DNA from: Calditrichia bacterium
GTDB lineage: Bacteria; Calditrichota; Calditrichia; JAJRVZ01
Direction: 5' to 3'
DNA: 64,000 bases
Assembly (NCBI GenBank): GCA_963777955.1
Contig: CAVZSQ010000022.1
Location: 641,020-705,019 of the forward strand
This document shows positions 1-64,000 of this stretch, in pieces (position 1 is the stretch's first letter; every line of letters begins with the position of its first letter). Below the pieces are notes generated by a model that worked only from the letters and a program-made list of their open reading frames with translations, was not told where the DNA came from and made no database searches. A program made the position numbers and the translations under genes.

Positions 1-443
1 ATTGAGCATTTCGCTTTAAGGTTACAAGTTGCCTGGTGTTATGGATTACCTCTTCAAAAATAGTTTTGTCAACTCCCGTCAATCGCTGAAAGTCTTCCTG
101 GTTATACCCTTTTATACTGATTGAGATCGAATCCAGGCCACTGTTCAGCAAAAGTCTCATTTTATTTTCATTAAAAAGTCCATTGGACAGAGAAGTAACT
201 CTGGTATGTCGTACAGTTTTGGCATAGTTTACCATTTTAAAAAAGTCCGCATTTAATAATGGTTCACCCGAGCCAACCAGAGATATATTTACAGCTTCTT
301 TATAATAATCGACAATATTTTTAAACACTTCGAAAGACATATCTGGCAAGGATTTATGTCTCCCGTAAAAGGTGCTCAGGGTATCCGATTGACCCTGACA
401 CATTTGACACTTAAAAGGGCAAAGATCGGTGATCGCCATAAAC
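1..443 (-). CDS. radical SAM domain protein (partial; runs off the window start)
   Basis: Minus-strand reading frame with ATG at 441-443. It translates MAITDLCPFKCQMCQG..., which carries the CxxxCxxC iron-sulfur cluster motif of radical SAM enzymes. It is absent from the ORF track because the window edge truncates it. Confidence 0.55.
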
Positions 444-625
444 AGATACAATGGCTTATATTTTAAAACTTCTCGTTTAGGACTTACAAAATATTGCAGC
501 AGATTCTTATATTGGTTTATTTGGGGTTGTGTCTTAAAAAATTTGAGTATAGTAATGAGACGGGTATTATCATGCATCATTCGACGGATCCATATCCATT
601 TATGGTATTGTTTGGTATCTGAATA

Positions 626-1768
626 TCAGGTAAAAGAACTATAAATCTGTTGTATTTTTTTTTCTTCGTTTTCCCAGTTATAGAATGATTGAACTTTTAC
701 TACTTTTTCAGAATATTTTAAACTAGTATTTTTATCGACACTTTCAATTACTTCCTGGATACATTCAACAGTCAAATCATCAATCACTATTCCAATCCCA
801 TGTGTTCTTACCAGACGACTAATTTCCGGCATATTGGAAGAGATAATTGGAAGACCGGCAGAAATATAGTCAAATATTTTTGTCGGTAGGGAATAATAAT
901 AACTTAGACAGGTATTTTCAATCGAGAGTCTAACCCAAAATGTGCTTTAGAGATATAACTGGAAATATTATTATCTGACACGGCTGGATGAAAAAAAATG
1001 TTTTTGAAATATTTGGCAGCCTCTTTGATTTTGTGCTGGTAGTCACCAAAGCCAATAAAGAGAATAATTCGGTTTAATGAATTTATTCGTTTGAAAGACT
1101 TCTAACAATAAATCAATACCCCTTCCTGCTGATAGTGATCCCACATAAACAAAAATGGTAGAATTGGATGGTAAATGAAACCGATTGTGGATAGAATTCC
1201 AGTCTCCGGTTTGTTTTTGAGTACAGACCGTATTCAGTACCGTAGTCACCCTGATACCATAGGTATCTTCATACCATTTAGCTATTCCTGAACTCACCAC
1301 GATAACCTGATCGGCAAATGGGATGACCATTCTTTCGAAACATTTTGCAAGAATCTGACGATATCCCTTCCAGCCGAGTTTTTCAGTTTCGAGTTCGTGT
1401 ATATTGTAAATTAGTCCTGCCTTTTTAATGAACTTTAATATAATACCAACCGGTAGGGTTGAGAGTGTATGAATATTAATTATCCTGATATTCTTGAAAA
1501 GACAGGAAAATAGAACCTGCAAATTAAATTCGATTGCCTTAAATATTTTCAACAATGTAATAGAGGTAGGTAAACCGGAAAATAATCTGATTCTTTTTAT
1601 ACGAATATTATTAGAAATATATTCGATAGGTGCTTGTAGTTTTTCGTATGTACCTATGATTAAGATTTCATAATTGTTAATTTTCGATACGGTTTGGACG
1701 AATTTTTTGATTCTGCTCGCATGAATGATGGGATTAGGATAAACATGAATGTCGTAGAGTAATGGCAT
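626..1768 (-). pseudogene. GT4-family glycosyltransferase interrupted by frameshift(s) between about 833 and 1042
   Basis: ORF 1043-1768 encodes a GT4 N-terminal Rossmann half. ORF 626-832 encodes the matching C-terminal motif (...NMPEISRLVRTHGIGIVIDD), in another frame and separated by stops. Confidence 0.55.
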
Positions 1769-1864
1769 AATATTACAGGTAACTCAAATCCGGTTATGAT
1801 ATTTTATTGATCGGATAATTTAGCATAAATAGATTATTTTTAAATTTAAACGTCTGTAATAACT

Positions 1865-2773
1865 TTATTCGGATTTTATGACCAGGGCTTCTAGTTGAAT
1901 TTGCTTTATTAATATAACCGAGATTAAACCCAATGGATACAACAATAATTCTTTTATATACGCTCTAGAAAAAAAAGGGTGCATCCGAAAATATTGATGT
2001 TTCCCACCAAAAGTTCTTAAATGCATTAATTCCAGACCAACCAGCTTAAACGCTGATCCAAGTGATTTTTTGTTAAATCCCTGAATATGATAAGGACTGA
2101 CAAACGGTTTAATGCGTCCATACAACTTTGTCTTAAAAGCAATTTTATAAGCGATCTTGAGAAAATCGTTCTGCAGGCAATCTTCATTCGGTACCACTAG
2201 AAATAGTGTACCTTTTGGTTTTAAAATTCGTTTCAGTTCCACTAAGGTTTCTTTAGGATTTACCACATGTTCTAAAACCGAATCCATATAGATGGCTTCA
2301 AAGTAATTATCCGGATAGTTTGCCTCAAAGAGATTGCCATGAAAGAATTTAACGATATCTTTTTTTAATTCAGGCAGAAGATTATCCGCAACATCCAGAC
2401 CAAAACTATTCCAGCCACGGCGTAAAGCCTCATTAAGAACATATCCTTGTCCACAGCCGAAATCCAGAAAATTTTTAATTGGTACGACGGTCAGACGCTC
2501 GATTAAATTCAGCCTGGTAATCCTTTCCCGTTCATGCAAATTTTGCATCCATTCGGATTCGCGTCCTGAAAAATATTCGGAATTGTACAATGATTTCCAC
2601 TCTATTTCGGTAAGATCAATCTCCGGTTCGATATAATAGAAATTACATTTGCAGCATTGTACTATTTTATAATCTCTTAATTTAATTCGCGGGAAATCAT
2701 TATTTATTCTGGGGTTACCAATTATTTTATAATCTCGTGAAGAACACAATTTGCAACTCATGATGACACTCAT
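1865..2773 (-). CDS. class I SAM-dependent methyltransferase with an N-terminal Cys4 zinc ribbon
   Basis: N-terminus carries CKLC...CCKC. The LDFGCGQGY stretch is the glycine-rich SAM-binding motif I. The gene sits inside the glycan locus. Confidence 0.7.
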   Translation of the reverse strand: MSVIMSCKLCSSRDYKIIGNPRINNDFPRIKLRDYKIVQCCKCNFYYIEPEIDLTEIEWKSLYNSEYFSGRESEWMQNLHERERITRLNLIERLTVVPIKNFLDFGCGQGYVLNEALRRGWNSFGLDVADNLLPELKKDIVKFFHGNLFEANYPDNYFEAIYMDSVLEHVVNPKETLVELKRILKPKGTLFLVVPNEDCLQNDFLKIAYKIAFKTKLYGRIKPFVSPYHIQGFNKKSLGSAFKLVGLELMHLRTFGGKHQYFRMHPFFSRAYIKELLLYPLGLISVILIKQIQLEALVIKSE

Positions 2774-2922
2774 TCCACTGATAAAGGTTCAAAAGCGGTT
2801 ACTTTAATATGTCGAATGTGCCCTACTATATATTTTTCTTTGATTGTGTTAAGATATAATTTATAATAAATTTATGCAATTTTAAATTAAAGAATATGGA
2901 GTAGCTCGACTTTAAATCTGAT

Positions 2923-3981
2923 ATGGTTATATCTATCTTAATTCCCTGTCGCAATGAAGAAAGGCACATAGAAAAGTGCATCCAGAGTGTGCAGTCTTTC
3001 AATCTTCCCACTGATGTCAGCAGCGAAATATTTTTCATTGATGGCCATTCTAGTGACAAGACCCGTGCTATAATTCTCGAATATTGTAAAAAAGATCTGC
3101 GGATACATTTATTGGATAATCCGGGTAAAATTCAAGCGACTGCGCTAAATATTAGTGCCAAGCAGGCTCATGGAGAATTTATCCTAAGATTAGATGCTCA
3201 TTCACAATATCCACCTGATTATTTAATGAATATATTTGAAACCTATTATAGAATTAAAGCAGAAAACGTGGGAGGTATATTATTAACCCAACCTGGTAAT
3301 AAAAGTTATTCGGCAGCTGTGGTCCAGGCGATTACAACCCATCCCTTCGGCGTAGGAAATGCCGGCTTCCGAACCGGAGCAGGCGAAGGACCTGCGGATA
3401 CTGTCCCGTATGGTTTTTATAAAAGAAAGTTATTTGAACAAATAGGTTTTTTTGATGAGCGTCTGGTTCGTGCCCAGGATTATGAATTCAACCGACGAAT
3501 AATTAAATCCGGTGGAAAGATCTGGCGGAATCCCGATATTCAGGTGTATTATTATAACCAGACCAGTTTTTTAAAATTTCTGAAAAAACAAATCAGATTT
3601 GAAGCGCCCTATAATGCCTATATGTGGTACCTGGCACCTTATACTTTTGCCTTTAGGCACATGATTACAGGAGTTTTTGCTCTGGGAGTCATCGGCGGCC
3701 TGGTTTTGTCTCCGCTATACGATTGGATCAAATGGACATTTTTAACGGTCATGATTCTATATTTTATTCTGGCCTTTTGCTCTTCCCTGCAGCAGGCACA
3801 CAGATATAAATATATTCTTCATGTGATTACCTTGCCACCCTGTTTCTTTTTATATCATTTTCTCCATGGGATCGGTGTTCTGTATGGTTTATTACGTTTA
3901 TTGACCAGAACTTCACCGGTTCAGCAGAAACGTGAGCCGTGGCCCGGTGCCGGCCGTTTCCGGGCCTGGCCGCTAAAATAA
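2923..3981 (+). CDS. GT2-family glycosyltransferase with a C-terminal membrane segment
   Basis: N-terminus ISILIPCRNEE...DGHSSD...RLDAHSQYPPDY is a GT-A fold signature. Several hydrophobic helices lie at the C-terminus. Confidence 0.75.
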   Translation: MVISILIPCRNEERHIEKCIQSVQSFNLPTDVSSEIFFIDGHSSDKTRAIILEYCKKDLRIHLLDNPGKIQATALNISAKQAHGEFILRLDAHSQYPPDYLMNIFETYYRIKAENVGGILLTQPGNKSYSAAVVQAITTHPFGVGNAGFRTGAGEGPADTVPYGFYKRKLFEQIGFFDERLVRAQDYEFNRRIIKSGGKIWRNPDIQVYYYNQTSFLKFLKKQIRFEAPYNAYMWYLAPYTFAFRHMITGVFALGVIGGLVLSPLYDWIKWTFLTVMILYFILAFCSSLQQAHRYKYILHVITLPPCFFLYHFLHGIGVLYGLLRLLTRTSPVQQKREPWPGAGRFRAWPLK

Positions 3982-4026
3982 ATAATCATGCCGCTTCATT
4001 GGTCAGATTAATACATATATGCTAAT

Positions 4027-4821
4027 TTGATGGACAAGAAAATAGTCGAACAAGGCCACTATGACCGCAAAGCCAGTCGAATGGCCAGTACCGAAGATAT
4101 CAATCCGGAACTATTAAAATCCTCAGCCGATAAAACTTTAAGACTGGCCCATGTTCATTTCGACCAAGCGGTCAATAAAGTTATGCAGGATAAAATATCC
4201 GGTACCATACTGGATTACGGTTGCGGCCCGGGTATCAGAACCTTAAAATTCATAAATGATCAATGGCAACTTACCGGCATCGATGTTTCCGATAAATCGC
4301 TGAAGATAGCCAGATCTATGGCTGAAAGAAACAATATCAAAGCAACGTATCTGAATATGGATTGTGAACAGACCAGTTTCTCTGACAATACGTTTGATCT
4401 GATCCTCGATTATGGTACTTTTTCCAGTCTCGATATGCAGAAAGCCTTGCCGGAGATAATCCGAATATTAAAAAATGACGGTACTTTAATTGCTATTGAG
4501 ACGTTAGGTCACAATCCTTTGTTTAATTTAAACCGGTATTTTAATGTAATTTTTCAAAAACGTACCAGATGGGCTGCTGAACACATCATGAAAATCCAGG
4601 ATTGGGAACAAATCCGTAAATATTTTAACGAATTTGATCTGCATTATTTTGGATTATTGACACCCTTTTGTGCTATTATGCTGAAAATCGCTCCGGAGAA
4701 AATAGTAAAAAAAATAATTTCTTTATTCGAAAGAATTGATGAATATTTGTTAAAATATAAGATATTTAAAAGATTCTCATTTAAAACAGTCGGTATTCTC
4801 AGTAAACCGATAAAAATTTAA
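4027..4821 (+). CDS. class I SAM-dependent methyltransferase
   Basis: LDYGCGPGIRT motif I, followed by an acidic motif II and a Methyltransf_11/12-like layout. Confidence 0.7.
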   Translation: MMDKKIVEQGHYDRKASRMASTEDINPELLKSSADKTLRLAHVHFDQAVNKVMQDKISGTILDYGCGPGIRTLKFINDQWQLTGIDVSDKSLKIARSMAERNNIKATYLNMDCEQTSFSDNTFDLILDYGTFSSLDMQKALPEIIRILKNDGTLIAIETLGHNPLFNLNRYFNVIFQKRTRWAAEHIMKIQDWEQIRKYFNEFDLHYFGLLTPFCAIMLKIAPEKIVKKIISLFERIDEYLLKYKIFKRFSFKTVGILSKPIKI

Positions 4822-4845
4822 TACTTTTGTAGAAAGTGCCAGTCA

Positions 4846-5430
4846 GTGAAACGACTAGCGGATATAATAATAAGTTCTATTGCTGTTATTTTATTATCTC
4901 CCATCTTAATTACTATTGCCATCTGTATTAAGATTCTTGATCCGGGTCCGGTTCTTTATAAAGCCCAACGTATCGGTCTGCATGGTGAAATATTCCGCAT
5001 GTTCAAGTTCCGGACTATGGTAGTCAACGCCGATAAGATCGGCGGATCCAGCACACCGGATAATGATCCGCGTATCACCGCTGTCGGCAGGTTTCTGCGG
5101 AAATTTAAACTGGATGAATTGCCGCAGTTATTCAATGTACTCTGCGGCGAAATGAGCATAGTAGGCCCCAGACCAGAAGTTAAAGAGTATGTAGATATGT
5201 ACAGCCAGGAAGAGAAGATAATTTTAAGTGTACGGCCCGGTATAACCGACTGGGCCTCCATCTGGAATCCGGATGAAGGCAAAATTTTACAGGGCAGCAA
5301 CGATCCGGATAAGACTTATCTGGAAATAATCCGGCCGGAAAAAATCAGGTTGCAGATGAAATATGTGCGGGAAAGATCATTCTGGGCCGACCTTAAAATC
5401 ATCTGGGCAACTTTAAAAATAATGTTTTGA
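4846..5430 (+). CDS. small PglC/WbaP-C-terminal-type phosphoglycosyl (bacterial sugar) transferase
   Basis: One N-terminal TM helix, then the conserved KFRTM...DELPQL...SIVGPRPE catalytic motifs of polyprenyl-phosphate sugar-1-phosphate transferases. Confidence 0.8.
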   Translation: MKRLADIIISSIAVILLSPILITIAICIKILDPGPVLYKAQRIGLHGEIFRMFKFRTMVVNADKIGGSSTPDNDPRITAVGRFLRKFKLDELPQLFNVLCGEMSIVGPRPEVKEYVDMYSQEEKIILSVRPGITDWASIWNPDEGKILQGSNDPDKTYLEIIRPEKIRLQMKYVRERSFWADLKIIWATLKIMF

Positions 5431-5471
5431 CGAATATATTTTAATATACCACAGAATTCGAAAGGTTTTCG

Positions 5472-6452
5472 GTGAAATATTCAAAAGAGTTCCTGAAAAA
5501 GTTATATTTGACGATGCTGCGTATCAGAATTTGCGAGGAAAGTTTTATTGATCCGATTCTGACCAAAGAAATACACTGTCCGGTCCATCTCTACTCGGGC
5601 GAAGAAGCTATTGCGACCGGCATCAGTGCCGCGTTGAAAAAGACGGACTATATCTTTGGGGGACATCGTTCCCATGGACATTACCTGGCCAAGGGCGGGA
5701 ACATGAATGAACTGGTCGCGGAAGTGTTCTGCAAGGAAGGGGGCTGTTCGCACGGCCGGGGGGGATCAATGCATCTGATCGATCCGGACAACGGATTATT
5801 AGGCTCGGCGCCAATTGTTGCCGGCACCATAGCGCTGGCAGTGGGGGCGGCCCTGGCCAGCCGGATCAGAAAAGATAAAAGGGTGGTGGTCAGTTATTTC
5901 GGTGACGGAGCTACAGGAGAGGGTGTGTTATATGAATCGCTGAACTTTGCCGCCCTGAAAAACCTGCCGATCATTTTTGCCTGTGAGAACAATTTGTATT
6001 CCACGCATCTGCCGATTCACGAAATACGGGTTGATAAAAAAATTTCGGATGTTGCCAAACCTTTTGGAATTGTAAGTTATACCATCGATGGCAATGATGT
6101 CCTGGCCATATATGAGCTTGCCAAAAAGTCGGTTGATCTGTGCAGGCGATCGAAGGGCCCTGTTTTTATTGAATTTTTAACTTATCGCCAGAGAGGACAT
6201 GTGGGACCTGATGACAATATACAGGGATCACATACCGATATCCGCCCGAAAAAGGAAATTGAAAAATGGCTGAAAAAGGATCCGCTAAAAAGATTTGAAC
6301 GTTATTTAATCCGAAACCGTGTCCTTACTGTTCCAGAAACTAAACTAATAAAGGCAGAAATTGAAAATGAAGTTCAGCAGGCTCACCAATTTGCCCGGCA
6401 GAGTCCTTACCCTAAACCTGAAGAGTTAAATCATTATGTCTACGCGAAATAG
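5472..6452 (+). CDS. thiamine-diphosphate-dependent dehydrogenase E1 component, alpha subunit (PdhA/AcoA-like)
   Basis: GTG start. HGHY...YFGDGATGEG...ACENNLY matches E1-alpha TPP-binding signatures. It is translationally coupled to the beta subunit. Confidence 0.8.
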   Translation: MKYSKEFLKKLYLTMLRIRICEESFIDPILTKEIHCPVHLYSGEEAIATGISAALKKTDYIFGGHRSHGHYLAKGGNMNELVAEVFCKEGGCSHGRGGSMHLIDPDNGLLGSAPIVAGTIALAVGAALASRIRKDKRVVVSYFGDGATGEGVLYESLNFAALKNLPIIFACENNLYSTHLPIHEIRVDKKISDVAKPFGIVSYTIDGNDVLAIYELAKKSVDLCRRSKGPVFIEFLTYRQRGHVGPDDNIQGSHTDIRPKKEIEKWLKKDPLKRFERYLIRNRVLTVPETKLIKAEIENEVQQAHQFARQSPYPKPEELNHYVYAK

Positions 6453-7425
6453 AAGTTTAAAATACAGTCTGGCCATCAATGAAGCCTTATATCAGATGAT
6501 GAAAAAGGATCGTTCTGTTTTTGTCATCGGGCAGGGGGTTAAAAGTCCATGGTATGTCGGGAATACCTGCATGGATTTGCTGGAAAAATTCGGCAGCGAC
6601 CGGGTGATCGATACTCCGGTTTCGGAGAATGCCATGACCGGCGCTGCAGTCGGCGCGGCAATCAGCGGTATGAAACCGATTGTCATTCATCCGCGGATGG
6701 ATTTTATGCTGTATGCCTTCGATCCTATCATTAATCAGGCGGCCAACTGGTCGTACATGAATGGCGGGAAAGTAAATGTGCCGGTAGTGATCTGGGGAAT
6801 TATCAATCGCGGTGGCGAGCAGGCAGCGCAGCATTCGCAAGCCCTGCATGCCTTATTTGCCCATATCCCTGGTTTAAAAGTGGTCATGCCTTCCACACCT
6901 TATGATGCTAAAGGTTTGATGGTTGCTGCGATTAATGATAAAAATCCGGTGGTATTTATTGATGATCGCTGGTTGTACAACATCGGATCAGATGTCCCTT
7001 CAGACTTATATGAAATAGAGATCGGCAAAGGGGTAGTCAGAAGAACAGGTTCAGATGTAACCCTGGTATCGGCTTCTTATATGATGTTAGAATCAATCAA
7101 GGCAGCTGAGGAATTATCCAGGGAAAATATTGATGTTGAGGTTATCGATCTGAGGAGCATTAAGCCTTTTGATCGCGGTCTCATCTTAGAATCTGTGAAA
7201 AAAACGGGTAAATTGGTAGTGGTCGATTGCGGATGGAAATCGTTTGGGATAGGAGCGGAAATCGCTGCGTCAGTGATGGAAGAAGGATATACTTATCTGA
7301 AAAAGCCGGTTAAAAGGATCGCACTTCCGGATATCCCGGCGCCGGCTAGCAGGTCATTGGAAAAGGTTTATTTCAATACCAGCAGTGATATAATCAGGGT
7401 AGTAAAAGAATTAATGCAATTGTAA
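6436..7425 (+). CDS. thiamine-diphosphate-dependent dehydrogenase E1 component, beta subunit (transketolase-like)
   Basis: E1-beta/transketolase pyrimidine-binding and C-terminal domains (...IGQGV...PVSENAMTGAAVGAA...). It overlaps the alpha gene by 17 nt. Confidence 0.8.
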   Translation: MSTRNRSLKYSLAINEALYQMMKKDRSVFVIGQGVKSPWYVGNTCMDLLEKFGSDRVIDTPVSENAMTGAAVGAAISGMKPIVIHPRMDFMLYAFDPIINQAANWSYMNGGKVNVPVVIWGIINRGGEQAAQHSQALHALFAHIPGLKVVMPSTPYDAKGLMVAAINDKNPVVFIDDRWLYNIGSDVPSDLYEIEIGKGVVRRTGSDVTLVSASYMMLESIKAAEELSRENIDVEVIDLRSIKPFDRGLILESVKKTGKLVVVDCGWKSFGIGAEIAASVMEEGYTYLKKPVKRIALPDIPAPASRSLEKVYFNTSSDIIRVVKELMQL

Positions 7426-7442
7426 TCTACGGAGTACCAGGT

Positions 7443-8561
7443 ATGACCAGGATGAAAGTACCCTTTGTTGCACCTTCACGTGTGTACCAATTATTGAAGA
7501 ATGAACTCGATGCAGCTTATTTCGACGTAATGACCAAAGGTGCATTGATCGACCGTGATCATTTGAAAAGTTTTGAAAACAATCTGGCAAAATACGTTGG
7601 TACCAAGTATGCCGTAGGCTTGAACAGCGGTTATGATGCCTTGCATATTTCTCTGCAGGCTGCGGGTGTAGGTCCCGGTGATGAGGTCATAGTTCCTGCG
7701 CACACATTTGTAGCCACCTGTTCGGGTGTAGTAAACGTTGGTGCAACACCAGTTTTAGTTGATGTGACTAAAGATTTTAATATTGACGTAAACCTGATCG
7801 AACCGGTTATCACCAAAAAGACAAAAGGAATAATCCCGGTACATTTGAGTGGCTACATGGCCGATATGCCCCGGATCATGGAAATTACTAAAAAGTATAA
7901 TCTGATAGTTATCGAAGATGCCTGTCAGAGTTTAGGTTCAAATATAAATGGTAAAGCAGCCGGTTCGTGGGGCTTAACCGGATGCTGGAGTTTTTATCCA
8001 TTTAAAATTTTAGGTGGGTATGGTGATGGCGGCGCTATTACAACCAACGATCCTGATGTTGCTTTGTTCGCCCGGCGAATGAGATATAATGGAGAAGACC
8101 GTGATACAGGTGAGTACCATGGTCATGGTTTTACCTGTTTGTTGGATAATCTCCAGGCGGCCTTTCTTGATGTAAAATTGAAATATTTACCAGAATGGAT
8201 AAAAAAAAGGAAAAAAATTGCCAACAGGTATAAAGAAGAGTTAGGTGACATACGGAATTTATTGCTTCCTCATTATAGTAAACCGGGATTCGATCACGTC
8301 TATCAAAACTATACACTTAGGTCCAAACAGGGTAATGAGTTTTCAGAATATATGAAAAAAAATGGTGTAGAGGTATTAACGCAATTCCGCAAACCTTATT
8401 ACCGGCATGAGGCGCTTAAACTAACTGATCGTGGCTTTCCAGAAACTGAAGCGTTAAGCCGGGAAGTATGCTCCCTGCCGATGAATATTGAAATCACGGA
8501 TGAGGAGGTTGATTATGTGATCAAAGTGGTACGCTCATTTTACGGATTGTCAAAATTATAA
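7443..8561 (+). CDS. DegT/DnrJ/EryC1/StrS-family PLP-dependent sugar aminotransferase
   Basis: Family-typical length and motifs (GTKYAVGLNSGYDALHISL..., internal lysine region), in glycan-locus context. Confidence 0.8.
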   Translation: MTRMKVPFVAPSRVYQLLKNELDAAYFDVMTKGALIDRDHLKSFENNLAKYVGTKYAVGLNSGYDALHISLQAAGVGPGDEVIVPAHTFVATCSGVVNVGATPVLVDVTKDFNIDVNLIEPVITKKTKGIIPVHLSGYMADMPRIMEITKKYNLIVIEDACQSLGSNINGKAAGSWGLTGCWSFYPFKILGGYGDGGAITTNDPDVALFARRMRYNGEDRDTGEYHGHGFTCLLDNLQAAFLDVKLKYLPEWIKKRKKIANRYKEELGDIRNLLLPHYSKPGFDHVYQNYTLRSKQGNEFSEYMKKNGVEVLTQFRKPYYRHEALKLTDRGFPETEALSREVCSLPMNIEITDEEVDYVIKVVRSFYGLSKL

Positions 8562-8575
8562 ACCGGGATGAACAA

Positions 8576-9757
8576 ATGAAAGAACTCTCACACATTACGG
8601 AAAAATTCACGGAATCGGTAATCAGGGAAATGACCAGGATCTGCGATGCCGCCGGGGGATTGAATCTTTCCCAGGGCTTCCCCGATTTTGAGAGTCCGGA
8701 GAAAATAAAGAAAGCTGCTATTCAGGCGATCAATGAGGAGTACAATCAATATCCTGTGACCTTCGGGGAGGAAATACTTAGAAAGGCTATCAGTGAAAAA
8801 GCTCAGAGATATAACCGGATAAAATGCAATCCTGAAACCGATATAACAGTGACCTGCGGCGCTACGGAGGCAATGATTGCGACACTCAAAGCTATCATTA
8901 ATCCGGGGGACGAGATCATCATCTTTGAACCATTTTACGAGAATTACGGTCCTGACGGTATCCTGTCCGGTGCAAAGCCGAAATACGTGACGCTTCACAC
9001 ACCTGATTGGCATTTTGACTTTGACGAATTGCGTAAAGCATTTAATAAAAAAACCAAAGCGATTATCATTAATACACCTAATAATCCAACCGGCAAGGTT
9101 TTTTCAGCGCTTGAACTCAGATATATCGCCGGATTATGCCGGCAGTGGGATGTTTACGCCATTACCGATGAGATTTATGAGCATATTCTTTACGATAATG
9201 AAAAGCATATTTCTATCGCTTCCCTGCCGGGCATGGAGGATCGAACCATTACTATCAACTCCATTTCTAAAACATATTCTGTAACCGGATGGAGGGTAGG
9301 CTGGGCTATCGCCGCGGAGAGAATTACGAAACGGATTAGGAAGGTGCATGATTTTCTAACCGTAGGTGCACCGACCCCTTTCCAGCATGCTGCTGCGGTT
9401 GCACTGCATTTTCCTGCCAGCTACTATTTACAATTACAAAAGAATTATCTGGAACGGCGTGATTTTTTATACAATGTATTGTGTGATGCGGGTTTTATTC
9501 CTTATTTACCGAAAGGTTCCTATTATATGATTACCAACGTCCAGAAGTTGATTCCCTTACTGAAGAGCAAGGACGATTTTGATTTCAGCAGAATATTATT
9601 GAAAGTTACAGGTGTGGCAACGGTTCCCGGATTTTCTTTTTATGCCAATCAGAAAAAAATCAGAAAGCAGGTACGTTTTGCTTTTTGCAAAAGATGGGTA
9701 ACTATCCAAAGCGTGAAAGAACGCATGCGGAAAATCAAAAATATGCAAGTGAAATAA
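8576..9757 (+). CDS. class I/II PLP-dependent aminotransferase (AAT-like fold type I)
   Basis: NLSQGFPDF N-terminal signature, the SISKTYSVTGWRVGW lysine region and about 390 aa. Confidence 0.7.
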   Translation: MKELSHITEKFTESVIREMTRICDAAGGLNLSQGFPDFESPEKIKKAAIQAINEEYNQYPVTFGEEILRKAISEKAQRYNRIKCNPETDITVTCGATEAMIATLKAIINPGDEIIIFEPFYENYGPDGILSGAKPKYVTLHTPDWHFDFDELRKAFNKKTKAIIINTPNNPTGKVFSALELRYIAGLCRQWDVYAITDEIYEHILYDNEKHISIASLPGMEDRTITINSISKTYSVTGWRVGWAIAAERITKRIRKVHDFLTVGAPTPFQHAAAVALHFPASYYLQLQKNYLERRDFLYNVLCDAGFIPYLPKGSYYMITNVQKLIPLLKSKDDFDFSRILLKVTGVATVPGFSFYANQKKIRKQVRFAFCKRWVTIQSVKERMRKIKNMQVK

Positions 9758-9807
9758 GGTTTAACTCAGTAAACATAATTATAAATCTCGCTATCAGAAA
9801 TAAGAAT

Positions 9808-10816
9808 ATGATAAATGTAGGTGTCATTGGTGTCGGTTACTGGGGTCCTAACCTGATCCGCAATTTTGTGGCTAATCCTGATACGGACATACAAATCTGC
9901 TGTGACCTGAACAGGGATCGGCTGAAATATATTTCCAGTCTGTATCCTGCCTTATCGACCACCGGTGACTTTAAGGAAGTCATCAAAGATAATGATCTTA
10001 ATCTGGTCGCCATCTGTACACCGGTCAATACGCATTTCGATATCGCCAAAGCAGCGTTGGAAAATGGAAAACATGTTTTGATCGAAAAACCGATGACGGC
10101 CACTTCAAAACAGGCGGAAGAGTTGATCCAGCTGGCCCAAAAACAAAGCAGGCGTATTTTCGTTGATCATACCTTTATCTATACCGGAGCCGTGAGAAAA
10201 ATTAAGGAATATATCCAAAACGGGGAACTGGGAGATCTGTTCTATTTTGATTCAGTACGAGTCAACCTGGGTATGTTTCAGCATGATGTGAATGTCCTGT
10301 GGGATCTGGCTCCTCATGATGTATCTATTATGAATTTTTTACTGGGGGAAAAGGCAGAAAGCGTGGTAGCCACCGGTTCGGTTCATCTGAATAATGAACT
10401 CGAAGACGTTGCTTATCTTACTATTTATTATCCCAATAATCTCATTGCCCACATTCATACCAGACTGGCTATCACCGGTGAAAATACGTCAGACTTTGAT
10501 TGCCGGCAGTAAAAAAATGATCATCTGGGATGATAATCAACCTAGTGAAAAAGTCAGGATGTATGATAAGGGAATCGATGTGATCCAAAATGCTGATCAG
10601 GTGTACAATATGTTAATACAGTATCGAACGGGTGATATGTATTCTCCACATCTGGATTCAACGGAAGCTCTGGTGGTGGAAGTTAATCATATCATTGAAT
10701 GCCTAAATCAAAATAAACCATCCCCGGCCGACGGCGAAACGGGACAGATGGTGGTGAGGATTCTTGAAGCTGCCCAGGGATCGATTAAGAACAGGGGTAA
10801 GGAAATCAGATTATAA
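9808..10816 (+). CDS. Gfo/Idh/MocA-family NAD(P)-dependent sugar oxidoreductase (WbpB-like), with an internal frameshift near 10440-10470
   Basis: N-terminus VGVIGVGYWGPNLIRNF is the Rossmann motif. The C-terminal half continues in another frame (ORF 10394-10816: ...SPVKIRQTLIAGSKKMIIWDD...). The two ORFs together reach the normal family length. Confidence 0.7.
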
Positions 10817-10929
10817 AATATGTGTCGATTGCTCCGGATGTTCAACTGGGAAAGAGTGTTAAAATTTTCGATTTTGTAAATTTATGATGAATGGAATTCA
10901 AAACGGCGCCATAACGCCAAATTGTATAA

Positions 10930-11100
10930 TCATTATTTTAAAGATATAGTAGAAGTAATTACGCCTGCGGTCCCTGAGTGGGTCAGACCGGCCTGGCAGT
11001 TTTATTTCATTCGGGTGCGAGATCGTGAGGGCTTGTAGAAATATTTGCAGGATAACGGTATCAGCAAAGGCCGCAACTTCAGGACGCTGGGGAGTATCAT
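10930..11100 (+). pseudogene. remnant of a DegT-type aminotransferase C-terminus
   Basis: Translation ...PEWVRPAWQFYFIRVRDREGL*KYLQDNGISKG... resembles the conserved C-terminal block of DegT/EryC1 aminotransferases. The frame is broken by an internal stop and there is no N-terminus. Confidence 0.4.
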
Positions 11101-11103
11101 CCG

Positions 11104-12977
11104 ATGAACGTGCTTAAGAAAATTTTTCAAAGTGTTACACCGCTTAAACGGACCATCTTCTTTGTTATCGCTGATGGAATTATTTTTATTATTTCCCTGT
11201 ATCTTTCCTATGCGTTGAAATTCGGACTAAAACTGCAAAGCCACCCCTTCCCGTATGATTTCGTACTCAACGCTATTCCGTTATTCCTGGTCGTTAAATT
11301 CCTGGTCTATTTCAAACTGCATTTATACCAGTTCACCTGGCAATACGTGGGGCTGAATGAATTATATAACCTGCTCAAAGCTAATACGATCAGTGCAGCG
11401 ATCATTTTTCTGGTTTATTTCATCGGCTTTAGTTACGTCCCTAACTGGCTGCCCAAGAGTGTAATCATTTCCGATTATTTTATTTCCTTCATTCTGGCCG
11501 GCTCGCTGCGTATCATTAAACGCTTGTTCATTGAGATCTTCAAACCGGCACGGACCAAACGGGGTAAAACAACTATTATTATTGGTGCCAACAGCACAGG
11601 CGAAATGATCATGCGTGACCTGCGCCGGGAGAATTTCGAAAATTACTTGCCGGTAGCCTTCCTGGACGAGGATCGCCGCAAGTGGAATACCTATATTCAT
11701 GATATAGCAGTGTTAGGCGATGTCAGCGTTCTGGAGACTGTAGCCAGGAAAATGGATGTGAAGGCCTTGCTGATAGCTGACCATTCGCTGAACCTGCGAG
11801 AGATTAAAAATATCTATACCACGGCGAACAAGCTGGGAATCAAGGAAATAAAAATCGTTCCCAAGTTGTACTCGATTACCAATGCGGAAGTCACGGTGAA
11901 AAAACTGGAAGATATCCACGTGGAGGAGTTGATCAACCGGCAGGAAATCCAGGTTGAAGCCGAGAAGATAGGCCAGTTCCTGAAACAAAAAACCATCCTG
12001 ATCACCGGTGCGGCCGGTTCGATCGGATCCGAAATCGTGCGCCAGGTTATGATATTTAATCCTGCCAGGGTAATTATTTTCGAAATAGATGAGACTGAGA
12101 TTTTCAATCTGGAAAAACAACTGGACGAGCGATTTCCTGAAGTTGATCGACCGGGTCATCTACATCAGTTGTCGGTGATGTAAAAGATAAAAATAAAGTT
12201 TTCACAGTTTTCGAAAAATATAGACCGGAGATCGTATTCTCGACCGCAGCATATAAACATGTACCATTGATGGAATCCAATCCGGATGAAGCAATCAAAG
12301 TAAATCTGTTCGGAACCTATCATCTCTGCGCTGCAGCGGATAAATTCGGTGTCCAGAAATTTATCAATATTTCCACGGATAAAGCGGTCAATCCGCGCAG
12401 CGTGATGGGTATGACCAAGCGGATCGGGGAATATATCGCCCAGGCTTTCAACGAGACCAGCAAGACCCGCTATATATCGGTGCGTTTCGGCAACGTATTC
12501 GGTTCGCGCGGCAGCGTGATCCCGGTTTTCCTGGAACAGATCCGCAAAGGGGGGCCGGTAACGGTAACCCATCCCGATATGCAGCGTTATTTTATGACCA
12601 TCCCGGAGGCGGTAACGCTGGTACTGCAGGCCAGCGTACTGGGACAGGGGGGCGAAGTGATGATCCTGGATATGGGCGAGCCGATTCATATCACCAAAAT
12701 GGCCGAAGAACTGATCAAACTGCATGGCCTTACTCCGGGACAGGATATTGAAATCACTTATACCGGTATTCGTCCCGGTGAAAAAATATTCGAAGAGATC
12801 CTGACCGCCGAAGAGGGAACAACCAAGACCACCCATGAACGGATCTATGTGGCTATCGTGTCAAATCGCTATAACCGCCAGGAAATCGATAAACTGATGG
12901 AAAGTTTTAATGTAGCACTCAATAATGGGATATCGCTGGATCAGTTGAAGCAGAGGATTGTGGAGGCGGTGAGGTAA
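11104..12977 (+). CDS. CapD/PglF/WbpM-type membrane-anchored NAD-dependent nucleotide-sugar 4,6-dehydratase, with an internal frameshift near 12165
   Basis: N-terminal TM helices plus the ILITGAAGSIGSEI Rossmann motif sit in ORF 11104-12183. The conserved ...VGDVKDK...VFHAAAYKHVPLMESNP... continues in other frames into ORF 12267-12977. Confidence 0.75.
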
Positions 12978-13424
12978 ATGAGGGACAGAGGGACAAAGAG
13001 ACAAAGGGACAAAGGGAAAACGATATTTAGGAGTTATTAAGTAGGAGGCGCTTCCCAGCGCCGATTAACGGTAGCCGCAATCTTTAGATTGCGGAAGAGT
13101 ATTATAACGAAATGCCAGTAGCCGCGACTTGTGTCGCGGCGAAGGAATCAGATTCCTGCCCTAATGCGGGCAAGCCTGCAATATGAAATGCAGGAATGAC
13201 GGTGCGGTAGATTTATAGTTTGTGCACCCAAAGATTCCTCCTCGTCCCGGTAAATCGGGTCTTGTCGGAATGACAGTTTGGATAGAATTTTACAAGGATA
13301 TAGTAGAGATTGTCTTGGAGGGTAAAGGGTAGAATGAAAACTAAGTACCTTATTGTCTTTCCTTTATCCTTTACCCTTTAGCCTTTATCCTTATATATTA
13401 ATACCGATCAATAAAATATTAATC
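12978..13424. repeat. intergenic 8-bp-period repeat element (locus 1): AGGGACAR x5 array, then a roughly 300-bp run of GC-rich hairpins, then inverted TAAAGGG-type repeats
   Basis: 12981-13020 reads agggacag|agggacaa|agagacaa|agggacaa|agggaaaa. Hairpins follow: ccgcaatc-ttta-gattgcgg, gccgcgac-ttgt-gtcgcggc, cctgca-atatgaaa-tgcagg and ggtgc...gcacc. 13321-13336 ggtaaagggtagaatg faces 13361-13390 cctttatcctttaccctttagcctttatcc. Confidence 0.6.
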
Positions 13425-14477
13425 ATGGAAAGCATTTTCATTTTCTCCGCATCAATGATCTGTTCCTTACTGGTGACCCGGTTAGTAATAACCATTGCTA
13501 CCCGTTTTAAAATCGGTTCGCTCCCCGATACACGGAAGATCCATGTGGGATTTGTCCCGACTCTGGGCGGACTGGGAATTTTTCTGGGAACGGTGGCCGG
13601 TATCCTGGTTTCCCTGTTGTGGAAAGATTATTACTGGCAGATGTTCTCGATTAAATATATCGGAATAACCCTGGGTGCCCTGATCATGCTGCTCACCGGT
13701 ATCATTGATGATATTTACCGGCTGAGCGCCAACCGCAAATTTATCGCCCAGATCCTGGCCGCAACTGTGGTGATTCTATTCGGTTGCAAAATGACTGTAC
13801 TCGTCAATCCATTCGGTGCACCGCTCGACCTGGGTATATTTTCAATTCCGCTAACCTATTTCTGGCTGCTGCTGGTAACAAATTCCATAAATTTGCTGGA
13901 TGGTCTGGATGGTCTGGCCGGGGGGGTTTCCCTGCTGGTTCTGGCTACCTTCTCCATCCTGGCTTTCAATCAGACGGATTGGATGACTTTTGCATTATGC
14001 CTGGCACTATTGGGCGGGATACTCGGTTTCCTGAAATATAATTATCATCCGGCCCGGATTTTTATGGGGGATACCGGCTCGTTATTTCTGGGATTTCTGA
14101 TCGCCACTATTTCCCTGGAAGGATTGCAGAAATCGGCAGGTAATGTATCCCTGTTGATACCTATAGTTGCTTTGTCTGTCCCGCTGGGTGATTCCACCGT
14201 CGCTTTTTTCCGGCGATTGAATCGCGGCCAGCATCCCTTCATTGCCGATAAGGATCATATCCATCATCGCCTGCTTTTCCTGGGCTTATCGCACCGGCAG
14301 GCTGTGCATACCATATATATTTTCAGTTTGTTGTTTGGATTATCCGCTTACCTGATTTCCACGGACCTGCGCGTCTACGGAATCATCCTGCTGGCAGTGA
14401 TTACACTGATAGTCTCTGACCAGCCTGTTTCGCCTGGGTTATCTGGAAGCAGAAAAAATCAAGACTTACCTTGGTGA
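13425..14477 (+). CDS. WecA/WbpL/MraY-family (GT4 polyprenyl-phosphate N-acetylhexosamine-1-phosphate transferase)
   Basis: About 10 TM helices and the conserved INLLDGLDGLA and FMGDTGS motifs of the MraY/WecA superfamily. The likely start is ATG 13425; the track ORF starts upstream at 13353. Confidence 0.8.
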   Translation: MESIFIFSASMICSLLVTRLVITIATRFKIGSLPDTRKIHVGFVPTLGGLGIFLGTVAGILVSLLWKDYYWQMFSIKYIGITLGALIMLLTGIIDDIYRLSANRKFIAQILAATVVILFGCKMTVLVNPFGAPLDLGIFSIPLTYFWLLLVTNSINLLDGLDGLAGGVSLLVLATFSILAFNQTDWMTFALCLALLGGILGFLKYNYHPARIFMGDTGSLFLGFLIATISLEGLQKSAGNVSLLIPIVALSVPLGDSTVAFFRRLNRGQHPFIADKDHIHHRLLFLGLSHRQAVHTIYIFSLLFGLSAYLISTDLRVYGIILLAVITLIVSDQPVSPGLSGSRKNQDLPW

Positions 14478-14505
14478 CCAGACCATAATCCAGGTCAAGA
14501 AAGAG

Positions 14506-15858
14506 ATGGCGCCGCTGTCCATGCGCCGTTTCTGGCATAAATTTGTACTGATACTGGCTGATTTTCTGACCATTAATATCACCTTAGTGCTGACCTACTG
14601 GTTCCGGTTTCAGACGGGTGTTTTTACCGAAACGGGAACCGTTTCGCTACAACTATACATAACATCCGGTGTGTGGTTGATTCTGGCCACCTATTTTATT
14701 TTTCTGTTCTACATGAACGATTTGTACCAAATGCGCTGGGATATTTCCCGTTTTGACCAGTTGCTGCGCACCAGCCGGGTAATCATATTCGGAGCGGCTT
14801 TGCTGTTTCTGATCACGCTTGATCCCAGCCGTTTGTTTTCCAGCAGCCGGCTGACCCTGATCTTTTATGCGCTGTTATTACTGCTGCTGGTAAATACCGG
14901 CCGCCTGCTGGTGATCTATTTTGAAAAAAAATTTGCTGTTCTGGAATATGCACCCCATAAGACAATTTTAGTCGGAACAGGAGAAAAGGCACGCAAAATA
15001 TTAAAGGAGATCAGGGGTAATCCTCATTTATTATATGATCTGGTCGGCGTTATCGATACACCCGAGCCAAAAACCGCCTTAGGTAATCTGACTTATCTGG
15101 GAGTTTACGAGCAGTTACCCAGGGCCATCCGTGACAATGGTGTGGAAGAAGTGATCATTGCCATCAGTGAACGCTCCCGGGATGAAATCCTGAACATTGT
15201 TTCTTATGGTGAAAATATGGGTGTGTCTTTCAAACTGATCCCGGAGATGTACGATGTCATTTCAGGACACAAGACAGAAGAGATCCTGGGACATCCTTTA
15301 ATCCGGATCTTTCCTGATCAGATGAAATCCTGGCAATGGTTGGTCAAACGCCTGATCGATATTATAGCCGGTCTGATTTTATTTGCAGTATGTATCCCCT
15401 TCTTTTTGCTGGTCATCTTTCTGCAGGTTATCAAAGGCATTTATCCTTACCTGCGGGTGGAAGACCGGGTCGGCCGGCAGGGTAAATTATTCGGATTATT
15501 GATGTTCAATTCCGGGGCAGGACAGGAAAAATTTGAATCCTTTTTAGGGCGAACCCGGCTGTATAAAATTCCACAATTATTAAATTTGATCCTCGGTTCG
15601 ATATCACTGGTCGGACCCAGACCGGAGTCGAGAACAAATGTCGAAGAATTGCGCTCGCGGATAAAATTTTATAATCGCCGCTTTATGGTTCGTCCGGGTC
15701 TGACCGGCTGGGGCCAGATGAAGGTACGTGATTTGACCTCATTCAAGCATCAAAAAGAAGAATTCAAACAGGATCTTTTTTACCTGGAAAATATGTCCCT
15801 GAGTTTTGATTTCCGGATCTTATTACGGTCTTTTCTGTCTTTTATCTTTGGAAAGTGA
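14506..15858 (+). CDS. polyprenyl glycosylphosphotransferase (full-length WbaP/EpsB-type sugar transferase)
   Basis: N-terminal TM helices, a central CoA/NAD-like domain, and the C-terminal bacterial sugar transferase domain with ...SLVGPRPE.... Confidence 0.8.
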   Translation: MAPLSMRRFWHKFVLILADFLTINITLVLTYWFRFQTGVFTETGTVSLQLYITSGVWLILATYFIFLFYMNDLYQMRWDISRFDQLLRTSRVIIFGAALLFLITLDPSRLFSSSRLTLIFYALLLLLLVNTGRLLVIYFEKKFAVLEYAPHKTILVGTGEKARKILKEIRGNPHLLYDLVGVIDTPEPKTALGNLTYLGVYEQLPRAIRDNGVEEVIIAISERSRDEILNIVSYGENMGVSFKLIPEMYDVISGHKTEEILGHPLIRIFPDQMKSWQWLVKRLIDIIAGLILFAVCIPFFLLVIFLQVIKGIYPYLRVEDRVGRQGKLFGLLMFNSGAGQEKFESFLGRTRLYKIPQLLNLILGSISLVGPRPESRTNVEELRSRIKFYNRRFMVRPGLTGWGQMKVRDLTSFKHQKEEFKQDLFYLENMSLSFDFRILLRSFLSFIFGK

Positions 15859-15861
15859 TCC

Positions 15862-17112
15862 ATGGACAAGCGGCTGCAGATTTCGGTAATAATTGTCAAT
15901 TATAATGCCCATGAGTACATTTTATTGACCCTTGAATCGGTTTTTCGTGCAGTCAAAAATTTTACAGCGGAAGTTATCGTTGTTGATAACGCTTCAAGCG
16001 ATGGATCGGTCGGACAGATAAGTCAATATTATCCGCAGACTACCATAATTCAAAATCCCCGCAATGCAGGTTTTGCCGCGGCCAATAATATCGGCCTGCG
16101 CCGGGCCCGGGGGGATTTTGTCCTGCTGCTCAATCCGGATACCATGGTGCCCGAGGATGTCTTTGAACTTCTCCTCGAATTTATGAACCGGACACCTGCT
16201 GCCGGAGTTGCCGGGTGTAAGATCCTGAATGCCGACGGCAGTTTTTCTGTTGATTCCAGGCATAGCGTACCATCACCCATGACCGCTCTGTGGAAACAGT
16301 TGGGATTTAACCGGCTGTTTCCCAAAAGCAAGATATTCGGCAGGTACAACCTGACTTATCTGGATCCGGATAAAACCTATCCTGTCGATGCAATTTCCGG
16401 TTCATTCATGTTTCTGCGCCGGCAAGTTATCGAACAGGCCGGCCCGGGGGCCGGATTACTGGACGAGAAATATTTCATGTATGGCGAGGACCTGGATTAT
16501 TGCTACCGGATAAATCAGACCGCCTGGAAAGTTTATTATTATGCCGGAACGGCTATTTTACATTACAAAGGGGAAAGTACAAATAAAAATGCTTTCGGTT
16601 ACAGTTGGAATTTCAGCCGCTCGTTATTCTTGTTTTACCGAAGGCATTTTCATTATCACTTCAGTTTTCTGATGCATGGAATCGTCCTGCTGGGTGTAAT
16701 TCTGCGCAGTGTGCTGGTGTTTCTGAAAAATAACATCAAAAATATTTTTGAGTTTATCCGGCACGGTTTAGATAAGTTCAGGCCAGCAGAGAAGAAAATG
16801 ATCTGGATGGGATCATTAAAAGGTCTGCAGGATTCACGGGCGCTGTTTAAATTATCGGGGTATCAGATCAGCGGTATAATATCCGTCGGACCACCGGATG
16901 GTTCAGTTTCGGATATTCCGGTTTTGGGCAACGTGCAGAAGATCGAAGAATTTATTCCTCCGGCCGGCAGCCATGATCTGATTTTCGATGCGGATGCAAA
17001 GACACTTTCATTTAAGAGCATAATTAGTACCATGTCAATTCTGAGAAAATGGAAAATGAATTATAGAATCTATCTTGCCGGGAAGAATATTTTAATAGGT
17101 AAATCATTGTAA
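15862..17112 (+). CDS. GT2-family glycosyltransferase with a C-terminal extension
   Basis: SVIIVNYNAHEY...VVDNASSDGS...LLNPDT are GT2 (GT-A) motifs. It is the last gene of the glycan operon. Confidence 0.75.
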   Translation: MDKRLQISVIIVNYNAHEYILLTLESVFRAVKNFTAEVIVVDNASSDGSVGQISQYYPQTTIIQNPRNAGFAAANNIGLRRARGDFVLLLNPDTMVPEDVFELLLEFMNRTPAAGVAGCKILNADGSFSVDSRHSVPSPMTALWKQLGFNRLFPKSKIFGRYNLTYLDPDKTYPVDAISGSFMFLRRQVIEQAGPGAGLLDEKYFMYGEDLDYCYRINQTAWKVYYYAGTAILHYKGESTNKNAFGYSWNFSRSLFLFYRRHFHYHFSFLMHGIVLLGVILRSVLVFLKNNIKNIFEFIRHGLDKFRPAEKKMIWMGSLKGLQDSRALFKLSGYQISGIISVGPPDGSVSDIPVLGNVQKIEEFIPPAGSHDLIFDADAKTLSFKSIISTMSILRKWKMNYRIYLAGKNILIGKSL

Positions 17113-17123
17113 TTGCAGGGCGA

Positions 17124-17160
17124 GGATTGTAGGGGCGAGGTTACCTCGCCCCTACAATCC
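17124..17160. terminator. 17-bp perfect stem hairpin after the glycan operon (putative terminator or RNA structure)
   Basis: ggattgtaggggcgagg-tta-cctcgcccctacaatcc. The downstream tract is A-rich rather than T-rich, so intrinsic-terminator status is uncertain. Confidence 0.35.
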
Positions 17161-17259
17161 CAAATAAAACCGGCCAAATTTGATCAAACATGTGCATTTG
17201 TGTAAATTCATTTTGTCATAATTGTATGTGCAATACAAAATATTCAAACGGGAAAAAAT

Positions 17260-18543
17260 ATGTTGGATTTGAAATTCATCCGGGAAAACCCGGACAAGGT
17301 AAAAGAGGGTATCCGTCTAAAAAATGAAAACGGTGATGTGGATGCTCTGTTAGATCTGGATAAACAGCGCCGCAACTGGATTTTTGAAGTCGAAAATCTG
17401 AAGAAAGAACGGAACGAGAACAGCCGGCTGGTGGCAGAATTGAAGAAACAAAAGAAAGATGCGGCTGAATTAATCGAAAAGACCCGCTTGATTTCGGATC
17501 GTATCAGGACTCTGGATGATCAAGTCGCTGAAGTCGAAGGAACTATTAAAAAAGCACTGGATCGCATTCCCAATATGCCGCATTCATCGGTGCCGCCCGG
17601 CAAAGATCCAGCTGCCAATGTGGAAATTAAATCATGGGGCGTCATACCCAAATTCGATTTCAAAGTCAAAGACCATCTGGCTCTGGGCGAAGACCTGGAT
17701 ATACTCGATTTTAAGCGGGGCAGTAAAATCAGCGGCAGCGGGTTTCCGGTATATAAAGGTCCGGGCGCCCGGTTGGAGCGGGCTCTGATCAATTTCATGC
17801 TGGATATTCATATCAAAGACCATGGCTATACCGAAATATTTCCTCCTTTCCTGGTGAATCGTGACAGCATGTATGGCACCGGTCAATTGCCTAAACTGGA
17901 AGATGATATGTACTGTGCCGAGAAAGATGACCTGTTCCTGATTCCCACCGCCGAGGTACCACTGACCAATCTGCACCGCAATGAAACTGTTCCCGTTGAG
18001 AAACTGCCTTTGAAATATGTTGCTTATACCGCCTGTTTTCGCCGCGAAGCCGGTTCATACGGAAAAGAAACAAAAGGTTTCTTACGGGTTCACCAGTTCA
18101 ATAAAGTGGAGTTGGTGAATTTTACTCTACCTGAAAATTCATATACAGCCCACGAAAAGTTGCTGGTTGAGGCCACCCGGATTTTACAGTTGCTGGAGAT
18201 TCCTTACCGGGTACTGCTGCTTTGTTCCGGGGATCTCAGTTTTGCCGCGGCCAAATGCTACGATATTGAAACGTGGTCTCCGGCTGAACAAAAATGGCTG
18301 GAAGCATCCAGTGTCAGCAATTTCGAAGATTTCCAGGCCCGGCGTGCCAATATTCGTTTTCGCCGCGAACAGAATAAATCACTGGAATTCGTGCATACAC
18401 TCAACGGTTCAGGACTGGCCACCTCCCGTCTGATGGTATCACTGCTGGAGATCAATCAGACGGATGAGGGCACCATAGTAGTTCCGCCGGTGCTGAGACC
18501 TTATCTGGATGGGCTGGCGGTAATAAAAAGGGAATACAAATGA
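17260..18543 (+). CDS. serS: seryl-tRNA synthetase
   Basis: N-terminal coiled-coil tRNA-binding arm, then the class II aaRS core with motifs 2 and 3 (...FRREAGSYGKETKG..., ...GSGLATSRL...). Length is 427 aa. Confidence 0.9.
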   Translation: MLDLKFIRENPDKVKEGIRLKNENGDVDALLDLDKQRRNWIFEVENLKKERNENSRLVAELKKQKKDAAELIEKTRLISDRIRTLDDQVAEVEGTIKKALDRIPNMPHSSVPPGKDPAANVEIKSWGVIPKFDFKVKDHLALGEDLDILDFKRGSKISGSGFPVYKGPGARLERALINFMLDIHIKDHGYTEIFPPFLVNRDSMYGTGQLPKLEDDMYCAEKDDLFLIPTAEVPLTNLHRNETVPVEKLPLKYVAYTACFRREAGSYGKETKGFLRVHQFNKVELVNFTLPENSYTAHEKLLVEATRILQLLEIPYRVLLLCSGDLSFAAAKCYDIETWSPAEQKWLEASSVSNFEDFQARRANIRFRREQNKSLEFVHTLNGSGLATSRLMVSLLEINQTDEGTIVVPPVLRPYLDGLAVIKREYK

Positions 18544-19274
18544 TCCGCACATTCTTCGGTATGATCACGGTGGTAATTATGACGTTGATCAGCGGATTGG
18601 GCGCGGTGCTGGCCGGTGCGTTTAATCCTTATTCACGGGCGGTCTATTATCTGGGCTTGATCTGGGCCCGCAGCATATTGTGGGTCGCCGGAGCCAGACT
18701 CATTGTCGAAGGTCTGCAGAATATCGACCTTAAACAGCAATATGTTTTTATCGGCAATCACCAAAGCCATTTTGATGTGCTGACTGTATTCAGCGCCATC
18801 CCCATGATGATGCGTTTTCTGACCAAAAAAGAATTATTCAAGATACCGGTATTCGGCTGGGCCCTTAGTGCCGTCGGCATGATCAAGATTGACCGTGCCA
18901 ATCATGAAGAATCGGTCAAAACGATGAACCAGGCCCTGGAAGTTATGCACCGGAATAAAATTTCTGTGGTAGTATTTCCGGAGGGAACCCGCAGTCCGGA
19001 CGGAAACCTGGGGGTATTCAAAAAAGGCGGATTTATTATTGCGATCAAGGGGAAAATTCCGATAGTCCCTATTTCGATTTCGGGAAGTCGTTTCGTGCTG
19101 CCCAAGCATAGTTCGCGGGCCAAACCGGGTCCAATTAAAATGGTTATTGGCAAACCGATCGAAACCCGTAATTATACTTATCTGAACAGGGATGAACTAA
19201 TGACCAGGACAATCGACACTATCAAAAACAATATCGATCCTGTTTATAACGAGAAGACCTTCGACCGGAATTAA
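18540..19274 (+). CDS. plsC: 1-acyl-sn-glycerol-3-phosphate acyltransferase
   Basis: HxxxxD acyltransferase motif (NHQSHFD) and the FPEGTRS block. It shares a 4-nt ATGA overlap with serS. Confidence 0.8.
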   Translation: MIRTFFGMITVVIMTLISGLGAVLAGAFNPYSRAVYYLGLIWARSILWVAGARLIVEGLQNIDLKQQYVFIGNHQSHFDVLTVFSAIPMMMRFLTKKELFKIPVFGWALSAVGMIKIDRANHEESVKTMNQALEVMHRNKISVVVFPEGTRSPDGNLGVFKKGGFIIAIKGKIPIVPISISGSRFVLPKHSSRAKPGPIKMVIGKPIETRNYTYLNRDELMTRTIDTIKNNIDPVYNEKTFDRN

Positions 19275-19297
19275 ATGGATTTATTTGAAATGGTTTG

Positions 19298-20947
19298 TCA
19301 AACCAGACAAACTTGATTTCTGCCGCTCTCTTTAGCATGATATAGCGCTTCGTCTGCTTTTTTAAGCAAGGTATCCTCATTTTTGCCGTCTTCAGGAAAA
19401 CTGGCAATACCAAGACTGATAGTTAATTCAATCCTGGCAGTCTCTTTTTTAGTGGGGAGTTTGGTGCTTTTAATCAGCTTTACTAATTTTTGAGCCAGAG
19501 ACCCGGCTTGAATTTTACTCAATTCGGGTAAAATTAATACAAATTCATCACCGCCATACCGGCTGAGGATATCAGATTTACGGATATTATCCTTCAATTT
19601 CTGAGCAATTATTTTTAAGGCCTGATCACCGTTGCGGTGCCCCTGGCTGTCATTGAATTGCTTGAAATTATCGATATCGATCATGGCGATAGAAAAAATC
19701 TTATGATGCCGCGAGCCGCGCAAAAGTTCCCGTTCGATCTGGGATTGAAAATAGCGGTAGTTAAATACTTCGGTAAGCGGATCGGTAATAGCCTGTTGTT
19801 CTTTGATGTGTAATAATTTTAAAGAACGATGATACAGGACCATATTTTCATAAATGATACCGGCGGTCTGTAAAAATGATTTTAAGACACGGATTTCATA
19901 TGTAGCTAAGGGATTGTCAGGCGCCCGGCGGTCAAGCAGGATCAGGAGTTTGTCCGGGAAATCATGATCAGTTTCTTTTTCAGCTTCCAGCGTTCCCGGT
20001 TCTTTTTTGACAGCTGCTTCACGCCGTTGGTCGAAACCCGATAAACAACCGATTATAAAGGCCTGCGAATCGAGAATTCTGGCTGTCTGATTCAAGGAGT
20101 GATTCAGAATTTCAGATTGGTTCTTTATCCACAGGATTTTCGATTCCGCTTCAAGATCGGTATAAAAGGAATGCTCCAGATGCAAGGTATGATTCGACCA
20201 TTGCTGCTCGCTGAATCCAGTCCAGGTGATCGGTTTCATTTCTTCGGTTTCAGGATGATATTCAAATAGAATAGCGCGATCCAGGTCAAATCCATCCACC
20301 AGCATTTCCGGAAGCAGATCCAGCATCTGTAACGGCGACGCCTGTACGCGTAAACTGTTGGCCAGGTTGTTCATGGTGAACAGGCGGCTGTTATAAACAG
20401 TGAGTTGCTCTTCCGAGCGTTTGAATTGTTCGTTAATTATCTTCAGATTTTGATTTAATTTCTCCAGTTCTTCAATCTTGGCCCTTAACTTTTCGACCAG
20501 CCGTACATTATATTCGGTCAGGATTTTTTTCTCGACATCCTGAGCCACCAATTCTTTACGGCCGTGCAAATACTCATTTATAAGTTTGATAAATTCACTG
20601 ACATTGATCGGCTTGGAAATAAAGCCGTCGCATCCTGCCGCCAGTGTGCGTTCTTTGGCCTGGGCTTCCGCATCAACAGAAAGGGCAATAATCGGGGTGT
20701 GCTGCAGATTTTTTATGGATTTTAATAAAGTTGTGACTTCATAACCGTTCATATCCGGCAGATTAATATCCATGATGATCAGATCAGGTTTTTCAGCAGT
20801 GGCCAGGCGAATTCCTTCCAGACCCCTGGAGGCAGAGAGAAAAGTATAGCCATGGATACGCAGGATATCGGCCATCATCTCGCGTGATTCCGGATCGTCT
20901 TCGATGTACAGCAGTTTTTTGTGTTCATTTTCCATTGTAAAAGTCAC
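19298..20947 (-). CDS. response regulator receiver - coiled coil - GGDEF diguanylate cyclase
   Basis: N-terminal REC domain (LLYIEDD...IIMDINLPDMNG), a central coiled-coil/GAF-like region, and a C-terminal GGDEF domain with RYGGDEF. Confidence 0.8.
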   Translation of the reverse strand: MTFTMENEHKKLLYIEDDPESREMMADILRIHGYTFLSASRGLEGIRLATAEKPDLIIMDINLPDMNGYEVTTLLKSIKNLQHTPIIALSVDAEAQAKERTLAAGCDGFISKPINVSEFIKLINEYLHGRKELVAQDVEKKILTEYNVRLVEKLRAKIEELEKLNQNLKIINEQFKRSEEQLTVYNSRLFTMNNLANSLRVQASPLQMLDLLPEMLVDGFDLDRAILFEYHPETEEMKPITWTGFSEQQWSNHTLHLEHSFYTDLEAESKILWIKNQSEILNHSLNQTARILDSQAFIIGCLSGFDQRREAAVKKEPGTLEAEKETDHDFPDKLLILLDRRAPDNPLATYEIRVLKSFLQTAGIIYENMVLYHRSLKLLHIKEQQAITDPLTEVFNYRYFQSQIERELLRGSRHHKIFSIAMIDIDNFKQFNDSQGHRNGDQALKIIAQKLKDNIRKSDILSRYGGDEFVLILPELSKIQAGSLAQKLVKLIKSTKLPTKKETARIELTISLGIASFPEDGKNEDTLLKKADEALYHAKESGRNQVCLV

Positions 20948-21040
20948 AAATATATATACTTATTCATATTTATTATCGGATAATTTTAGTCCAAATCAAG
21001 TCCGGAAATGAAAATAGCAGGAAGTCGATCAGTTTAATTA

Positions 21041-21140
21041 AGGGACAAAGGGACAAAGAAATAACCCATTAAGGGGTGGTATTAGGCGTAAAATGATAAG
21101 GCACTGGTATTGGTACAAAGGGACTCAGTGCTTAACATCA
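21041..21140. repeat. intergenic 8-bp-period repeat element (locus 2, short)
   Basis: agggacaaagggacaaag at 21041-21058, followed by ggcactg...acaaagggactcagtgc, an inverted GCACTG/CAGTGC pair around an ACAAAGGGACTCAG unit. Confidence 0.5.
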
Positions 21141-21158
21141 GGTGACTAGTTCTTCTTT

Positions 21159-23039
21159 TTATGTATACTTCACAATCACAATGGTCAAATCATCATTGAA
21201 TTCTTGCATCCGGGTAAAGTTGTGAACTTCTTCCAGAATCAGGTTCTTCAATTGATAACTGTTCAAATGCCCGTTTTTTTTAAGAATCTGCAATAATCTT
21301 TCTTCTCCGAATTCAATACCATCAAGATTAATTGCTTCGGTCAATCCATCGGTATAGCAGAATAATATGTCCCCTTTTTGAAAAGATTTGGTGATTTGAG
21401 TATAAATTTGATTCGGCAGATAACCTATTATTATACCGCCGCCCATTAATTTTTCCGTCGAACCATCCGCATGCAACAGGATCGGGGGATTATGTCCGGC
21501 ATTGGTATAGATCATTTTATTTTCCCGGGTTGACAGGATCAGGTATACCAGGGTGGCATAATTACCTTCGCTTACACTTTCTTCCAGCAAATTATTCAGA
21601 CGTGCAACTATCTCGCAGACGGTCAGGGCCGATTTCTTGAATGCCCGGAATCCGGCCAGTATCAAGGACATCATGATCGCGGCATGGGCACCTTTGCCGG
21701 ATACATCGCCAATAATAACGCCGAGCATCTGGTCATCCATGGGCACCAGATCAAACAGATCACCGCTGACCATTTTACTGGCCAGGTGGGCAAAAGAGAT
21801 ATTCAAATTGTTAAAAGAGGGCGGATGACTGGGCAGCAGGACTTTCTGGACTTTGCCGGCTTTCAGTAATTCATGCTCGAGGGACTGTTTGGTCAGAAAG
21901 ATTTCAAACTGTTTGGCATTGTTCAGGGCACTGGCAGCCTGCATGGCAAAAATATTCAATAGTTCCAGGGAGCGGCTGGTAAAATAACCCAGTTGATTGC
22001 TCTCCAGGCATAAGACACCGATTAATTCATTCTGAAAGAGCAACGGTAAAGCGACCTGGGAGAGTGTCTCCTGGCGGACCGGATAGTATTGAGCTGATTT
22101 TTTGACATCTTCTAATAATGATATTTGTTTATGCTGGGCCACCCAGCCGCAGGCACCCTGCCCGACCTTAAGCGTTAAATCGACATCCTGGTCGTAGCCC
22201 TTGCTGACCTTGCGGAGCAGATTCCTGGAATCAGGATCAAACAGAAAAATGACCCCGGCATCAAAGGATACAACCTCTGATAAGGCCTGTAACAAAAAAT
22301 TCAGGATTTTTTCCGTATTCAGGGAGGATAAAATTTGTTGGCTCACTTCGAAAAGTTTATTGATCTGCAGATTTTTCTGAAAAACATCCAGGTACAATAG
22401 CGTATTTTCCAGTATCTGACCGGACTTCGTGATTACTCTCCCGGCCAGGGCTGCTGTTGATTTTTTAGTAATAAAATCAAAATTACGGGCCTTGCTGAAA
22501 ACCAGGGCGACCTTGCGGTTCTTACCCGGGATGCACAAAACTGTATCCAGATTTTCCTTTTTAAACAGTGAAACCTGGGGGGATTGAATCAGCAGACCTT
22601 CGGCTGACTGCAGCAGTCGCTGGTCACTATCCGTTTTTATCTCCAGTAGCGGAGGAAGCAGCTCGGCAAGAGTTTCGGGATAAGACCGGTATCGCTGAAA
22701 GCGATTTTCATTATTTATGTAAAGGATCCAGGGACCGTGTGCTAAAATCCTCTCAAACACGCTCTGGTACTTATTCAGTAACTCCTGGTGGTCCACAATT
22801 TGATTGAGCTGAAAATTAAATTCCTGCAAAGTATTTTCAATAGTGGTTATATGTGGATAAAACCTGCGGCTGATCAGAGAGCGGACCGGCGGTTGTATCC
22901 GTGATTGCAAAATAAGAAAAATAACAATAATAACCGCCACTGCCAGAAATCCGGGTATATGCAGGATATCTGCTACCAGCAAATAAATGGATAAATAGAT
23001 ACCAAACTGAAAAAATTTTTCTAAGTAAGGACGTATCAA
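21159..23039 (-). CDS. membrane-anchored GAF-PP2C (SpoIIE/RsbU-family) serine phosphatase
   Basis: Two N-terminal TM helices, a GAF domain, and a C-terminal PPM domain (GDVSGKG, NAGHNPP and YTDGLTEA blocks). Confidence 0.8.
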   Translation of the reverse strand: MIRPYLEKFFQFGIYLSIYLLVADILHIPGFLAVAVIIVIFLILQSRIQPPVRSLISRRFYPHITTIENTLQEFNFQLNQIVDHQELLNKYQSVFERILAHGPWILYINNENRFQRYRSYPETLAELLPPLLEIKTDSDQRLLQSAEGLLIQSPQVSLFKKENLDTVLCIPGKNRKVALVFSKARNFDFITKKSTAALAGRVITKSGQILENTLLYLDVFQKNLQINKLFEVSQQILSSLNTEKILNFLLQALSEVVSFDAGVIFLFDPDSRNLLRKVSKGYDQDVDLTLKVGQGACGWVAQHKQISLLEDVKKSAQYYPVRQETLSQVALPLLFQNELIGVLCLESNQLGYFTSRSLELLNIFAMQAASALNNAKQFEIFLTKQSLEHELLKAGKVQKVLLPSHPPSFNNLNISFAHLASKMVSGDLFDLVPMDDQMLGVIIGDVSGKGAHAAIMMSLILAGFRAFKKSALTVCEIVARLNNLLEESVSEGNYATLVYLILSTRENKMIYTNAGHNPPILLHADGSTEKLMGGGIIIGYLPNQIYTQITKSFQKGDILFCYTDGLTEAINLDGIEFGEERLLQILKKNGHLNSYQLKNLILEEVHNFTRMQEFNDDLTIVIVKYT

Positions 23040-23138
23040 GGATGACTCCGCTGAATTTTAAATATATTGAGGTTACAGAATAAATTCAAGCCGGAATACC
23101 TGAAAGGTGTATCGAAAAATATAAATAAGTGGCGGATT

Positions 23139-24908
23139 CTAACTGAGGATTTGCAGGGAGAGCAGGGTGATATCATCGCTTTGCTGGGCGCCGGCGGTAT
23201 ATTTTTTTAATTCGCCGATAATATTTTCATTGATCTGCCGGACATTGAGAGCAGCACATTGATTGATTAAAAAATCTTTTAAGCGGGCCTCACCGAATTC
23301 CTGATCATTGACATTCATGGCTTCACTCACTCCATCGGTATACATCAGCAGGGTATCGCCGCTGCTCAGGGTGCAGTTGCCGATTTCATAAGGCATTTCC
23401 GGCAGCATGCCCAGGATGATCCCGCCCTCATGCAATTCGCGGATGGATCTGTCTTTATGGATCAGAAATGGCGGATTATGACCGGCGTTTACAAATTGAA
23501 AATTAAGGGTTTGAACATTTAATTGACCGTAAAAAAATGTTATATATTTTTCAGGATCGGTATTATTATAAATGAGGTTGTTGATTCGTGATACCAGTTT
23601 GTCCAGGGGATAATTTTCGCGGATCAGTGAATGCAGGCTGGCCTGTAAATTTGACATTAACAATGAAGCAGGCATTCCTTTCCCGGAAACGTCTGCTATG
23701 GTCAGTCCATATACCTGGTCATCTATGCGGATCACGTCATAGTAATCGCCGCCCACCTGTTTACTGGGGACATTGGTGCCATGAATTTTAATCAACTCCA
23801 GCTCGGGCATGGATTTGGGAAACAACCGGTTCTGGATTTTACGGGCCAGGTTCATTTCTTCTTCCAGTCTCTGTTTTTCCAGGGTCTCCTGGAACAGCCG
23901 GGCATTCTCCAGAGATATGATGGCCACGTTACCCAGGGTCTGTAGAAACTCCAGATCGCTGGTGCTGTATTGTTGCTTGTTGATTTTTTCACTAAGGAAA
24001 ATAAAACCCTTGGTCTCGTTCTGGATCTGCATAGGCACCACCACCCTGACTCCCCGTTCCTTCAGGGCTTTATCGAATTCGTTAAGATCCTCCCGCAAAT
24101 AAGGTTTAGCCAGCAGCGCACTTTTATCGCACAGAGTCTTACACAATTCACCTTCCCGCAGCGCGAAAGTATTGCCTTTGATCAGCGCGGCCCGGAAGGT
24201 ATCGGTTTCCTTCAGAGCTATCAGAAAATTGTTGACGGTGACCTGGCCCATCAGCGCATACGATAACAGTTTCAATATTTTTTCCTTTTCCAGGGTCAGG
24301 TTCAATTCTTTGCCGATCTCGAACAGGGTATTTAATTCCTGGATTTTATGATCAAGTTGCCGGTTCACTCTTTTTATTTCTTCAAAGCCCAGAGCGTTTT
24401 CAATAGAGGTAGCCGCAATATTGGCCAGCGAGTTCAAAAATTCCAGTTCCGCTTCCAGGAAAGGTTGGCCATTAATCTTATTGCAAAATCCCATTATGCC
24501 TAAAATGTCGGCCCGGCTGATAAAAGGGATCAGAATTTCTATTTTTAAATCATTGAAAAATGACAGCCAGGGGGTTTGTGCCGACAGGTCTTTCACAAAC
24601 ACAGGGTGATCCGGCACATCGGCTAGTTGCACGGATTTTCCGTGCAGTGAAAGCGATAATCCTTTTATGGTTTCAACAACGAATTCAGAGTTTTCCTTTT
24701 TTAAAAGGATCAGTCCTTTACCGAGCATCATTCTACCCATGGGTACCAGCAGGATATTGTTTAAGATGGACTGCAAATTTAAAGAAGAGTTCAGGGTCAG
24801 GCTGATTTCGATCAGAGCGGAAAGTTCCAGCAAGCGGCGGTCCACGCTGGAAACATCGTTCGGATCAACGGATTGAAGCGGTCGATCCTGGTCAGGAATA
24901 TCCGACAT
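23139..24908 (-). CDS. tandem-GAF PP2C (SpoIIE/RsbU-family) serine phosphatase
   Basis: Two GAF domains and a C-terminal PPM domain (ADVSGKG, NAGHNPPF, YTDGVSEA). Confidence 0.8.
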   Translation of the reverse strand: MSDIPDQDRPLQSVDPNDVSSVDRRLLELSALIEISLTLNSSLNLQSILNNILLVPMGRMMLGKGLILLKKENSEFVVETIKGLSLSLHGKSVQLADVPDHPVFVKDLSAQTPWLSFFNDLKIEILIPFISRADILGIMGFCNKINGQPFLEAELEFLNSLANIAATSIENALGFEEIKRVNRQLDHKIQELNTLFEIGKELNLTLEKEKILKLLSYALMGQVTVNNFLIALKETDTFRAALIKGNTFALREGELCKTLCDKSALLAKPYLREDLNEFDKALKERGVRVVVPMQIQNETKGFIFLSEKINKQQYSTSDLEFLQTLGNVAIISLENARLFQETLEKQRLEEEMNLARKIQNRLFPKSMPELELIKIHGTNVPSKQVGGDYYDVIRIDDQVYGLTIADVSGKGMPASLLMSNLQASLHSLIRENYPLDKLVSRINNLIYNNTDPEKYITFFYGQLNVQTLNFQFVNAGHNPPFLIHKDRSIRELHEGGIILGMLPEMPYEIGNCTLSSGDTLLMYTDGVSEAMNVNDQEFGEARLKDFLINQCAALNVRQINENIIGELKKYTAGAQQSDDITLLSLQILS

Positions 24909-24929
24909 GAGGTTGTACCTGAAGTTGTA

Positions 24930-25358
24930 TCAATTTAAATATTTGGTCAATTGTACCTGGTTTTTTATGCCGGGATTGAATTCATAGCGGACATCATCCA
25001 TGAGAGTTTTGATCAGATATATTCCTAATCCGCCATGCCGTGATTCCTTGATATAGGTTTTTAGATCAGGATCCTGAAGTTTGGAAAAATCAAAACCGCG
25101 ACCTTTGTCGGTGATAGTGATTTTTATTTTTTGGGGATCTATCTGAATGGATATGTCGATCAAACGGCTGGCATTAAATTTATATGCATGTTTAATGACA
25201 TTGGTGCAGGCTTCGTCAACCGCCAGGGCAATCTGTTCCTGTTTTTCATTATTAAAACCTGCTTTTTCGGCAACTCTGCGGATGAAATCTCTGATCAGAT
25301 ATAAATTATCGGTCACACTGGGTACTTTTAATTTAAATTTCTGGACTCTATCGCTCAT
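24930..25358 (-). CDS. anti-sigma regulatory factor serine kinase (RsbW/SpoIIAB-like HATPase_c)
   Basis: 142 aa with DEACTNVIKHAY (N box), GRGF and GGLGIYLI (G boxes). Confidence 0.8.
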   Translation of the reverse strand: MSDRVQKFKLKVPSVTDNLYLIRDFIRRVAEKAGFNNEKQEQIALAVDEACTNVIKHAYKFNASRLIDISIQIDPQKIKITITDKGRGFDFSKLQDPDLKTYIKESRHGGLGIYLIKTLMDDVRYEFNPGIKNQVQLTKYLN

Positions 25359-25408
25359 ACAATTTCCATTCGCTTTTCCTGTTGACGAAGATCCTGCGGC
25401 AATTCAGT

Positions 25409-25786
25409 TTAATCAGCATGGTATTTAGTTGCCGCCTCATTTTCTTCCTTGAAAATCTGATAGAGCGCTGGAAAACCCAGTAAATCGAATACTTTATATA
25501 CTTTGTCGGGTAAATTCGACAATTTTATATCCCCTTTATTATCCCGTATTTCTTCAATGAAACCCATGAATACGCCTAAACCTGCACTGCTGATATAATT
25601 TAGATCCGACATACTGACGATAATTTTATATCTGCGCTCGGTCAGGAGTTGTTGAATGGCCTGTTCGAACTTAGGTGCGGTATGTGCATCCAGGAAACCT
25701 TTCAGCCGCAAGATACTTACATCTGAACGGTCTTCACGTGCTACTTCAAAATTCTCCATTAAATTTCCTCCGCATCTATAGATCAC
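25409..25786 (-). CDS. STAS-domain anti-sigma-factor antagonist (RsbV/SpoIIAA-like)
   Basis: STAS fold with the ...DLNYISSAGLGVF... phosphorylatable serine region. The likely start is M at 25759 (MENFEV...). Confidence 0.8.
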   Translation of the reverse strand: MIYRCGGNLMENFEVAREDRSDVSILRLKGFLDAHTAPKFEQAIQQLLTERRYKIIVSMSDLNYISSAGLGVFMGFIEEIRDNKGDIKLSNLPDKVYKVFDLLGFPALYQIFKEENEAATKYHAD

Positions 25787-25904
25787 ATTTTAAAATATTT
25801 ACTCAAACACATTCCGGCAGCGATATTAAACCCTAATTTAAAATCAGAAACGAACTAATCCAATTTAAATATTTCTGAATTTCTACTATACGCAAATTGA
25901 CAAT

Positions 25905-27986
25905 TTAAGTTTTGACCAATATCAGAGTCAGATCATCAGCCAGGCTCTGTCCATCCAAAAATTTCAAAATCGCTTCCATGACAACCTGTTTAATCTCACT
26001 GGCGGACTTCACTGCACTTTCCTGTATCAGTGCACAAAGTCTATCCTCGCCGAATTCTTCTCCGCTTTTATTGCGTGCTTCAGATAAGCCATCGGTGAAA
26101 AAAACGAATATATCTCCGGAATTGAGCGAAACAGACTCTTCAACCAGGGTCTGGGTAAATATCTGCCCCTTTTCTAAACCAACACCGATGCCCTGCGGTT
26201 GTAACAACCTGACTTGCTGCTGCTGATTATTGTAATACAGCAGCGGGCAGTGACCGGCACGGGCAAAGGTAATTTTCCGGTGCTTACAATCCAGACTGGC
26301 CATCAACATGCTGATAAATGTTTTACGCTCCAGTGTTTCGTAAAGTATTTCATTGGTGCGAATCAGCAGTTCGCGCGGATTGTTAAATGTTTTACTCAAT
26401 GATTGTACGACGCCCTTGGCCTCAGCCATATAAAAAGCCGCTGAAGTGCCTTTGCCGCTGACATCACCGATAATGAAGCCGATATGACCGTCGGGCAGAT
26501 ATACAAAATCATAGTAATCCCCGCCAACCTCGTATGCCGTGATAGTCAGGCATTCAATATCAATACCGTCCAGTTCTGGTTTTTTTTGCGGCAGCAACCG
26601 TTGCTGCACTTCCCTGGCTATACGCAGTTCTTCCTTCAGGCGTTCCTGCTCCAGGGATTCTCTTAGTAACATGGCATTATCCAGAGCGATAACAGCCTGA
26701 CTGGCATAGGCTTCGACCATTGCCAGATCATCGGGATCAAAACCGTAAGCGTGTTTTTTAGCGGCGTACAGAATTCCCAGCGGTTGATTGTTGCTGGAAA
26801 TCAGCGGCACACCGATCAGCGAGTGAATCTCATTTTTCCATTTTTTAAAGTAAGCATACGGGTGCGTTCTGGTGATCTGATTGAGCAGTAACGATTTTTT
26901 ACTCTCGAAAATCTGCGACCTGAAATCCTGCTGGGCGGGTTGATTAAATGATTGGATTTCTTTTTCGTTTAAATTATAATGCGCTACAATTTCCAATTGT
27001 TTCGATTCTTCCCGGTACATTTCCAGCCAGGTATAATCGCTGCCGATGACATAGCGGATCATTTCAGTCACCAGTCGCACCAGTTTGTCAAAATTGAATT
27101 CGGTACTGATGGCGCGGCTCAGGTCGTGTAAAGAGCCCACTTCTTTCATTTTGCGGTCAAAGGCCCGGGCTGTGGGCAGGTGCAATAACAGATACAGACA
27201 GGAGAAAATTGTATAACTGACCAGTAAATACCAGGTAATGTTGGCAAAAACAGCCACGGCCAGGCTATGGGCCGGTACAGCGAAAACAAAGGCAAAATCA
27301 AATAAATAAAAAACCGCCCAGATTAAAAACAGTGAAATAAAGAAATAGTATATTTTTTCCTTGCGCGAAAGATAAGAAATCCAGGAATTGCGGAAAGAAA
27401 GCAGGAAAATAAATACCAGTACGCCGATAAGAAAGGCATTGTTATAAATTCCGGGCCCCTGGAATTCCAGGTTAAAATTTGCCTTGGTAATGACGGTGGC
27501 GATAACTGTGGCGGCAGATAACAATATAAAACCGTTCATCAGAAAAATGGTGCGTTGTGTACGGCGATAGTAGATCAGGTTTTTCAGAATGATCAACAGC
27601 GGTGTCATCAGTGCGATGGCAATCAGGGAGATAATATTGGCATAGAATACACTGCCGAGATTTTCGGGTAAGGGTGGAAAAGAGGCCGGAGAAAAACTGT
27701 GACTGAACAGGAGTTGGCAGATGATCACCAGGATATACAGCAGGCCGAGCAGATAGACAAAAATTCTGAGATTTTCCTGAATTGTTTTATCCTGAAAATT
27801 ATATTCGTTGGTGATCAGGCGGTAAAATAACAGGCCTACGGCAATCATCATTATTTCGGCCAGATAGTCAAGGGTTGGAATATTGACATCACTGTTGAGC
27901 TTGAAAATATCGTAGAGCAGCGGCAGTACGATTAGTACGATCATTAACGGTACTATGATTTTCAGCGGAGTTAAGGATATCTTCAT
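25905..27986 (-). CDS. polytopic membrane sensor - GAF - PP2C (SpoIIE/RsbU-family) serine phosphatase
   Basis: About 8 N-terminal TM helices, a GAF domain, and a PPM domain (GDVSGKG, RAGHCP, FTDGLSEA). Confidence 0.8.
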   Translation of the reverse strand: MKISLTPLKIIVPLMIVLIVLPLLYDIFKLNSDVNIPTLDYLAEIMMIAVGLLFYRLITNEYNFQDKTIQENLRIFVYLLGLLYILVIICQLLFSHSFSPASFPPLPENLGSVFYANIISLIAIALMTPLLIILKNLIYYRRTQRTIFLMNGFILLSAATVIATVITKANFNLEFQGPGIYNNAFLIGVLVFIFLLSFRNSWISYLSRKEKIYYFFISLFLIWAVFYLFDFAFVFAVPAHSLAVAVFANITWYLLVSYTIFSCLYLLLHLPTARAFDRKMKEVGSLHDLSRAISTEFNFDKLVRLVTEMIRYVIGSDYTWLEMYREESKQLEIVAHYNLNEKEIQSFNQPAQQDFRSQIFESKKSLLLNQITRTHPYAYFKKWKNEIHSLIGVPLISSNNQPLGILYAAKKHAYGFDPDDLAMVEAYASQAVIALDNAMLLRESLEQERLKEELRIAREVQQRLLPQKKPELDGIDIECLTITAYEVGGDYYDFVYLPDGHIGFIIGDVSGKGTSAAFYMAEAKGVVQSLSKTFNNPRELLIRTNEILYETLERKTFISMLMASLDCKHRKITFARAGHCPLLYYNNQQQQVRLLQPQGIGVGLEKGQIFTQTLVEESVSLNSGDIFVFFTDGLSEARNKSGEEFGEDRLCALIQESAVKSASEIKQVVMEAILKFLDGQSLADDLTLILVKT

Positions 27987-28633
27987 TCCACCATAACCTT
28001 GATCGGAAAGTTCAAATTAAAATTAGTACCCAGCAGCTGATGGTGCCGGTCATAATGCACCACCCTCCTGTTTCCTGAATCAGCCACTAAAAGCGTTCCG
28101 TCGTATCGATTTATTTCGAGATCATACGGATTATAGAATCCCATCAATTCTAATGGACGAGTTCCGGAGGCAGAAAGTTGCATAACAGCTGAATCAAAAT
28201 CATCAAGATTCACGATCCAGAGCACAGCACTGTCGGCTGCGCAGGAAATATCACCGGCGATTTTTAAACTGTCCAGGCATTGAAAATCTTCCCCAGCATC
28301 GGTCCGGGCGTAAATTCGATCCCAGCTCCCCGTATCATCGACCAGCCAGTAATGTTTCAGATCCGGACTTTCTGCGTACCTTTCCGGTTGTACCAGCGGA
28401 TCGTTTCGCACGGTGCTGATTTCAGATATATAATTTCCATTGTGGTCAAGTTGAATGATTTTGTTCAAGCCCTGGTCGACGATATCGATGTGGCCGGCTT
28501 TGCCGGAAATCGAAATCTGCACCGGTTTGTCCAGGATGGACGGTAGCAGTTGTACCTGAAATGTCAGGGCGTCGACACGATAGAGATAACCTGTACTGTC
28601 AATCACCCAGAAACAGGCTAACTTCCTGATCAT
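27983..28633 (-). CDS. NHL-repeat beta-propeller domain protein (possibly the C-terminal part of the upstream lipoprotein)
   Basis: NHL-type motifs (WVIDSTGYLYRVD, LLVADSGNRRVVHY). It overlaps the upstream ORF by 35 nt, which is consistent with a frameshift or with a genuine overlapping start. Confidence 0.55.
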   Translation of the reverse strand: MIRKLACFWVIDSTGYLYRVDALTFQVQLLPSILDKPVQISISGKAGHIDIVDQGLNKIIQLDHNGNYISEISTVRNDPLVQPERYAESPDLKHYWLVDDTGSWDRIYARTDAGEDFQCLDSLKIAGDISCAADSAVLWIVNLDDFDSAVMQLSASGTRPLELMGFYNPYDLEINRYDGTLLVADSGNRRVVHYDRHHQLLGTNFNLNFPIKVMVE

Positions 28634-29291
28634 AGAGCACTTTAAGGGGATGCGTGATCGTGGTAATTTGTGCCAGTGATTGCAGGGAAAGCATATCGAA
28701 ACCTTCGATGATTCCGTAGTTGTTGTAAATGATTAATCCTTTCTGCAGGTCTGTGGCGATGGCCAGATCGGTAGGCGGCCAGTTGGTATAATAATTAGCC
28801 ACGACGTGCTCGACATCGTAGGTAGTGTGTACCAGCTGGTAGCCCCACTTATCCACAATCCACACATCTCCGGGTCCCGGCACAATGGATACGGTGTTGG
28901 AGGGCTTACTCTCTAACCCTTCGCTGACCACAGTCAAATAATAACTGTAACGCTCCAGGTAGGATGCATTCTTGTCGATATATTGCCGGGACCCGGGCGG
29001 CAGATTGGCCTCAATTATTTTAAAGGTGCTATCCACCTCTTCCCAGCGACGGTGTATTCTAAAACCGGAATATCCTTCCAAATTTGGCTGATCCCAACTT
29101 AATTCCACTCCCTGTTCACTGGAAGTCACGTTTAGATTAAGATTGAGTTGCCCGTTTGGATCAAAAGGATTTTGTTTGTCCCGTTCAGCACAAGACCAGC
29201 TGAGGCAAGACAATACACAGATCATTAAAAGCCGATACCCGATAACACCGTTATAATTTTTACTTGTCATATGAGCGGAAAATAAATTCAT
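28599..29291 (-). CDS. lipoprotein with an Ig/Fn3-like domain (possibly the N-terminal part of the NHL protein)
   Basis: Signal peptide with lipobox (LSWSCAE), followed by a beta-rich domain. Confidence 0.5.
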   Translation of the reverse strand: MNLFSAHMTSKNYNGVIGYRLLMICVLSCLSWSCAERDKQNPFDPNGQLNLNLNVTSSEQGVELSWDQPNLEGYSGFRIHRRWEEVDSTFKIIEANLPPGSRQYIDKNASYLERYSYYLTVVSEGLESKPSNTVSIVPGPGDVWIVDKWGYQLVHTTYDVEHVVANYYTNWPPTDLAIATDLQKGLIIYNNYGIIEGFDMLSLQSLAQITTITHPLKVLYDQEVSLFLGD

Positions 29292-29415
29292 TTTTTATCC
29301 GGATATTAAACCGGTTCCATTAGCAACAGGTTAATTTATGAATTTAAGCCTCTTTTTAAAAGTCAATTCCCATGTCAAATGACCGGCGGCAGGAAATAAA
29401 TGACGCAGTAGTTAC

Positions 29416-30057
29416 TTAATGCAGCAGGGAGAAAATGGCCTGCTGCACCTGTTCGATCCCCTGCATGCCATTTACGCTGAAAAAATGTCCTTTGGAGAGA
29501 TAATAGTCTTTTATAGGTTTGGTCACTTCATGGTAAACCTGCAGCCGGTGTGTAATGGTCTGTTCCTGATCATCCTGACGCTGGATAATATTGCCGCCGC
29601 AATGGGGACAGAGCAGTGTAGCCGGAGGAGGATTGGTAAGCAGATTGAAGTCCGTGGCGCAGCGTTCACAGGCACGCCGGTTGATCAGACGTTTGATTAA
29701 CTCCGAGTCGGGAACCACGATTTCAATACAATAAAAGGCAGGCAGTTTTAATTTAAGCATCAGGGCATCCAGCTCCTGCGCCTGGGTTATCGTGCGGGGA
29801 AATCCATCCAGAATAAATCCATGCTGGCAGTCTGGTTGTGTAATGCGCTGCCGGATCAATTCCAGGATTAGATCGTCCGGGACCAGTTTACCCTGTTTCA
29901 TCAGTTCCCCGGCTTTTTTCCCCAGGGGTGTATTAAGCCGCACCGCTTCCCGCAGCATATCACCGGTAGAGATCTGCGGTATCTGGTAATGTTTACTGAT
30001 TAATTTAGCCTGGGTGCCTTTACCAACACCGGGCGCACCAAAAAGAATCAAATACAT
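29416..30057 (-). CDS. adk: adenylate kinase
   Basis: GAPGVGKGTQ P-loop and a LID domain with Cys4 zinc knuckle (C..C...C..C). Length is 213 aa. Confidence 0.9.
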   Translation of the reverse strand: MYLILFGAPGVGKGTQAKLISKHYQIPQISTGDMLREAVRLNTPLGKKAGELMKQGKLVPDDLILELIRQRITQPDCQHGFILDGFPRTITQAQELDALMLKLKLPAFYCIEIVVPDSELIKRLINRRACERCATDFNLLTNPPPATLLCPHCGGNIIQRQDDQEQTITHRLQVYHEVTKPIKDYYLSKGHFFSVNGMQGIEQVQQAIFSLLH

Positions 30058-30076
30058 GATCCGGTTCTCCCCTTAA

Positions 30077-31225
30077 TTATTGTATCATTCTATTAATTTT
30101 AGACGAAGTTCCTATGCGTGTGCCAATTCTGACATCATGCTTGGCATACAATTGCCCGCAGGCAGCCTGGATTTCCCAGCCTTTTCTGAGACGGACCATG
30201 GCCGTACGCTGATGAGCATTCAGGTATTCCCGGAACCAGATGATTTTGTCCGGGGGCGGGGGCGGAAATTCCGGATCTGCGGAATTACATGGTATTAAAT
30301 TTATTTTACAGGGAATACGCGCAGTAAATTTTAATAGTTGCTCGGCATCGCGCCGGGTATCGTTTATATTATCGATCAGGATATACTCAAAAGTCACCCG
30401 CCGGCGGGTCCGCCGCACGTAATAATAGATTATTTTTTGCAGTTCAGCTAATGGCTGCAGAATAGACATGGGCATGATCTTCTGCCGCTTATCCTGGAAG
30501 ACAGCGTTGAGCGAGATAGCCAGCGAAAAGGGAGCGTTCAGATCAGCTAATTGACGTATACCGTTGATCATCCCACTGGTCGAGATGGTAATTTTTTTTC
30601 TGGAGAAGGTCAATCCTTCAGGATCCGCCAGCAGGTGACTGGCTTTTAATACGTTGCGCAAATTAAGCAGAGGTTCACCCATACCCATAAATACAATGTT
30701 CGTTGGCAGATTAGCGGAGACCTGCTCTTTCATTAACAGCACCTGTTCGACAATTTCACCGCTGGACAGATTCCTCAGGAATCCCATTTTACCGGTAGCA
30801 CAGAATTTACAATCCAGGGCACAGCCGACCTGAGAAGAGATGCAAAAAGTTATACGCTTGCCCTCATAAATAATCACACTTTCGATTTTCAGACCGTCAG
30901 CCAATTCCCACAGGAATTTAACCGTACCATCAAGGGCCGATGCCGTGCTGGTCACCGGTTTTAAAGAGCGTAAGCGTACACTGCGATCCAGTTCCTGGCG
31001 CAGGTTTTTGGGAATGGTGCTCAAATGAGCAAAATCGGCCAGATTTTCCACATAAATACCGCGAAAAATCTGCCTGGCGCGGAATTTTTCCAGTCCCAGG
31101 TTACCGACAAAAGTCAATAACTCTTCATACGAATGATCCAGCAAGTAAACCGTACGGTTTACCTTACGGTTTATCTTGTTTTGAATATCAGATTGCATAA
31201 ATTCGAATCGCTTTGTATAATTCAA
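30077..31225 (-). CDS. rlmN: 23S rRNA (adenine2503-C2)-methyltransferase, radical SAM (RlmN/Cfr family)
   Basis: GCALDCKFCATG radical SAM cluster motif, the C-terminal conserved Cys, and the RlmN-typical length of 382 aa. Confidence 0.8.
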   Translation of the reverse strand: MNYTKRFEFMQSDIQNKINRKVNRTVYLLDHSYEELLTFVGNLGLEKFRARQIFRGIYVENLADFAHLSTIPKNLRQELDRSVRLRSLKPVTSTASALDGTVKFLWELADGLKIESVIIYEGKRITFCISSQVGCALDCKFCATGKMGFLRNLSSGEIVEQVLLMKEQVSANLPTNIVFMGMGEPLLNLRNVLKASHLLADPEGLTFSRKKITISTSGMINGIRQLADLNAPFSLAISLNAVFQDKRQKIMPMSILQPLAELQKIIYYYVRRTRRRVTFEYILIDNINDTRRDAEQLLKFTARIPCKINLIPCNSADPEFPPPPPDKIIWFREYLNAHQRTAMVRLRKGWEIQAACGQLYAKHDVRIGTRIGTSSKINRMIQ

Positions 31226-31277
31226 TTAAAATTAAAATGTAAAGCTAATCAAAAAAACTAACAAGGAATTTAACTCG

Positions 31278-32276
31278 ATGAGCAAACAGGCAGGTCATAA
31301 TGATGTGGAGAGTATCCAGGAACTTACCCGGACATTCAAACTCATAAGAGCGGAAATTGCGAAAGTTATTGTGGGCCAGGATGAAGTAATCGAGCAACTG
31401 CTGATCTCCCTGTTCGCCCGGGGACATTGTCTGCTGATCGGTGTACCGGGACTGGCCAAAACCTTGTTGATAAAAACACTGGGTGAAATTCTGGATCTGC
31501 ATTTTTCACGTATTCAATTCACTCCGGATCTAATGCCGTCGGATATTACCGGAACCGAAATAATAGAAGAAGATCAATCCACAGGTAAGAAATTATTTAA
31601 ATTTGTCAGGGGTCCCATTTTCGCTAATATTATTCTGGCTGACGAAATCAACCGGACACCGCCCAAAACACAGGCAGCCTTACTGGAGGCCATGCAGGAA
31701 TACCGGGTAACCGCGGCGGGAGAAACCTACCCTTTACAGTTGCCGTTTTTTGTACTGGCGACCCAGAATCCGATAGAACAGGAGGGTACCTATCCGTTGC
31801 CGGAGGCTCAGCTGGACCGCTTTATGTTCAACCTCTGGCTGGATTATCCCACGGCCGATCAGGAAAAAACTATTGTGCAACAGACCACCGGGGCGATAAC
31901 CCGGACCGTTAATAAAATCCTTAACCGGGATCAAATATGTTTTTACCAGGATTTGCTGCGCCAGGTACCGGTGGCGGATAATGTGGTGGCCTATGCCGTA
32001 AAATTGGTTTCGGCCACGCGTCCGACCAATCCGGACGGCTTTAATTATATTAAAGAATGGATCCGCTGGGGTGCTGGTCCGCGTGCCTCGCAATACCTGA
32101 TTTTAGGTGCGAAAGTACGGGCCGCTTTACTGGGGAAAATTACACCGGATATTTCTGACGTCCAGATCATGGCATTGCCGGTTCTGCGGCATCGTATCGT
32201 TGTATCTTATAATGCCGAGGCAGAGAATGTATTTATCCATGATATCATCGGTCGTATCCTGAAAGATATTAAATAA
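31278..32276 (+). CDS. MoxR-family AAA+ ATPase
   Basis: Walker A GVPGLAKT, Walker B ILADEINR, and a MoxR-type C-terminus. It ends 2 nt before the protease ORF. Confidence 0.85.
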   Translation: MSKQAGHNDVESIQELTRTFKLIRAEIAKVIVGQDEVIEQLLISLFARGHCLLIGVPGLAKTLLIKTLGEILDLHFSRIQFTPDLMPSDITGTEIIEEDQSTGKKLFKFVRGPIFANIILADEINRTPPKTQAALLEAMQEYRVTAAGETYPLQLPFFVLATQNPIEQEGTYPLPEAQLDRFMFNLWLDYPTADQEKTIVQQTTGAITRTVNKILNRDQICFYQDLLRQVPVADNVVAYAVKLVSATRPTNPDGFNYIKEWIRWGAGPRASQYLILGAKVRAALLGKITPDISDVQIMALPVLRHRIVVSYNAEAENVFIHDIIGRILKDIK

Positions 32277-32322
32277 GTTGTATATTTTCGACAGACGGGT
32301 GTTAAAATTCTGTAATAGAAAT

Positions 32323-35300
32323 ATGAAAGTCGGCACTGCTAAAATAAAATCGATCTTAGTTTACAGCGGGACTTTCAGCGTTCTGTTCTGCTGGATAAAT
32401 GTACTCCAGGCGCAAAAACCTGCCAGTTATTCTGAGCGACTGGAACTCAACGCACAAGAACCAGCCAGGAATTATAAAACAGAGCACGGTAAAACAGACC
32501 GGACCAGCGGAGTGTTGCGTTATGTCTATCAGGAAAAATACAATACTGATCAACTAACCCCACAGGCTGTCGCCCGGGAGTATCTGCAGCTGCAGGGTCA
32601 AAGATTTGGAATTTCCTCTTTACAGCAGGAACTTCAATTTTTACGGGAGGTCAAAAGTCCGGCCGGACAGCAGTTGATTTATCAGCAGCTGTTTCAGGGT
32701 ATTCCCGTCTGTAATTCAGGGATTATACTGACCCTTGACTACCAAAACACTATCACTTTTGTCAGCAGTACCTTCCGGCCACAGTTGAAAGTCAAAGATC
32801 TTCGTGCTGCAATTTCAGCCGGGCAGGCTATACAATTCGCCGAAAAATATCTGTCCAGTGATTATTCAATTTCAGAAAAACCCAATGCAGAACTGATGAT
32901 TTTCAATCCGGTTGCGGCCGCAGGGATACTGGTTTACCGGATACAAATAATCATTCGCGAGCCCCGGGGTGACTGGGAACTGCTGGTGGATGCGGCAGAT
33001 GGCAGGGTATGGCAGGCCAGAAACCTGTTGCGTTTTCAAACAGGGGCTGACGGACGGGGATTAATCTGGGATCCGGATCCGCTGTCCAGTGCCGGGGTTT
33101 ACTATGGCGGATTTTTCATTGATAATAATGATGCGGATGCTGCTGTGCTTAATTCCCAGCGTGAATTCGTTATTTTGAATGATTTGAAATATGAAAATGG
33201 AAAGTATTATCTGGACGGACCATATGTTAAACTGGAAGATATCGATAATAATCCTGTAGATATATTTCCGGCTTTAAGCGACTCGAGCGGATTTAACTTT
33301 ACGCGGCATCAACAGGAATTCGAAGATGTAATGGTTTATTATAATCTCGATCGCGCCGGACGCTACCTGAATTATTTAGGATTTGAGATTGACAGTTTAC
33401 TGGCTTTTCGTGCCGATCCGCACGGTTTAAATGGCAGTGATAATTCTTATTACTCTCCTTTCGAAAATAATTGTGTTTTTGGCGAGGGGGGTGTTGATGA
33501 TGGTGAAGATGCAGACGTGATCTGGCATGAATTTGCGCATGCGATCATGGCTCAGATCCATTATCCGCTGCTGATGAATTATGAAGGTGAAACAGCCGCA
33601 CTGGAGGAGGGCAGTGCCGATTACTGGGCTGCCTCCAATTCACGGGCTGTATCTGATTTCGCCTGGGAGCAATTATATCTCTGGGATGCCGGCATCGGTT
33701 CAGCACAGAATGACCAGGGAATTTTCTGGTCGGGCCGGCGCTGTGACCTGAACTGGCATTATCCGGAAGATTATGATTTCGCTGCTGTCAAGGGACATAC
33801 CAACGGCCAGATCTGGTCGTCGGCTTTAATGCATATCTGGTCCGATCTTGGACGCGAAATCACCGACCGACTGTTCATCCAGGCAATATATCTGTGGGGG
33901 ACTTCACCCGATTTCCACGATGCCGCACAGGCTTTCGTCCAGGCCGACCGGCTTTTATACGGCGGTCAGCATCTTGCCGATATCGTCTACTGGTTCGGGT
34001 ATCACGGCTTGATCGATGCCGGGCAGACTTTTCCGGTGATAATTCACGAACCGCTTGCGGACAGTGAAGATTTAACCGGCCCTTATACCGTGCGGGTGGA
34101 AATTATTCCGGCCACAGCACCATTGGATACAAATAATCTGTGGCTGGTCTGGGGTTATAATGGAATATTTTCGGATTCTCTGCTGCTGACTGCTCTGGCA
34201 GAACCCAATGTATATAGGACAGAGATTCCCGGCGCGCAACAGGTAGTTTCGATCAATTATTATATTACGGCCGCCGATTCGGCAGGTTATTTTACGTCCG
34301 ACCCCGGTCGCGCTCCGCTGGAATATTATTCCTTCAAAGTCGGACCTGATATACAGGCGCCGGTAGTAGTACATACGCCGCTTAAAAACCAATCGTTCTG
34401 GCGCTGGCCTGCTATTTTGAATGTCTATGCCACCGATAATGTGGGTATTGCAGAAGTGCAGGTTTATTATTCTTTAAATCACTCCGCGGAAATGTACTCA
34501 GTCCAGCTTGCCCCGGCAGAGGTACCCGGCTGGTTCAGCGCTGCATTCGGTCTGGATACAAGCCAGGTCGAAATTGGCGATACGGTACATTATATGATCC
34601 AGGCCCGGGATAGATCGATTGCCGGAAACAGCACCGTCGCGCCTCTGAGCGGGTATTACAGTTTTGCAGTGACCGGCAGCGGCGCTGAAATTGTATTTGA
34701 TTTCGAAACTGATGATGGCGGGCTGGCAGCCGACGGCGATTGGCAATGGGGCAAGCCCGGCAGCGGTCCCCGGGCTGCACTAAGCGGCGAATATCTTTGG
34801 GCAACTAAACTGGACGGGAACTATAGCAATGGTCCGGGGCTTTCCACTCTGGCCCTGCCGGTCGTAGATTTGCAGGGCTTCGCGGTGGCTGCGCTGCAAT
34901 TGTGGCAGTGGTATGATATAAAAGCGAGCGGTGACGGCGGTAATGTTAAAGTATCGGCAGATGGTGGATTAACCTGGCAGGTTCTCCAGCCGTTATTCGG
35001 TTATGATGGGATGACGGATACGCTCTCCGGGAATCCGCTGCAGGGCGAGCAGGTATTTTTTGGCAACAGTGCCGGATGGGTAAAAACATTTTTTAATCTC
35101 GATTCCTATATTGAACAAAGTATACAGCTAAAATTTGAGTTCGCTGCTGATGCTGTTGAAACGGGATTCGGTTGGTATATTGATTCAGTTGCCATAGTGG
35201 AAAAATCGGCGAAATTATATCCGCCCGGAAGTATAACAGTTTTGGATAATCATGTTTATGTCAAATTAGGCTGGGATTACCTGAATATGCTTAAAACTCC

Positions 35301-35863
35301 GCCTGGATCAACTCCAATTTTAAAAGATTTATCAGGGCAGGCAGAGAATAATTCACTCCTGCCGGAAGAATTGATATTTAATGTATACCGGCAGGCAGAC
35401 CTTGGTAATTTCAATCTGATCGGGCAAACGGTGCAGTACTCTTATACAGATTCAGACTGTCGAACAAGGTCGGTCATATACATACTACCTTACCTCGCAG
35501 GCAGGTACTTTGGAGAGTGAACCGTCGGATACTATCCAGGTCACAGTTCAGGCCGTAATCGATGTGCGCAACGAACCTGCCGCCGCAGGTATGCTGCCGC
35601 AGGTTTATACCCTGGGGCAGAATTATCCAAATCCCTTCAATCCGCTCACAGTAATAAAGTATCAATTGCCTCGGTCTGATCAGGTTAAACTGAGTGTTTA
35701 TGATATTCTGGGTCGTGAACTGAAAGTATTGGTAAACAAAGAACAACAAGCCGGGTACTATCAAGTGGAGTTTGATGCTCGCAATCTGGCCAGCGGCATC
35801 TATATCTATAGCCTGCAGACAGGGAGATTTGTCTCGGTTAAAAAGATGATAGTGATAAGGTAA
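32323..35863 (+). CDS. secreted HExxH zinc metalloprotease (thermolysin/fungalysin-like active site) with a MAM-like domain and a T9SS C-terminal sorting domain; frameshift near 35470-35490
   Basis: Signal peptide after M at 32323. HEFAHAIM...(18 aa)...EEGSADYW resembles the M4/M36 HExxH...ExxxD arrangement. ORF 35510-35863 carries a Por/T9SS CTD (NYPNPFNPLTVIKYQLP...) and reads in frame with the upstream sequence (...YTYYLTSQAGTLESEPSD...) after a 1-nt shift. Confidence 0.65.
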
Positions 35864-35922
35864 TGTTTGTTCAGGATTAAAAATTAATTCCCGACCTACT
35901 ATAAATATGATTCAATGTAAAC

Positions 35923-35957
35923 AAAAAAGGCGTTCCGGGGAACGCCTTTTTATTTTT
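35923..35957. terminator. bidirectional intrinsic terminator between the convergent protease and OMP genes
   Basis: aaaaaaggcgttcc-gggg-aacgcc-tttttattttt: a GC stem flanked by an A-tract and a T-tract. Confidence 0.7.
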
Positions 35958-35970
35958 CATTAAGACCGAC

Positions 35971-36531
35971 TTATTTTCCCAGATTGAAATACATACCGAC
36001 GGTAATTTCGATGGTATTCAGATCAGAGATAATATTGTATTTGCCCTGAACGAAACCAGTGCTGCCGCCGAAAGGCATTTCATAACCGGCCAGTAATCCA
36101 AAACCAATTTTAGATTCGGAATCACTTTCGGTGGTGCTTTCCAGGGTGAAAGGATTGTAAGACGGGAATTCGATGGAGAGCATATTAAATGATAATCCAC
36201 CGCCAACATATAAACCCTGCATACTGGCGATATGATAATGAACATCAGCGCCAATCTGAATGTTGGAGAGTTTAAGATCTTCATTAAGATCAAATGCGTC
36301 GTAGGTATATTTACTTGACCAGTAACCGACGAATGGGTACAAACCTAAATTTTCAGCCAATTCCCCCATATTGATCTTGGCACCAATATGAAAACCCATG
36401 TCCCATGGATCTTCCGGCATGACCAGACCAAGTTGCGGTGCAATCGCCTTAAAACCCAGCCCCTGAGCTGAGCTTGAAGTAATAAAACCAAAAGCCAGCA
36501 CGAGAAGCAGAATTGTGAATAATTTTTTCAT
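35971..36531 (-). CDS. small outer-membrane beta-barrel protein (OmpW/OmpA-TM-like)
   Basis: Signal peptide, alternating amphipathic beta-strands, and a C-terminal aromatic residue region. Length is 186 aa. Confidence 0.6.
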   Translation of the reverse strand: MKKLFTILLLVLAFGFITSSSAQGLGFKAIAPQLGLVMPEDPWDMGFHIGAKINMGELAENLGLYPFVGYWSSKYTYDAFDLNEDLKLSNIQIGADVHYHIASMQGLYVGGGLSFNMLSIEFPSYNPFTLESTTESDSESKIGFGLLAGYEMPFGGSTGFVQGKYNIISDLNTIEITVGMYFNLGK

Positions 36532-36604
36532 GTGTCCCTCCTGTAAAGGTGTAATTAAATGTATATTTTATATATTTTAATCAGATTAGAACTAATATCC
36601 AAGT

Positions 36605-36870
36605 GTTTTTTATTCCCGGATAGTATCGAAGTACCTTAGTTCCTTAGTCCCTGAGTTCCTTAGTCCCTTAGTACCTGAGTTATTCCCGCTGAGCGATTGG
36701 TACGCCTGATCGTATGTTGGCGGTAATCTTTAATGAAGGATATACGTTCATAAGAAGGCGCTTACTAACACCCGAACACGGGCTAGTGTAGCGCGGATTG
36801 CAGGAATGATAGATTTGATGAAAGGTACTCAGGTACTCAGGGACTAAGGAACTTAGGTACTAAGGTACTA
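36605..36870. repeat. intergenic 8-bp-period repeat element (locus 3): inverted arms of about 50 bp (TNCCTNAG x6 and AGGNACTN x6) flanking a roughly 140-bp GC-rich core
   Basis: Left arm 36631-36682 reads taccttag|ttccttag|tccctgag|ttccttag|tcccttag|tacctgag. Right arm 36824-36870 (ggtactcaggtactcagggactaaggaacttaggtactaaggtacta) is its imperfect reverse complement. The core contains ATTCCCGC...GGCGGTAAT, AGGCGCTT and TGCAGGAATGA. Confidence 0.7.
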
Positions 36871-36955
36871 TATTTAGAATAAAATCCCTCTTTTGCTTAA
36901 CATATTTTTGTGGTAATTTTCCTGAGAACAAAAGATAGCAGCAGGGAGGCGCATA

Positions 36956-38149
36956 ATGACTAAAATCAATTTAAAAAAAGCAAATTTTGCCACATTGTGC
37001 GTACACGGCAGTGGAGGTGTAGATGTAACGACCGGTGCACTCTCTATTCCCATCTATCAAAGTTCCACTTTTGCTTTTCATAATGCCCGTGAAGGGGCCC
37101 AGATCTTTGCCGGAGAGAAAGAGGGGTATGTTTATACCCGCCTCGGAAATCCCACCCAGGCTGCGCTGGAACGGGAAATCGCCTTTCTGGAAAATGGTGA
37201 GGCCGGTCTGGCTTTTGCCTCCGGAATGGCTGCTATAGCGGGGGTAGTGCTGTCCCTGTGCAAACAGGGCAGCAACCTGGTATCGAGCAATACACTTTAT
37301 GGCGGTACCCATCAACTGTTCATGGAAACATTACCGGATTACGGCATAGAAGTTCGGGAGGTCGATGGTCGTGATCTGCCCGCCATCGAAAAAAGTATCG
37401 ATAAGAATAGCAGGTGTCTATATATCGAGACGCCGGCTAACCCCACGCTGGCGATCATTGATATAGAAGGGTGTGTCCGAATTGCCCGTAAACATAAGAT
37501 TCCGCTGATCGTGGATAATACTTTTCCCACCCCATATTTTCAACGGCCCCTGGAACTGGGAGCTGATCTGGTGATTCACTCAGCTACAAAATATATTGGC
37601 GGGCACGGCGATACAGTGGCCGGGCTGGTGATCGGCCGTAAAAAATATATCGATGAACTGCGCGGGACGATTTTACGCGATATCGGCGGGATTATCAGTC
37701 CGCTAAACGCCTGGTTGCTGGTACGCGGATTAAAAACCCTGGCTATCCGTATGGAACGGCACCAGGAAAATGCTTTCGAGATTGCCAAATATCTTACTTT
37801 TCATCCCAAGATAGAGCGGGTCTGGTATCCCGGGCTGACCACACATCCTCAATATGAACTGGCCAGGAAGCAAATGAGCGGATTCGGCGGCATAGTATCC
37901 TGCGAGGTTAAAGGGGGGCGTAAAGCGGGAGAAAAATTCATGAACAATGTCCAGATCTTTACATTAGCTGTGAGCCTGGGTGACGTGGATTCCCTGATCG
38001 AACACCCTGCTTCGATGACCCATTCGACCTACAGTGCCGAGGATCTGAAAAAAACAGGCATTTCCGCAGGATTTGTGCGTCTGTCGGTCGGAATTGAAGA
38101 CAGCCATGACTTGATCGAAGATCTCTCTCAGGCTTTACGTAGAGTGTAA
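36956..38149 (+). CDS. PLP-dependent Cys/Met-metabolism enzyme (methionine gamma-lyase / O-acetylhomoserine sulfhydrylase / cystathionine gamma-synthase family)
   Basis: Family signature around the PLP lysine (SATKYIGGHGD), a 397-aa length, and an AGGGAGG SD sequence upstream. Confidence 0.8.
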   Translation: MTKINLKKANFATLCVHGSGGVDVTTGALSIPIYQSSTFAFHNAREGAQIFAGEKEGYVYTRLGNPTQAALEREIAFLENGEAGLAFASGMAAIAGVVLSLCKQGSNLVSSNTLYGGTHQLFMETLPDYGIEVREVDGRDLPAIEKSIDKNSRCLYIETPANPTLAIIDIEGCVRIARKHKIPLIVDNTFPTPYFQRPLELGADLVIHSATKYIGGHGDTVAGLVIGRKKYIDELRGTILRDIGGIISPLNAWLLVRGLKTLAIRMERHQENAFEIAKYLTFHPKIERVWYPGLTTHPQYELARKQMSGFGGIVSCEVKGGRKAGEKFMNNVQIFTLAVSLGDVDSLIEHPASMTHSTYSAEDLKKTGISAGFVRLSVGIEDSHDLIEDLSQALRRV

Positions 38150-38353
38150 GATTAATTTTCCGGAACTTTTTTTTGACAAAGGCATGCAATTCCCATTGAT
38201 CTGTAGTAATTAACTGTATAATAATATGATTATTTTAATCCATTTGTGGTCGAGGCAATGCTTGATTTTATATTTATAATAATATAAATTTTCTATCTTT
38301 TTAGTGAAATACTGTGGTTAATCATATACCGTTTTAAACCAGAGAGGTCTACT

Positions 38354-38755
38354 ATGCATAAACACGTTATGATTGGTCTGCTGATCCTGCTTTTGGTATT
38401 CACAGCATGTTCCAAGAAAAAGTCTGAGTCGGAATATTTTCAGACGGCTTATGATCAGTATAATAAAGAACAGTATCAGGAAGCCATCCAGAATTTTGAA
38501 AAGGTTCTGAAGTATTATCCAGAAGGCAGCAATGCTTCCAAGGCTATGTTTATGATTGGATTTATCCACGCTAACAATACTAAAAATCTTGAGGAAGCTA
38601 AAAAGTATTATACAATGTTTATTGAGAAGTATCCTCAGCACGAACTGGTTAGCAGTGCAGACTATGAACTGAAACACCTGGGCCAGGATGTAAACCTGTT
38701 GCCGATGTTCCATGATTCAGACAAAGATACGCTTTCTACAGGAATCCAGAAATGA
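38354..38755 (+). CDS. TPR-repeat lipoprotein (YbgF-like)
   Basis: Lipoprotein signal (LVFTAC), then TPR-like helices. Confidence 0.6.
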   Translation: MHKHVMIGLLILLLVFTACSKKKSESEYFQTAYDQYNKEQYQEAIQNFEKVLKYYPEGSNASKAMFMIGFIHANNTKNLEEAKKYYTMFIEKYPQHELVSSADYELKHLGQDVNLLPMFHDSDKDTLSTGIQK

Positions 38756-38824
38756 TTATAAATGAGAGGCGAGTCTGTCCATCAGGCCGGCTGACAATGC
38801 TCCGGGTAAATTAAGGGTGCTGCT

Positions 38825-39751
38825 ATGATTAATTCTGTAAGCATTATTGCACTTGTTTTAGTTGTCGGCAATGCCTGGGCTCAGGATCCGGGAACAACTG
38901 TCAATAATAATATTACTCTGCGCACTTTTGTTGAAGCTGAACAGGTTCCGCTCAACCGTGAGGTAGTATATCATGTGGAACTGCAGTGGTCCGGCGATTT
39001 GAGTTTATACAGGATAAACGAAATCAGCGAACCGCAGGTAGTCAACCTGATCATGCGCGGCAGCGGCTCTTCTAACCGGGTCAGCACGGACCAGGCAGGA
39101 AATCCGGTTTCGATTAAGCGGATAACCTACTATTTCCGTCCGCTGGAAATGGGTATGGCTTATATTGAAGCCGTCACCATCAGGTATGAAGATACTGCGG
39201 CTCAACTGCAGGAAAGCCTGCTCTCCGGCAGACTGGGGATCAAAATAGTTGAGCCTTTGGCGGAGCCGGGGAAGAAGGGAAAAACAGTATTGTTCTGGGC
39301 TGGTCTGGTGGTCGTGGCGGTGTTGCTGGCGCTGCTGTATTTTTATTATCGCACTTATTTGCGAAAACAACGCGAAGCAGCCCGGCTGGCTGTACAAAAA
39401 TATGAAACAATTGAAGAACGTTACCGGCGGGTATTGAAAGAAACGATTCACTTCACCTCGGGTAATTTGAAGGAAAATCTGGTCGATCTATCCCGCCTGA
39501 TCACCGCTTATTTTTCCGAACGCTATGACTTTCCCGCCATGAATTTATCTACGGAAAATCTGTTGCAGGTATTGCGTGAAAAATTAAGTGATGATAGTTA
39601 TGCACGAATGCAGGATTTTTATCAGCGTGCGGATATGATCAAGTTTGCCGGGGATCTGCTCACGGACACTGAATTTCACCGTCTTTTCGATACCGTTGAA
39701 CTGGTTCTGGAGAATCAAAAAGAATTTTTTGCCGACAAGGAGGGAAGATGA
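38825..39751 (+). CDS. BatD-N-like periplasmic domain - TM - DUF4381-like cytoplasmic domain protein
   Basis: Signal peptide, a beta-rich domain resembling the BatD N-terminus, a single TM helix (WAGLVVVAVLLALLYFYY), and a helical C-terminus. It precedes MoxR-DUF58, as DUF4381 genes usually do. Confidence 0.5.
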   Translation: MINSVSIIALVLVVGNAWAQDPGTTVNNNITLRTFVEAEQVPLNREVVYHVELQWSGDLSLYRINEISEPQVVNLIMRGSGSSNRVSTDQAGNPVSIKRITYYFRPLEMGMAYIEAVTIRYEDTAAQLQESLLSGRLGIKIVEPLAEPGKKGKTVLFWAGLVVVAVLLALLYFYYRTYLRKQREAARLAVQKYETIEERYRRVLKETIHFTSGNLKENLVDLSRLITAYFSERYDFPAMNLSTENLLQVLREKLSDDSYARMQDFYQRADMIKFAGDLLTDTEFHRLFDTVELVLENQKEFFADKEGR

Positions 39752-40737
39752 ATCCGGATATTAAAGCGATTCATGAGAAAATTATAAAAGAAAGCGAATT
39801 CGTTGATAAAATTATCAACGAGATAAGCAAAGTTATTGTTGGTCAGATCTATATGATCGAACGACTGCTGATCGGTCTTCTGGCTAACGGGCATATCTTA
39901 CTGGAAGGTGTTCCCGGTCTGGCAAAAACTCTGACCGTTAAGGTTCTTTCCAGTACCATTAAAACCAAATTTCAACGGATTCAGTTTACGCCCGATCTGC
40001 TGCCGGCGGATTTGATCGGAACCCTGATCTATAATCAGCGGGATGGAAACTTCACTACCAAGAAGGGACCTATTTTCGCCAATTTAATCCTGGCCGATGA
40101 AATCAACCGCTCGCCGGCCAAGGTACAAAGCGCGCTGCTGGAAGCAATGCAGGAACGCCAGGTCACGATCAGCGAGAATACTTTCAAGCTGGAGGATCCA
40201 TTCCTGGTCCTGGCCACCCAGAATCCGATCGAGCATGAAGGAACCTATCCGTTGCCGGAGGCCCAGGTTGATCGCTTTATGCTCAAACTAAGTATCGGCT
40301 ATCCCACCCCGGAAGAAGAATTGGAAATAATCCGGCGGGTTACCAAAACCGACGAATTTAAGGTAGATGCGGTCGTTACACCGGCGGAAATTGTAAAAGC
40401 CCGCCAGGTAGTCAAAGAAGTTTACATCGATGAAAAGATTGAAAAATATATTGTCGATCTGGTTTTTGCCACACGGAACCCGGAAAATTATGGACTGAAA
40501 GAATTAAAAGACCTGATCAATTATGGCGCTTCACCGCGTGCTTCAATTTATTTAGCCCTGGCTGCCAAAGCACATGCCTTCCTGCGCCGCCGCGGATATG
40601 TGACACCGGAAGATGTGCGTTCCATCGGTATGGATGTCCTGCGGCACCGGATCATTCTTTCTTATGAAGCGGAAGCCGAGGAATTGACCACCGAAGATGT
40701 GGTGCGCAAAGTGCTCAACCGTGTAGAAGTTCCATGA
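39748..40737 (+). CDS. MoxR-family AAA+ ATPase (second copy)
   Basis: Walker A GVPGLAKT, Walker B ILADEINR, 329 aa. It overlaps both the upstream and downstream genes by 4 nt. Confidence 0.85.
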   Translation: MNPDIKAIHEKIIKESEFVDKIINEISKVIVGQIYMIERLLIGLLANGHILLEGVPGLAKTLTVKVLSSTIKTKFQRIQFTPDLLPADLIGTLIYNQRDGNFTTKKGPIFANLILADEINRSPAKVQSALLEAMQERQVTISENTFKLEDPFLVLATQNPIEHEGTYPLPEAQVDRFMLKLSIGYPTPEEELEIIRRVTKTDEFKVDAVVTPAEIVKARQVVKEVYIDEKIEKYIVDLVFATRNPENYGLKELKDLINYGASPRASIYLALAAKAHAFLRRRGYVTPEDVRSIGMDVLRHRIILSYEAEAEELTTEDVVRKVLNRVEVP

Positions 40738-41615
40738 TCCCGCGCGAAATATTAAAAAAAGTAAAACGCATTGAGATGATCACCCGCGGACTGGTGAACG
40801 AGGTTTTCTCCGGTGAATATCACTCGGTCTTTAAGGGCAGGGGCATGGAGTTCTCCGAAGTACGGGAATACCAGTTGGGGGACGATATCCGCAGCCTGGA
40901 TTGGAACGTATCGGCCCGCATGGGTCATCCTTATGTCAAGGTGTTCGAGGAAGAACGGGAATTAACGGTAATGTTGCTGGTCGATGTATCTTCCAGCGGT
41001 AATTTTGGAACCTTTAATCAGATGAAAGGGGAGATCGCCGCGGAATTATGTGCCGTGCTGGCTTTTTCAGCAATTAAAAACAATGACAAGGTCGGCCTGA
41101 TCATTTTTTCCGATAAAATTGAAAAATTCATCCCGCCCCGCAAAGGGCGCAGTCATGTACTGCGGGTGATCCGCGAAATTCTGTATTTTAAACCGGAAGA
41201 TCTGAAAACCGATTTAAATGTGGCCCTGGAATTTCTAAGCAAGGTGATCAAACGCCGCAGTATAGTTTTCCTGATTTCTGATTTTCTGACTGCCGATTAT
41301 CACAAATCTTTACAGGTGGCTAATAAAAAACATGATATAATTGCTATTGAGATTACCGATCCGCGGGAAGTGGAACTGCCCGCCGTGGGATTTATCGAAC
41401 TGGAGGATGCCGAGTCCGGCGAAGCCATCCTGGTCGATTCCAGCAGTCCACAGATCCGCGGAACTTTTTTTGCCAAATCGCAGGCTGGCCGGGAAGAACG
41501 CAACCGCTTCTTTAAATCAATCGGGATGGATAATATAAATATTTTTACCCATGTGTCTTATGTGGAACCGATCATCAGGTTTTTCCGTATGCGGGCCAGG
41601 AGGTTGGCGGTATGA
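40734..41615 (+). CDS. DUF58 protein (MoxR-associated)
   Basis: The conserved position immediately after MoxR and a degenerate vWA-like fold (...LLVDVSSSG...), typical of the DUF58 family. Confidence 0.7.
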   Translation: MIPREILKKVKRIEMITRGLVNEVFSGEYHSVFKGRGMEFSEVREYQLGDDIRSLDWNVSARMGHPYVKVFEEERELTVMLLVDVSSSGNFGTFNQMKGEIAAELCAVLAFSAIKNNDKVGLIIFSDKIEKFIPPRKGRSHVLRVIREILYFKPEDLKTDLNVALEFLSKVIKRRSIVFLISDFLTADYHKSLQVANKKHDIIAIEITDPREVELPAVGFIELEDAESGEAILVDSSSPQIRGTFFAKSQAGREERNRFFKSIGMDNINIFTHVSYVEPIIRFFRMRARRLAV

Positions 41616-41616
41616 T

Positions 41617-41790
41617 AAAAAGGGACAAAGAGACAAAGGGACAGAGGGACAAAGAAGGCACTGAGGCACTGAGCAAAAAGTACCTGAGTCCCTGAGTCCC
41701 TAGAGAAAAATACAGGACACGGGGTCATTCCCGCTAAACGGGTGCTTTGTTTGATCGTATATGGGCGGGAATCTCTGCTAATAAAGGACA
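41617..41790. repeat. intergenic 8-bp-period repeat element (locus 4)
   Basis: 41621-41656 agggacaaagagacaaagggacagagggacaaag. Then ggcactgaggcactgag. Then 41673-41704 tacctgagtccctgagtccctagag in inverted sense. The core is ATTCCCGCtaaacgggtgctttgtttgatcgtatatgGGCGGGAAT, a 9-bp stem. Confidence 0.65.
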
Positions 41791-41813
41791 TAAACAGAAA
41801 CACATGATTTAGG

Positions 41814-42788
41814 ATGAATATGGATTTCAGAAATATGTCAGAAGAATATCTAGAACACAATATGCGCTTTTCATTTCTAACCTGTCTCGTATTGATGATC
41901 ATCCTGGCAGGGTGTTCAAAACAATCCGGACCTGTTGTACCGGAAGACAAAAAGGTTGAGCTGGCCAATAAGTATTATGAGGCCTATTTATATGAAGCAG
42001 CCATCACTGAATATCTGGATTATGTAAATACTTATCCCCTGGATCAAAACCGGCAGGCTAACATATATTATACCATCGCTAATATTTATTTTGAAAAGGC
42101 CAGAGATTACAACAAAGCCCTGGAATTCTTCTACCGTGTTAAATATCTGTACCCGCAAAGTAATTTGCAGGGTGACGTGGGTAAGCGGATCGTCAATTGC
42201 CTGGAAAGGTTGCAACGTTCGCAGGATGCCCAGCGAACCCTGGAAAAAGAAGCGGCGCTGCAACCGGAAAAAGTCCAGGAGCACCGGCCGGGTGAAATCG
42301 TAGCAACCATGGGCAATAAAAATATTACCCTGGGTGACCTGGAATTCGAGATCAGCCAGTTACCCCCTTACCTGCAAACCCAGTTCACGGCCAGAGATAA
42401 GAAACTGGAATTCCTGCAGCAGTATATCGTCGGAGAATTGCTTTATGATTCCGCCAGGCGTAAGGGTCTGGAAAATGATAAGGAAATTATCGAAGGTGCC
42501 TTCCAGGCTCAAAAACGCCTGATGGCCCAGAAAATTCTTGGCGAGGAAATTCAGAGCAAAATCAACATCACCCAGGCGGATGTGGAATTGTACTATAAAG
42601 CCAACAAAGATAAATACACTGAAAAAGATGATCAAGGCAAGGTTATCCGGCAAAAATCATTTCAGGAGACAGCACAACAGGCCGCGCAAGACCTGTCACT
42701 GGAAAAACAACAGGAAGCCTATCAACAACTGGTTGCCCGGTTGATGCAATCTGAGAACGTAACTATTTTCGAACAAAGGATTAAATAA
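41814..42788 (+). CDS. lipoprotein with TPR-like and SurA-N/PpiD-N-like chaperone domains
   Basis: Lipobox (LAGCSKQ), TPR-like helices, and a C-terminal region resembling the SurA N-terminal chaperone domain (...ADVELYYKANKDKY...). Confidence 0.45.
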   Translation: MNMDFRNMSEEYLEHNMRFSFLTCLVLMIILAGCSKQSGPVVPEDKKVELANKYYEAYLYEAAITEYLDYVNTYPLDQNRQANIYYTIANIYFEKARDYNKALEFFYRVKYLYPQSNLQGDVGKRIVNCLERLQRSQDAQRTLEKEAALQPEKVQEHRPGEIVATMGNKNITLGDLEFEISQLPPYLQTQFTARDKKLEFLQQYIVGELLYDSARRKGLENDKEIIEGAFQAQKRLMAQKILGEEIQSKINITQADVELYYKANKDKYTEKDDQGKVIRQKSFQETAQQAAQDLSLEKQQEAYQQLVARLMQSENVTIFEQRIK

Positions 42789-42808
42789 ATAATACTGGAT
42801 TCAGGTCA

Positions 42809-43822
42809 TTGAGAATCGCATTCTGCCAGAAGACTACAGCCGGCATCGTATTATTGATGCTGGTATTGATTTGGACGCCGTCAGCAGCCCAGACGGTTAA
42901 AGCGCTGATTGAGGTCAATTCGGCCGTCGATACTGCGGTAATAACGATTGGCGACCGCATTAAATATACCCTGACCATCGAACACAAAACAGGTATGCGG
43001 GTTGAACAACCCGGTGCCGGAATTAATCTGGGCCAGTTTGAAATAAAAGATTACAAGATATATGAACCGGTCAAAAAAGATGATTATCTGTTGCTCAAAT
43101 ATGAATATGTAATCAGTGTTTTTGATACCGGCACTTTCACCATTCCACCGTTCCCGGTGGCATATTTCCCGACCGATTCACTGAGTGCGTATAAGATCAT
43201 TGAAGCCAGTCCTATAAACATTTATGTCCGTTCAGTTATTCATGATGATAAACGGGAACTGCGCGATATTAAACCGCCCATTGAAATTCCGTTTAATTAT
43301 TTCTTTTGGTTCTCCATGTCAGCGGTGGCGGTTTTACTGGCAGTAGCTGCCTACTTTGGTTACCTGTTTTATAAACGTCATAAGCAGGAGGGACATCTGT
43401 TCCGGGCCCCGGCACCCCCGCGTCCGGCTGACGAGGTGGCCCTGGCAGCAATCGAGGATCTGGTAAAACGAAACCTGCCGGAACAGGGCGCATATAAGCA
43501 ATTCTATATCGAGATATCCGAGATAATCCGCCGGTATATTGAAGACCGATATTTTGTACAGGCACTGGAAGAAACAAGTTTTGAGATATTGCAGGATATG
43601 AAAAAGCAGGATCTGGCCGAAGAATTATATCCATTACTGGGGGAATTTTTAAATCTATCCGATCTGGTTAAATTTGCCAGATATATTCCGGATCAGCAGG
43701 AAAACGAAAAGATCATCATGCAGGCACGACGCTTTGTGGAAGAGACCAGGGTGATACTGGAACCGGAAGTCCAGGAAGGCAATAACGTACCGCAAGTCAT
43801 AACAGCAAAAGAAGCAAATTAA
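42809..43822 (+). CDS. BatD-N-like periplasmic domain - TM - DUF4381-like protein (second copy)
   Basis: Same architecture as 38825-39751: signal peptide, beta-rich domain, TM helix (FWFSMSAVAVLLAVAAYFGYLFY), then a helical C-terminus. Confidence 0.5.
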   Translation: MRIAFCQKTTAGIVLLMLVLIWTPSAAQTVKALIEVNSAVDTAVITIGDRIKYTLTIEHKTGMRVEQPGAGINLGQFEIKDYKIYEPVKKDDYLLLKYEYVISVFDTGTFTIPPFPVAYFPTDSLSAYKIIEASPINIYVRSVIHDDKRELRDIKPPIEIPFNYFFWFSMSAVAVLLAVAAYFGYLFYKRHKQEGHLFRAPAPPRPADEVALAAIEDLVKRNLPEQGAYKQFYIEISEIIRRYIEDRYFVQALEETSFEILQDMKKQDLAEELYPLLGEFLNLSDLVKFARYIPDQQENEKIIMQARRFVEETRVILEPEVQEGNNVPQVITAKEAN

Positions 43823-43842
43823 ATAAGCAGGGAGGATTTACT

Positions 43843-44775
43843 GTGATAGAAGTTAAGGAACTGACCCGGTATTACGGTCCCAAGCAGGCTATCTCCAATG
43901 TTTCCTTTAAAGTCAATAAAGGGGAGATACTTGGTCTGTTAGGACCCAACGCTGCGGGTAAAACTACCACCATGCGTATCTTGACCTGTTATATGCCTCC
44001 GACCAGCGGCACGGCTACGGTTGGCGGTTATGACATTTTTGAACAGAGTCTGGATATACGCAAAATTACAGGTTATCTGCCGGAAAATCCGCCGCTCTAT
44101 ACCGACCTGACCGTAGAGGATTATCTGAGGTTTGTGGCCAAGATTAAAGGAATTGAAAAAAAGCGCATCAAAGCCGAAGTGGATTCGGTTGTGGAAAAAA
44201 CTACCATAGGTGATGTCCGCAGCCGGGTTATCGGTAAACTCTCCAAAGGATTCAAACAACGGGTGGGTCTGGCCCAGGCCCTGCTGAACAATCCGCAGGT
44301 GGTGATTTTTGATGAACCGACTGTTGGACTGGATCCCAAGCAGATCATCGAGATCCGTGAACTGATTAAAAGATTAAAAGGGGAACATACCATCATTTTA
44401 AGCTCACACATTTTACCGGAGGTTGAGCAGACCTGCGAACGGGTGGTGATTATATCCGAGGGCAAGGTGGTGGCTGAAGACACCCCGGAAAACCTGATGT
44501 CCCGCATGCGGGGAGTGGAACGGATCATCCTGGAAGTGGATAGCGCTGAACAAAACCTGCGCCAGGTTTTAAAAACCTTCGCTGAAATCAAATCGGTTCG
44601 GGTTGACAAGGGCAATAAAGGATTGTTAAAGGTTACGGTTGAAAGCGATCGCGATCTGCGCAAGGATCTGGCCAGGGCACTGGTCAATGGCAATATCGGT
44701 TTATATGAGATCTACACGGACCGGGTGACGCTGGAGGATATCTTCCTGCAACTGACCACGAAAGAGGAGGCCTGA
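43843..44775 (+). CDS. gldA: ABC transporter ATP-binding protein (GldA-like)
   Basis: Walker A GPNAAGKTT, ABC signature LSKGFKQRV, Walker B VIFDEPT. It is followed by ABC-2 permease and GldG-like genes. The symbol is assigned from this gene triad. Confidence 0.6.
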   Translation: MIEVKELTRYYGPKQAISNVSFKVNKGEILGLLGPNAAGKTTTMRILTCYMPPTSGTATVGGYDIFEQSLDIRKITGYLPENPPLYTDLTVEDYLRFVAKIKGIEKKRIKAEVDSVVEKTTIGDVRSRVIGKLSKGFKQRVGLAQALLNNPQVVIFDEPTVGLDPKQIIEIRELIKRLKGEHTIILSSHILPEVEQTCERVVIISEGKVVAEDTPENLMSRMRGVERIILEVDSAEQNLRQVLKTFAEIKSVRVDKGNKGLLKVTVESDRDLRKDLARALVNGNIGLYEIYTDRVTLEDIFLQLTTKEEA

Positions 44776-44777
44776 TC

Positions 44778-45560
44778 ATGAGAAAAACTTTGGCTATTTT
44801 TGAGAAAGAATTTAAATCATTCTTCTTTTCGCCTATGGCCTATATCGTTATTGGATTCTTCACAATATTAGCTGGTTTCTTCTTCTATCTGTATTTATCA
44901 AATTTCATTGAATCGGCTATGAGGGATCAGATGATGGCCCAGCAATATCAGCAGATGCCTCAACGGTTTAATATCAACCTGATGCTGATCCGGCCTTATT
45001 TTTGGAATATTGCGCTGATATCCCTGTTCATTCTGCCGGCTGTTACCATGCGTCTATATTCGGAAGAAAAAAAACAGGGTACCATTGAATTATTGTATAC
45101 CACACCATTGACGACGCTGCAGATCATTCTGGGCAAATTTTTAGCAGGTCTGGCTTTTTATGTCGTATTATTAATTCCAACAATGTTTTTTCAATCTTTG
45201 TTATTCGTCTATGGTGATCCTGAGTTTCTGCCGGTCCTGTCCGGATATCTGGGCCTGCTGTTATTGGGCAGTGCTTTTATATCCATTGGCTTATTAATTT
45301 CGACAACGACCGAAAACCAGATTATCGCCGCCATTGCAGGTTTTGCCACATCATTACTTCTATGGTTGATCGGCTGGGGTGCAAACTATACCGGCCCGGT
45401 TTTTGCCCCGATATTGCAATATATATCGATTATTACCCATTTTGAAGATTTCGCACAGGGGATAATCGACAGCACCCATGTGATCTATTATATTCTCTTC
45501 GCGTTTCTGGGCATATACTTGTCTCTGAAATCAGTTGAATCAATCAAATGGCGAACCTGA
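44778..45560 (+). CDS. gldF: ABC-2 family permease (GldF-like)
   Basis: Six TM helices, 260 aa, translationally coupled to the ATPase. Confidence 0.55.
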   Translation: MRKTLAIFEKEFKSFFFSPMAYIVIGFFTILAGFFFYLYLSNFIESAMRDQMMAQQYQQMPQRFNINLMLIRPYFWNIALISLFILPAVTMRLYSEEKKQGTIELLYTTPLTTLQIILGKFLAGLAFYVVLLIPTMFFQSLLFVYGDPEFLPVLSGYLGLLLLGSAFISIGLLISTTTENQIIAAIAGFATSLLLWLIGWGANYTGPVFAPILQYISIITHFEDFAQGIIDSTHVIYYILFAFLGIYLSLKSVESIKWRT

Positions 45561-45600
45561 GCAAGAGTGTAAAAGGTGAAAAAAGAGATGGAGATCTACG

Positions 45601-47124
45601 ATGAAATTAGTTGATAAAATAATTGGTGGAATTGCCCTGCTGGCGCTACTGTTCAGCCTGGTATTCTATTCTATCCGCAATATCTGGAATCTGGTAAACT
45701 GGATAACCATAAGCCTGGGCATAATTGGTCTGGCATATTTCCTGTATATTTATTTTACCAAAAGGGAAAAGGCCATATCGATCCGAAATCTGCAATATGG
45801 TTCAAGCGTACTGGTCCAGGGGCTGATAGTTTTCGGTATTGTGGCACTGCTGGCTTTTATTACAGTACGGCAACATTTCCGCAGCGATTGGACTAAAAAT
45901 AAACTCTACAGTCTGGCCGATCAGACTGATAAAATACTGGAAGGGCTTGACAAAGATGTACAGATCCTGGCTTTTTATAAAGGGGCCGATCAAGCGGCGG
46001 TGCGGGACATTCTCGAGGAATATGCTTTCCGTTCACCGAAACTAAAATATAAGTTTGTAGATCCGGACCAGCAGGTACAATTGATCCGGCAATATGAGAT
46101 CAGGAATTATAATACCATCGTAGTCGAGTGTGGCCTGAAACGCGAAAAGGTTGAAGAATTCAATGAATCCAATCTGACCAATGCGATTCTGAAGGTAACC
46201 CGCGAACAGGAGAAGGTGGTATATTTTCTCAGCGGACACGGAGAACGCTCGATCACGGATGCCGGAGTTGAGGGATATAAATCAGCTGCCGAAGCGATTC
46301 AGAAAGAAAACTATCAGGTACGTGACCTGAATTTGATCATGAATATTGCTCAGGGGAAAGGAATTCCCGACTCCTGTACGGTTCTGGCTATTGTCAATCC
46401 TCTGAGCAATCTGCTGCCGGTCGAGTTCGATACGATTAAATCTTATCTTGACCGGGGCAATAAGGCGATTATTCTGCTGGATCCGGAACATCAGGATGAT
46501 CTGGCCGCGTTTCTGGCCGGGTATAAAGTCAGTGTCGGCAGAGATCTGGTGGTGGATGCCAGTGGTATGGGACAAATCGTCGGCACCGGTCCGGGCATGC
46601 CGCTGGTGGCAGAATATGATCAGAGTATAGCTATCACCAAAGGTTTCGGCGTCATGACCTTTTATCCTTATACTTCTTCGATAACTCCCATGGCCGCTGC
46701 CGGGGGATACGACATTAAAACTCTGTTAAAAACCTCTCCTAACAGCTGGGCCGAGGTTGATTTTGCTGCTACGTCCAAAGAAGTTTCATTCGATGAAAAT
46801 AAAGATAAAGCGGGTCCCATTACCATCGGTGTGTTGATTGAAAAATCCATTGGCAATAAAAAACTTAGCCTGGTCGTCATAGGCGATTCGGATTTTGCCA
46901 AGAATGGATACTGGGGTAAACTGGGTAACGCTGATCTGTTCCTGAACATCATTAATTTTCTGGCTGAGGAAGAAGATCTTATCTCTATCCGTCCCAAAGA
47001 TCTCGATGACAGCCGTTTAAACATGACAGCGGCGAACGTCAAGACTGTTTTTTACCTGATCTTTGCAATTCCTGTGCTGGTTATTATTGGTGGTGTTGTG
47101 TTTTATATTAAAAGATCCAGGTAA
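45601..47124 (+). CDS. gldG: GldG-like ABC-transporter-associated protein (ABC-type uncharacterized transport system domain)
   Basis: About 500 aa with N- and C-terminal TM anchors and a large periplasmic domain. It occupies the position after the A/F-like genes. Confidence 0.55.
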   Translation: MKLVDKIIGGIALLALLFSLVFYSIRNIWNLVNWITISLGIIGLAYFLYIYFTKREKAISIRNLQYGSSVLVQGLIVFGIVALLAFITVRQHFRSDWTKNKLYSLADQTDKILEGLDKDVQILAFYKGADQAAVRDILEEYAFRSPKLKYKFVDPDQQVQLIRQYEIRNYNTIVVECGLKREKVEEFNESNLTNAILKVTREQEKVVYFLSGHGERSITDAGVEGYKSAAEAIQKENYQVRDLNLIMNIAQGKGIPDSCTVLAIVNPLSNLLPVEFDTIKSYLDRGNKAIILLDPEHQDDLAAFLAGYKVSVGRDLVVDASGMGQIVGTGPGMPLVAEYDQSIAITKGFGVMTFYPYTSSITPMAAAGGYDIKTLLKTSPNSWAEVDFAATSKEVSFDENKDKAGPITIGVLIEKSIGNKKLSLVVIGDSDFAKNGYWGKLGNADLFLNIINFLAEEEDLISIRPKDLDDSRLNMTAANVKTVFYLIFAIPVLVIIGGVVFYIKRSR

Positions 47125-47141
47125 AGGGATAGGATACAGTT

Positions 47142-48515
47142 ATGAAATGGCTGAAGAATCTGTTTTTATTTATTTTACTTCTGGCACTGGCGGCCTATGT
47201 GTATTTCTATGAGATCAAGGGGGGAGAAAAACGGGAGCAGGAAAAACAGGAGGCCGATCTGGTCTTTCAATTTGAACCGGACAGCGTGAAATCGCTGGAA
47301 GTTCGCAGTGCCCTGGCTGACTTTTTCTTCCGGCGCGAAGGGGAACAATGGCAAATCCTGAAACCGGTTATAACCGATGCAGAAAAAAGCACTATTACCA
47401 GCGCTTTAAACACTCTCAAAAGTCTGAAGAAAGAGCGGGAATTTACCATACAAAGGAATGAATTGAAATCATACGGCCTGGTGGGTACCTCCATGCTGGT
47501 GATCTTCGAGTCAACCAATGGCCAGAGGGATTCGGTCCGCTTCGGGGATGATACACCTATCGGCAGTAATGCCTTCGCCAATAAAGTGGATACCGCGGTC
47601 TTCATGGTACCCAATTATGCCAAGCGCAATTTTATTAAAACCCTGTTTGACTGGCGCGAAAAATCGGTCAGCAAGGTGAAACAAGCGGATGTACAGGAAT
47701 TTATTTTACAGAATCCCCAGGGTAAATTTCACCTGGTCAAAGAGGGCAGCGATTGGCAACTGAAAGCACCGCTGTCCACCCGGGCCGATAACAGCACCGT
47801 CAGTTCAATCCTGAGCAAGCTGGAATTCGGCCGGGCCACCGGAGTTGTCACTGAAACATTCGATCAACCGTCTCAGTACCGTTTGAGTAAACCTGCTTAC
47901 CGGATCGAGCTGCTGGTAGGCGAGGCCAGGGCACAGAAAAACATTATTATTTCCGATTTACAGGACAATGTTGCCTATGTCAATGATATGAGCCGGTCCC
48001 CGGTATTTACGATCGATTCTACTTTTATCAAAGAAATCAATAAATCATTGTTTCAATTACGTTATAAAAAAATCTCCGAATTTGACCGCGACGGCGCCGA
48101 TAGCCTGGTAGTCAATCAAGGGGATTCTGTTTTCATTTTCAATAAAGATACCAGTTCAGCCTGGTATCTTTCCGGAAATAAAAGAGTCAAAACCTGGAAG
48201 ATGAATTCATTGCTGACCACCCTGAATAATCTAAGCGCCAAAAAGTTTCTGCTGGAGAATGTGTCATCTACCAGCGAGTATGGTTTGTCAAAACCCGAAC
48301 GGACTATCACCCTTTACCGGAGCGGAGAAAAAATCCAGCAGGTCCTTTTTGCCGCAGCTGCTAAAAATTTGAAAGTGGCCTTTTCTCCGTATTCCCGGCA
48401 GGTGGCCGAAATTGAAGAAAGCGCCTATGACAATACAAAAATCAGTTCCGGCGATTTTATAGATGTTCCACCACCGCCGGCACCGCCGGCTCAGACTGAC
48501 GCAGAGGTCCAGTAA
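47142..48515 (+). CDS. DUF4340 domain protein
   Basis: N-terminal TM helix plus repeated DUF4340-like modules. This family commonly follows gldG-like genes. Confidence 0.5.
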   Translation: MKWLKNLFLFILLLALAAYVYFYEIKGGEKREQEKQEADLVFQFEPDSVKSLEVRSALADFFFRREGEQWQILKPVITDAEKSTITSALNTLKSLKKEREFTIQRNELKSYGLVGTSMLVIFESTNGQRDSVRFGDDTPIGSNAFANKVDTAVFMVPNYAKRNFIKTLFDWREKSVSKVKQADVQEFILQNPQGKFHLVKEGSDWQLKAPLSTRADNSTVSSILSKLEFGRATGVVTETFDQPSQYRLSKPAYRIELLVGEARAQKNIIISDLQDNVAYVNDMSRSPVFTIDSTFIKEINKSLFQLRYKKISEFDRDGADSLVVNQGDSVFIFNKDTSSAWYLSGNKRVKTWKMNSLLTTLNNLSAKKFLLENVSSTSEYGLSKPERTITLYRSGEKIQQVLFAAAAKNLKVAFSPYSRQVAEIEESAYDNTKISSGDFIDVPPPPAPPAQTDAEVQ

Positions 48516-49510
48516 TGTTCCGGTTCGCCGATCCGCAATATCTGTATCTGTTATTGCTGCTGCCCTTGCTGGTTTACTGGTACTGGAAACAGTATCCCCG
48601 CGGCAGCGGGAAAATACGTTTTTCCGATATCAACATAATTAAAAAAGTCGGTAAGACGACCAAGCAGCAGTTGCGGCATAGTTTATTCGCCTTAAGAATT
48701 CTGTTTCTGGCCTTGCTGATAACAGCATTTGCCCGGCCCCAGTCCAGCAGCAAGATGCACGAAACCTCCACCGAAGGTATCGATATCATCATGGCGCTGG
48801 ATGTTTCGTCCAGTATGCTGGCCGAGGACTTTAAACCCAAAAACCGTCTGGAAGCTGCCAAAAAAGTCGCCGAGGAATTTATTCAGGGCCGGCAGAATGA
48901 CCGCATCGGTATGGTCATCTTCGCCGCGGAAAGTTTTACGCAATGCCCGCTGACCCTGGATTACGGAGTGCTGCTGACCCTGCTCAACGAAACAAAAGTT
49001 GCCGACCAGGACTGGGACGGCACGGCCATCGGTATGGGAATTATCAATGCCGTCAACCGGCTGCGGGACAGCAAGGCCAAGAGTAAAGTGATCATCCTGC
49101 TGACCGACGGCGTTAACAACCGCGGTGAAGTGGATCCGCTCACCGCTTCCAAAATTGCCGCGGCTCTGAAGATAAAAATATACACTATCGGCGCCGGGAC
49201 CAAGGGTACGGCCATGTATCCGGTTGATGATCCGTTGTTCGGACGGAGATTCGTAGCCATGCCGGTGGAGATCGATGAAGATATCCTGAAAAAAATTGCC
49301 CAAAACACAACCGGACAATATTTCCGGGCTACCAATACGGAAAAACTTGCGGAGATTTACCGCGAGATAGGTGAACTGGAAAAAACCAAGATCGAGGTCA
49401 AGGAATTTACCCGCTATGATGAGTATTTTAAATATTTTTTAGCAGGCGGACTGTTGCTGTTTATAGTTGAAATTGTATTGGCCCAGACATATTTCAGGAA
49501 GATACCTTAA
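48515..49510 (+). CDS. batA: vWA-domain aerotolerance protein BatA
   Basis: N-terminal TM helices plus a vWA domain with a MIDAS motif (DVSSSM). It lies in a BatA-BatB-BatC-BatD-BatE series. Confidence 0.75.
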   Translation: MFRFADPQYLYLLLLLPLLVYWYWKQYPRGSGKIRFSDINIIKKVGKTTKQQLRHSLFALRILFLALLITAFARPQSSSKMHETSTEGIDIIMALDVSSSMLAEDFKPKNRLEAAKKVAEEFIQGRQNDRIGMVIFAAESFTQCPLTLDYGVLLTLLNETKVADQDWDGTAIGMGIINAVNRLRDSKAKSKVIILLTDGVNNRGEVDPLTASKIAAALKIKIYTIGAGTKGTAMYPVDDPLFGRRFVAMPVEIDEDILKKIAQNTTGQYFRATNTEKLAEIYREIGELEKTKIEVKEFTRYDEYFKYFLAGGLLLFIVEIVLAQTYFRKIP

Positions 49511-49646
49511 GGAAGGGACAAAGGGACAGAGATCGGAGGCCGGGCGAAACCAGGCCGGAGACCTGCCAATAGGCAGGGACAAAGGGACAAAGTAATGACT
49601 AAGGGACTAAGGGACTAAGGAACTAAGGAACTCAGGTACTAAAAGG
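49511..49646. repeat. intergenic 8-bp-period repeat element (locus 5): all units in the GGA sense
   Basis: aagggaca|aagggaca|gag, then a hairpin insert (ggccgggcgaaaccaggccgg; cctgcc-aata-ggcagg), then agggacaa|agggacaa|agtaatga|ctaaggga|ctaaggga|ctaaggaa|ctaaggaa|ctcaggta|ctaaaagg. The array is contiguous in one 8-nt register. Confidence 0.7.
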
Positions 49647-49714
49647 ATATAAGATTAAAGATGAAAGATTAAAGAAATAAAGTATGCAGGTACTTAAGAT
49701 TTGAAAATCCGGAA

Positions 49715-50722
49715 TTGCTTCAGCTGCTGTGGGGAGTATTATTGTTACTCGGTTTTTTTATCAGCATGAACCGCTATAAAAAACAATTGCTCAAACATTT
49801 CGGTAATCTGGAGATTCTGCACAAACTAATGCGCAGTTATAGTCCCGGCCGCCGGAATCTGAAGATCCTGTTACTCTTATTGAGTTACGTTTTTTTTGTA
49901 ATTGCACTGGCTAATCCGCAGATTGGCACCAGGTTGGAAGAAGTGAAGCGGGAAGGGGTTGATATCATCATCGCCATCGATGTTTCCAAGAGCATGCTGG
50001 CCGAGGATATTACGCCAAATCGTCTGGAAAAAGCCAAACATGCAGTCAGCAGGTTTCTTGACTTACTGCAGGGGGACCGTATTGGTCTGGTCGCTTTTGC
50101 CGGTATTGCCCATGTACAATGTCCCCTTACTCTCGATTATAGCGCGGCCAAATTATTTCTGAGTATCATTGATCCGGGCCTGATTCCGCAGCCCGGCACC
50201 GCGATCGGTGAAGCGATTAAAGTGTCCGCAGCGGCATTCAACGTCAAGGAGCGTAAATCTAAAGTTTTGATCTTGATTACCGATGGTGAAGAACATGAAG
50301 GGGATCCGGTAGAAGCCGCCACGGAAGCAGAAAAACAAGGGGTCATTATTTATACGGTCGGTATCGGTTCACCCGAAGGGGTACCGATTCCGGAATACAG
50401 TCAATCCGGGGCACAAACTGGATTTAAAAAAGACCGGCAGGGCAGCGTGGTGACCACCAAACTGGATGTTTATACTTTACAGAAAATTGCCTATGAAACC
50501 GGCGGTAAATATTATCTGGCCAGCAGCAGCGAATCCGAACTGGACGATATCTATGATGAAATCCTGGCCATGGAGAAAAAAGAACTGGTTTCCAAACAAT
50601 TCTCCCAGTATGAAGACCGTTTTCAGATCTTTCTGGCTATCGGTCTGTTTTTTCTGATCGCTGAAATTCTGATCCCGGAACGCAGGAAAGTAAAGGCGGA
50701 ATGGGAAGGGAGGTTCGTGTGA
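49715..50722 (+). CDS. batB: vWA-domain aerotolerance protein BatB
   Basis: TM helices plus a vWA MIDAS motif (DVSKSM). The TTG start at 49715 is uncertain. Confidence 0.7.
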   Translation: MLQLLWGVLLLLGFFISMNRYKKQLLKHFGNLEILHKLMRSYSPGRRNLKILLLLLSYVFFVIALANPQIGTRLEEVKREGVDIIIAIDVSKSMLAEDITPNRLEKAKHAVSRFLDLLQGDRIGLVAFAGIAHVQCPLTLDYSAAKLFLSIIDPGLIPQPGTAIGEAIKVSAAAFNVKERKSKVLILITDGEEHEGDPVEAATEAEKQGVIIYTVGIGSPEGVPIPEYSQSGAQTGFKKDRQGSVVTTKLDVYTLQKIAYETGGKYYLASSSESELDDIYDEILAMEKKELVSKQFSQYEDRFQIFLAIGLFFLIAEILIPERRKVKAEWEGRFV

Positions 50723-51423
50723 TCCGTATATATTTCGTACTGATTGTTTCTTTATTTACGGTCTCTGCCGGATTTGCTCAATCCATGCGCGGAAAAATAA
50801 ATGCCGGCAATAAAATGTATCACCAGGAAAAGTATGATGAAGCCCTGAACAAATATAAGGATGCCCTGCTGGATGATCCCAAAAATGAGATTGCCACTTT
50901 TAACCAGGGTGACGCTTCCTATAAAATACAAAAGTACGATGAGGCCATCGAATCTTTTCAGAAAGTGATGGGCAGCAAGGATTTAAAGTTGGAAGAACAG
51001 GCTCATTTCAATATTGGTAATTCCTGGTTCAAGCAGGATAAATTACAGGAGAGTATTCAGGCCTATAAAATGGCGCTGGACCTTGATCCTGATGATCAGG
51101 ACGCTAAATATAATCTGGAACTGGCCCGGGCAAAATTAAAAGAGCAGGCACAGAAACAACCGATGCAGCAACAGCCGCAACAACAGCAGCAAGACGGGCA
51201 AAATCAGCAGCAACAGAACCAGCAAAGTCAGCAGCAGGAACAACAACAGCAACAACAACAGCAGCAGGCTCAGCCGCAAAACCAGGAGCAGGTCGACAAA
51301 GATAAAATGTCAAAAAAAGATGCCGAACGTATTCTGGATGCCCTGAAAAACCAGGAAAAAGAAAAACAAAAACGGCGGCGCATGGTTCCCCCGACCAGGC
51401 GCCAGGTGGATAAAGACTGGTAA
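50719..51423 (+). CDS. batC: TPR-repeat protein BatC with a Gln-rich low-complexity tail
   Basis: A GTG start overlaps the batB stop (GTGA), with a GGAAGGGAGG SD upstream. TPR repeats are followed by a poly-Q/CAG-CAA tract. Confidence 0.65.
   Translation: MIRIYFVLIVSLFTVSAGFAQSMRGKINAGNKMYHQEKYDEALNKYKDALLDDPKNEIATFNQGDASYKIQKYDEAIESFQKVMGSKDLKLEEQAHFNIGNSWFKQDKLQESIQAYKMALDLDPDDQDAKYNLELARAKLKEQAQKQPMQQQPQQQQQDGQNQQQQNQQSQQQEQQQQQQQQQAQPQNQEQVDKDKMSKKDAERILDALKNQEKEKQKRRRMVPPTRRQVDKDW
51148..51290. repeat. CAG/CAA trinucleotide repeat tract encoding poly-Gln in BatC
   Basis: cagcaacagccgcaacaacagcagcaa...caacaacagcaacaacaacagcagcag. Confidence 0.7.
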
Positions 51424-51426
51424 TAT

Positions 51427-53251
51427 ATGATGCGTATCCGGCAGATAATATTTTTATTAATCCTGGCAATAAGTACCGGGTTTGCCCAGGATGTGCAGAT
51501 AACCGCTGTGGTGAACAGTAATCGGGTCGGATTGAATGAAACTTTTGAATATAAAGTTGAAATCAACGGCCAGAGCAGCGGTTTGCCCGATCCATCTTTT
51601 CCCGCTTTCAATCCGTTCAGTGTTCTTTCAGGACCCAACACTTCCACCAGTATCCAGATCATCAATGGACGCATGTCGTCATCCAAGGGATATAGTTTCT
51701 ATTTGCAGGCAGTGCAGGAGGGCCAATTCACCATCCCGCCGGCTACCATTACGGTAGATGGTAAAGCCATATCCTCCAATGAGATTACCATGACAGTGGT
51801 CAAGAGGCCAGGCACAATCCGGCGGCACACAACCGGCTCCGGGACAAACGCGTTCGACCAGGGATGCAGAAATCGCCGGTGAGAATTTGTTCCTGAAAGC
51901 AGAGGTGGATAAACGGAATGTATATCAGAATGAGCAGGTAACGGTAATCTATAAATTGTATTTCCGGGTAAACGTACGCAGTTATAATTACGAGAAAATG
52001 CCCGCCAATACCGGATTCTGGACCGAAGAATATGCACAGCCGTCACAACCACCCATAAATAATGAAGTAGTCAATGGAATTACCTATCAGGTAGCCACGC
52101 TGCGTAAAATAGCCCTTTTCCCTACGCAGAACGGCGTGCTTACCATCGAGCCGCTGGTGGTTTCGGTGGATGCCCTGGTAAAACGGCAAAACCGTTCCAG
52201 AAGTTTTTTTGACAGTTTCTTCGATGATCCGTTCGGACAGACGGTACGAACCTCGCTGTCTTCAAAACCTGTAACAATCCATGTAAAACCACTGCCGGAT
52301 AGTAACCGTCCTGCCGGCTTCGCTAATGATGTCGGACGGTATACGCTGACAGCAACTTTAGATAAAAAAGAACTTAAGGTGAATGAAGCAGCCTCAATTA
52401 AAATGACGATTAACGGGGAAGGCAATCTTAAACTGCTCAGACCACCGGCTATTGACTTACCGCCAGATCTGGAAGTCTATGAACCAAAAGAAGCCACCAC
52501 CATTAAACGTGACGCCGGTGCTATTTCCGGAACCAAGTCAATCGAGTATATAATTGTACCGCGTCTGGCCGGAGAATATCAGATAAAGCCTATCACCCTG
52601 AGTTATTTTGATCCAAAATTGGGGAAATATAAAACCATATCTACCGCAGCTTTAAAACTCAGAGTATTGCCCGGTGCTGCCGGCAGCGGGATGATGGCCA
52701 GCGGCAGCAGTTTATCCAAACAGGAAGTGGCTTTATTGGGTGAAGATATCCGTTTTATTAAAGAGACGGCAAAATTTTTTACTGCCGGAAGAACTATCTA
52801 TTCAAAATGGTGGTATCTGGGTACCTATCTGTTGCCCATTGCCGGTCTGGTTCTAACTATAATATATGTTCGCCAGCGGGATAAACTGCGCAGCGATCTG
52901 CGCCTGGCCCGCAGGCGAAAAGCAGGAAAAATTGCCGCCAAGCATCTGACGGCCGCCAGGAAAGTTTTAAAGACAGGTTCACAGAACGAGTTTTATCGCA
53001 GAATTTCGCAGGCCTTACAGGGTTTTGTGAGCGACCGGCTGAATTTACAAATGACCGATTTTAATGTGGTAACCGTGCAGAAAAACCTGGAACAGGTGGG
53101 AGTAGGTCCGGAAGAAATAACGGAATACCAGGAATGCCTGACCGAAAGTGATTTTCGCCAGTTTGCCGGCACCAATGTGAATCTGCAACAGATGAAGGAT
53201 TTTTACGAGCGGGTGAAGAGGATTTTAACGAGGTTGGAGAGGTATATTTAA
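51427..53251 (+). CDS. batD: aerotolerance protein BatD, with a frameshift near 51817
   Basis: ORF 51427-51882 encodes the signal peptide and BatD N-domain. ORF 51887-53251 encodes the remainder. An alternate frame reads through as ...VVKR-QAQSGGTQPAPGQTRSTRDAEIAGENLFLKAEVDK..., which indicates a 1-nt indel. Confidence 0.65.
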
Positions 53252-53252
53252 G

Positions 53253-53505
53253 ACACAAAGTAAGGGACAAAGAGACATAGAGACAAAGGGACAAAGAAAG
53301 GCACAAGGTACAAAGTAAAAAGTAACTGAGTTCCTTAGTCCCTGAGTACCTGAGTAATGCACTTAGCATAATCATCCCGGGCATGTCGGAGACCTGGCGC
53401 AGACAGGACCCGGGATCTATATGTGTCAAATTATAGCTTGATTCCCGCCTTTGGCGGGAAGACGAGTGTGTGGTTCTATCGAAGGCTAAAGGGTAAAGGG
53501 AAAAG
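53253..53505. repeat. intergenic 8-bp-period repeat element (locus 6)
   Basis: 53253-53320 gacacaaagtaagggacaaagagacatagagacaaagggacaaagaaaggcacaaggtacaaag. Then 53323-53358 in inverted sense, taactgagttccttagtccctgagtacctgagt. The core has cccgggcatgtcggagacctggcgcagacaggacccggg and ATTCCCGCctttgGCGGGAA. Then ggctaaagggtaaagggaaaagg. Confidence 0.7.
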
Positions 53506-53544
53506 GATAGTAGATTGTTGGAAATAAATTTAAATACAAATATT

Positions 53545-54297
53545 GTGAAACGATTAATTACAATATTAATTCTGTACTGCATTGCGCTGCTTCCTGGTTC
53601 CGTCTCAGCAGAACAGGCCGGTACACTCTTTGCCTTAGGCAATAAGGCTTACGCTGATGGTAAATATCAGCAGGCTGTCGAATTTTATGAACAGATCCTG
53701 CAGAAAAGACAGGCCAGCGGCGAGGTCTATTTTAATCTTGGCAATGCCTATTATAAATTAAATCAGATCGGCAAGGCAATTCTTTACTATGAAAAGGCCG
53801 AAGTCTATCTATCGGGTGACGAAGCGCTTGAACAGAATTTGAAGATTGCGCGTCTGAAAATAGTTGATAAAATTGAACCGTTGCCTGTATTATTCCTGAC
53901 GGAATGGTGGACTACAGCGATCAATGCGTTCGCTTTTACCACTATCGCCTGGCTGTGTTTTGGATTTTTTGGTTTAACTTTGATCTGGCTGGCAATCTAT
54001 CTGTTAGTAAACCGCCGAATATTTATACGACTGACCTGGATCGCAGCAGCGGTTTTTCTTATCCTGCTGGTGCTCTTCATTGGAAAAATATATCAATTTG
54101 AATCTTCTCAATATGGTATTATATTTACAGATAAGATCTCGGTGGTTGGTGAACCTACGTTGACCGGACAGGAACTCTTTATCCTGCACGAGGGCACCAA
54201 GGTAAAGATCAATCGCAGTCTGGATGGTTGGTATGAAATTTCACTGGCAGATGGGAAAACAGGGTGGATCAAGGCAGATGGTCTGGAAATCATCTAA
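53545..54297 (+). CDS. batE: TPR + SH3b domain protein BatE-like
   Basis: Signal peptide after a probable GTG start at 53545, TPR repeats, TM helices, and a C-terminal SH3-like region (GWYEISLADGKTGWIKADGLEI). Confidence 0.6.
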   Translation: MKRLITILILYCIALLPGSVSAEQAGTLFALGNKAYADGKYQQAVEFYEQILQKRQASGEVYFNLGNAYYKLNQIGKAILYYEKAEVYLSGDEALEQNLKIARLKIVDKIEPLPVLFLTEWWTTAINAFAFTTIAWLCFGFFGLTLIWLAIYLLVNRRIFIRLTWIAAAVFLILLVLFIGKIYQFESSQYGIIFTDKISVVGEPTLTGQELFILHEGTKVKINRSLDGWYEISLADGKTGWIKADGLEII

Positions 54298-54805
54298 GCG
54301 GACAGTCGTATTCCGGATTGGGATTCTGTTAAGCCTGAGTCTGGCGCTGTTGAATTGCGGCGGCAGCCGGGAGACGATCAGAAAGGACCTGCCGCAGCAA
54401 AATCCTGCGGCGGCCGGCCGTTATGATGAATCTTTTGATCCGTTAACTCTCCAGGACGATGATCTGGTCATTGCTGCAGATAGCATACGGACATCAAGCA
54501 ACACGGGAGAAAGCAGTTCCGACCTGCCAGGACAATCATCGATTCCCAACGAAACTGAGGGATTTCGTGTTCAGATCATGGCTACCAATAATATCGGCAC
54601 GGCGTCTTTAACCGAGCAGGAAGCCACCGCACGATTCGGCCCGCAGGGTTTTAAAGTTTATCTGGTATTTGAAGCACCTTTATATAAAATCCGGGTTGGG
54701 GATTGCCTGGAACGTAATACTGCTGAAGAATTGCGCGATAAGGCGAAAGATTTCGGTTATGGCGGTGCGTTTGTGGTAAAAAGCAAAATCAATCTCGGTA
54801 ACTAG
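54278..54805 (+). CDS. SPOR-domain lipoprotein
   Basis: Lipobox (LLNCGG), then a C-terminal SPOR-like domain (...GFRVQIMATNN...YKIRVGDCLERNTAEELRDKAKDFGYGGAFVV). Confidence 0.55.
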   Translation: MVWKSSKRTVVFRIGILLSLSLALLNCGGSRETIRKDLPQQNPAAAGRYDESFDPLTLQDDDLVIAADSIRTSSNTGESSSDLPGQSSIPNETEGFRVQIMATNNIGTASLTEQEATARFGPQGFKVYLVFEAPLYKIRVGDCLERNTAEELRDKAKDFGYGGAFVVKSKINLGN

Positions 54806-54808
54806 AAC

Positions 54809-56264
54809 TCATCCTTTAATCACACCCAGCGGTTTTAAACGGGCGACTTTCCGGCTGATGCCGGAATGGTGCATTACGTCCACAACCATGGCCACATCTT
54901 TATAGGCATAAGGCATTTCTTCGGCGATGGTGGCCCGTCCCTTAGCCTGCACGGTCACTCCCATTTTTGACATTTCAGCGAAGAGATCACGGCCGCGACC
55001 TGTATCCAGCGCCCGCTTGCGGCTTTGCAATCTTCCGGCGCCGTGACAGGTACTGCCAAAGGTTTCATCCATGGCTACCTTTGTTCCCAGGCAGATAAAA
55101 GAGTACCGCCCCATGTCTCCCGGCACCAGTACCGGCTGTCCGATTTGCCGATAGGCCGGAGGCAATTCAGGACTGCCGGGGCCAAAGGCGCGGGTAGCTC
55201 CTTTACGGTGCAGGCACAGTTTTTTTTCTTTACCGTCTATTACATGAGTTTCAATTTTAGCAATGTTATGACAAACGTCGTAGATCAATCTGAATTCCAG
55301 CTGGGCGGGAGAGATGGACAGGATTTGCATGATAGTATCTTTTGCCAGGCTCATGATCACCTGGCGGTTGGCCCAGGCAAAATTGGCCGCTGCAGCCATC
55401 GCCCCTAAATATTCCTGTCCTTCCGGCGACTTTACCGGGGCACAGGCCAACTGCCGGTCGGGCAGGGCGATCCCGTAGCGCTGCGAAGCCTGGCCCAGTA
55501 ATTTCAGAAAATCATCACAGATCTGATAACCGCATCCGCGGGAACCGGTATGAATCTGGATAACAATCTGATTCAGAAATAATCCCAGTATTTCCGCTTC
55601 CTCCGGTAGAAAGATATGGTCGACCACATCCACTTCCAGAAAATGATTACCGGAACCCAGGGTCCCTACCTGCGGGCTCCCGCGCTCAATCGCCCGCTTG
55701 CTGACGTATCTGGGTTCGGCCCAGTCTAAGACGGCCGTTCTCTTCGGTATAAACCAGATCTTCTTTGTCACCGAAGCCCTGCTCCACGGCCCAGTGTGCT
55801 CCCTTATGCAGCAGATTGTTCATTTCTGCCTGGTTCAGTTTGCGGATGGCGCCTTCCGAACCAACGCCTGTGGGGATATTCCTGAACAAAGCAGTGATCA
55901 ATTCCGGTAACCGGGATTGTACATCATTGCGGATCAGCGAGGTACGGGCCAGGCGTACACCACAATTAATATCGTAACCAACGCCGCCCGGCGAAATAAC
56001 CCCTTCATCATAATCGGTTGCTGCCACGCCGCCAATCGGAAAACCATAACCCCAGTGAATATCCGGCATACCCAGCGAATATTTCTGTATACCCGGCAGA
56101 TGGGCCACATTGATCACTTGCTGGATGCTCTCGTCCTCGGCAATAATGGTTTCCATCATCTTTTCCGAAGCATAGATCCGGCCGGGGACACGCATGTTAC
56201 CGGTAGCAGGTATTTCATATAAGTGATCATGGATCTTTTCTATATCTATATTTTTGTAATGCAT
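54809..56264 (-). CDS. rtcB: RNA-splicing ligase RtcB, with a frameshift within 55686-55771
   Basis: ORF 55686-56264 holds the RtcB N-terminus and ORF 54809-55771 the C-terminus, with conserved His/Cys metal ligands. The two halves overlap by 86 nt in different frames. Confidence 0.7.
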
Positions 56265-56307
56265 GGTGGTCTCCGTATATAGCCTTTCTCAGGCGGACGG
56301 TAGATTG

Positions 56308-56751
56308 TCAGATATCAAATATGATGCGGACCCAGTATCCTTCTTCGTTCCGGTCCAGTTCCAGCTGGTGATAGGTCACCGCTTTTATCTCGGTACGTAT
56401 TATTTCCTGCTGATGGGTACTGACGCAACCGGCAATCACTGCCTGTAAATTATAATTCTGATTTATTTCTTTTAGCTGCAGTTGTAGAATGTGCACAGGC
56501 AGAAAATGATGTACTGTCAGCATGAAATTAATCTCGCTCAACCAGCGTACTAATAATTCAACTAAATCTGATTCCTGCAGTTCCACAGTCTGGCTGCCGT
56601 AGGCCTGCCGGGGAAACTCGTGATATATAATACTCAGCATTCCGAAAGCGGCATTAGCAAAGAGGTCTTCCAGCGAGCTGCCGGTAGCCATAATACCGGT
56701 ATCGGCAGTATGTTCGATTTCATGGAATTTGCTTTTATCAAGTTTGTACAT
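56308..56751 (-). CDS. archease (RtcB activator)
   Basis: 147 aa. The N-terminal ...EIEHTADTGI... stretch is the archease signature. Confidence 0.7.
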   Translation of the reverse strand: MYKLDKSKFHEIEHTADTGIMATGSSLEDLFANAAFGMLSIIYHEFPRQAYGSQTVELQESDLVELLVRWLSEINFMLTVHHFLPVHILQLQLKEINQNYNLQAVIAGCVSTHQQEIIRTEIKAVTYHQLELDRNEEGYWVRIIFDI

Positions 56752-56760
56752 ATGTTTAAA

Positions 56761-56980
56761 AGTAGCTTAGTTCCTGAGTACCTGAGTTCCTTAGTCCCTT
56801 AGTTTCTGAGTGATTCTTATTTAGTTTATCTCCTGTTATTAATATAAGATTCATGTTAATATATGGTCAAGTGTGGCTGCGATTTAAGTCAGAAATAAAA
56901 GAAAATCTTCAGGGTTAAAAAGAGTATGGATAAAAAATCAATTTACTCAGGTACTCAGGTACTCAGGGACTCAGTGCCTT
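56761..56980. repeat. intergenic 8-bp-period repeat element (locus 7): inverted arms flanking a roughly 130-bp AT-rich core
   Basis: Left arm 56761-56811 agtagcttagttcctgagtacctgagttccttagtcccttagtttctgagt. Right arm 56945-56978 actcaggtactcaggtactcagggactcagtgcc is its inverse, followed by TTTT. Confidence 0.7.
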
Positions 56981-56984
56981 TTAT

Positions 56985-58292
56985 TCATTTAATCTTCACT
57001 ATTTTACCCTTATAATCCCCGATACGATAAAAGAAACATCCGCTGCCGGAACATTCTGCATTCCAGATAAAATCAGAGCCCATCCTATGTATATGCTCAA
57101 CTTCCTGCCCGCTAATATTATAAATATACATAATTTGACCGGTAATACCGAAGGTACTGAATTTTATACTGTTGTTAAACGGATTTGGATAAGCAGAGAC
57201 ATATTTATCTCCGGCAATTTTTATTTCTGCCTCGAACACTTTTTCACCGGTCAGGGAGACACTCTCCAGCCGGTAATAATATACACCGGAAGTTGATTGG
57301 TGAAATTCGTCTGTAAAGCAATAAGATTGGCCGGTCGCCGAATAAACCAGACCGGGAATCCGACTGCAGTCTGCAATCAGGGTCCAATCTGATTTGTCCA
57401 TCGAACGGTATAAATTAAATCCCAGGTTCTCAACTTCACTGGCAGTGGTCCATTCCAGCATAACTTTATTTTTAGAGGCAGTCCCCTTAAACTGCATGAC
57501 AAAAACAGGGAGGGGTTGGTCGTTTACATAATGCGACATTAACACCCACAAGGCTTTAATCAATAGTTCAACACCTATGGCATTAGGATGGCCTCCGTCA
57601 GTAGTATAGGAATCCTGCATCTTTAAATAAGTGCCACCCTGATATTCGAAGGTAGTAAATGAACCGTTATACCAGCTTTCAATAGCAGCGATATCAAATA
57701 TACCATCTTCCGCAGAGGAATATTCAGCCAGAAGGAGATCCCTGTACTTGCTGCGTTCGGCGTTTAGAGCGTCGGTGGTATTTTTTAATGGCATGGTACT
57801 GTGTACCAGATACATATTATGATTCTGTGCTTTATAGTTGGCAACATCTAATTTGTACTGGGCAAATAAGGAACTGGCAGTTTGACCTCCATACATATCC
57901 TCATAACAACGTTTTATAATTCCGATAACAATGATATCATCATTCTGGGAGGCAAAATCAAAAAATTCCGTTAGGGCACTCTGGTTTTGATGACCAAAAA
58001 GGGGACCATAGTTCAGATAGTCTGTTCTGGTAACATCATCGCTCCAGTTGGATGCAGGGGGAATGAATTCGAAGGCGAACATGCCGTTCATTATACCCAG
58101 TTGTTCCAGTCCGAATAGAATGGTTCTGCCGACGCTGCGGTGGCTGAACAGGATATTCGTGGCCCTGACATTTGCAGCCTGCTGTGGAGTTATATTATTG
58201 AATTCAGCAACGGAAGTGTGATTGGCGATCAATCCGGCCGTTGCTGCGACAGGCAGAAGTATAATTATAAAGATGCTGATATGGATTTTCAT
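56985..58292 (-). CDS. secreted SGNH/GDSL-like hydrolase - Fn3-like domain - T9SS C-terminal sorting domain protein
   Basis: Signal peptide, an SGNH-like block (TDGGHP), and a C-terminal Por/T9SS CTD (YPNPFNNSIKFS...). Confidence 0.5.
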   Translation of the reverse strand: MKIHISIFIIILLPVAATAGLIANHTSVAEFNNITPQQAANVRATNILFSHRSVGRTILFGLEQLGIMNGMFAFEFIPPASNWSDDVTRTDYLNYGPLFGHQNQSALTEFFDFASQNDDIIVIGIIKRCYEDMYGGQTASSLFAQYKLDVANYKAQNHNMYLVHSTMPLKNTTDALNAERSKYRDLLLAEYSSAEDGIFDIAAIESWYNGSFTTFEYQGGTYLKMQDSYTTDGGHPNAIGVELLIKALWVLMSHYVNDQPLPVFVMQFKGTASKNKVMLEWTTASEVENLGFNLYRSMDKSDWTLIADCSRIPGLVYSATGQSYCFTDEFHQSTSGVYYYRLESVSLTGEKVFEAEIKIAGDKYVSAYPNPFNNSIKFSTFGITGQIMYIYNISGQEVEHIHRMGSDFIWNAECSGSGCFFYRIGDYKGKIVKIK

Positions 58293-58410
58293 AATTTATA
58301 TATTTTAAAAAACAACGGATTTATGATTGTATTCAAAATCACAATCTACTGATAAAAATTCGTTGAATTTTATGACATTACTTGACTATGGGTGAAGGGA
58401 AAAGTCGTGG

Positions 58411-58445
58411 ACCTGGCGATAGATATGTCGGAGATCTATCGCCAG
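58411..58445. promoter_or_regulatory. 13-bp perfect inverted repeat with a 9-bp spacer in a divergent promoter region
   Basis: CCTGGCGATAGAT-atgtcggag-ATCTATCGCCAGG. The spacer and flanks (atgtcggagatct) resemble the GTCGGAGACCTGGCGC submotif of the locus-6 repeat core. Confidence 0.4.
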
Positions 58446-58669
58446 GTAGAGGTAAAGAGTAAAACAAATACTATTGAATATCGCCAAACAATTAGTTATT
58501 ATTTAAGCGTGCCAATAAATAGTCTACCCTAATTGAACTAATAACAGACATATTGACTAAGCATAAAACAATTTTAATTTTTCGTAAACGATCATAAGTA
58601 ATCGTCTCTAATCAGAAGTATACTATGATATATGAGATATATTTTGTGTACTATTTTGAGGAGTCTGAC

Positions 58670-61186
58670 ATGAAACATTTACTGGTGATATTTATAATGC
58701 TTGGTATCATAGCAATGTTGGATTATGCCTGGGCTCAGGACGACCAGCCGCAAATGTGGAGAAATATAATTCGTGCAGATGGAACTCTCCGCAGCGGGAT
58801 TTCGGGTAGTTTTAATTCGCAGGGCTTCAGGTTGAATTCTGGTCAAAAGGGCAAGCCGATATTTATCGCCTCTGATAGTGGTTACTGGGAGCCTCTGGGT
58901 GGGAATCCGCATATTGGATATGCCTACATCAGAGCGGTTGCTGTATCGGGAACGGATGTCTATATAGGAGGTGAATTTACTGATGTCTGTTTAGTGGATA
59001 ATACCAATAATATTGCCAAATGGAATGGGACTACCTGGGAACCTTTAGGACAGGGCTTGAATGCTCCTGTTTATGCCATCACTGTATTTGGAACCGATGT
59101 CTATGCAGGAGGAGAATTCTATGAGGTTGATGGGATGCATGGAATAAACGGGATAGCCAAATGGAATGGAGAAAACTGGGAAGCTCTCGGCCAAGGTTTG
59201 AACAGCGATGTGTATGCTCTCGCCAGTGCTAATGGCGCTGTATATGCGGCGGGAGCTTTTACTGATGCGGGAGGAGTTGATAGCGCGGATGGAATTGCTA
59301 AATGGAACGGAACAAGCTGGGAAGCACTGGGCCATGGATTGAATGGTGCAATAAATGCAATGACTGTCTCTGGTAATGATTTATATGTTGGCGGCAGTTT
59401 CACTGATCCTAGTGGAGGTATGAAAACCATTAATATAGCCAAATGGAATGGAACAAGTTGGGAATCTATGTGTTCGGGTATAACTGAAGATATTTATGCC
59501 ATTGCTGTCTCTGACAGTGATGTATATGTAGGTGGAGACTTTTCGTATGTTGATGGTAACGAAAATGCTAATAGTATCGTCAAGTGGAACGGCGCCCATT
59601 GGGAAACGCTGGGATCGGGAACATCTGGCAGGGAGTTCCCTTTTGGATTCGTTTTTGCTATTGCTATCTTGGACAGTGATATATATGTCGGTGGATATTT
59701 TTATGAAGCCGGTGGAGTAAGTAATACCAATGCTATTGCCAGGTGGAATGGAACTGATTGGGAAGCGCTGGGACTGGGAATAAGCGGAGATGTACAAGTT
59801 AATGCGCTTGCCGTTTCCGATAGTGCTGTGTATGTGGGAGGTTCATTTACAAATGCAGGCGGAAATGTCAATGCAGATTGTATTGCTGGGTGGAATGGAT
59901 CTGCTTGGGAAGCGCTGGGCACCGGATTGAGTGATGGTATTTCTGCCATGGCACTCTGGGGCAATGATTTGTTTATCGGGGGAGGATTTAATGACGCTGG
60001 CGGAGACGCAAATGCAGACTATATTGCCAAATGGAAAGAAAATGGCTTTGAAGCAATAGGATCGGGATTAAATAGCGATGTCATAGCTATGGTCTCTTCT
60101 GCTGGTGGTATATATGTCGGAGGATATTTTACCGATGCTGGTGGCTTACCTGGCGCAGATCATATTGCCAGGTGGAATGGAACTGACTGGGAAGCGCTGG
60201 GTAACGGATTGAATGGATCTGTGACGTCAATCGCTATTTCGGGTCCTGATGTATATGCCGGAGGATCTTTTACTGATGCTGGTGGAATCGATTTGGCGGA
60301 TTGTATAGCCAAATGGAATGGAAATAATTGGGAAGCTCTGGGGCCAGGATTAATGTATTACGTAAATACCATTGCTGTTTCTGGTAGTGATGTATATGTT
60401 GGAGGACATTTAATTAATAACGCTGAAGATAATCCTGTCAAGTATATCACCAAATGGAATGGAGCAAGCTGGGAAGCACTGGGATCGGGAGTGAATGGTG
60501 TCGTTAATGTGATAACTATCTTCGATAATGATGTGTATGTAGGGGGATATTTCACTGACGCTGGTGGAATTCCGAATACTGGTCATATTGCCAAATGGAA
60601 TGGAGAAAGTTGGGAAGCATTTGGTCCGGGATTAAATGGCTATGTTGATGTTATCGCGTTCTCTGGCAGTGATGTGTATGTGGGAGGCGGATTTGAAGAT
60701 GCCGGCGGAAATCCAGATACAGATCATATCGCCAAGTGGAATGGAATTAACTGGGAAGCGCTGGGTACAGGAGTGAATGGCGATGTTGTTGCCTTTACTA
60801 TCTCGGGCAGTGATATCTATATGGGCGGAGGATTTACCTTTGCCGGAGGACTACCTTCATCATATTTCGCTTGCTGGCATCGGCTGGGGCTAGAACCAGT
60901 GGAGGAAAAACGGACTACACCCCATCAATTTGCACTTTACCAGAATTATCCAAATCCTTTTAATCCGTTAACACAGATCAATTACCAGCTGCCGGTAAAT
61001 TGTTGCATCTTATTGAAAATCTATGATACCCTGGGCCGGGAAGTCCGGACCTTGGTCAACGAATATCAGCATGCCGGAAATCATTCTGTGACTTTGAATG
61101 GCAGTAATCTACCTAGTGGAGTATATTTCTGCCGGCTGCAAGCCGGTGCTTTTGTCCAAACGAAAAAATTAGTGATGATTAAATAG
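58670..61186 (+). CDS. T9SS cargo protein with about 14 tandem 47-aa WNG-type repeats (predicted beta-propeller) and a C-terminal sorting domain
   Basis: Signal peptide after the likely start at 58670 (GAGGAG SD). The repeat consensus is IAKWNGxxWEALGxGLNGxVxAxxVSGxDVYVGGxFTDAGG. The C-terminal CTD reads YQNYPNPFNPLTQINYQLP.... Confidence 0.7.
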   Translation: MKHLLVIFIMLGIIAMLDYAWAQDDQPQMWRNIIRADGTLRSGISGSFNSQGFRLNSGQKGKPIFIASDSGYWEPLGGNPHIGYAYIRAVAVSGTDVYIGGEFTDVCLVDNTNNIAKWNGTTWEPLGQGLNAPVYAITVFGTDVYAGGEFYEVDGMHGINGIAKWNGENWEALGQGLNSDVYALASANGAVYAAGAFTDAGGVDSADGIAKWNGTSWEALGHGLNGAINAMTVSGNDLYVGGSFTDPSGGMKTINIAKWNGTSWESMCSGITEDIYAIAVSDSDVYVGGDFSYVDGNENANSIVKWNGAHWETLGSGTSGREFPFGFVFAIAILDSDIYVGGYFYEAGGVSNTNAIARWNGTDWEALGLGISGDVQVNALAVSDSAVYVGGSFTNAGGNVNADCIAGWNGSAWEALGTGLSDGISAMALWGNDLFIGGGFNDAGGDANADYIAKWKENGFEAIGSGLNSDVIAMVSSAGGIYVGGYFTDAGGLPGADHIARWNGTDWEALGNGLNGSVTSIAISGPDVYAGGSFTDAGGIDLADCIAKWNGNNWEALGPGLMYYVNTIAVSGSDVYVGGHLINNAEDNPVKYITKWNGASWEALGSGVNGVVNVITIFDNDVYVGGYFTDAGGIPNTGHIAKWNGESWEAFGPGLNGYVDVIAFSGSDVYVGGGFEDAGGNPDTDHIAKWNGINWEALGTGVNGDVVAFTISGSDIYMGGGFTFAGGLPSSYFACWHRLGLEPVEEKRTTPHQFALYQNYPNPFNPLTQINYQLPVNCCILLKIYDTLGREVRTLVNEYQHAGNHSVTLNGSNLPSGVYFCRLQAGAFVQTKKLVMIK
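59012..60870. repeat. tandem array of roughly 141-bp coding repeats (WNG repeats) within the T9SS cargo gene
   Basis: Recurring attgccaaatggaatgg...tgggaagc(a/g)ctggg at a period of about 141 nt. Confidence 0.7.
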
Positions 61187-61293
61187 CAATAACCGGCCGG
61201 GCGTTTCACTGATGTTCTTGAACGCAGCGCTTAAATAAATTGTCCTTGACAAAAGTACAAAGAGTGCATATATTATCCTTAAATAAATGACAA

Positions 61294-62596
61294 ATGCGAG
61301 ACTTAATAAGGCAAAAAATTGTAGACTCACTGGCTTCACCACTTCCGGCATTCACACTTCGCGATATACAATTACCCGCCATCCGGGGTAAAGCATTTGC
61401 TATTATCGGAATGCGTCGTACAGGTAAGTCCACTTACCTGTGGCAGGTACTGAACGAAAGGTTGCAACAAGGATTCGAGCGCGAAAGTTTGCTTTTTTTT
61501 GGTTTTGAAGACGAACGTCTTGCCGGTATGAAGGTATCTGATCTCCAGATAATGCTGGAGGAATATTACCGCTTATATCCGAATTTGAGAGACAAAGGCC
61601 GTACTGTATTCTTCTTAGACGAGATACAGGTGGTGCCTGGCTGGGAGATTTTTGCACGGCGTTTATTGGAAACTGAAAAGATCGAACTATTCTTATCCGG
61701 CTCGTCAGACTCGACTGTTATCACGTGAAGTGGCCACCAGTATGCGTGGCAGGGCTATGGAGGTTTTAGTACATCCGTTCAGTTTTCGTGAGTATCTGCG
61801 GCATCTTGGCAGGGAGCCTGTTTCTAACCCTGAGCGTTTACCTAAAGCATCACGGTCAGCCCTGGAAAAAGATTTACGTGAATACCTAACCAGGGGTGGA
61901 TTCCCTGAATCTGTGGGAACCATAGCCCGCGACCGTTTTGACCTGCTGCGTGGATACGTCGATACTGCTTTACTTCGTGATGTAATAGAAAGACATAGGG
62001 TGTCTCACCCGGTGGCCCTACGCTGGATGATTCGTCAGTTGCTGGCGAATGCCTCAGGATATTTCAGTATTAATAAATTTTACTGTGATCTCAAATCGCA
62101 GAGTATACCGATAGCAAAAGACACGCTTCATGAATACCTTAGTCACCTCGAGGATGCTTTTCTGATTAGAACAGTTTCATTGTCAACTAGGTCGGAACGA
62201 CGACGTATGGTGAATCCACGTAAAGTATATCCGGTAGATCCCGGTTTAATACCAATTTTTAGTGTAAGTGGAGAACCTGATCTGGGTCATGCGTTAGAGA
62301 CTTGTGTTATGTTGGAATTAGAACGGCGTGGTGCTGATATCTCTTATGTCCGTAATAAAAGCGGATCCGAGGTGGATTTCCTGGTGCGATACCCGGATGG
62401 TCACCGGGAACTGCTGCAGGTCTGTACCCATATGGATAGTGCAGATGTGATGAAGCGTGAACTCCGTGGATTGGTCGAGGCACGCGCAGAAAATAGAAAT
62501 GTCACAGCTCATATAATAATGCTTGAGCCAGAGCGACCTGCAAATCTACCTGAATCGGTCAAATTTCATGCGGCAAGTGACTGGCTTCTATCCTGA
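61294..62596 (+). CDS. AAA+ ATPase of the AAA_14/DUF4143 family (COG1373-like), with a frameshift within 61652-61728
   Basis: Walker A GMRRTGKST, Walker B FFLDEIQ, and a C-terminal DUF4143-like region. ORFs 61294-61728 and 61652-62596 overlap in different frames. Confidence 0.6.
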
Positions 62597-62599
62597 ACT

Positions 62600-63154
62600 A
62601 TGGGAAAGTTAAAAGTAAATACTACCATTCAGAAACCATCGGCAAGTCCTTCAAAAAGCAATTTACGACGTGTAAAACCGCTCTGGTATGTCTATGCCAT
62701 CGAATGTGATAATGCCAGTGTCTATATCGGCCAGACCCGTGACCTGACCCGGCGCTGGGCCCAACATCTGAAGGGACATGGCGCCCGCTGGACCAGAAAA
62801 TATAAACCGTTACGCTTGTTTTACAGCGAAGAATGTAAAAGTTATCTGGCTTCGCGAAAGAGGGAACGGGAACTGAAAAAAACCAAAGGCAGAAATTTTT
62901 TAAAAACCATATTAAAAAAGACTGATCTGCAGGCTGGTAAATCGATCAAAAAAGTACATTCAGGAGGTATTATTATGGCAGAATCAAAATCAGAATTGCT
63001 CACCGCCGGGAATATCGCCAAGGTATTGTCGGTATCCGATGCTAAAGTAAAAAAGGTAATTCAGGAATTAGCGATTAAACCTGCGGCCAAGAAGGGGGTA
63101 TGTAACTATTATTCCAAGGATACTGTATCCAGGATAAAGGCGGCTCTGAAATAA
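62600..63154 (+). CDS. GIY-YIG nuclease-domain protein with a C-terminal basic, possibly DNA-binding, region
   Basis: WYVYAIEC...VYIGQTRDLTRRWAQH matches GIY...YIG plus the conserved Arg of GIY-YIG endonucleases. It starts 4 nt after the ATPase gene. Confidence 0.55.
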   Translation: MGKLKVNTTIQKPSASPSKSNLRRVKPLWYVYAIECDNASVYIGQTRDLTRRWAQHLKGHGARWTRKYKPLRLFYSEECKSYLASRKRERELKKTKGRNFLKTILKKTDLQAGKSIKKVHSGGIIMAESKSELLTAGNIAKVLSVSDAKVKKVIQELAIKPAAKKGVCNYYSKDTVSRIKAALK

Positions 63155-63176
63155 ATTAAGGCTGTTGCCCGGATTC

Positions 63177-63368
63177 TTAACGGTTCCGTAAGAAATAATC
63201 CGGTGCATCTTTTAAAACAACCTTTGTCTCGGCACGGACTTTCTGCCAGAATTTTGTTTTAAGATTATAACAGATATTATCCCATTCTTTGTCACTGAGA
63301 GTTCTCTGGTAGATTGTTTCAGCTTCCTCTTTGTCCAGGATATCGGTCAGATCAAAATATTCGCCCAT
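63177..63368 (-). CDS. small hypothetical protein (63 aa)
   Basis: ORF only; acidic, with no recognisable motif. Confidence 0.3.
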   Translation of the reverse strand: MGEYFDLTDILDKEEAETIYQRTLSDKEWDNICYNLKTKFWQKVRAETKVVLKDAPDYFLRNR

Positions 63369-63452
63369 GGATGACTCCTATATCAAGAGATAAAAAAGTT
63401 GACTGGTCGTATAGAAAATTTACAGAATAAACTGAAAATCTAGATGCACTTT

Positions 63453-64000
63453 TTATTTCGTCAAGTGCAGATAATCGAAGTAAATGATTCTCGGTGCGGG
63501 CAGCTCGATCGAATAAAAACAGATTAAATCTATTTTATGAATATCCATTTGTCTTGATTTCGGTGCTGCTATAATCTCGCTGAGCGGTATGCTGTAATCA
63601 TTCCAGCCCGGCGCCAGCTGCAGGCGGCGGTTATAGCGGTCGTTATAATGCTGACCCAGTGGATAGTAATCGCGATCATTAATCCGGCAGTTCAACAGCA
63701 GCGTGTCATCCTGGTTGTTAAATATGCTGAAGTGCAGATCTGCGTACCCGCTCCAATCGGAGGGAAAAAAGCGCATCGATACTGCTGAATATTGTGCGTT
63801 CGTCAACTGTACCTGTAGGGATTTCTGGCCGTGACGTACAATACTTTTTTCCAGAGGTAATTCCCAGGCCGAATACCAGCGATTAGCTTCGAAGGGAGTT
63901 TCAAAATCGCATAATACTGGAAATTGTATTCTGGCGATCCATTCATCAGCTAAGGCGCGGAGCAGGGGAATGGCTTCCAGTAAGATAGCAGCAATTAATA
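63453..64000 (-). CDS. hypothetical protein (the frame may continue upstream beyond the window end)
   Basis: Track ORF 63453-63806 starts at TTG. The frame remains open upstream for at least part of 63807-64000. No motif was recognised. Confidence 0.3.
   Translation of the reverse strand, partial: LIAAILLEAIPLLRALADEWIARIQFPVLCDFETPFEANRWYSAWELPLEKSIVRHGQKSLQVQLTNAQYSAVSMRFFPSDWSGYADLHFSIFNNQDDTLLLNCRINDRDYYPLGQHYNDRYNRRLQLAPGWNDYSIPLSEIIAAPKSRQMDIHKIDLICFYSIELPAPRIIYFDYLHLTK

What the first reader, a model, noticed from the sequence alone, without database searches (positions are those of the whole stretch)
61294..63154. Two-gene AAA_14/DUF4143 ATPase + GIY-YIG nuclease-like module, a candidate defence or mobile cassette
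A COG1373-type AAA+ ATPase is followed 4 nt later by a 184-aa protein with a GIY-YIG motif (WYVYAIEC...VYIGQTRDLTRRWAQH) and a basic C-terminus. ATPase plus nuclease pairs are a recurrent architecture of anti-phage systems. The segment looks more GC-rich, with different Arg codon usage (cgt), than its surroundings. It is followed by small hypothetical genes, which hints at horizontal acquisition. The ATPase itself is frameshifted.
Basis: partly seen in the sequence, partly recalled or inferred. Interest (0 to 1): 0.5.

Follow-up and report, generated by a model that had tools for sequence, protein, structure and literature searches.

The report
Acquired defence-candidate ATPase beside native nuclease
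The ATPase and the GIY-YIG nuclease are not a two-gene system: a widespread, horizontally acquired single-gene "phage defence candidate" ATPase has landed in front of a native nuclease gene, and its frameshift is probably a sequencing artefact.

Summary
The ORFs and domain calls are real: AAA_14 plus DUF4143, split by one extra base, then a 184-aa GIY-YIG protein 3 nt downstream. The pairing is accidental.

The ATPase belongs to PADLOC's single-gene candidate PDC-S01. It has the most atypical codon usage of 42 ORFs in the window (z = -4.0). It has 58-80% identical homologues in about twenty phyla and one archaeon. It carries its own promoter and two 21-bp palindromic operators, at -54 and -21 from the start. 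None of 80 homologous loci has a GIY-YIG gene within 6 kb, and none has a recurrent neighbour.

The GIY-YIG gene is native, with typical codon usage (z = -0.4). Six of ten orthologous loci lack the ATPase, while a convergent 63-aa gene is always present. The protein is a UPF0213/Slx1-like nuclease joined by a disordered linker to a MerR/excisionase-like winged helix. Its nearest short relatives sit directly after hsdS in type I restriction-modification operons.

The segment is not GC-rich. The ATPase frameshift is one of four in the window, all inside the pentamer AGACT. A close relative has the gene in frame. This points to a systematic sequencing error.

Interest is modest. The operator pair and the restriction-modification link of the nuclease are the useful by-products.

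The parts
61240..61260 (+). Operator palindrome O1, TTGTCCTTGACAAAAGTACAA (consensus TTGTCCTT-N5-AAGGACAA). It starts at -54 from the start codon and contains the -35 hexamer TTGACA (61246-61251).
   Evidence: a palindrome at exactly -54 in most of the 68 (of 80) homologous loci that have one; consensus of 81 upstreams; best promoter-like site, 11 of 12 matches.
61269..61274 (+). -10 hexamer TATATT of the cassette's own promoter, 17 nt after TTGACA.
   Evidence: The position is conserved as TAtatT in 81 upstreams.
61273..61293 (+). Operator palindrome O2, TTATCCTTAAATAAATGACAA, at -21 to -1. It is 33 bp from O1 and covers the ribosome-binding region up to the ATG.
   Evidence: two or more palindromes in 49 of 80 loci, the second at -21 in most.
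61294..62596 (+). PDC-S01-type ATPase gene, 433 aa when repaired. It has an AAA_14 P-loop domain (Walker A GMRRTGKST, Walker B FFLDEIQ), a helical lid, a winged helix (about residues 239-306, roughly 62009-62212) and a DUF4143 / PD-(D/E)XK-like C-terminal domain (about residues 330-432, roughly 62282-62593).
61707..61711 (+). AGACT pentamer that holds the one extra base splitting the ATPase ORF. Removing A61709 gives GSSARLL, which restores the invariant Ala139. Removing G61708 gives GSSTRLL.
   Evidence: the orthologue L087 reads GTC-GGCTCG and is in frame. Ala139 is invariant; the same signature at three other genes; the 99.6% identical contig L086 starts exactly at 61709.
62600..63154 (+). 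Native GIY-YIG-wHTH gene, 184 aa. It has a variable basic N-terminus (residues 1-28), a GIY-YIG UPF0213/Slx1-like domain (residues 29-107, 62684-62920), a disordered basic linker (residues 108-131) and a MerR/excisionase-like winged helix (residues 132-183, 62993-63151).
   Evidence: Synteny. Codon usage.
63177..63368 (-). Convergent 63-aa gene of unknown function. It always accompanies the GIY-YIG-wHTH gene, with 22 nt between the two stop codons here.
   Evidence: Present in L001-L005, L087-L089 and the window. No family hit.

Best explanation
Two unrelated units lie side by side.

(1) Positions 61240-62596 are a self-contained single-gene cassette of the PDC-S01 kind. It encodes an Orc1/Cdc6-like AAA+ ATPase with a winged helix and a PD-(D/E)XK-like C-terminal domain. 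It carries its own sigma-70-type promoter and two 21-bp palindromic operators, 33 bp apart. It was acquired horizontally and now sits in the 5' intergenic region of a native gene. Inferred: the protein's own winged helix binds the palindromes and represses its promoter. Inferred from family membership only: when triggered, the ATPase-nuclease acts on nucleic acid, as proposed for PDC-S01.

(2) Positions 62600-63154 are a lineage-native nuclease gene. It encodes a GIY-YIG catalytic domain of the UPF0213/Slx1 type, tethered by a flexible linker to a MerR/excisionase-like DNA-binding domain. It is always accompanied by a convergent 63-aa gene. Inferred: it derives from small GIY-YIG proteins embedded after hsdS in type I restriction-modification operons, with the HsdS-like docking tail replaced by its own DNA-binding domain.

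The insertion left no terminator, and no promoter-like site lies directly ahead of the nuclease start. The nuclease gene is therefore now probably read through from the ATPase promoter, making an accidental operon rather than a system.

The ATPase frameshift is most likely a sequencing or assembly error, so the gene is probably intact in the organism.
For: ATPase identity:
- PADLOC PDC-S01 at 5e-64 and 1e-23, covering profile positions 27-407 of 412.
- The repaired protein gives continuous AAA_14 (1e-30) and DUF4143 (8e-17) matches.
- An AF2 model of the 80% identical homologue P0022 (pLDDT 80, pTM 0.79) matches Orc1/Cdc6 and the archaeal AAA+ protein SSO1545.

Foreign origin:
- Synonymous codon usage is the most atypical of 42 ORFs (z = -3.99), against z = -0.40 for the GIY-YIG gene.
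- More than 7,800 close homologues were found. Homologues of 58-76% identity occur in about twenty phylum-level groups plus a Thermoplasmata archaeon.
- The ATPase is absent from six of ten orthologous loci.

Stand-alone cassette:
- No GIY-YIG gene in 80 loci and no recurrent neighbour.
- Nothing is conserved downstream of the stop.
- Palindromes lie at fixed offsets of -54 and -21 (68/80 and 49/80 loci). The background rate is 64 hits in 695 kb.

Native nuclease:
- Ten full-length orthologues at 57-99% identity, with conserved synteny around them.
- The catalytic-type residues Y32, Y42, R52, H56 and E89 are invariant.
- PDB sequence hits to UPF0213 proteins 1zg2 and 1ywl. Fold hits to Slx1 and to MerR, RacA and RdfS winged helices.

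Restriction-modification ancestry:
- P0012-P0015 lie after hsdS in four of four contexts looked up. Their tails resemble the HsdS EPAxxLLxRIK motif.

Artefact:
- Four frameshifts sit in AGACT, each repaired by removing one base, and all four repaired genes give full-length family matches.
- The L087 orthologue is in frame.
Against: - The ATPase-nuclease adjacency, with the same 3-nt spacer, is kept in three further contigs (L086-L088, 92.6-99.6% nucleotide identity). Within this clade the pair is stable and could have become functionally coupled.
- Operator binding by the ATPase itself is untested.
- The exact insertion borders could not be fixed. No target-site duplication or terminal repeats were found.
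- The ancestral state (gain versus repeated loss) rests on codon usage and parsimony.
- The canonical (D/E)xK lysine is missing from the DUF4143 domain across the family, which reads Q-V-C/S/A there. Nuclease activity is therefore uncertain.
- The one published heterologous test of a PDC-S01 gene was not among those that gave protection against T7, T5 or T4.
- The artefact reading cannot be proven without the reads.
Confidence: 0.8

Rival explanations
1. In this clade the acquired ATPase and the GIY-YIG-wHTH nuclease have become a working two-gene system, with an ATPase sensor or motor and a nuclease effector, co-transcribed from the ATPase promoter.
For: - A 3-nt spacer with no terminator between the genes, and no promoter-like site directly ahead of the nuclease start.
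- The adjacency is kept in L086-L088.
- The DUF4143 domain lacks the canonical catalytic lysine, so an external nuclease could be useful.
- The nuclease family is associated with restriction-modification elsewhere.
Against: - None of 80 ATPase homologues has such a partner.
- The nuclease gene is kept without the ATPase in six of ten loci.
- The QV(C/S/A) motif is family-wide, including in stand-alone copies.
- The codon usage of the two genes differs.
- No PADLOC multi-gene model matches.
Confidence: 0.08
2. The ATPase is a real, recently inactivated pseudogene, a decaying remnant of a past acquisition, and only the nuclease gene is functional.
For: - The sequence as given has one extra base.
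- One of 79 homologous loci (L031) also appears truncated.
- The 99.6% identical contig L086 breaks exactly at the site, as expected if variants coexist in the population.
Against: - There are no other lesions, and the gene is 80% identical to intact homologues over its full length.
- Three other genes, including RtcB and a T9SS cargo protein that loses its sorting domain, carry a frameshift in the same pentamer AGACT. This fits a systematic error better than four independent mutations.
- The L087 orthologue is intact.
Confidence: 0.15
3. The promoter-to-stop ATPase unit is a selfish, self-mobilising gene rather than a defence gene. The palindromes serve as recognition sites for its own winged-helix plus nuclease-like domains during transfer or addiction.
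For: - Very high conservation across about twenty phyla and one archaeon.
- The conserved unit runs only from the palindromes to the stop codon.
- It often lies near toxin-antitoxin genes and paralogous ATPases.
- It gave no protection in the one published test.
Against: - No terminal repeats or target duplication, and no palindrome downstream of the gene (3 weak hits in 79 loci).
- The palindromes overlap -35, -10 and the ribosome-binding site, which is classic repressor geometry.
- This subfamily was not found on sequenced plasmids or phages (best identity 34%).
Confidence: 0.1

Closest known systems
PDC-S01 (PADLOC phage defence candidate; COG1373; AAA_14 + DUF4143)
   Same: - Full-length HMM match, the same domain order, and a single-gene unit.
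- It is described as an ATPase fused to a PD-(D/E)XK superfamily domain, very abundant and repeatedly transferred between Bacteria and Archaea (PMC12988326).
- DUF4143 is placed in the PD-(D/E)XK superfamily (PMC3424549).
   Different: - The family is untested as a defence. It is one of 145 untested candidates (bioRxiv 10.1101/2024.01.29.577857).
- One heterologous test was not among the positives.
- The conserved dual palindromic operator seen here was not found described in the papers that mention the family.
Orc1/Cdc6-type AAA+ initiators and the archaeal AAA+ protein SSO1545 (PDB 2v1u, 2qby, 2fna)
   Same: The predicted fold is an AAA+ core, a lid and a winged helix. These are the best fold matches, at E 6e-6 to 9e-6.
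   Different: - No sequence-level match to any solved structure.
- It has an extra PD-(D/E)XK-like C-terminal domain.
- It has no role in replication that can be inferred.
UPF0213 / YhbQ-type small GIY-YIG proteins and the Slx1 nuclease domain (PDB 1zg2, 1ywl, 6seh)
   Same: Sequence matches at 3e-7 and 9e-6, fold matches, and conserved GIY, YIG, Arg, His and Glu positions.
   Different: The window protein carries an extra C-terminal winged helix and a basic N-terminal extension. The function of the bacterial family is not established.
I-TevI-type GIY-YIG homing endonucleases
   Same: The same layout: an N-terminal GIY-YIG domain, a long flexible linker and a C-terminal helix-turn-helix DNA-binding domain (the I-TevI layout is recalled from established knowledge).
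   Different: - The group I intron endonuclease model scores 19.5 bits, against a cut-off of 56.
- There is no intron or intein context.
- The gene sits at a conserved chromosomal position in all relatives, not sporadically.
Small GIY-YIG genes embedded after hsdS in type I restriction-modification operons (P0012-P0015, seen here)
   Same: 58-63% identity over the nuclease domain.
   Different: - Those proteins end in an HsdS-like EPAxxLLxRIK tail and overlap the hsdS stop by 4 or 11 nt.
- The window protein has a winged helix instead.
- No hsdR, hsdS or hsdM homologue lies in the 64-kb window.

Membership tests
PDC-S01 (PADLOC) | Full-length match to a PDC-S01 profile | tested here: met
   PDLC04787 matches at 1.1e-23 (profile positions 27-129) and 5.1e-64 (positions 130-407 of 412) for the two ORF halves.
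PDC-S01 (PADLOC) | Single-gene system with no obligatory partner | tested here: met
   In 80 homologous loci no neighbour family occurs in more than 5 loci, and the orientation and spacing of neighbours vary.
PDC-S01 (PADLOC) | Confers protection against phage | not testable with these tools
   The family is listed as an untested candidate. One tested representative was not among the four positives.
AAA_14 P-loop ATPase (PF13173) | HMM above the gathering score, with Walker A and Walker B motifs | tested here: met
   73.5 bits for the N-terminal half and 106.8 bits when repaired, against a cut-off of 27. GMRRTGKST and FFLDEIQ are visible in the translation and invariant in homologues.
PD-(D/E)XK nuclease (DUF4143, PF13635) | HMM above the gathering score | tested here: met
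   62.8 bits against a cut-off of 28.1.
PD-(D/E)XK nuclease (DUF4143, PF13635) | Canonical acidic residues followed by (D/E)xK with a catalytic lysine | tested here: not met
   E335 and E359-x-D361 are conserved. The third motif reads Q375-V-C377 here and N/Q-V-S/A in 29-32% identical plasmid homologues. A relocated lysine cannot be excluded.
GIY-YIG nuclease (PF01541) | HMM above the gathering score and conserved catalytic-type residues | tested here: met
   61.1 bits against a cut-off of 22.6. Y32, Y42, R52, H56 and E89 are invariant in 22 sequences. The domain is modelled at pLDDT above 90.
GIY-YIG homing endonuclease (I-TevI type) | Match to the intron-endonuclease model, with sporadic intron- or intein-linked distribution | tested here: not met
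   TIGR01453 scores 19.5 bits against a cut-off of 56. The gene is syntenic in ten loci.
   None of 80 ATPase loci has a GIY-YIG gene (control). Six of ten GIY-YIG loci lack the ATPase. The pair occurs only within a clade of at least 92.6% nucleotide identity.
   Codon-usage z is -3.99 for the ATPase and -0.40 for the GIY-YIG gene.
Type I R-M-embedded GIY-YIG | Gene located after hsdS inside an hsdR/S/M operon, with an HsdS-like tail | tested here: not met
   No hsdR, hsdS or hsdM homologue in the window at E <= 1e-3. The tail is replaced by a winged helix.

The most novel reading that the evidence does not exclude
The PDC-S01 unit may be a minimal autonomous element. It would be one gene whose Orc/Cdc6-like winged helix reads two phased 21-bp palindromes that travel with it across Bacteria and Archaea. 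The same protein-DNA recognition would both autoregulate the gene and take part in its spread or in self/non-self discrimination. In this clade its promoter would additionally have captured a restriction-modification-derived GIY-YIG-wHTH nuclease as a new effector.
Probability: 0.08. Interest if true: 0.7.

Novelty: new member of a known kind. Interest (0 to 1): 0.33.

Why it matters
The flagged pair should not be counted as a new ATPase-nuclease defence system.

Three by-products could be useful.

1. PDC-S01 is reported as one of the most abundant candidate defence genes in prokaryotes, yet it has no mechanism. A conserved promoter with two phased palindromic operators gives a concrete, testable handle on its regulation and DNA recognition.
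2. A small UPF0213-like GIY-YIG family sits translationally coupled after hsdS in type I restriction-modification operons and carries an HsdS-like tail. This suggests an unrecognised accessory nuclease of such systems. The window gene looks like a free-standing derivative that acquired its own DNA-binding domain.
3. The recurrent AGACT frameshift signature warns that apparent pseudogenes in this assembly should not be taken at face value.

Tried and rejected
- Exact look-up of the window GIY-YIG protein found nothing.
- Rfam found nothing relevant in 56-64 kb, only a sub-threshold SAM-III hit at 59051. No tRNA was found in the window.
- A repeat search across 61100-62750 gave no terminal inverted repeats or target duplication around the ATPase. 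No palindrome or conserved element lies downstream of the gene in homologues. The insertion mechanism and exact borders therefore stay open.
- NCBIfam gave no family for the ATPase. A profile search of solved structures gave no sequence match.
- Plasmid and phage collections hold only distant relatives of the ATPase, at 34% identity or less. No vehicle was identified.
The 80% identical P0022 was modelled instead.
- A generic scan for frame junctions mostly picked up ordinary operon gene boundaries. The candidate at 14462 was rejected, because repair would fuse two apparently complete genes.
- Literature searches for AAA_14 plus defence, and for GIY-YIG plus hsdS, gave nothing specific.
- The organism was not identified. 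Only its T9SS-type sorting domains and about 45% GC are known.
Full report
**What is in the sequence.** The three ORFs exist as described.
- 61294-61728 matches AAA_14 (2e-20).
- 61652-62596 matches the last part of AAA_14 plus DUF4143 (4e-17).
- 62600-63154 matches GIY-YIG (1.3e-16) and contains the quoted motif.
- Three bases separate the ATPase stop from the next ATG.
- The two ATPase ORFs are one gene split by a single extra base. tblastn with a repaired protein covers residues 1-138 and 139-433 in adjacent frames at 100% and 99.7% identity. The repaired protein aligns end to end with 433-457-aa homologues, through the invariant stretch GSSARLLSREVATSMRGRA.

**Composition.** The segment is not GC-rich.
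- GC is 0.448 and 0.469 for the ATPase parts and 0.423 for the nuclease gene. The mean of 42 ORFs is 0.449 +/- 0.036.
- The CGT bias is real, but only in the ATPase: 20 of 49 Arg codons, against 18% in the background. The nuclease gene has 2 of 13.
- The per-codon synonymous likelihood puts the ATPase below every one of 41 background ORFs (z = -3.99). The nuclease gene (z = -0.40) and the 63-aa gene (z = +1.83) are typical.
- The two genes therefore have different histories.

**The nuclease gene is native and does not need the ATPase.**
- Ten full-length orthologues (57-99% identity) keep the same two-domain layout.
- In L001-L005 and L089 the gene has no ATPase upstream. It keeps the same surroundings: an archease, esterase or T9SS-tail gene on one side, a convergent 63-aa gene immediately after, then a 311-aa hypothetical gene and GlnRS.
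- Only L086, L087 and L088 carry the ATPase, with the same 3-nt spacer. They are 99.6, 93.8 and 92.6% identical to the window in DNA.
- L089 is about as close (94.1%) and lacks it. The ATPase is therefore a presence/absence polymorphism inside one narrow clade.
- L001 resumes similarity to the window at 62592 (cctgaatctATG against cctgaactATG). This places the right border at the ATPase stop codon.

**The ATPase is a stand-alone, widely transferred gene.**
- PADLOC assigns it to the single-gene candidate PDC-S01 (5e-64).
- More than 7,800 close homologues were scored, the best at 80% identity over the full length.
- One genome per species gave 327 loci. The best 80 (58-76% identity) carry titles from about twenty phylum-level groups and one Thermoplasmata archaeon.
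- An HMM of the window's GIY-YIG family finds nothing in those 80 loci, within 6 kb either side. It does find all six positive controls.
- Clustering all flanking ORFs gives no family present in more than 5 loci. The largest clusters are paralogous ATPases and toxin-antitoxin-like genes.
- Neighbour orientation and spacing vary.
- 78 of 79 homologues are intact.

**A conserved regulatory element travels with the ATPase gene.**
- Upstream of the window gene, and of most homologues, lies a 21-bp palindrome, TTGTCCTT-N5-AAGGACAA.
- 68 of 80 loci have at least one copy, almost always starting exactly at -54. 49 of 80 have a second copy, usually at -21. A few have a third at -87. The phasing is 33 bp, or three helical turns.
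- The background rate is 64 hits in 695 kb.
- In the window, O1 (61240-61260) contains the -35 hexamer. O2 (61273-61293) runs from the -10 hexamer to the ATG. TTGACA-17-TATATT is the best promoter-like site in the region.
- A 32% identical plasmid homologue has a recognisable version of the element.
- The AF2 model of P0022 (pLDDT 80, pTM 0.79) shows an AAA+ core, a lid, a winged helix and a C-terminal alpha/beta domain. Its best fold matches are Orc1/Cdc6 bound to DNA and SSO1545.
- Autorepression through the protein's own winged helix is the simplest reading, but it is inference.
- The DUF4143 domain keeps E335 and E359-x-D361. It has Q-V-C where a (D/E)xK lysine would be expected, and this holds family-wide.

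**The nuclease protein.**
- Its GIY-YIG domain is of the UPF0213/Slx1 type, with invariant Y32, Y42, R52, H56 and E89.
- The AF2 model (pLDDT above 90 for residues 29-107) shows a disordered linker at 111-131. A helix-turn-helix with a beta-hairpin wing follows at 132-183. It superposes on MerR-family, RacA, Par and RdfS excisionase DNA-binding domains at 1.4-2.4 A.
- Sub-threshold HTH_17, excisionase and mad1 hits agree with this.
- The layout resembles I-TevI, but the intron-endonuclease model is not met and the gene is syntenic, not sporadic.

**An unexpected link to restriction-modification.**
- The next-closest relatives are short proteins P0012-P0015 (58-63% identity, no winged helix).
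- In four of four contexts they lie directly after hsdS, overlapping its stop by 4 or 11 nt, inside type I R-M operons. These operons also hold embedded HEPN/MNT or AbiE pairs.
- Their tails (QAGEPAEKLLERIK...) resemble the conserved EPAS-LLERIK helices of the adjacent HsdS proteins.
- The window has no hsdR, hsdS or hsdM homologue.
- The window gene therefore looks like a free-standing derivative in which a DNA-binding domain replaced the docking tail. This is inference.

**The frameshift is probably technical.**
- RtcB is also split. Relatives pin that lesion to CTTAGACTGG against CTGA-ACTGG. The ATPase lesion is GTCAGACTCG against GTC-GGCTCG in the in-frame orthologue L087.
- A scan for frame junctions found two more lesions in the same pentamer: 10462 in a GFO/IDH/MocA oxidoreductase and 35454 in a 1065-aa protein.
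- Removing one base at each of the four sites gives continuous, full-length family matches. The 1065-aa protein regains its T9SS sorting domain.
- The 99.6% identical contig L086 begins exactly at 61709.
- Four lesions in one pentamer, in unrelated genes, fit a systematic error better than independent mutations.

**Comparison with what is known.**
- PDC-S01 is one of 145 untested candidates found by 'guilt by embedding'.
- It is reported as the fourth most common defence-type gene across prokaryotes. It is described as an ATPase fused to a PD-(D/E)XK domain, with multiple inter-domain transfers.
- One representative was tested in E. coli against T7, T5 and T4 and was not among the four positives.
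- DUF4143 was placed in the PD-(D/E)XK superfamily in 2012.
- None of the papers found describes the operator pair or the hsdS-GIY-YIG arrangement. The searchable library is incomplete, so this is weak evidence of novelty.

**Verdict.** The two-gene interpretation fails its own refutation test. What is there is a new member of a known, abundant candidate-defence family, inserted by chance ahead of a native nuclease gene. Interest in the finding as stated is low. The operator architecture, the restriction-modification ancestry of the nuclease and the AGACT error signature raise it modestly.

Noticed in passing
window 10462, 35454, 55727 (- strand), 61707: Four frameshifts all lie in the pentamer AGACT on the gene strand. 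Each is repaired by removing one base of the central GA. They split a GFO/IDH/MocA oxidoreductase, a 1065-aa T9SS cargo protein (cutting off its Por_Secre_tail domain), RtcB and the ATPase. This looks like a systematic sequencing or assembly error, so other 'pseudogenes' in this assembly are suspect.
   Followed up: yes
window 61240-61293; L006-L085, 60 nt upstream of each ATPase gene: The promoter has two 21-bp palindromes, TTGTCCTT-N5-AAGGACAA, at -54 and -21, with a 33-bp phase and sometimes a third copy at -87. They are conserved upstream of this PDC-S01 subfamily in about twenty phyla and a Thermoplasmata archaeon. In some homologues the start codon lies inside O2 (ATGGAAGGACAA = MEGQ).
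   Followed up: yes
L093-L107 (for example L093 2578-4378, L099 2520-4408, L103 3583-5360, L105 3503-5372): Short UPF0213-like GIY-YIG genes sit immediately after hsdS, overlapping its stop by 4 or 11 nt, inside type I R-M operons. Some of these operons also carry embedded HEPN/MNT or AbiEi/AbiEii pairs. The GIY-YIG proteins end in a tail that resembles the HsdS EPAxxLLxRIK helix.
   Followed up: partly
window 63177-63368 (-); L001 4556-4747, L003 953-1144, L005 3810-4001, L087 1648-1854, L089 721-912: A 63-68-aa gene with no family match lies convergent to the GIY-YIG-wHTH gene in every orthologous locus, with about 20 nt between the stop codons. It may be a partner or regulator of the nuclease.
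   Followed up: partly
window 62413-62421 (residues 375-377 of the repaired ATPase); alignment A7: The DUF4143 domain has Q-V-C (N/Q-V-S/A in distant homologues) where a PD-(D/E)XK nuclease would carry (D/E)xK. The 'nuclease' domain of PDC-S01 may be non-canonical or inactive.
   Followed up: partly
window 61187-61236; L001 3911-3960; L003 340-395; L089 about 60-160: A hairpin-forming stretch upstream of the nuclease gene is weakly conserved among relatives (GGCCGG.CG...). In the window it lies between the T9SS-tail gene and the inserted cassette. It has no Rfam match and its role is unknown.
   Followed up: no
window 62600-62672 versus L089 192-216 and L001 3984-4056: The first 24 or so codons of the nuclease gene come in two unrelated versions among close relatives. 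The window, L086-L088 and L001 share one type. L089, L002 and L003 share the other. Similarity between the window and L089 starts only at 62673. This suggests recombination that swapped the ATPase cassette together with the 5' end of the nuclease gene.
   Followed up: partly
P0017 (225 aa): One relative fuses the same GIY-YIG domain to a ParE-toxin domain (PF05016).
   Followed up: no
window 58625-61186: An 853-aa repetitive beta-propeller-like protein (Rax2 and DUF6087 hits) with a T9SS sorting domain. This region has strong positive GC skew (0.26-0.33).
   Followed up: no
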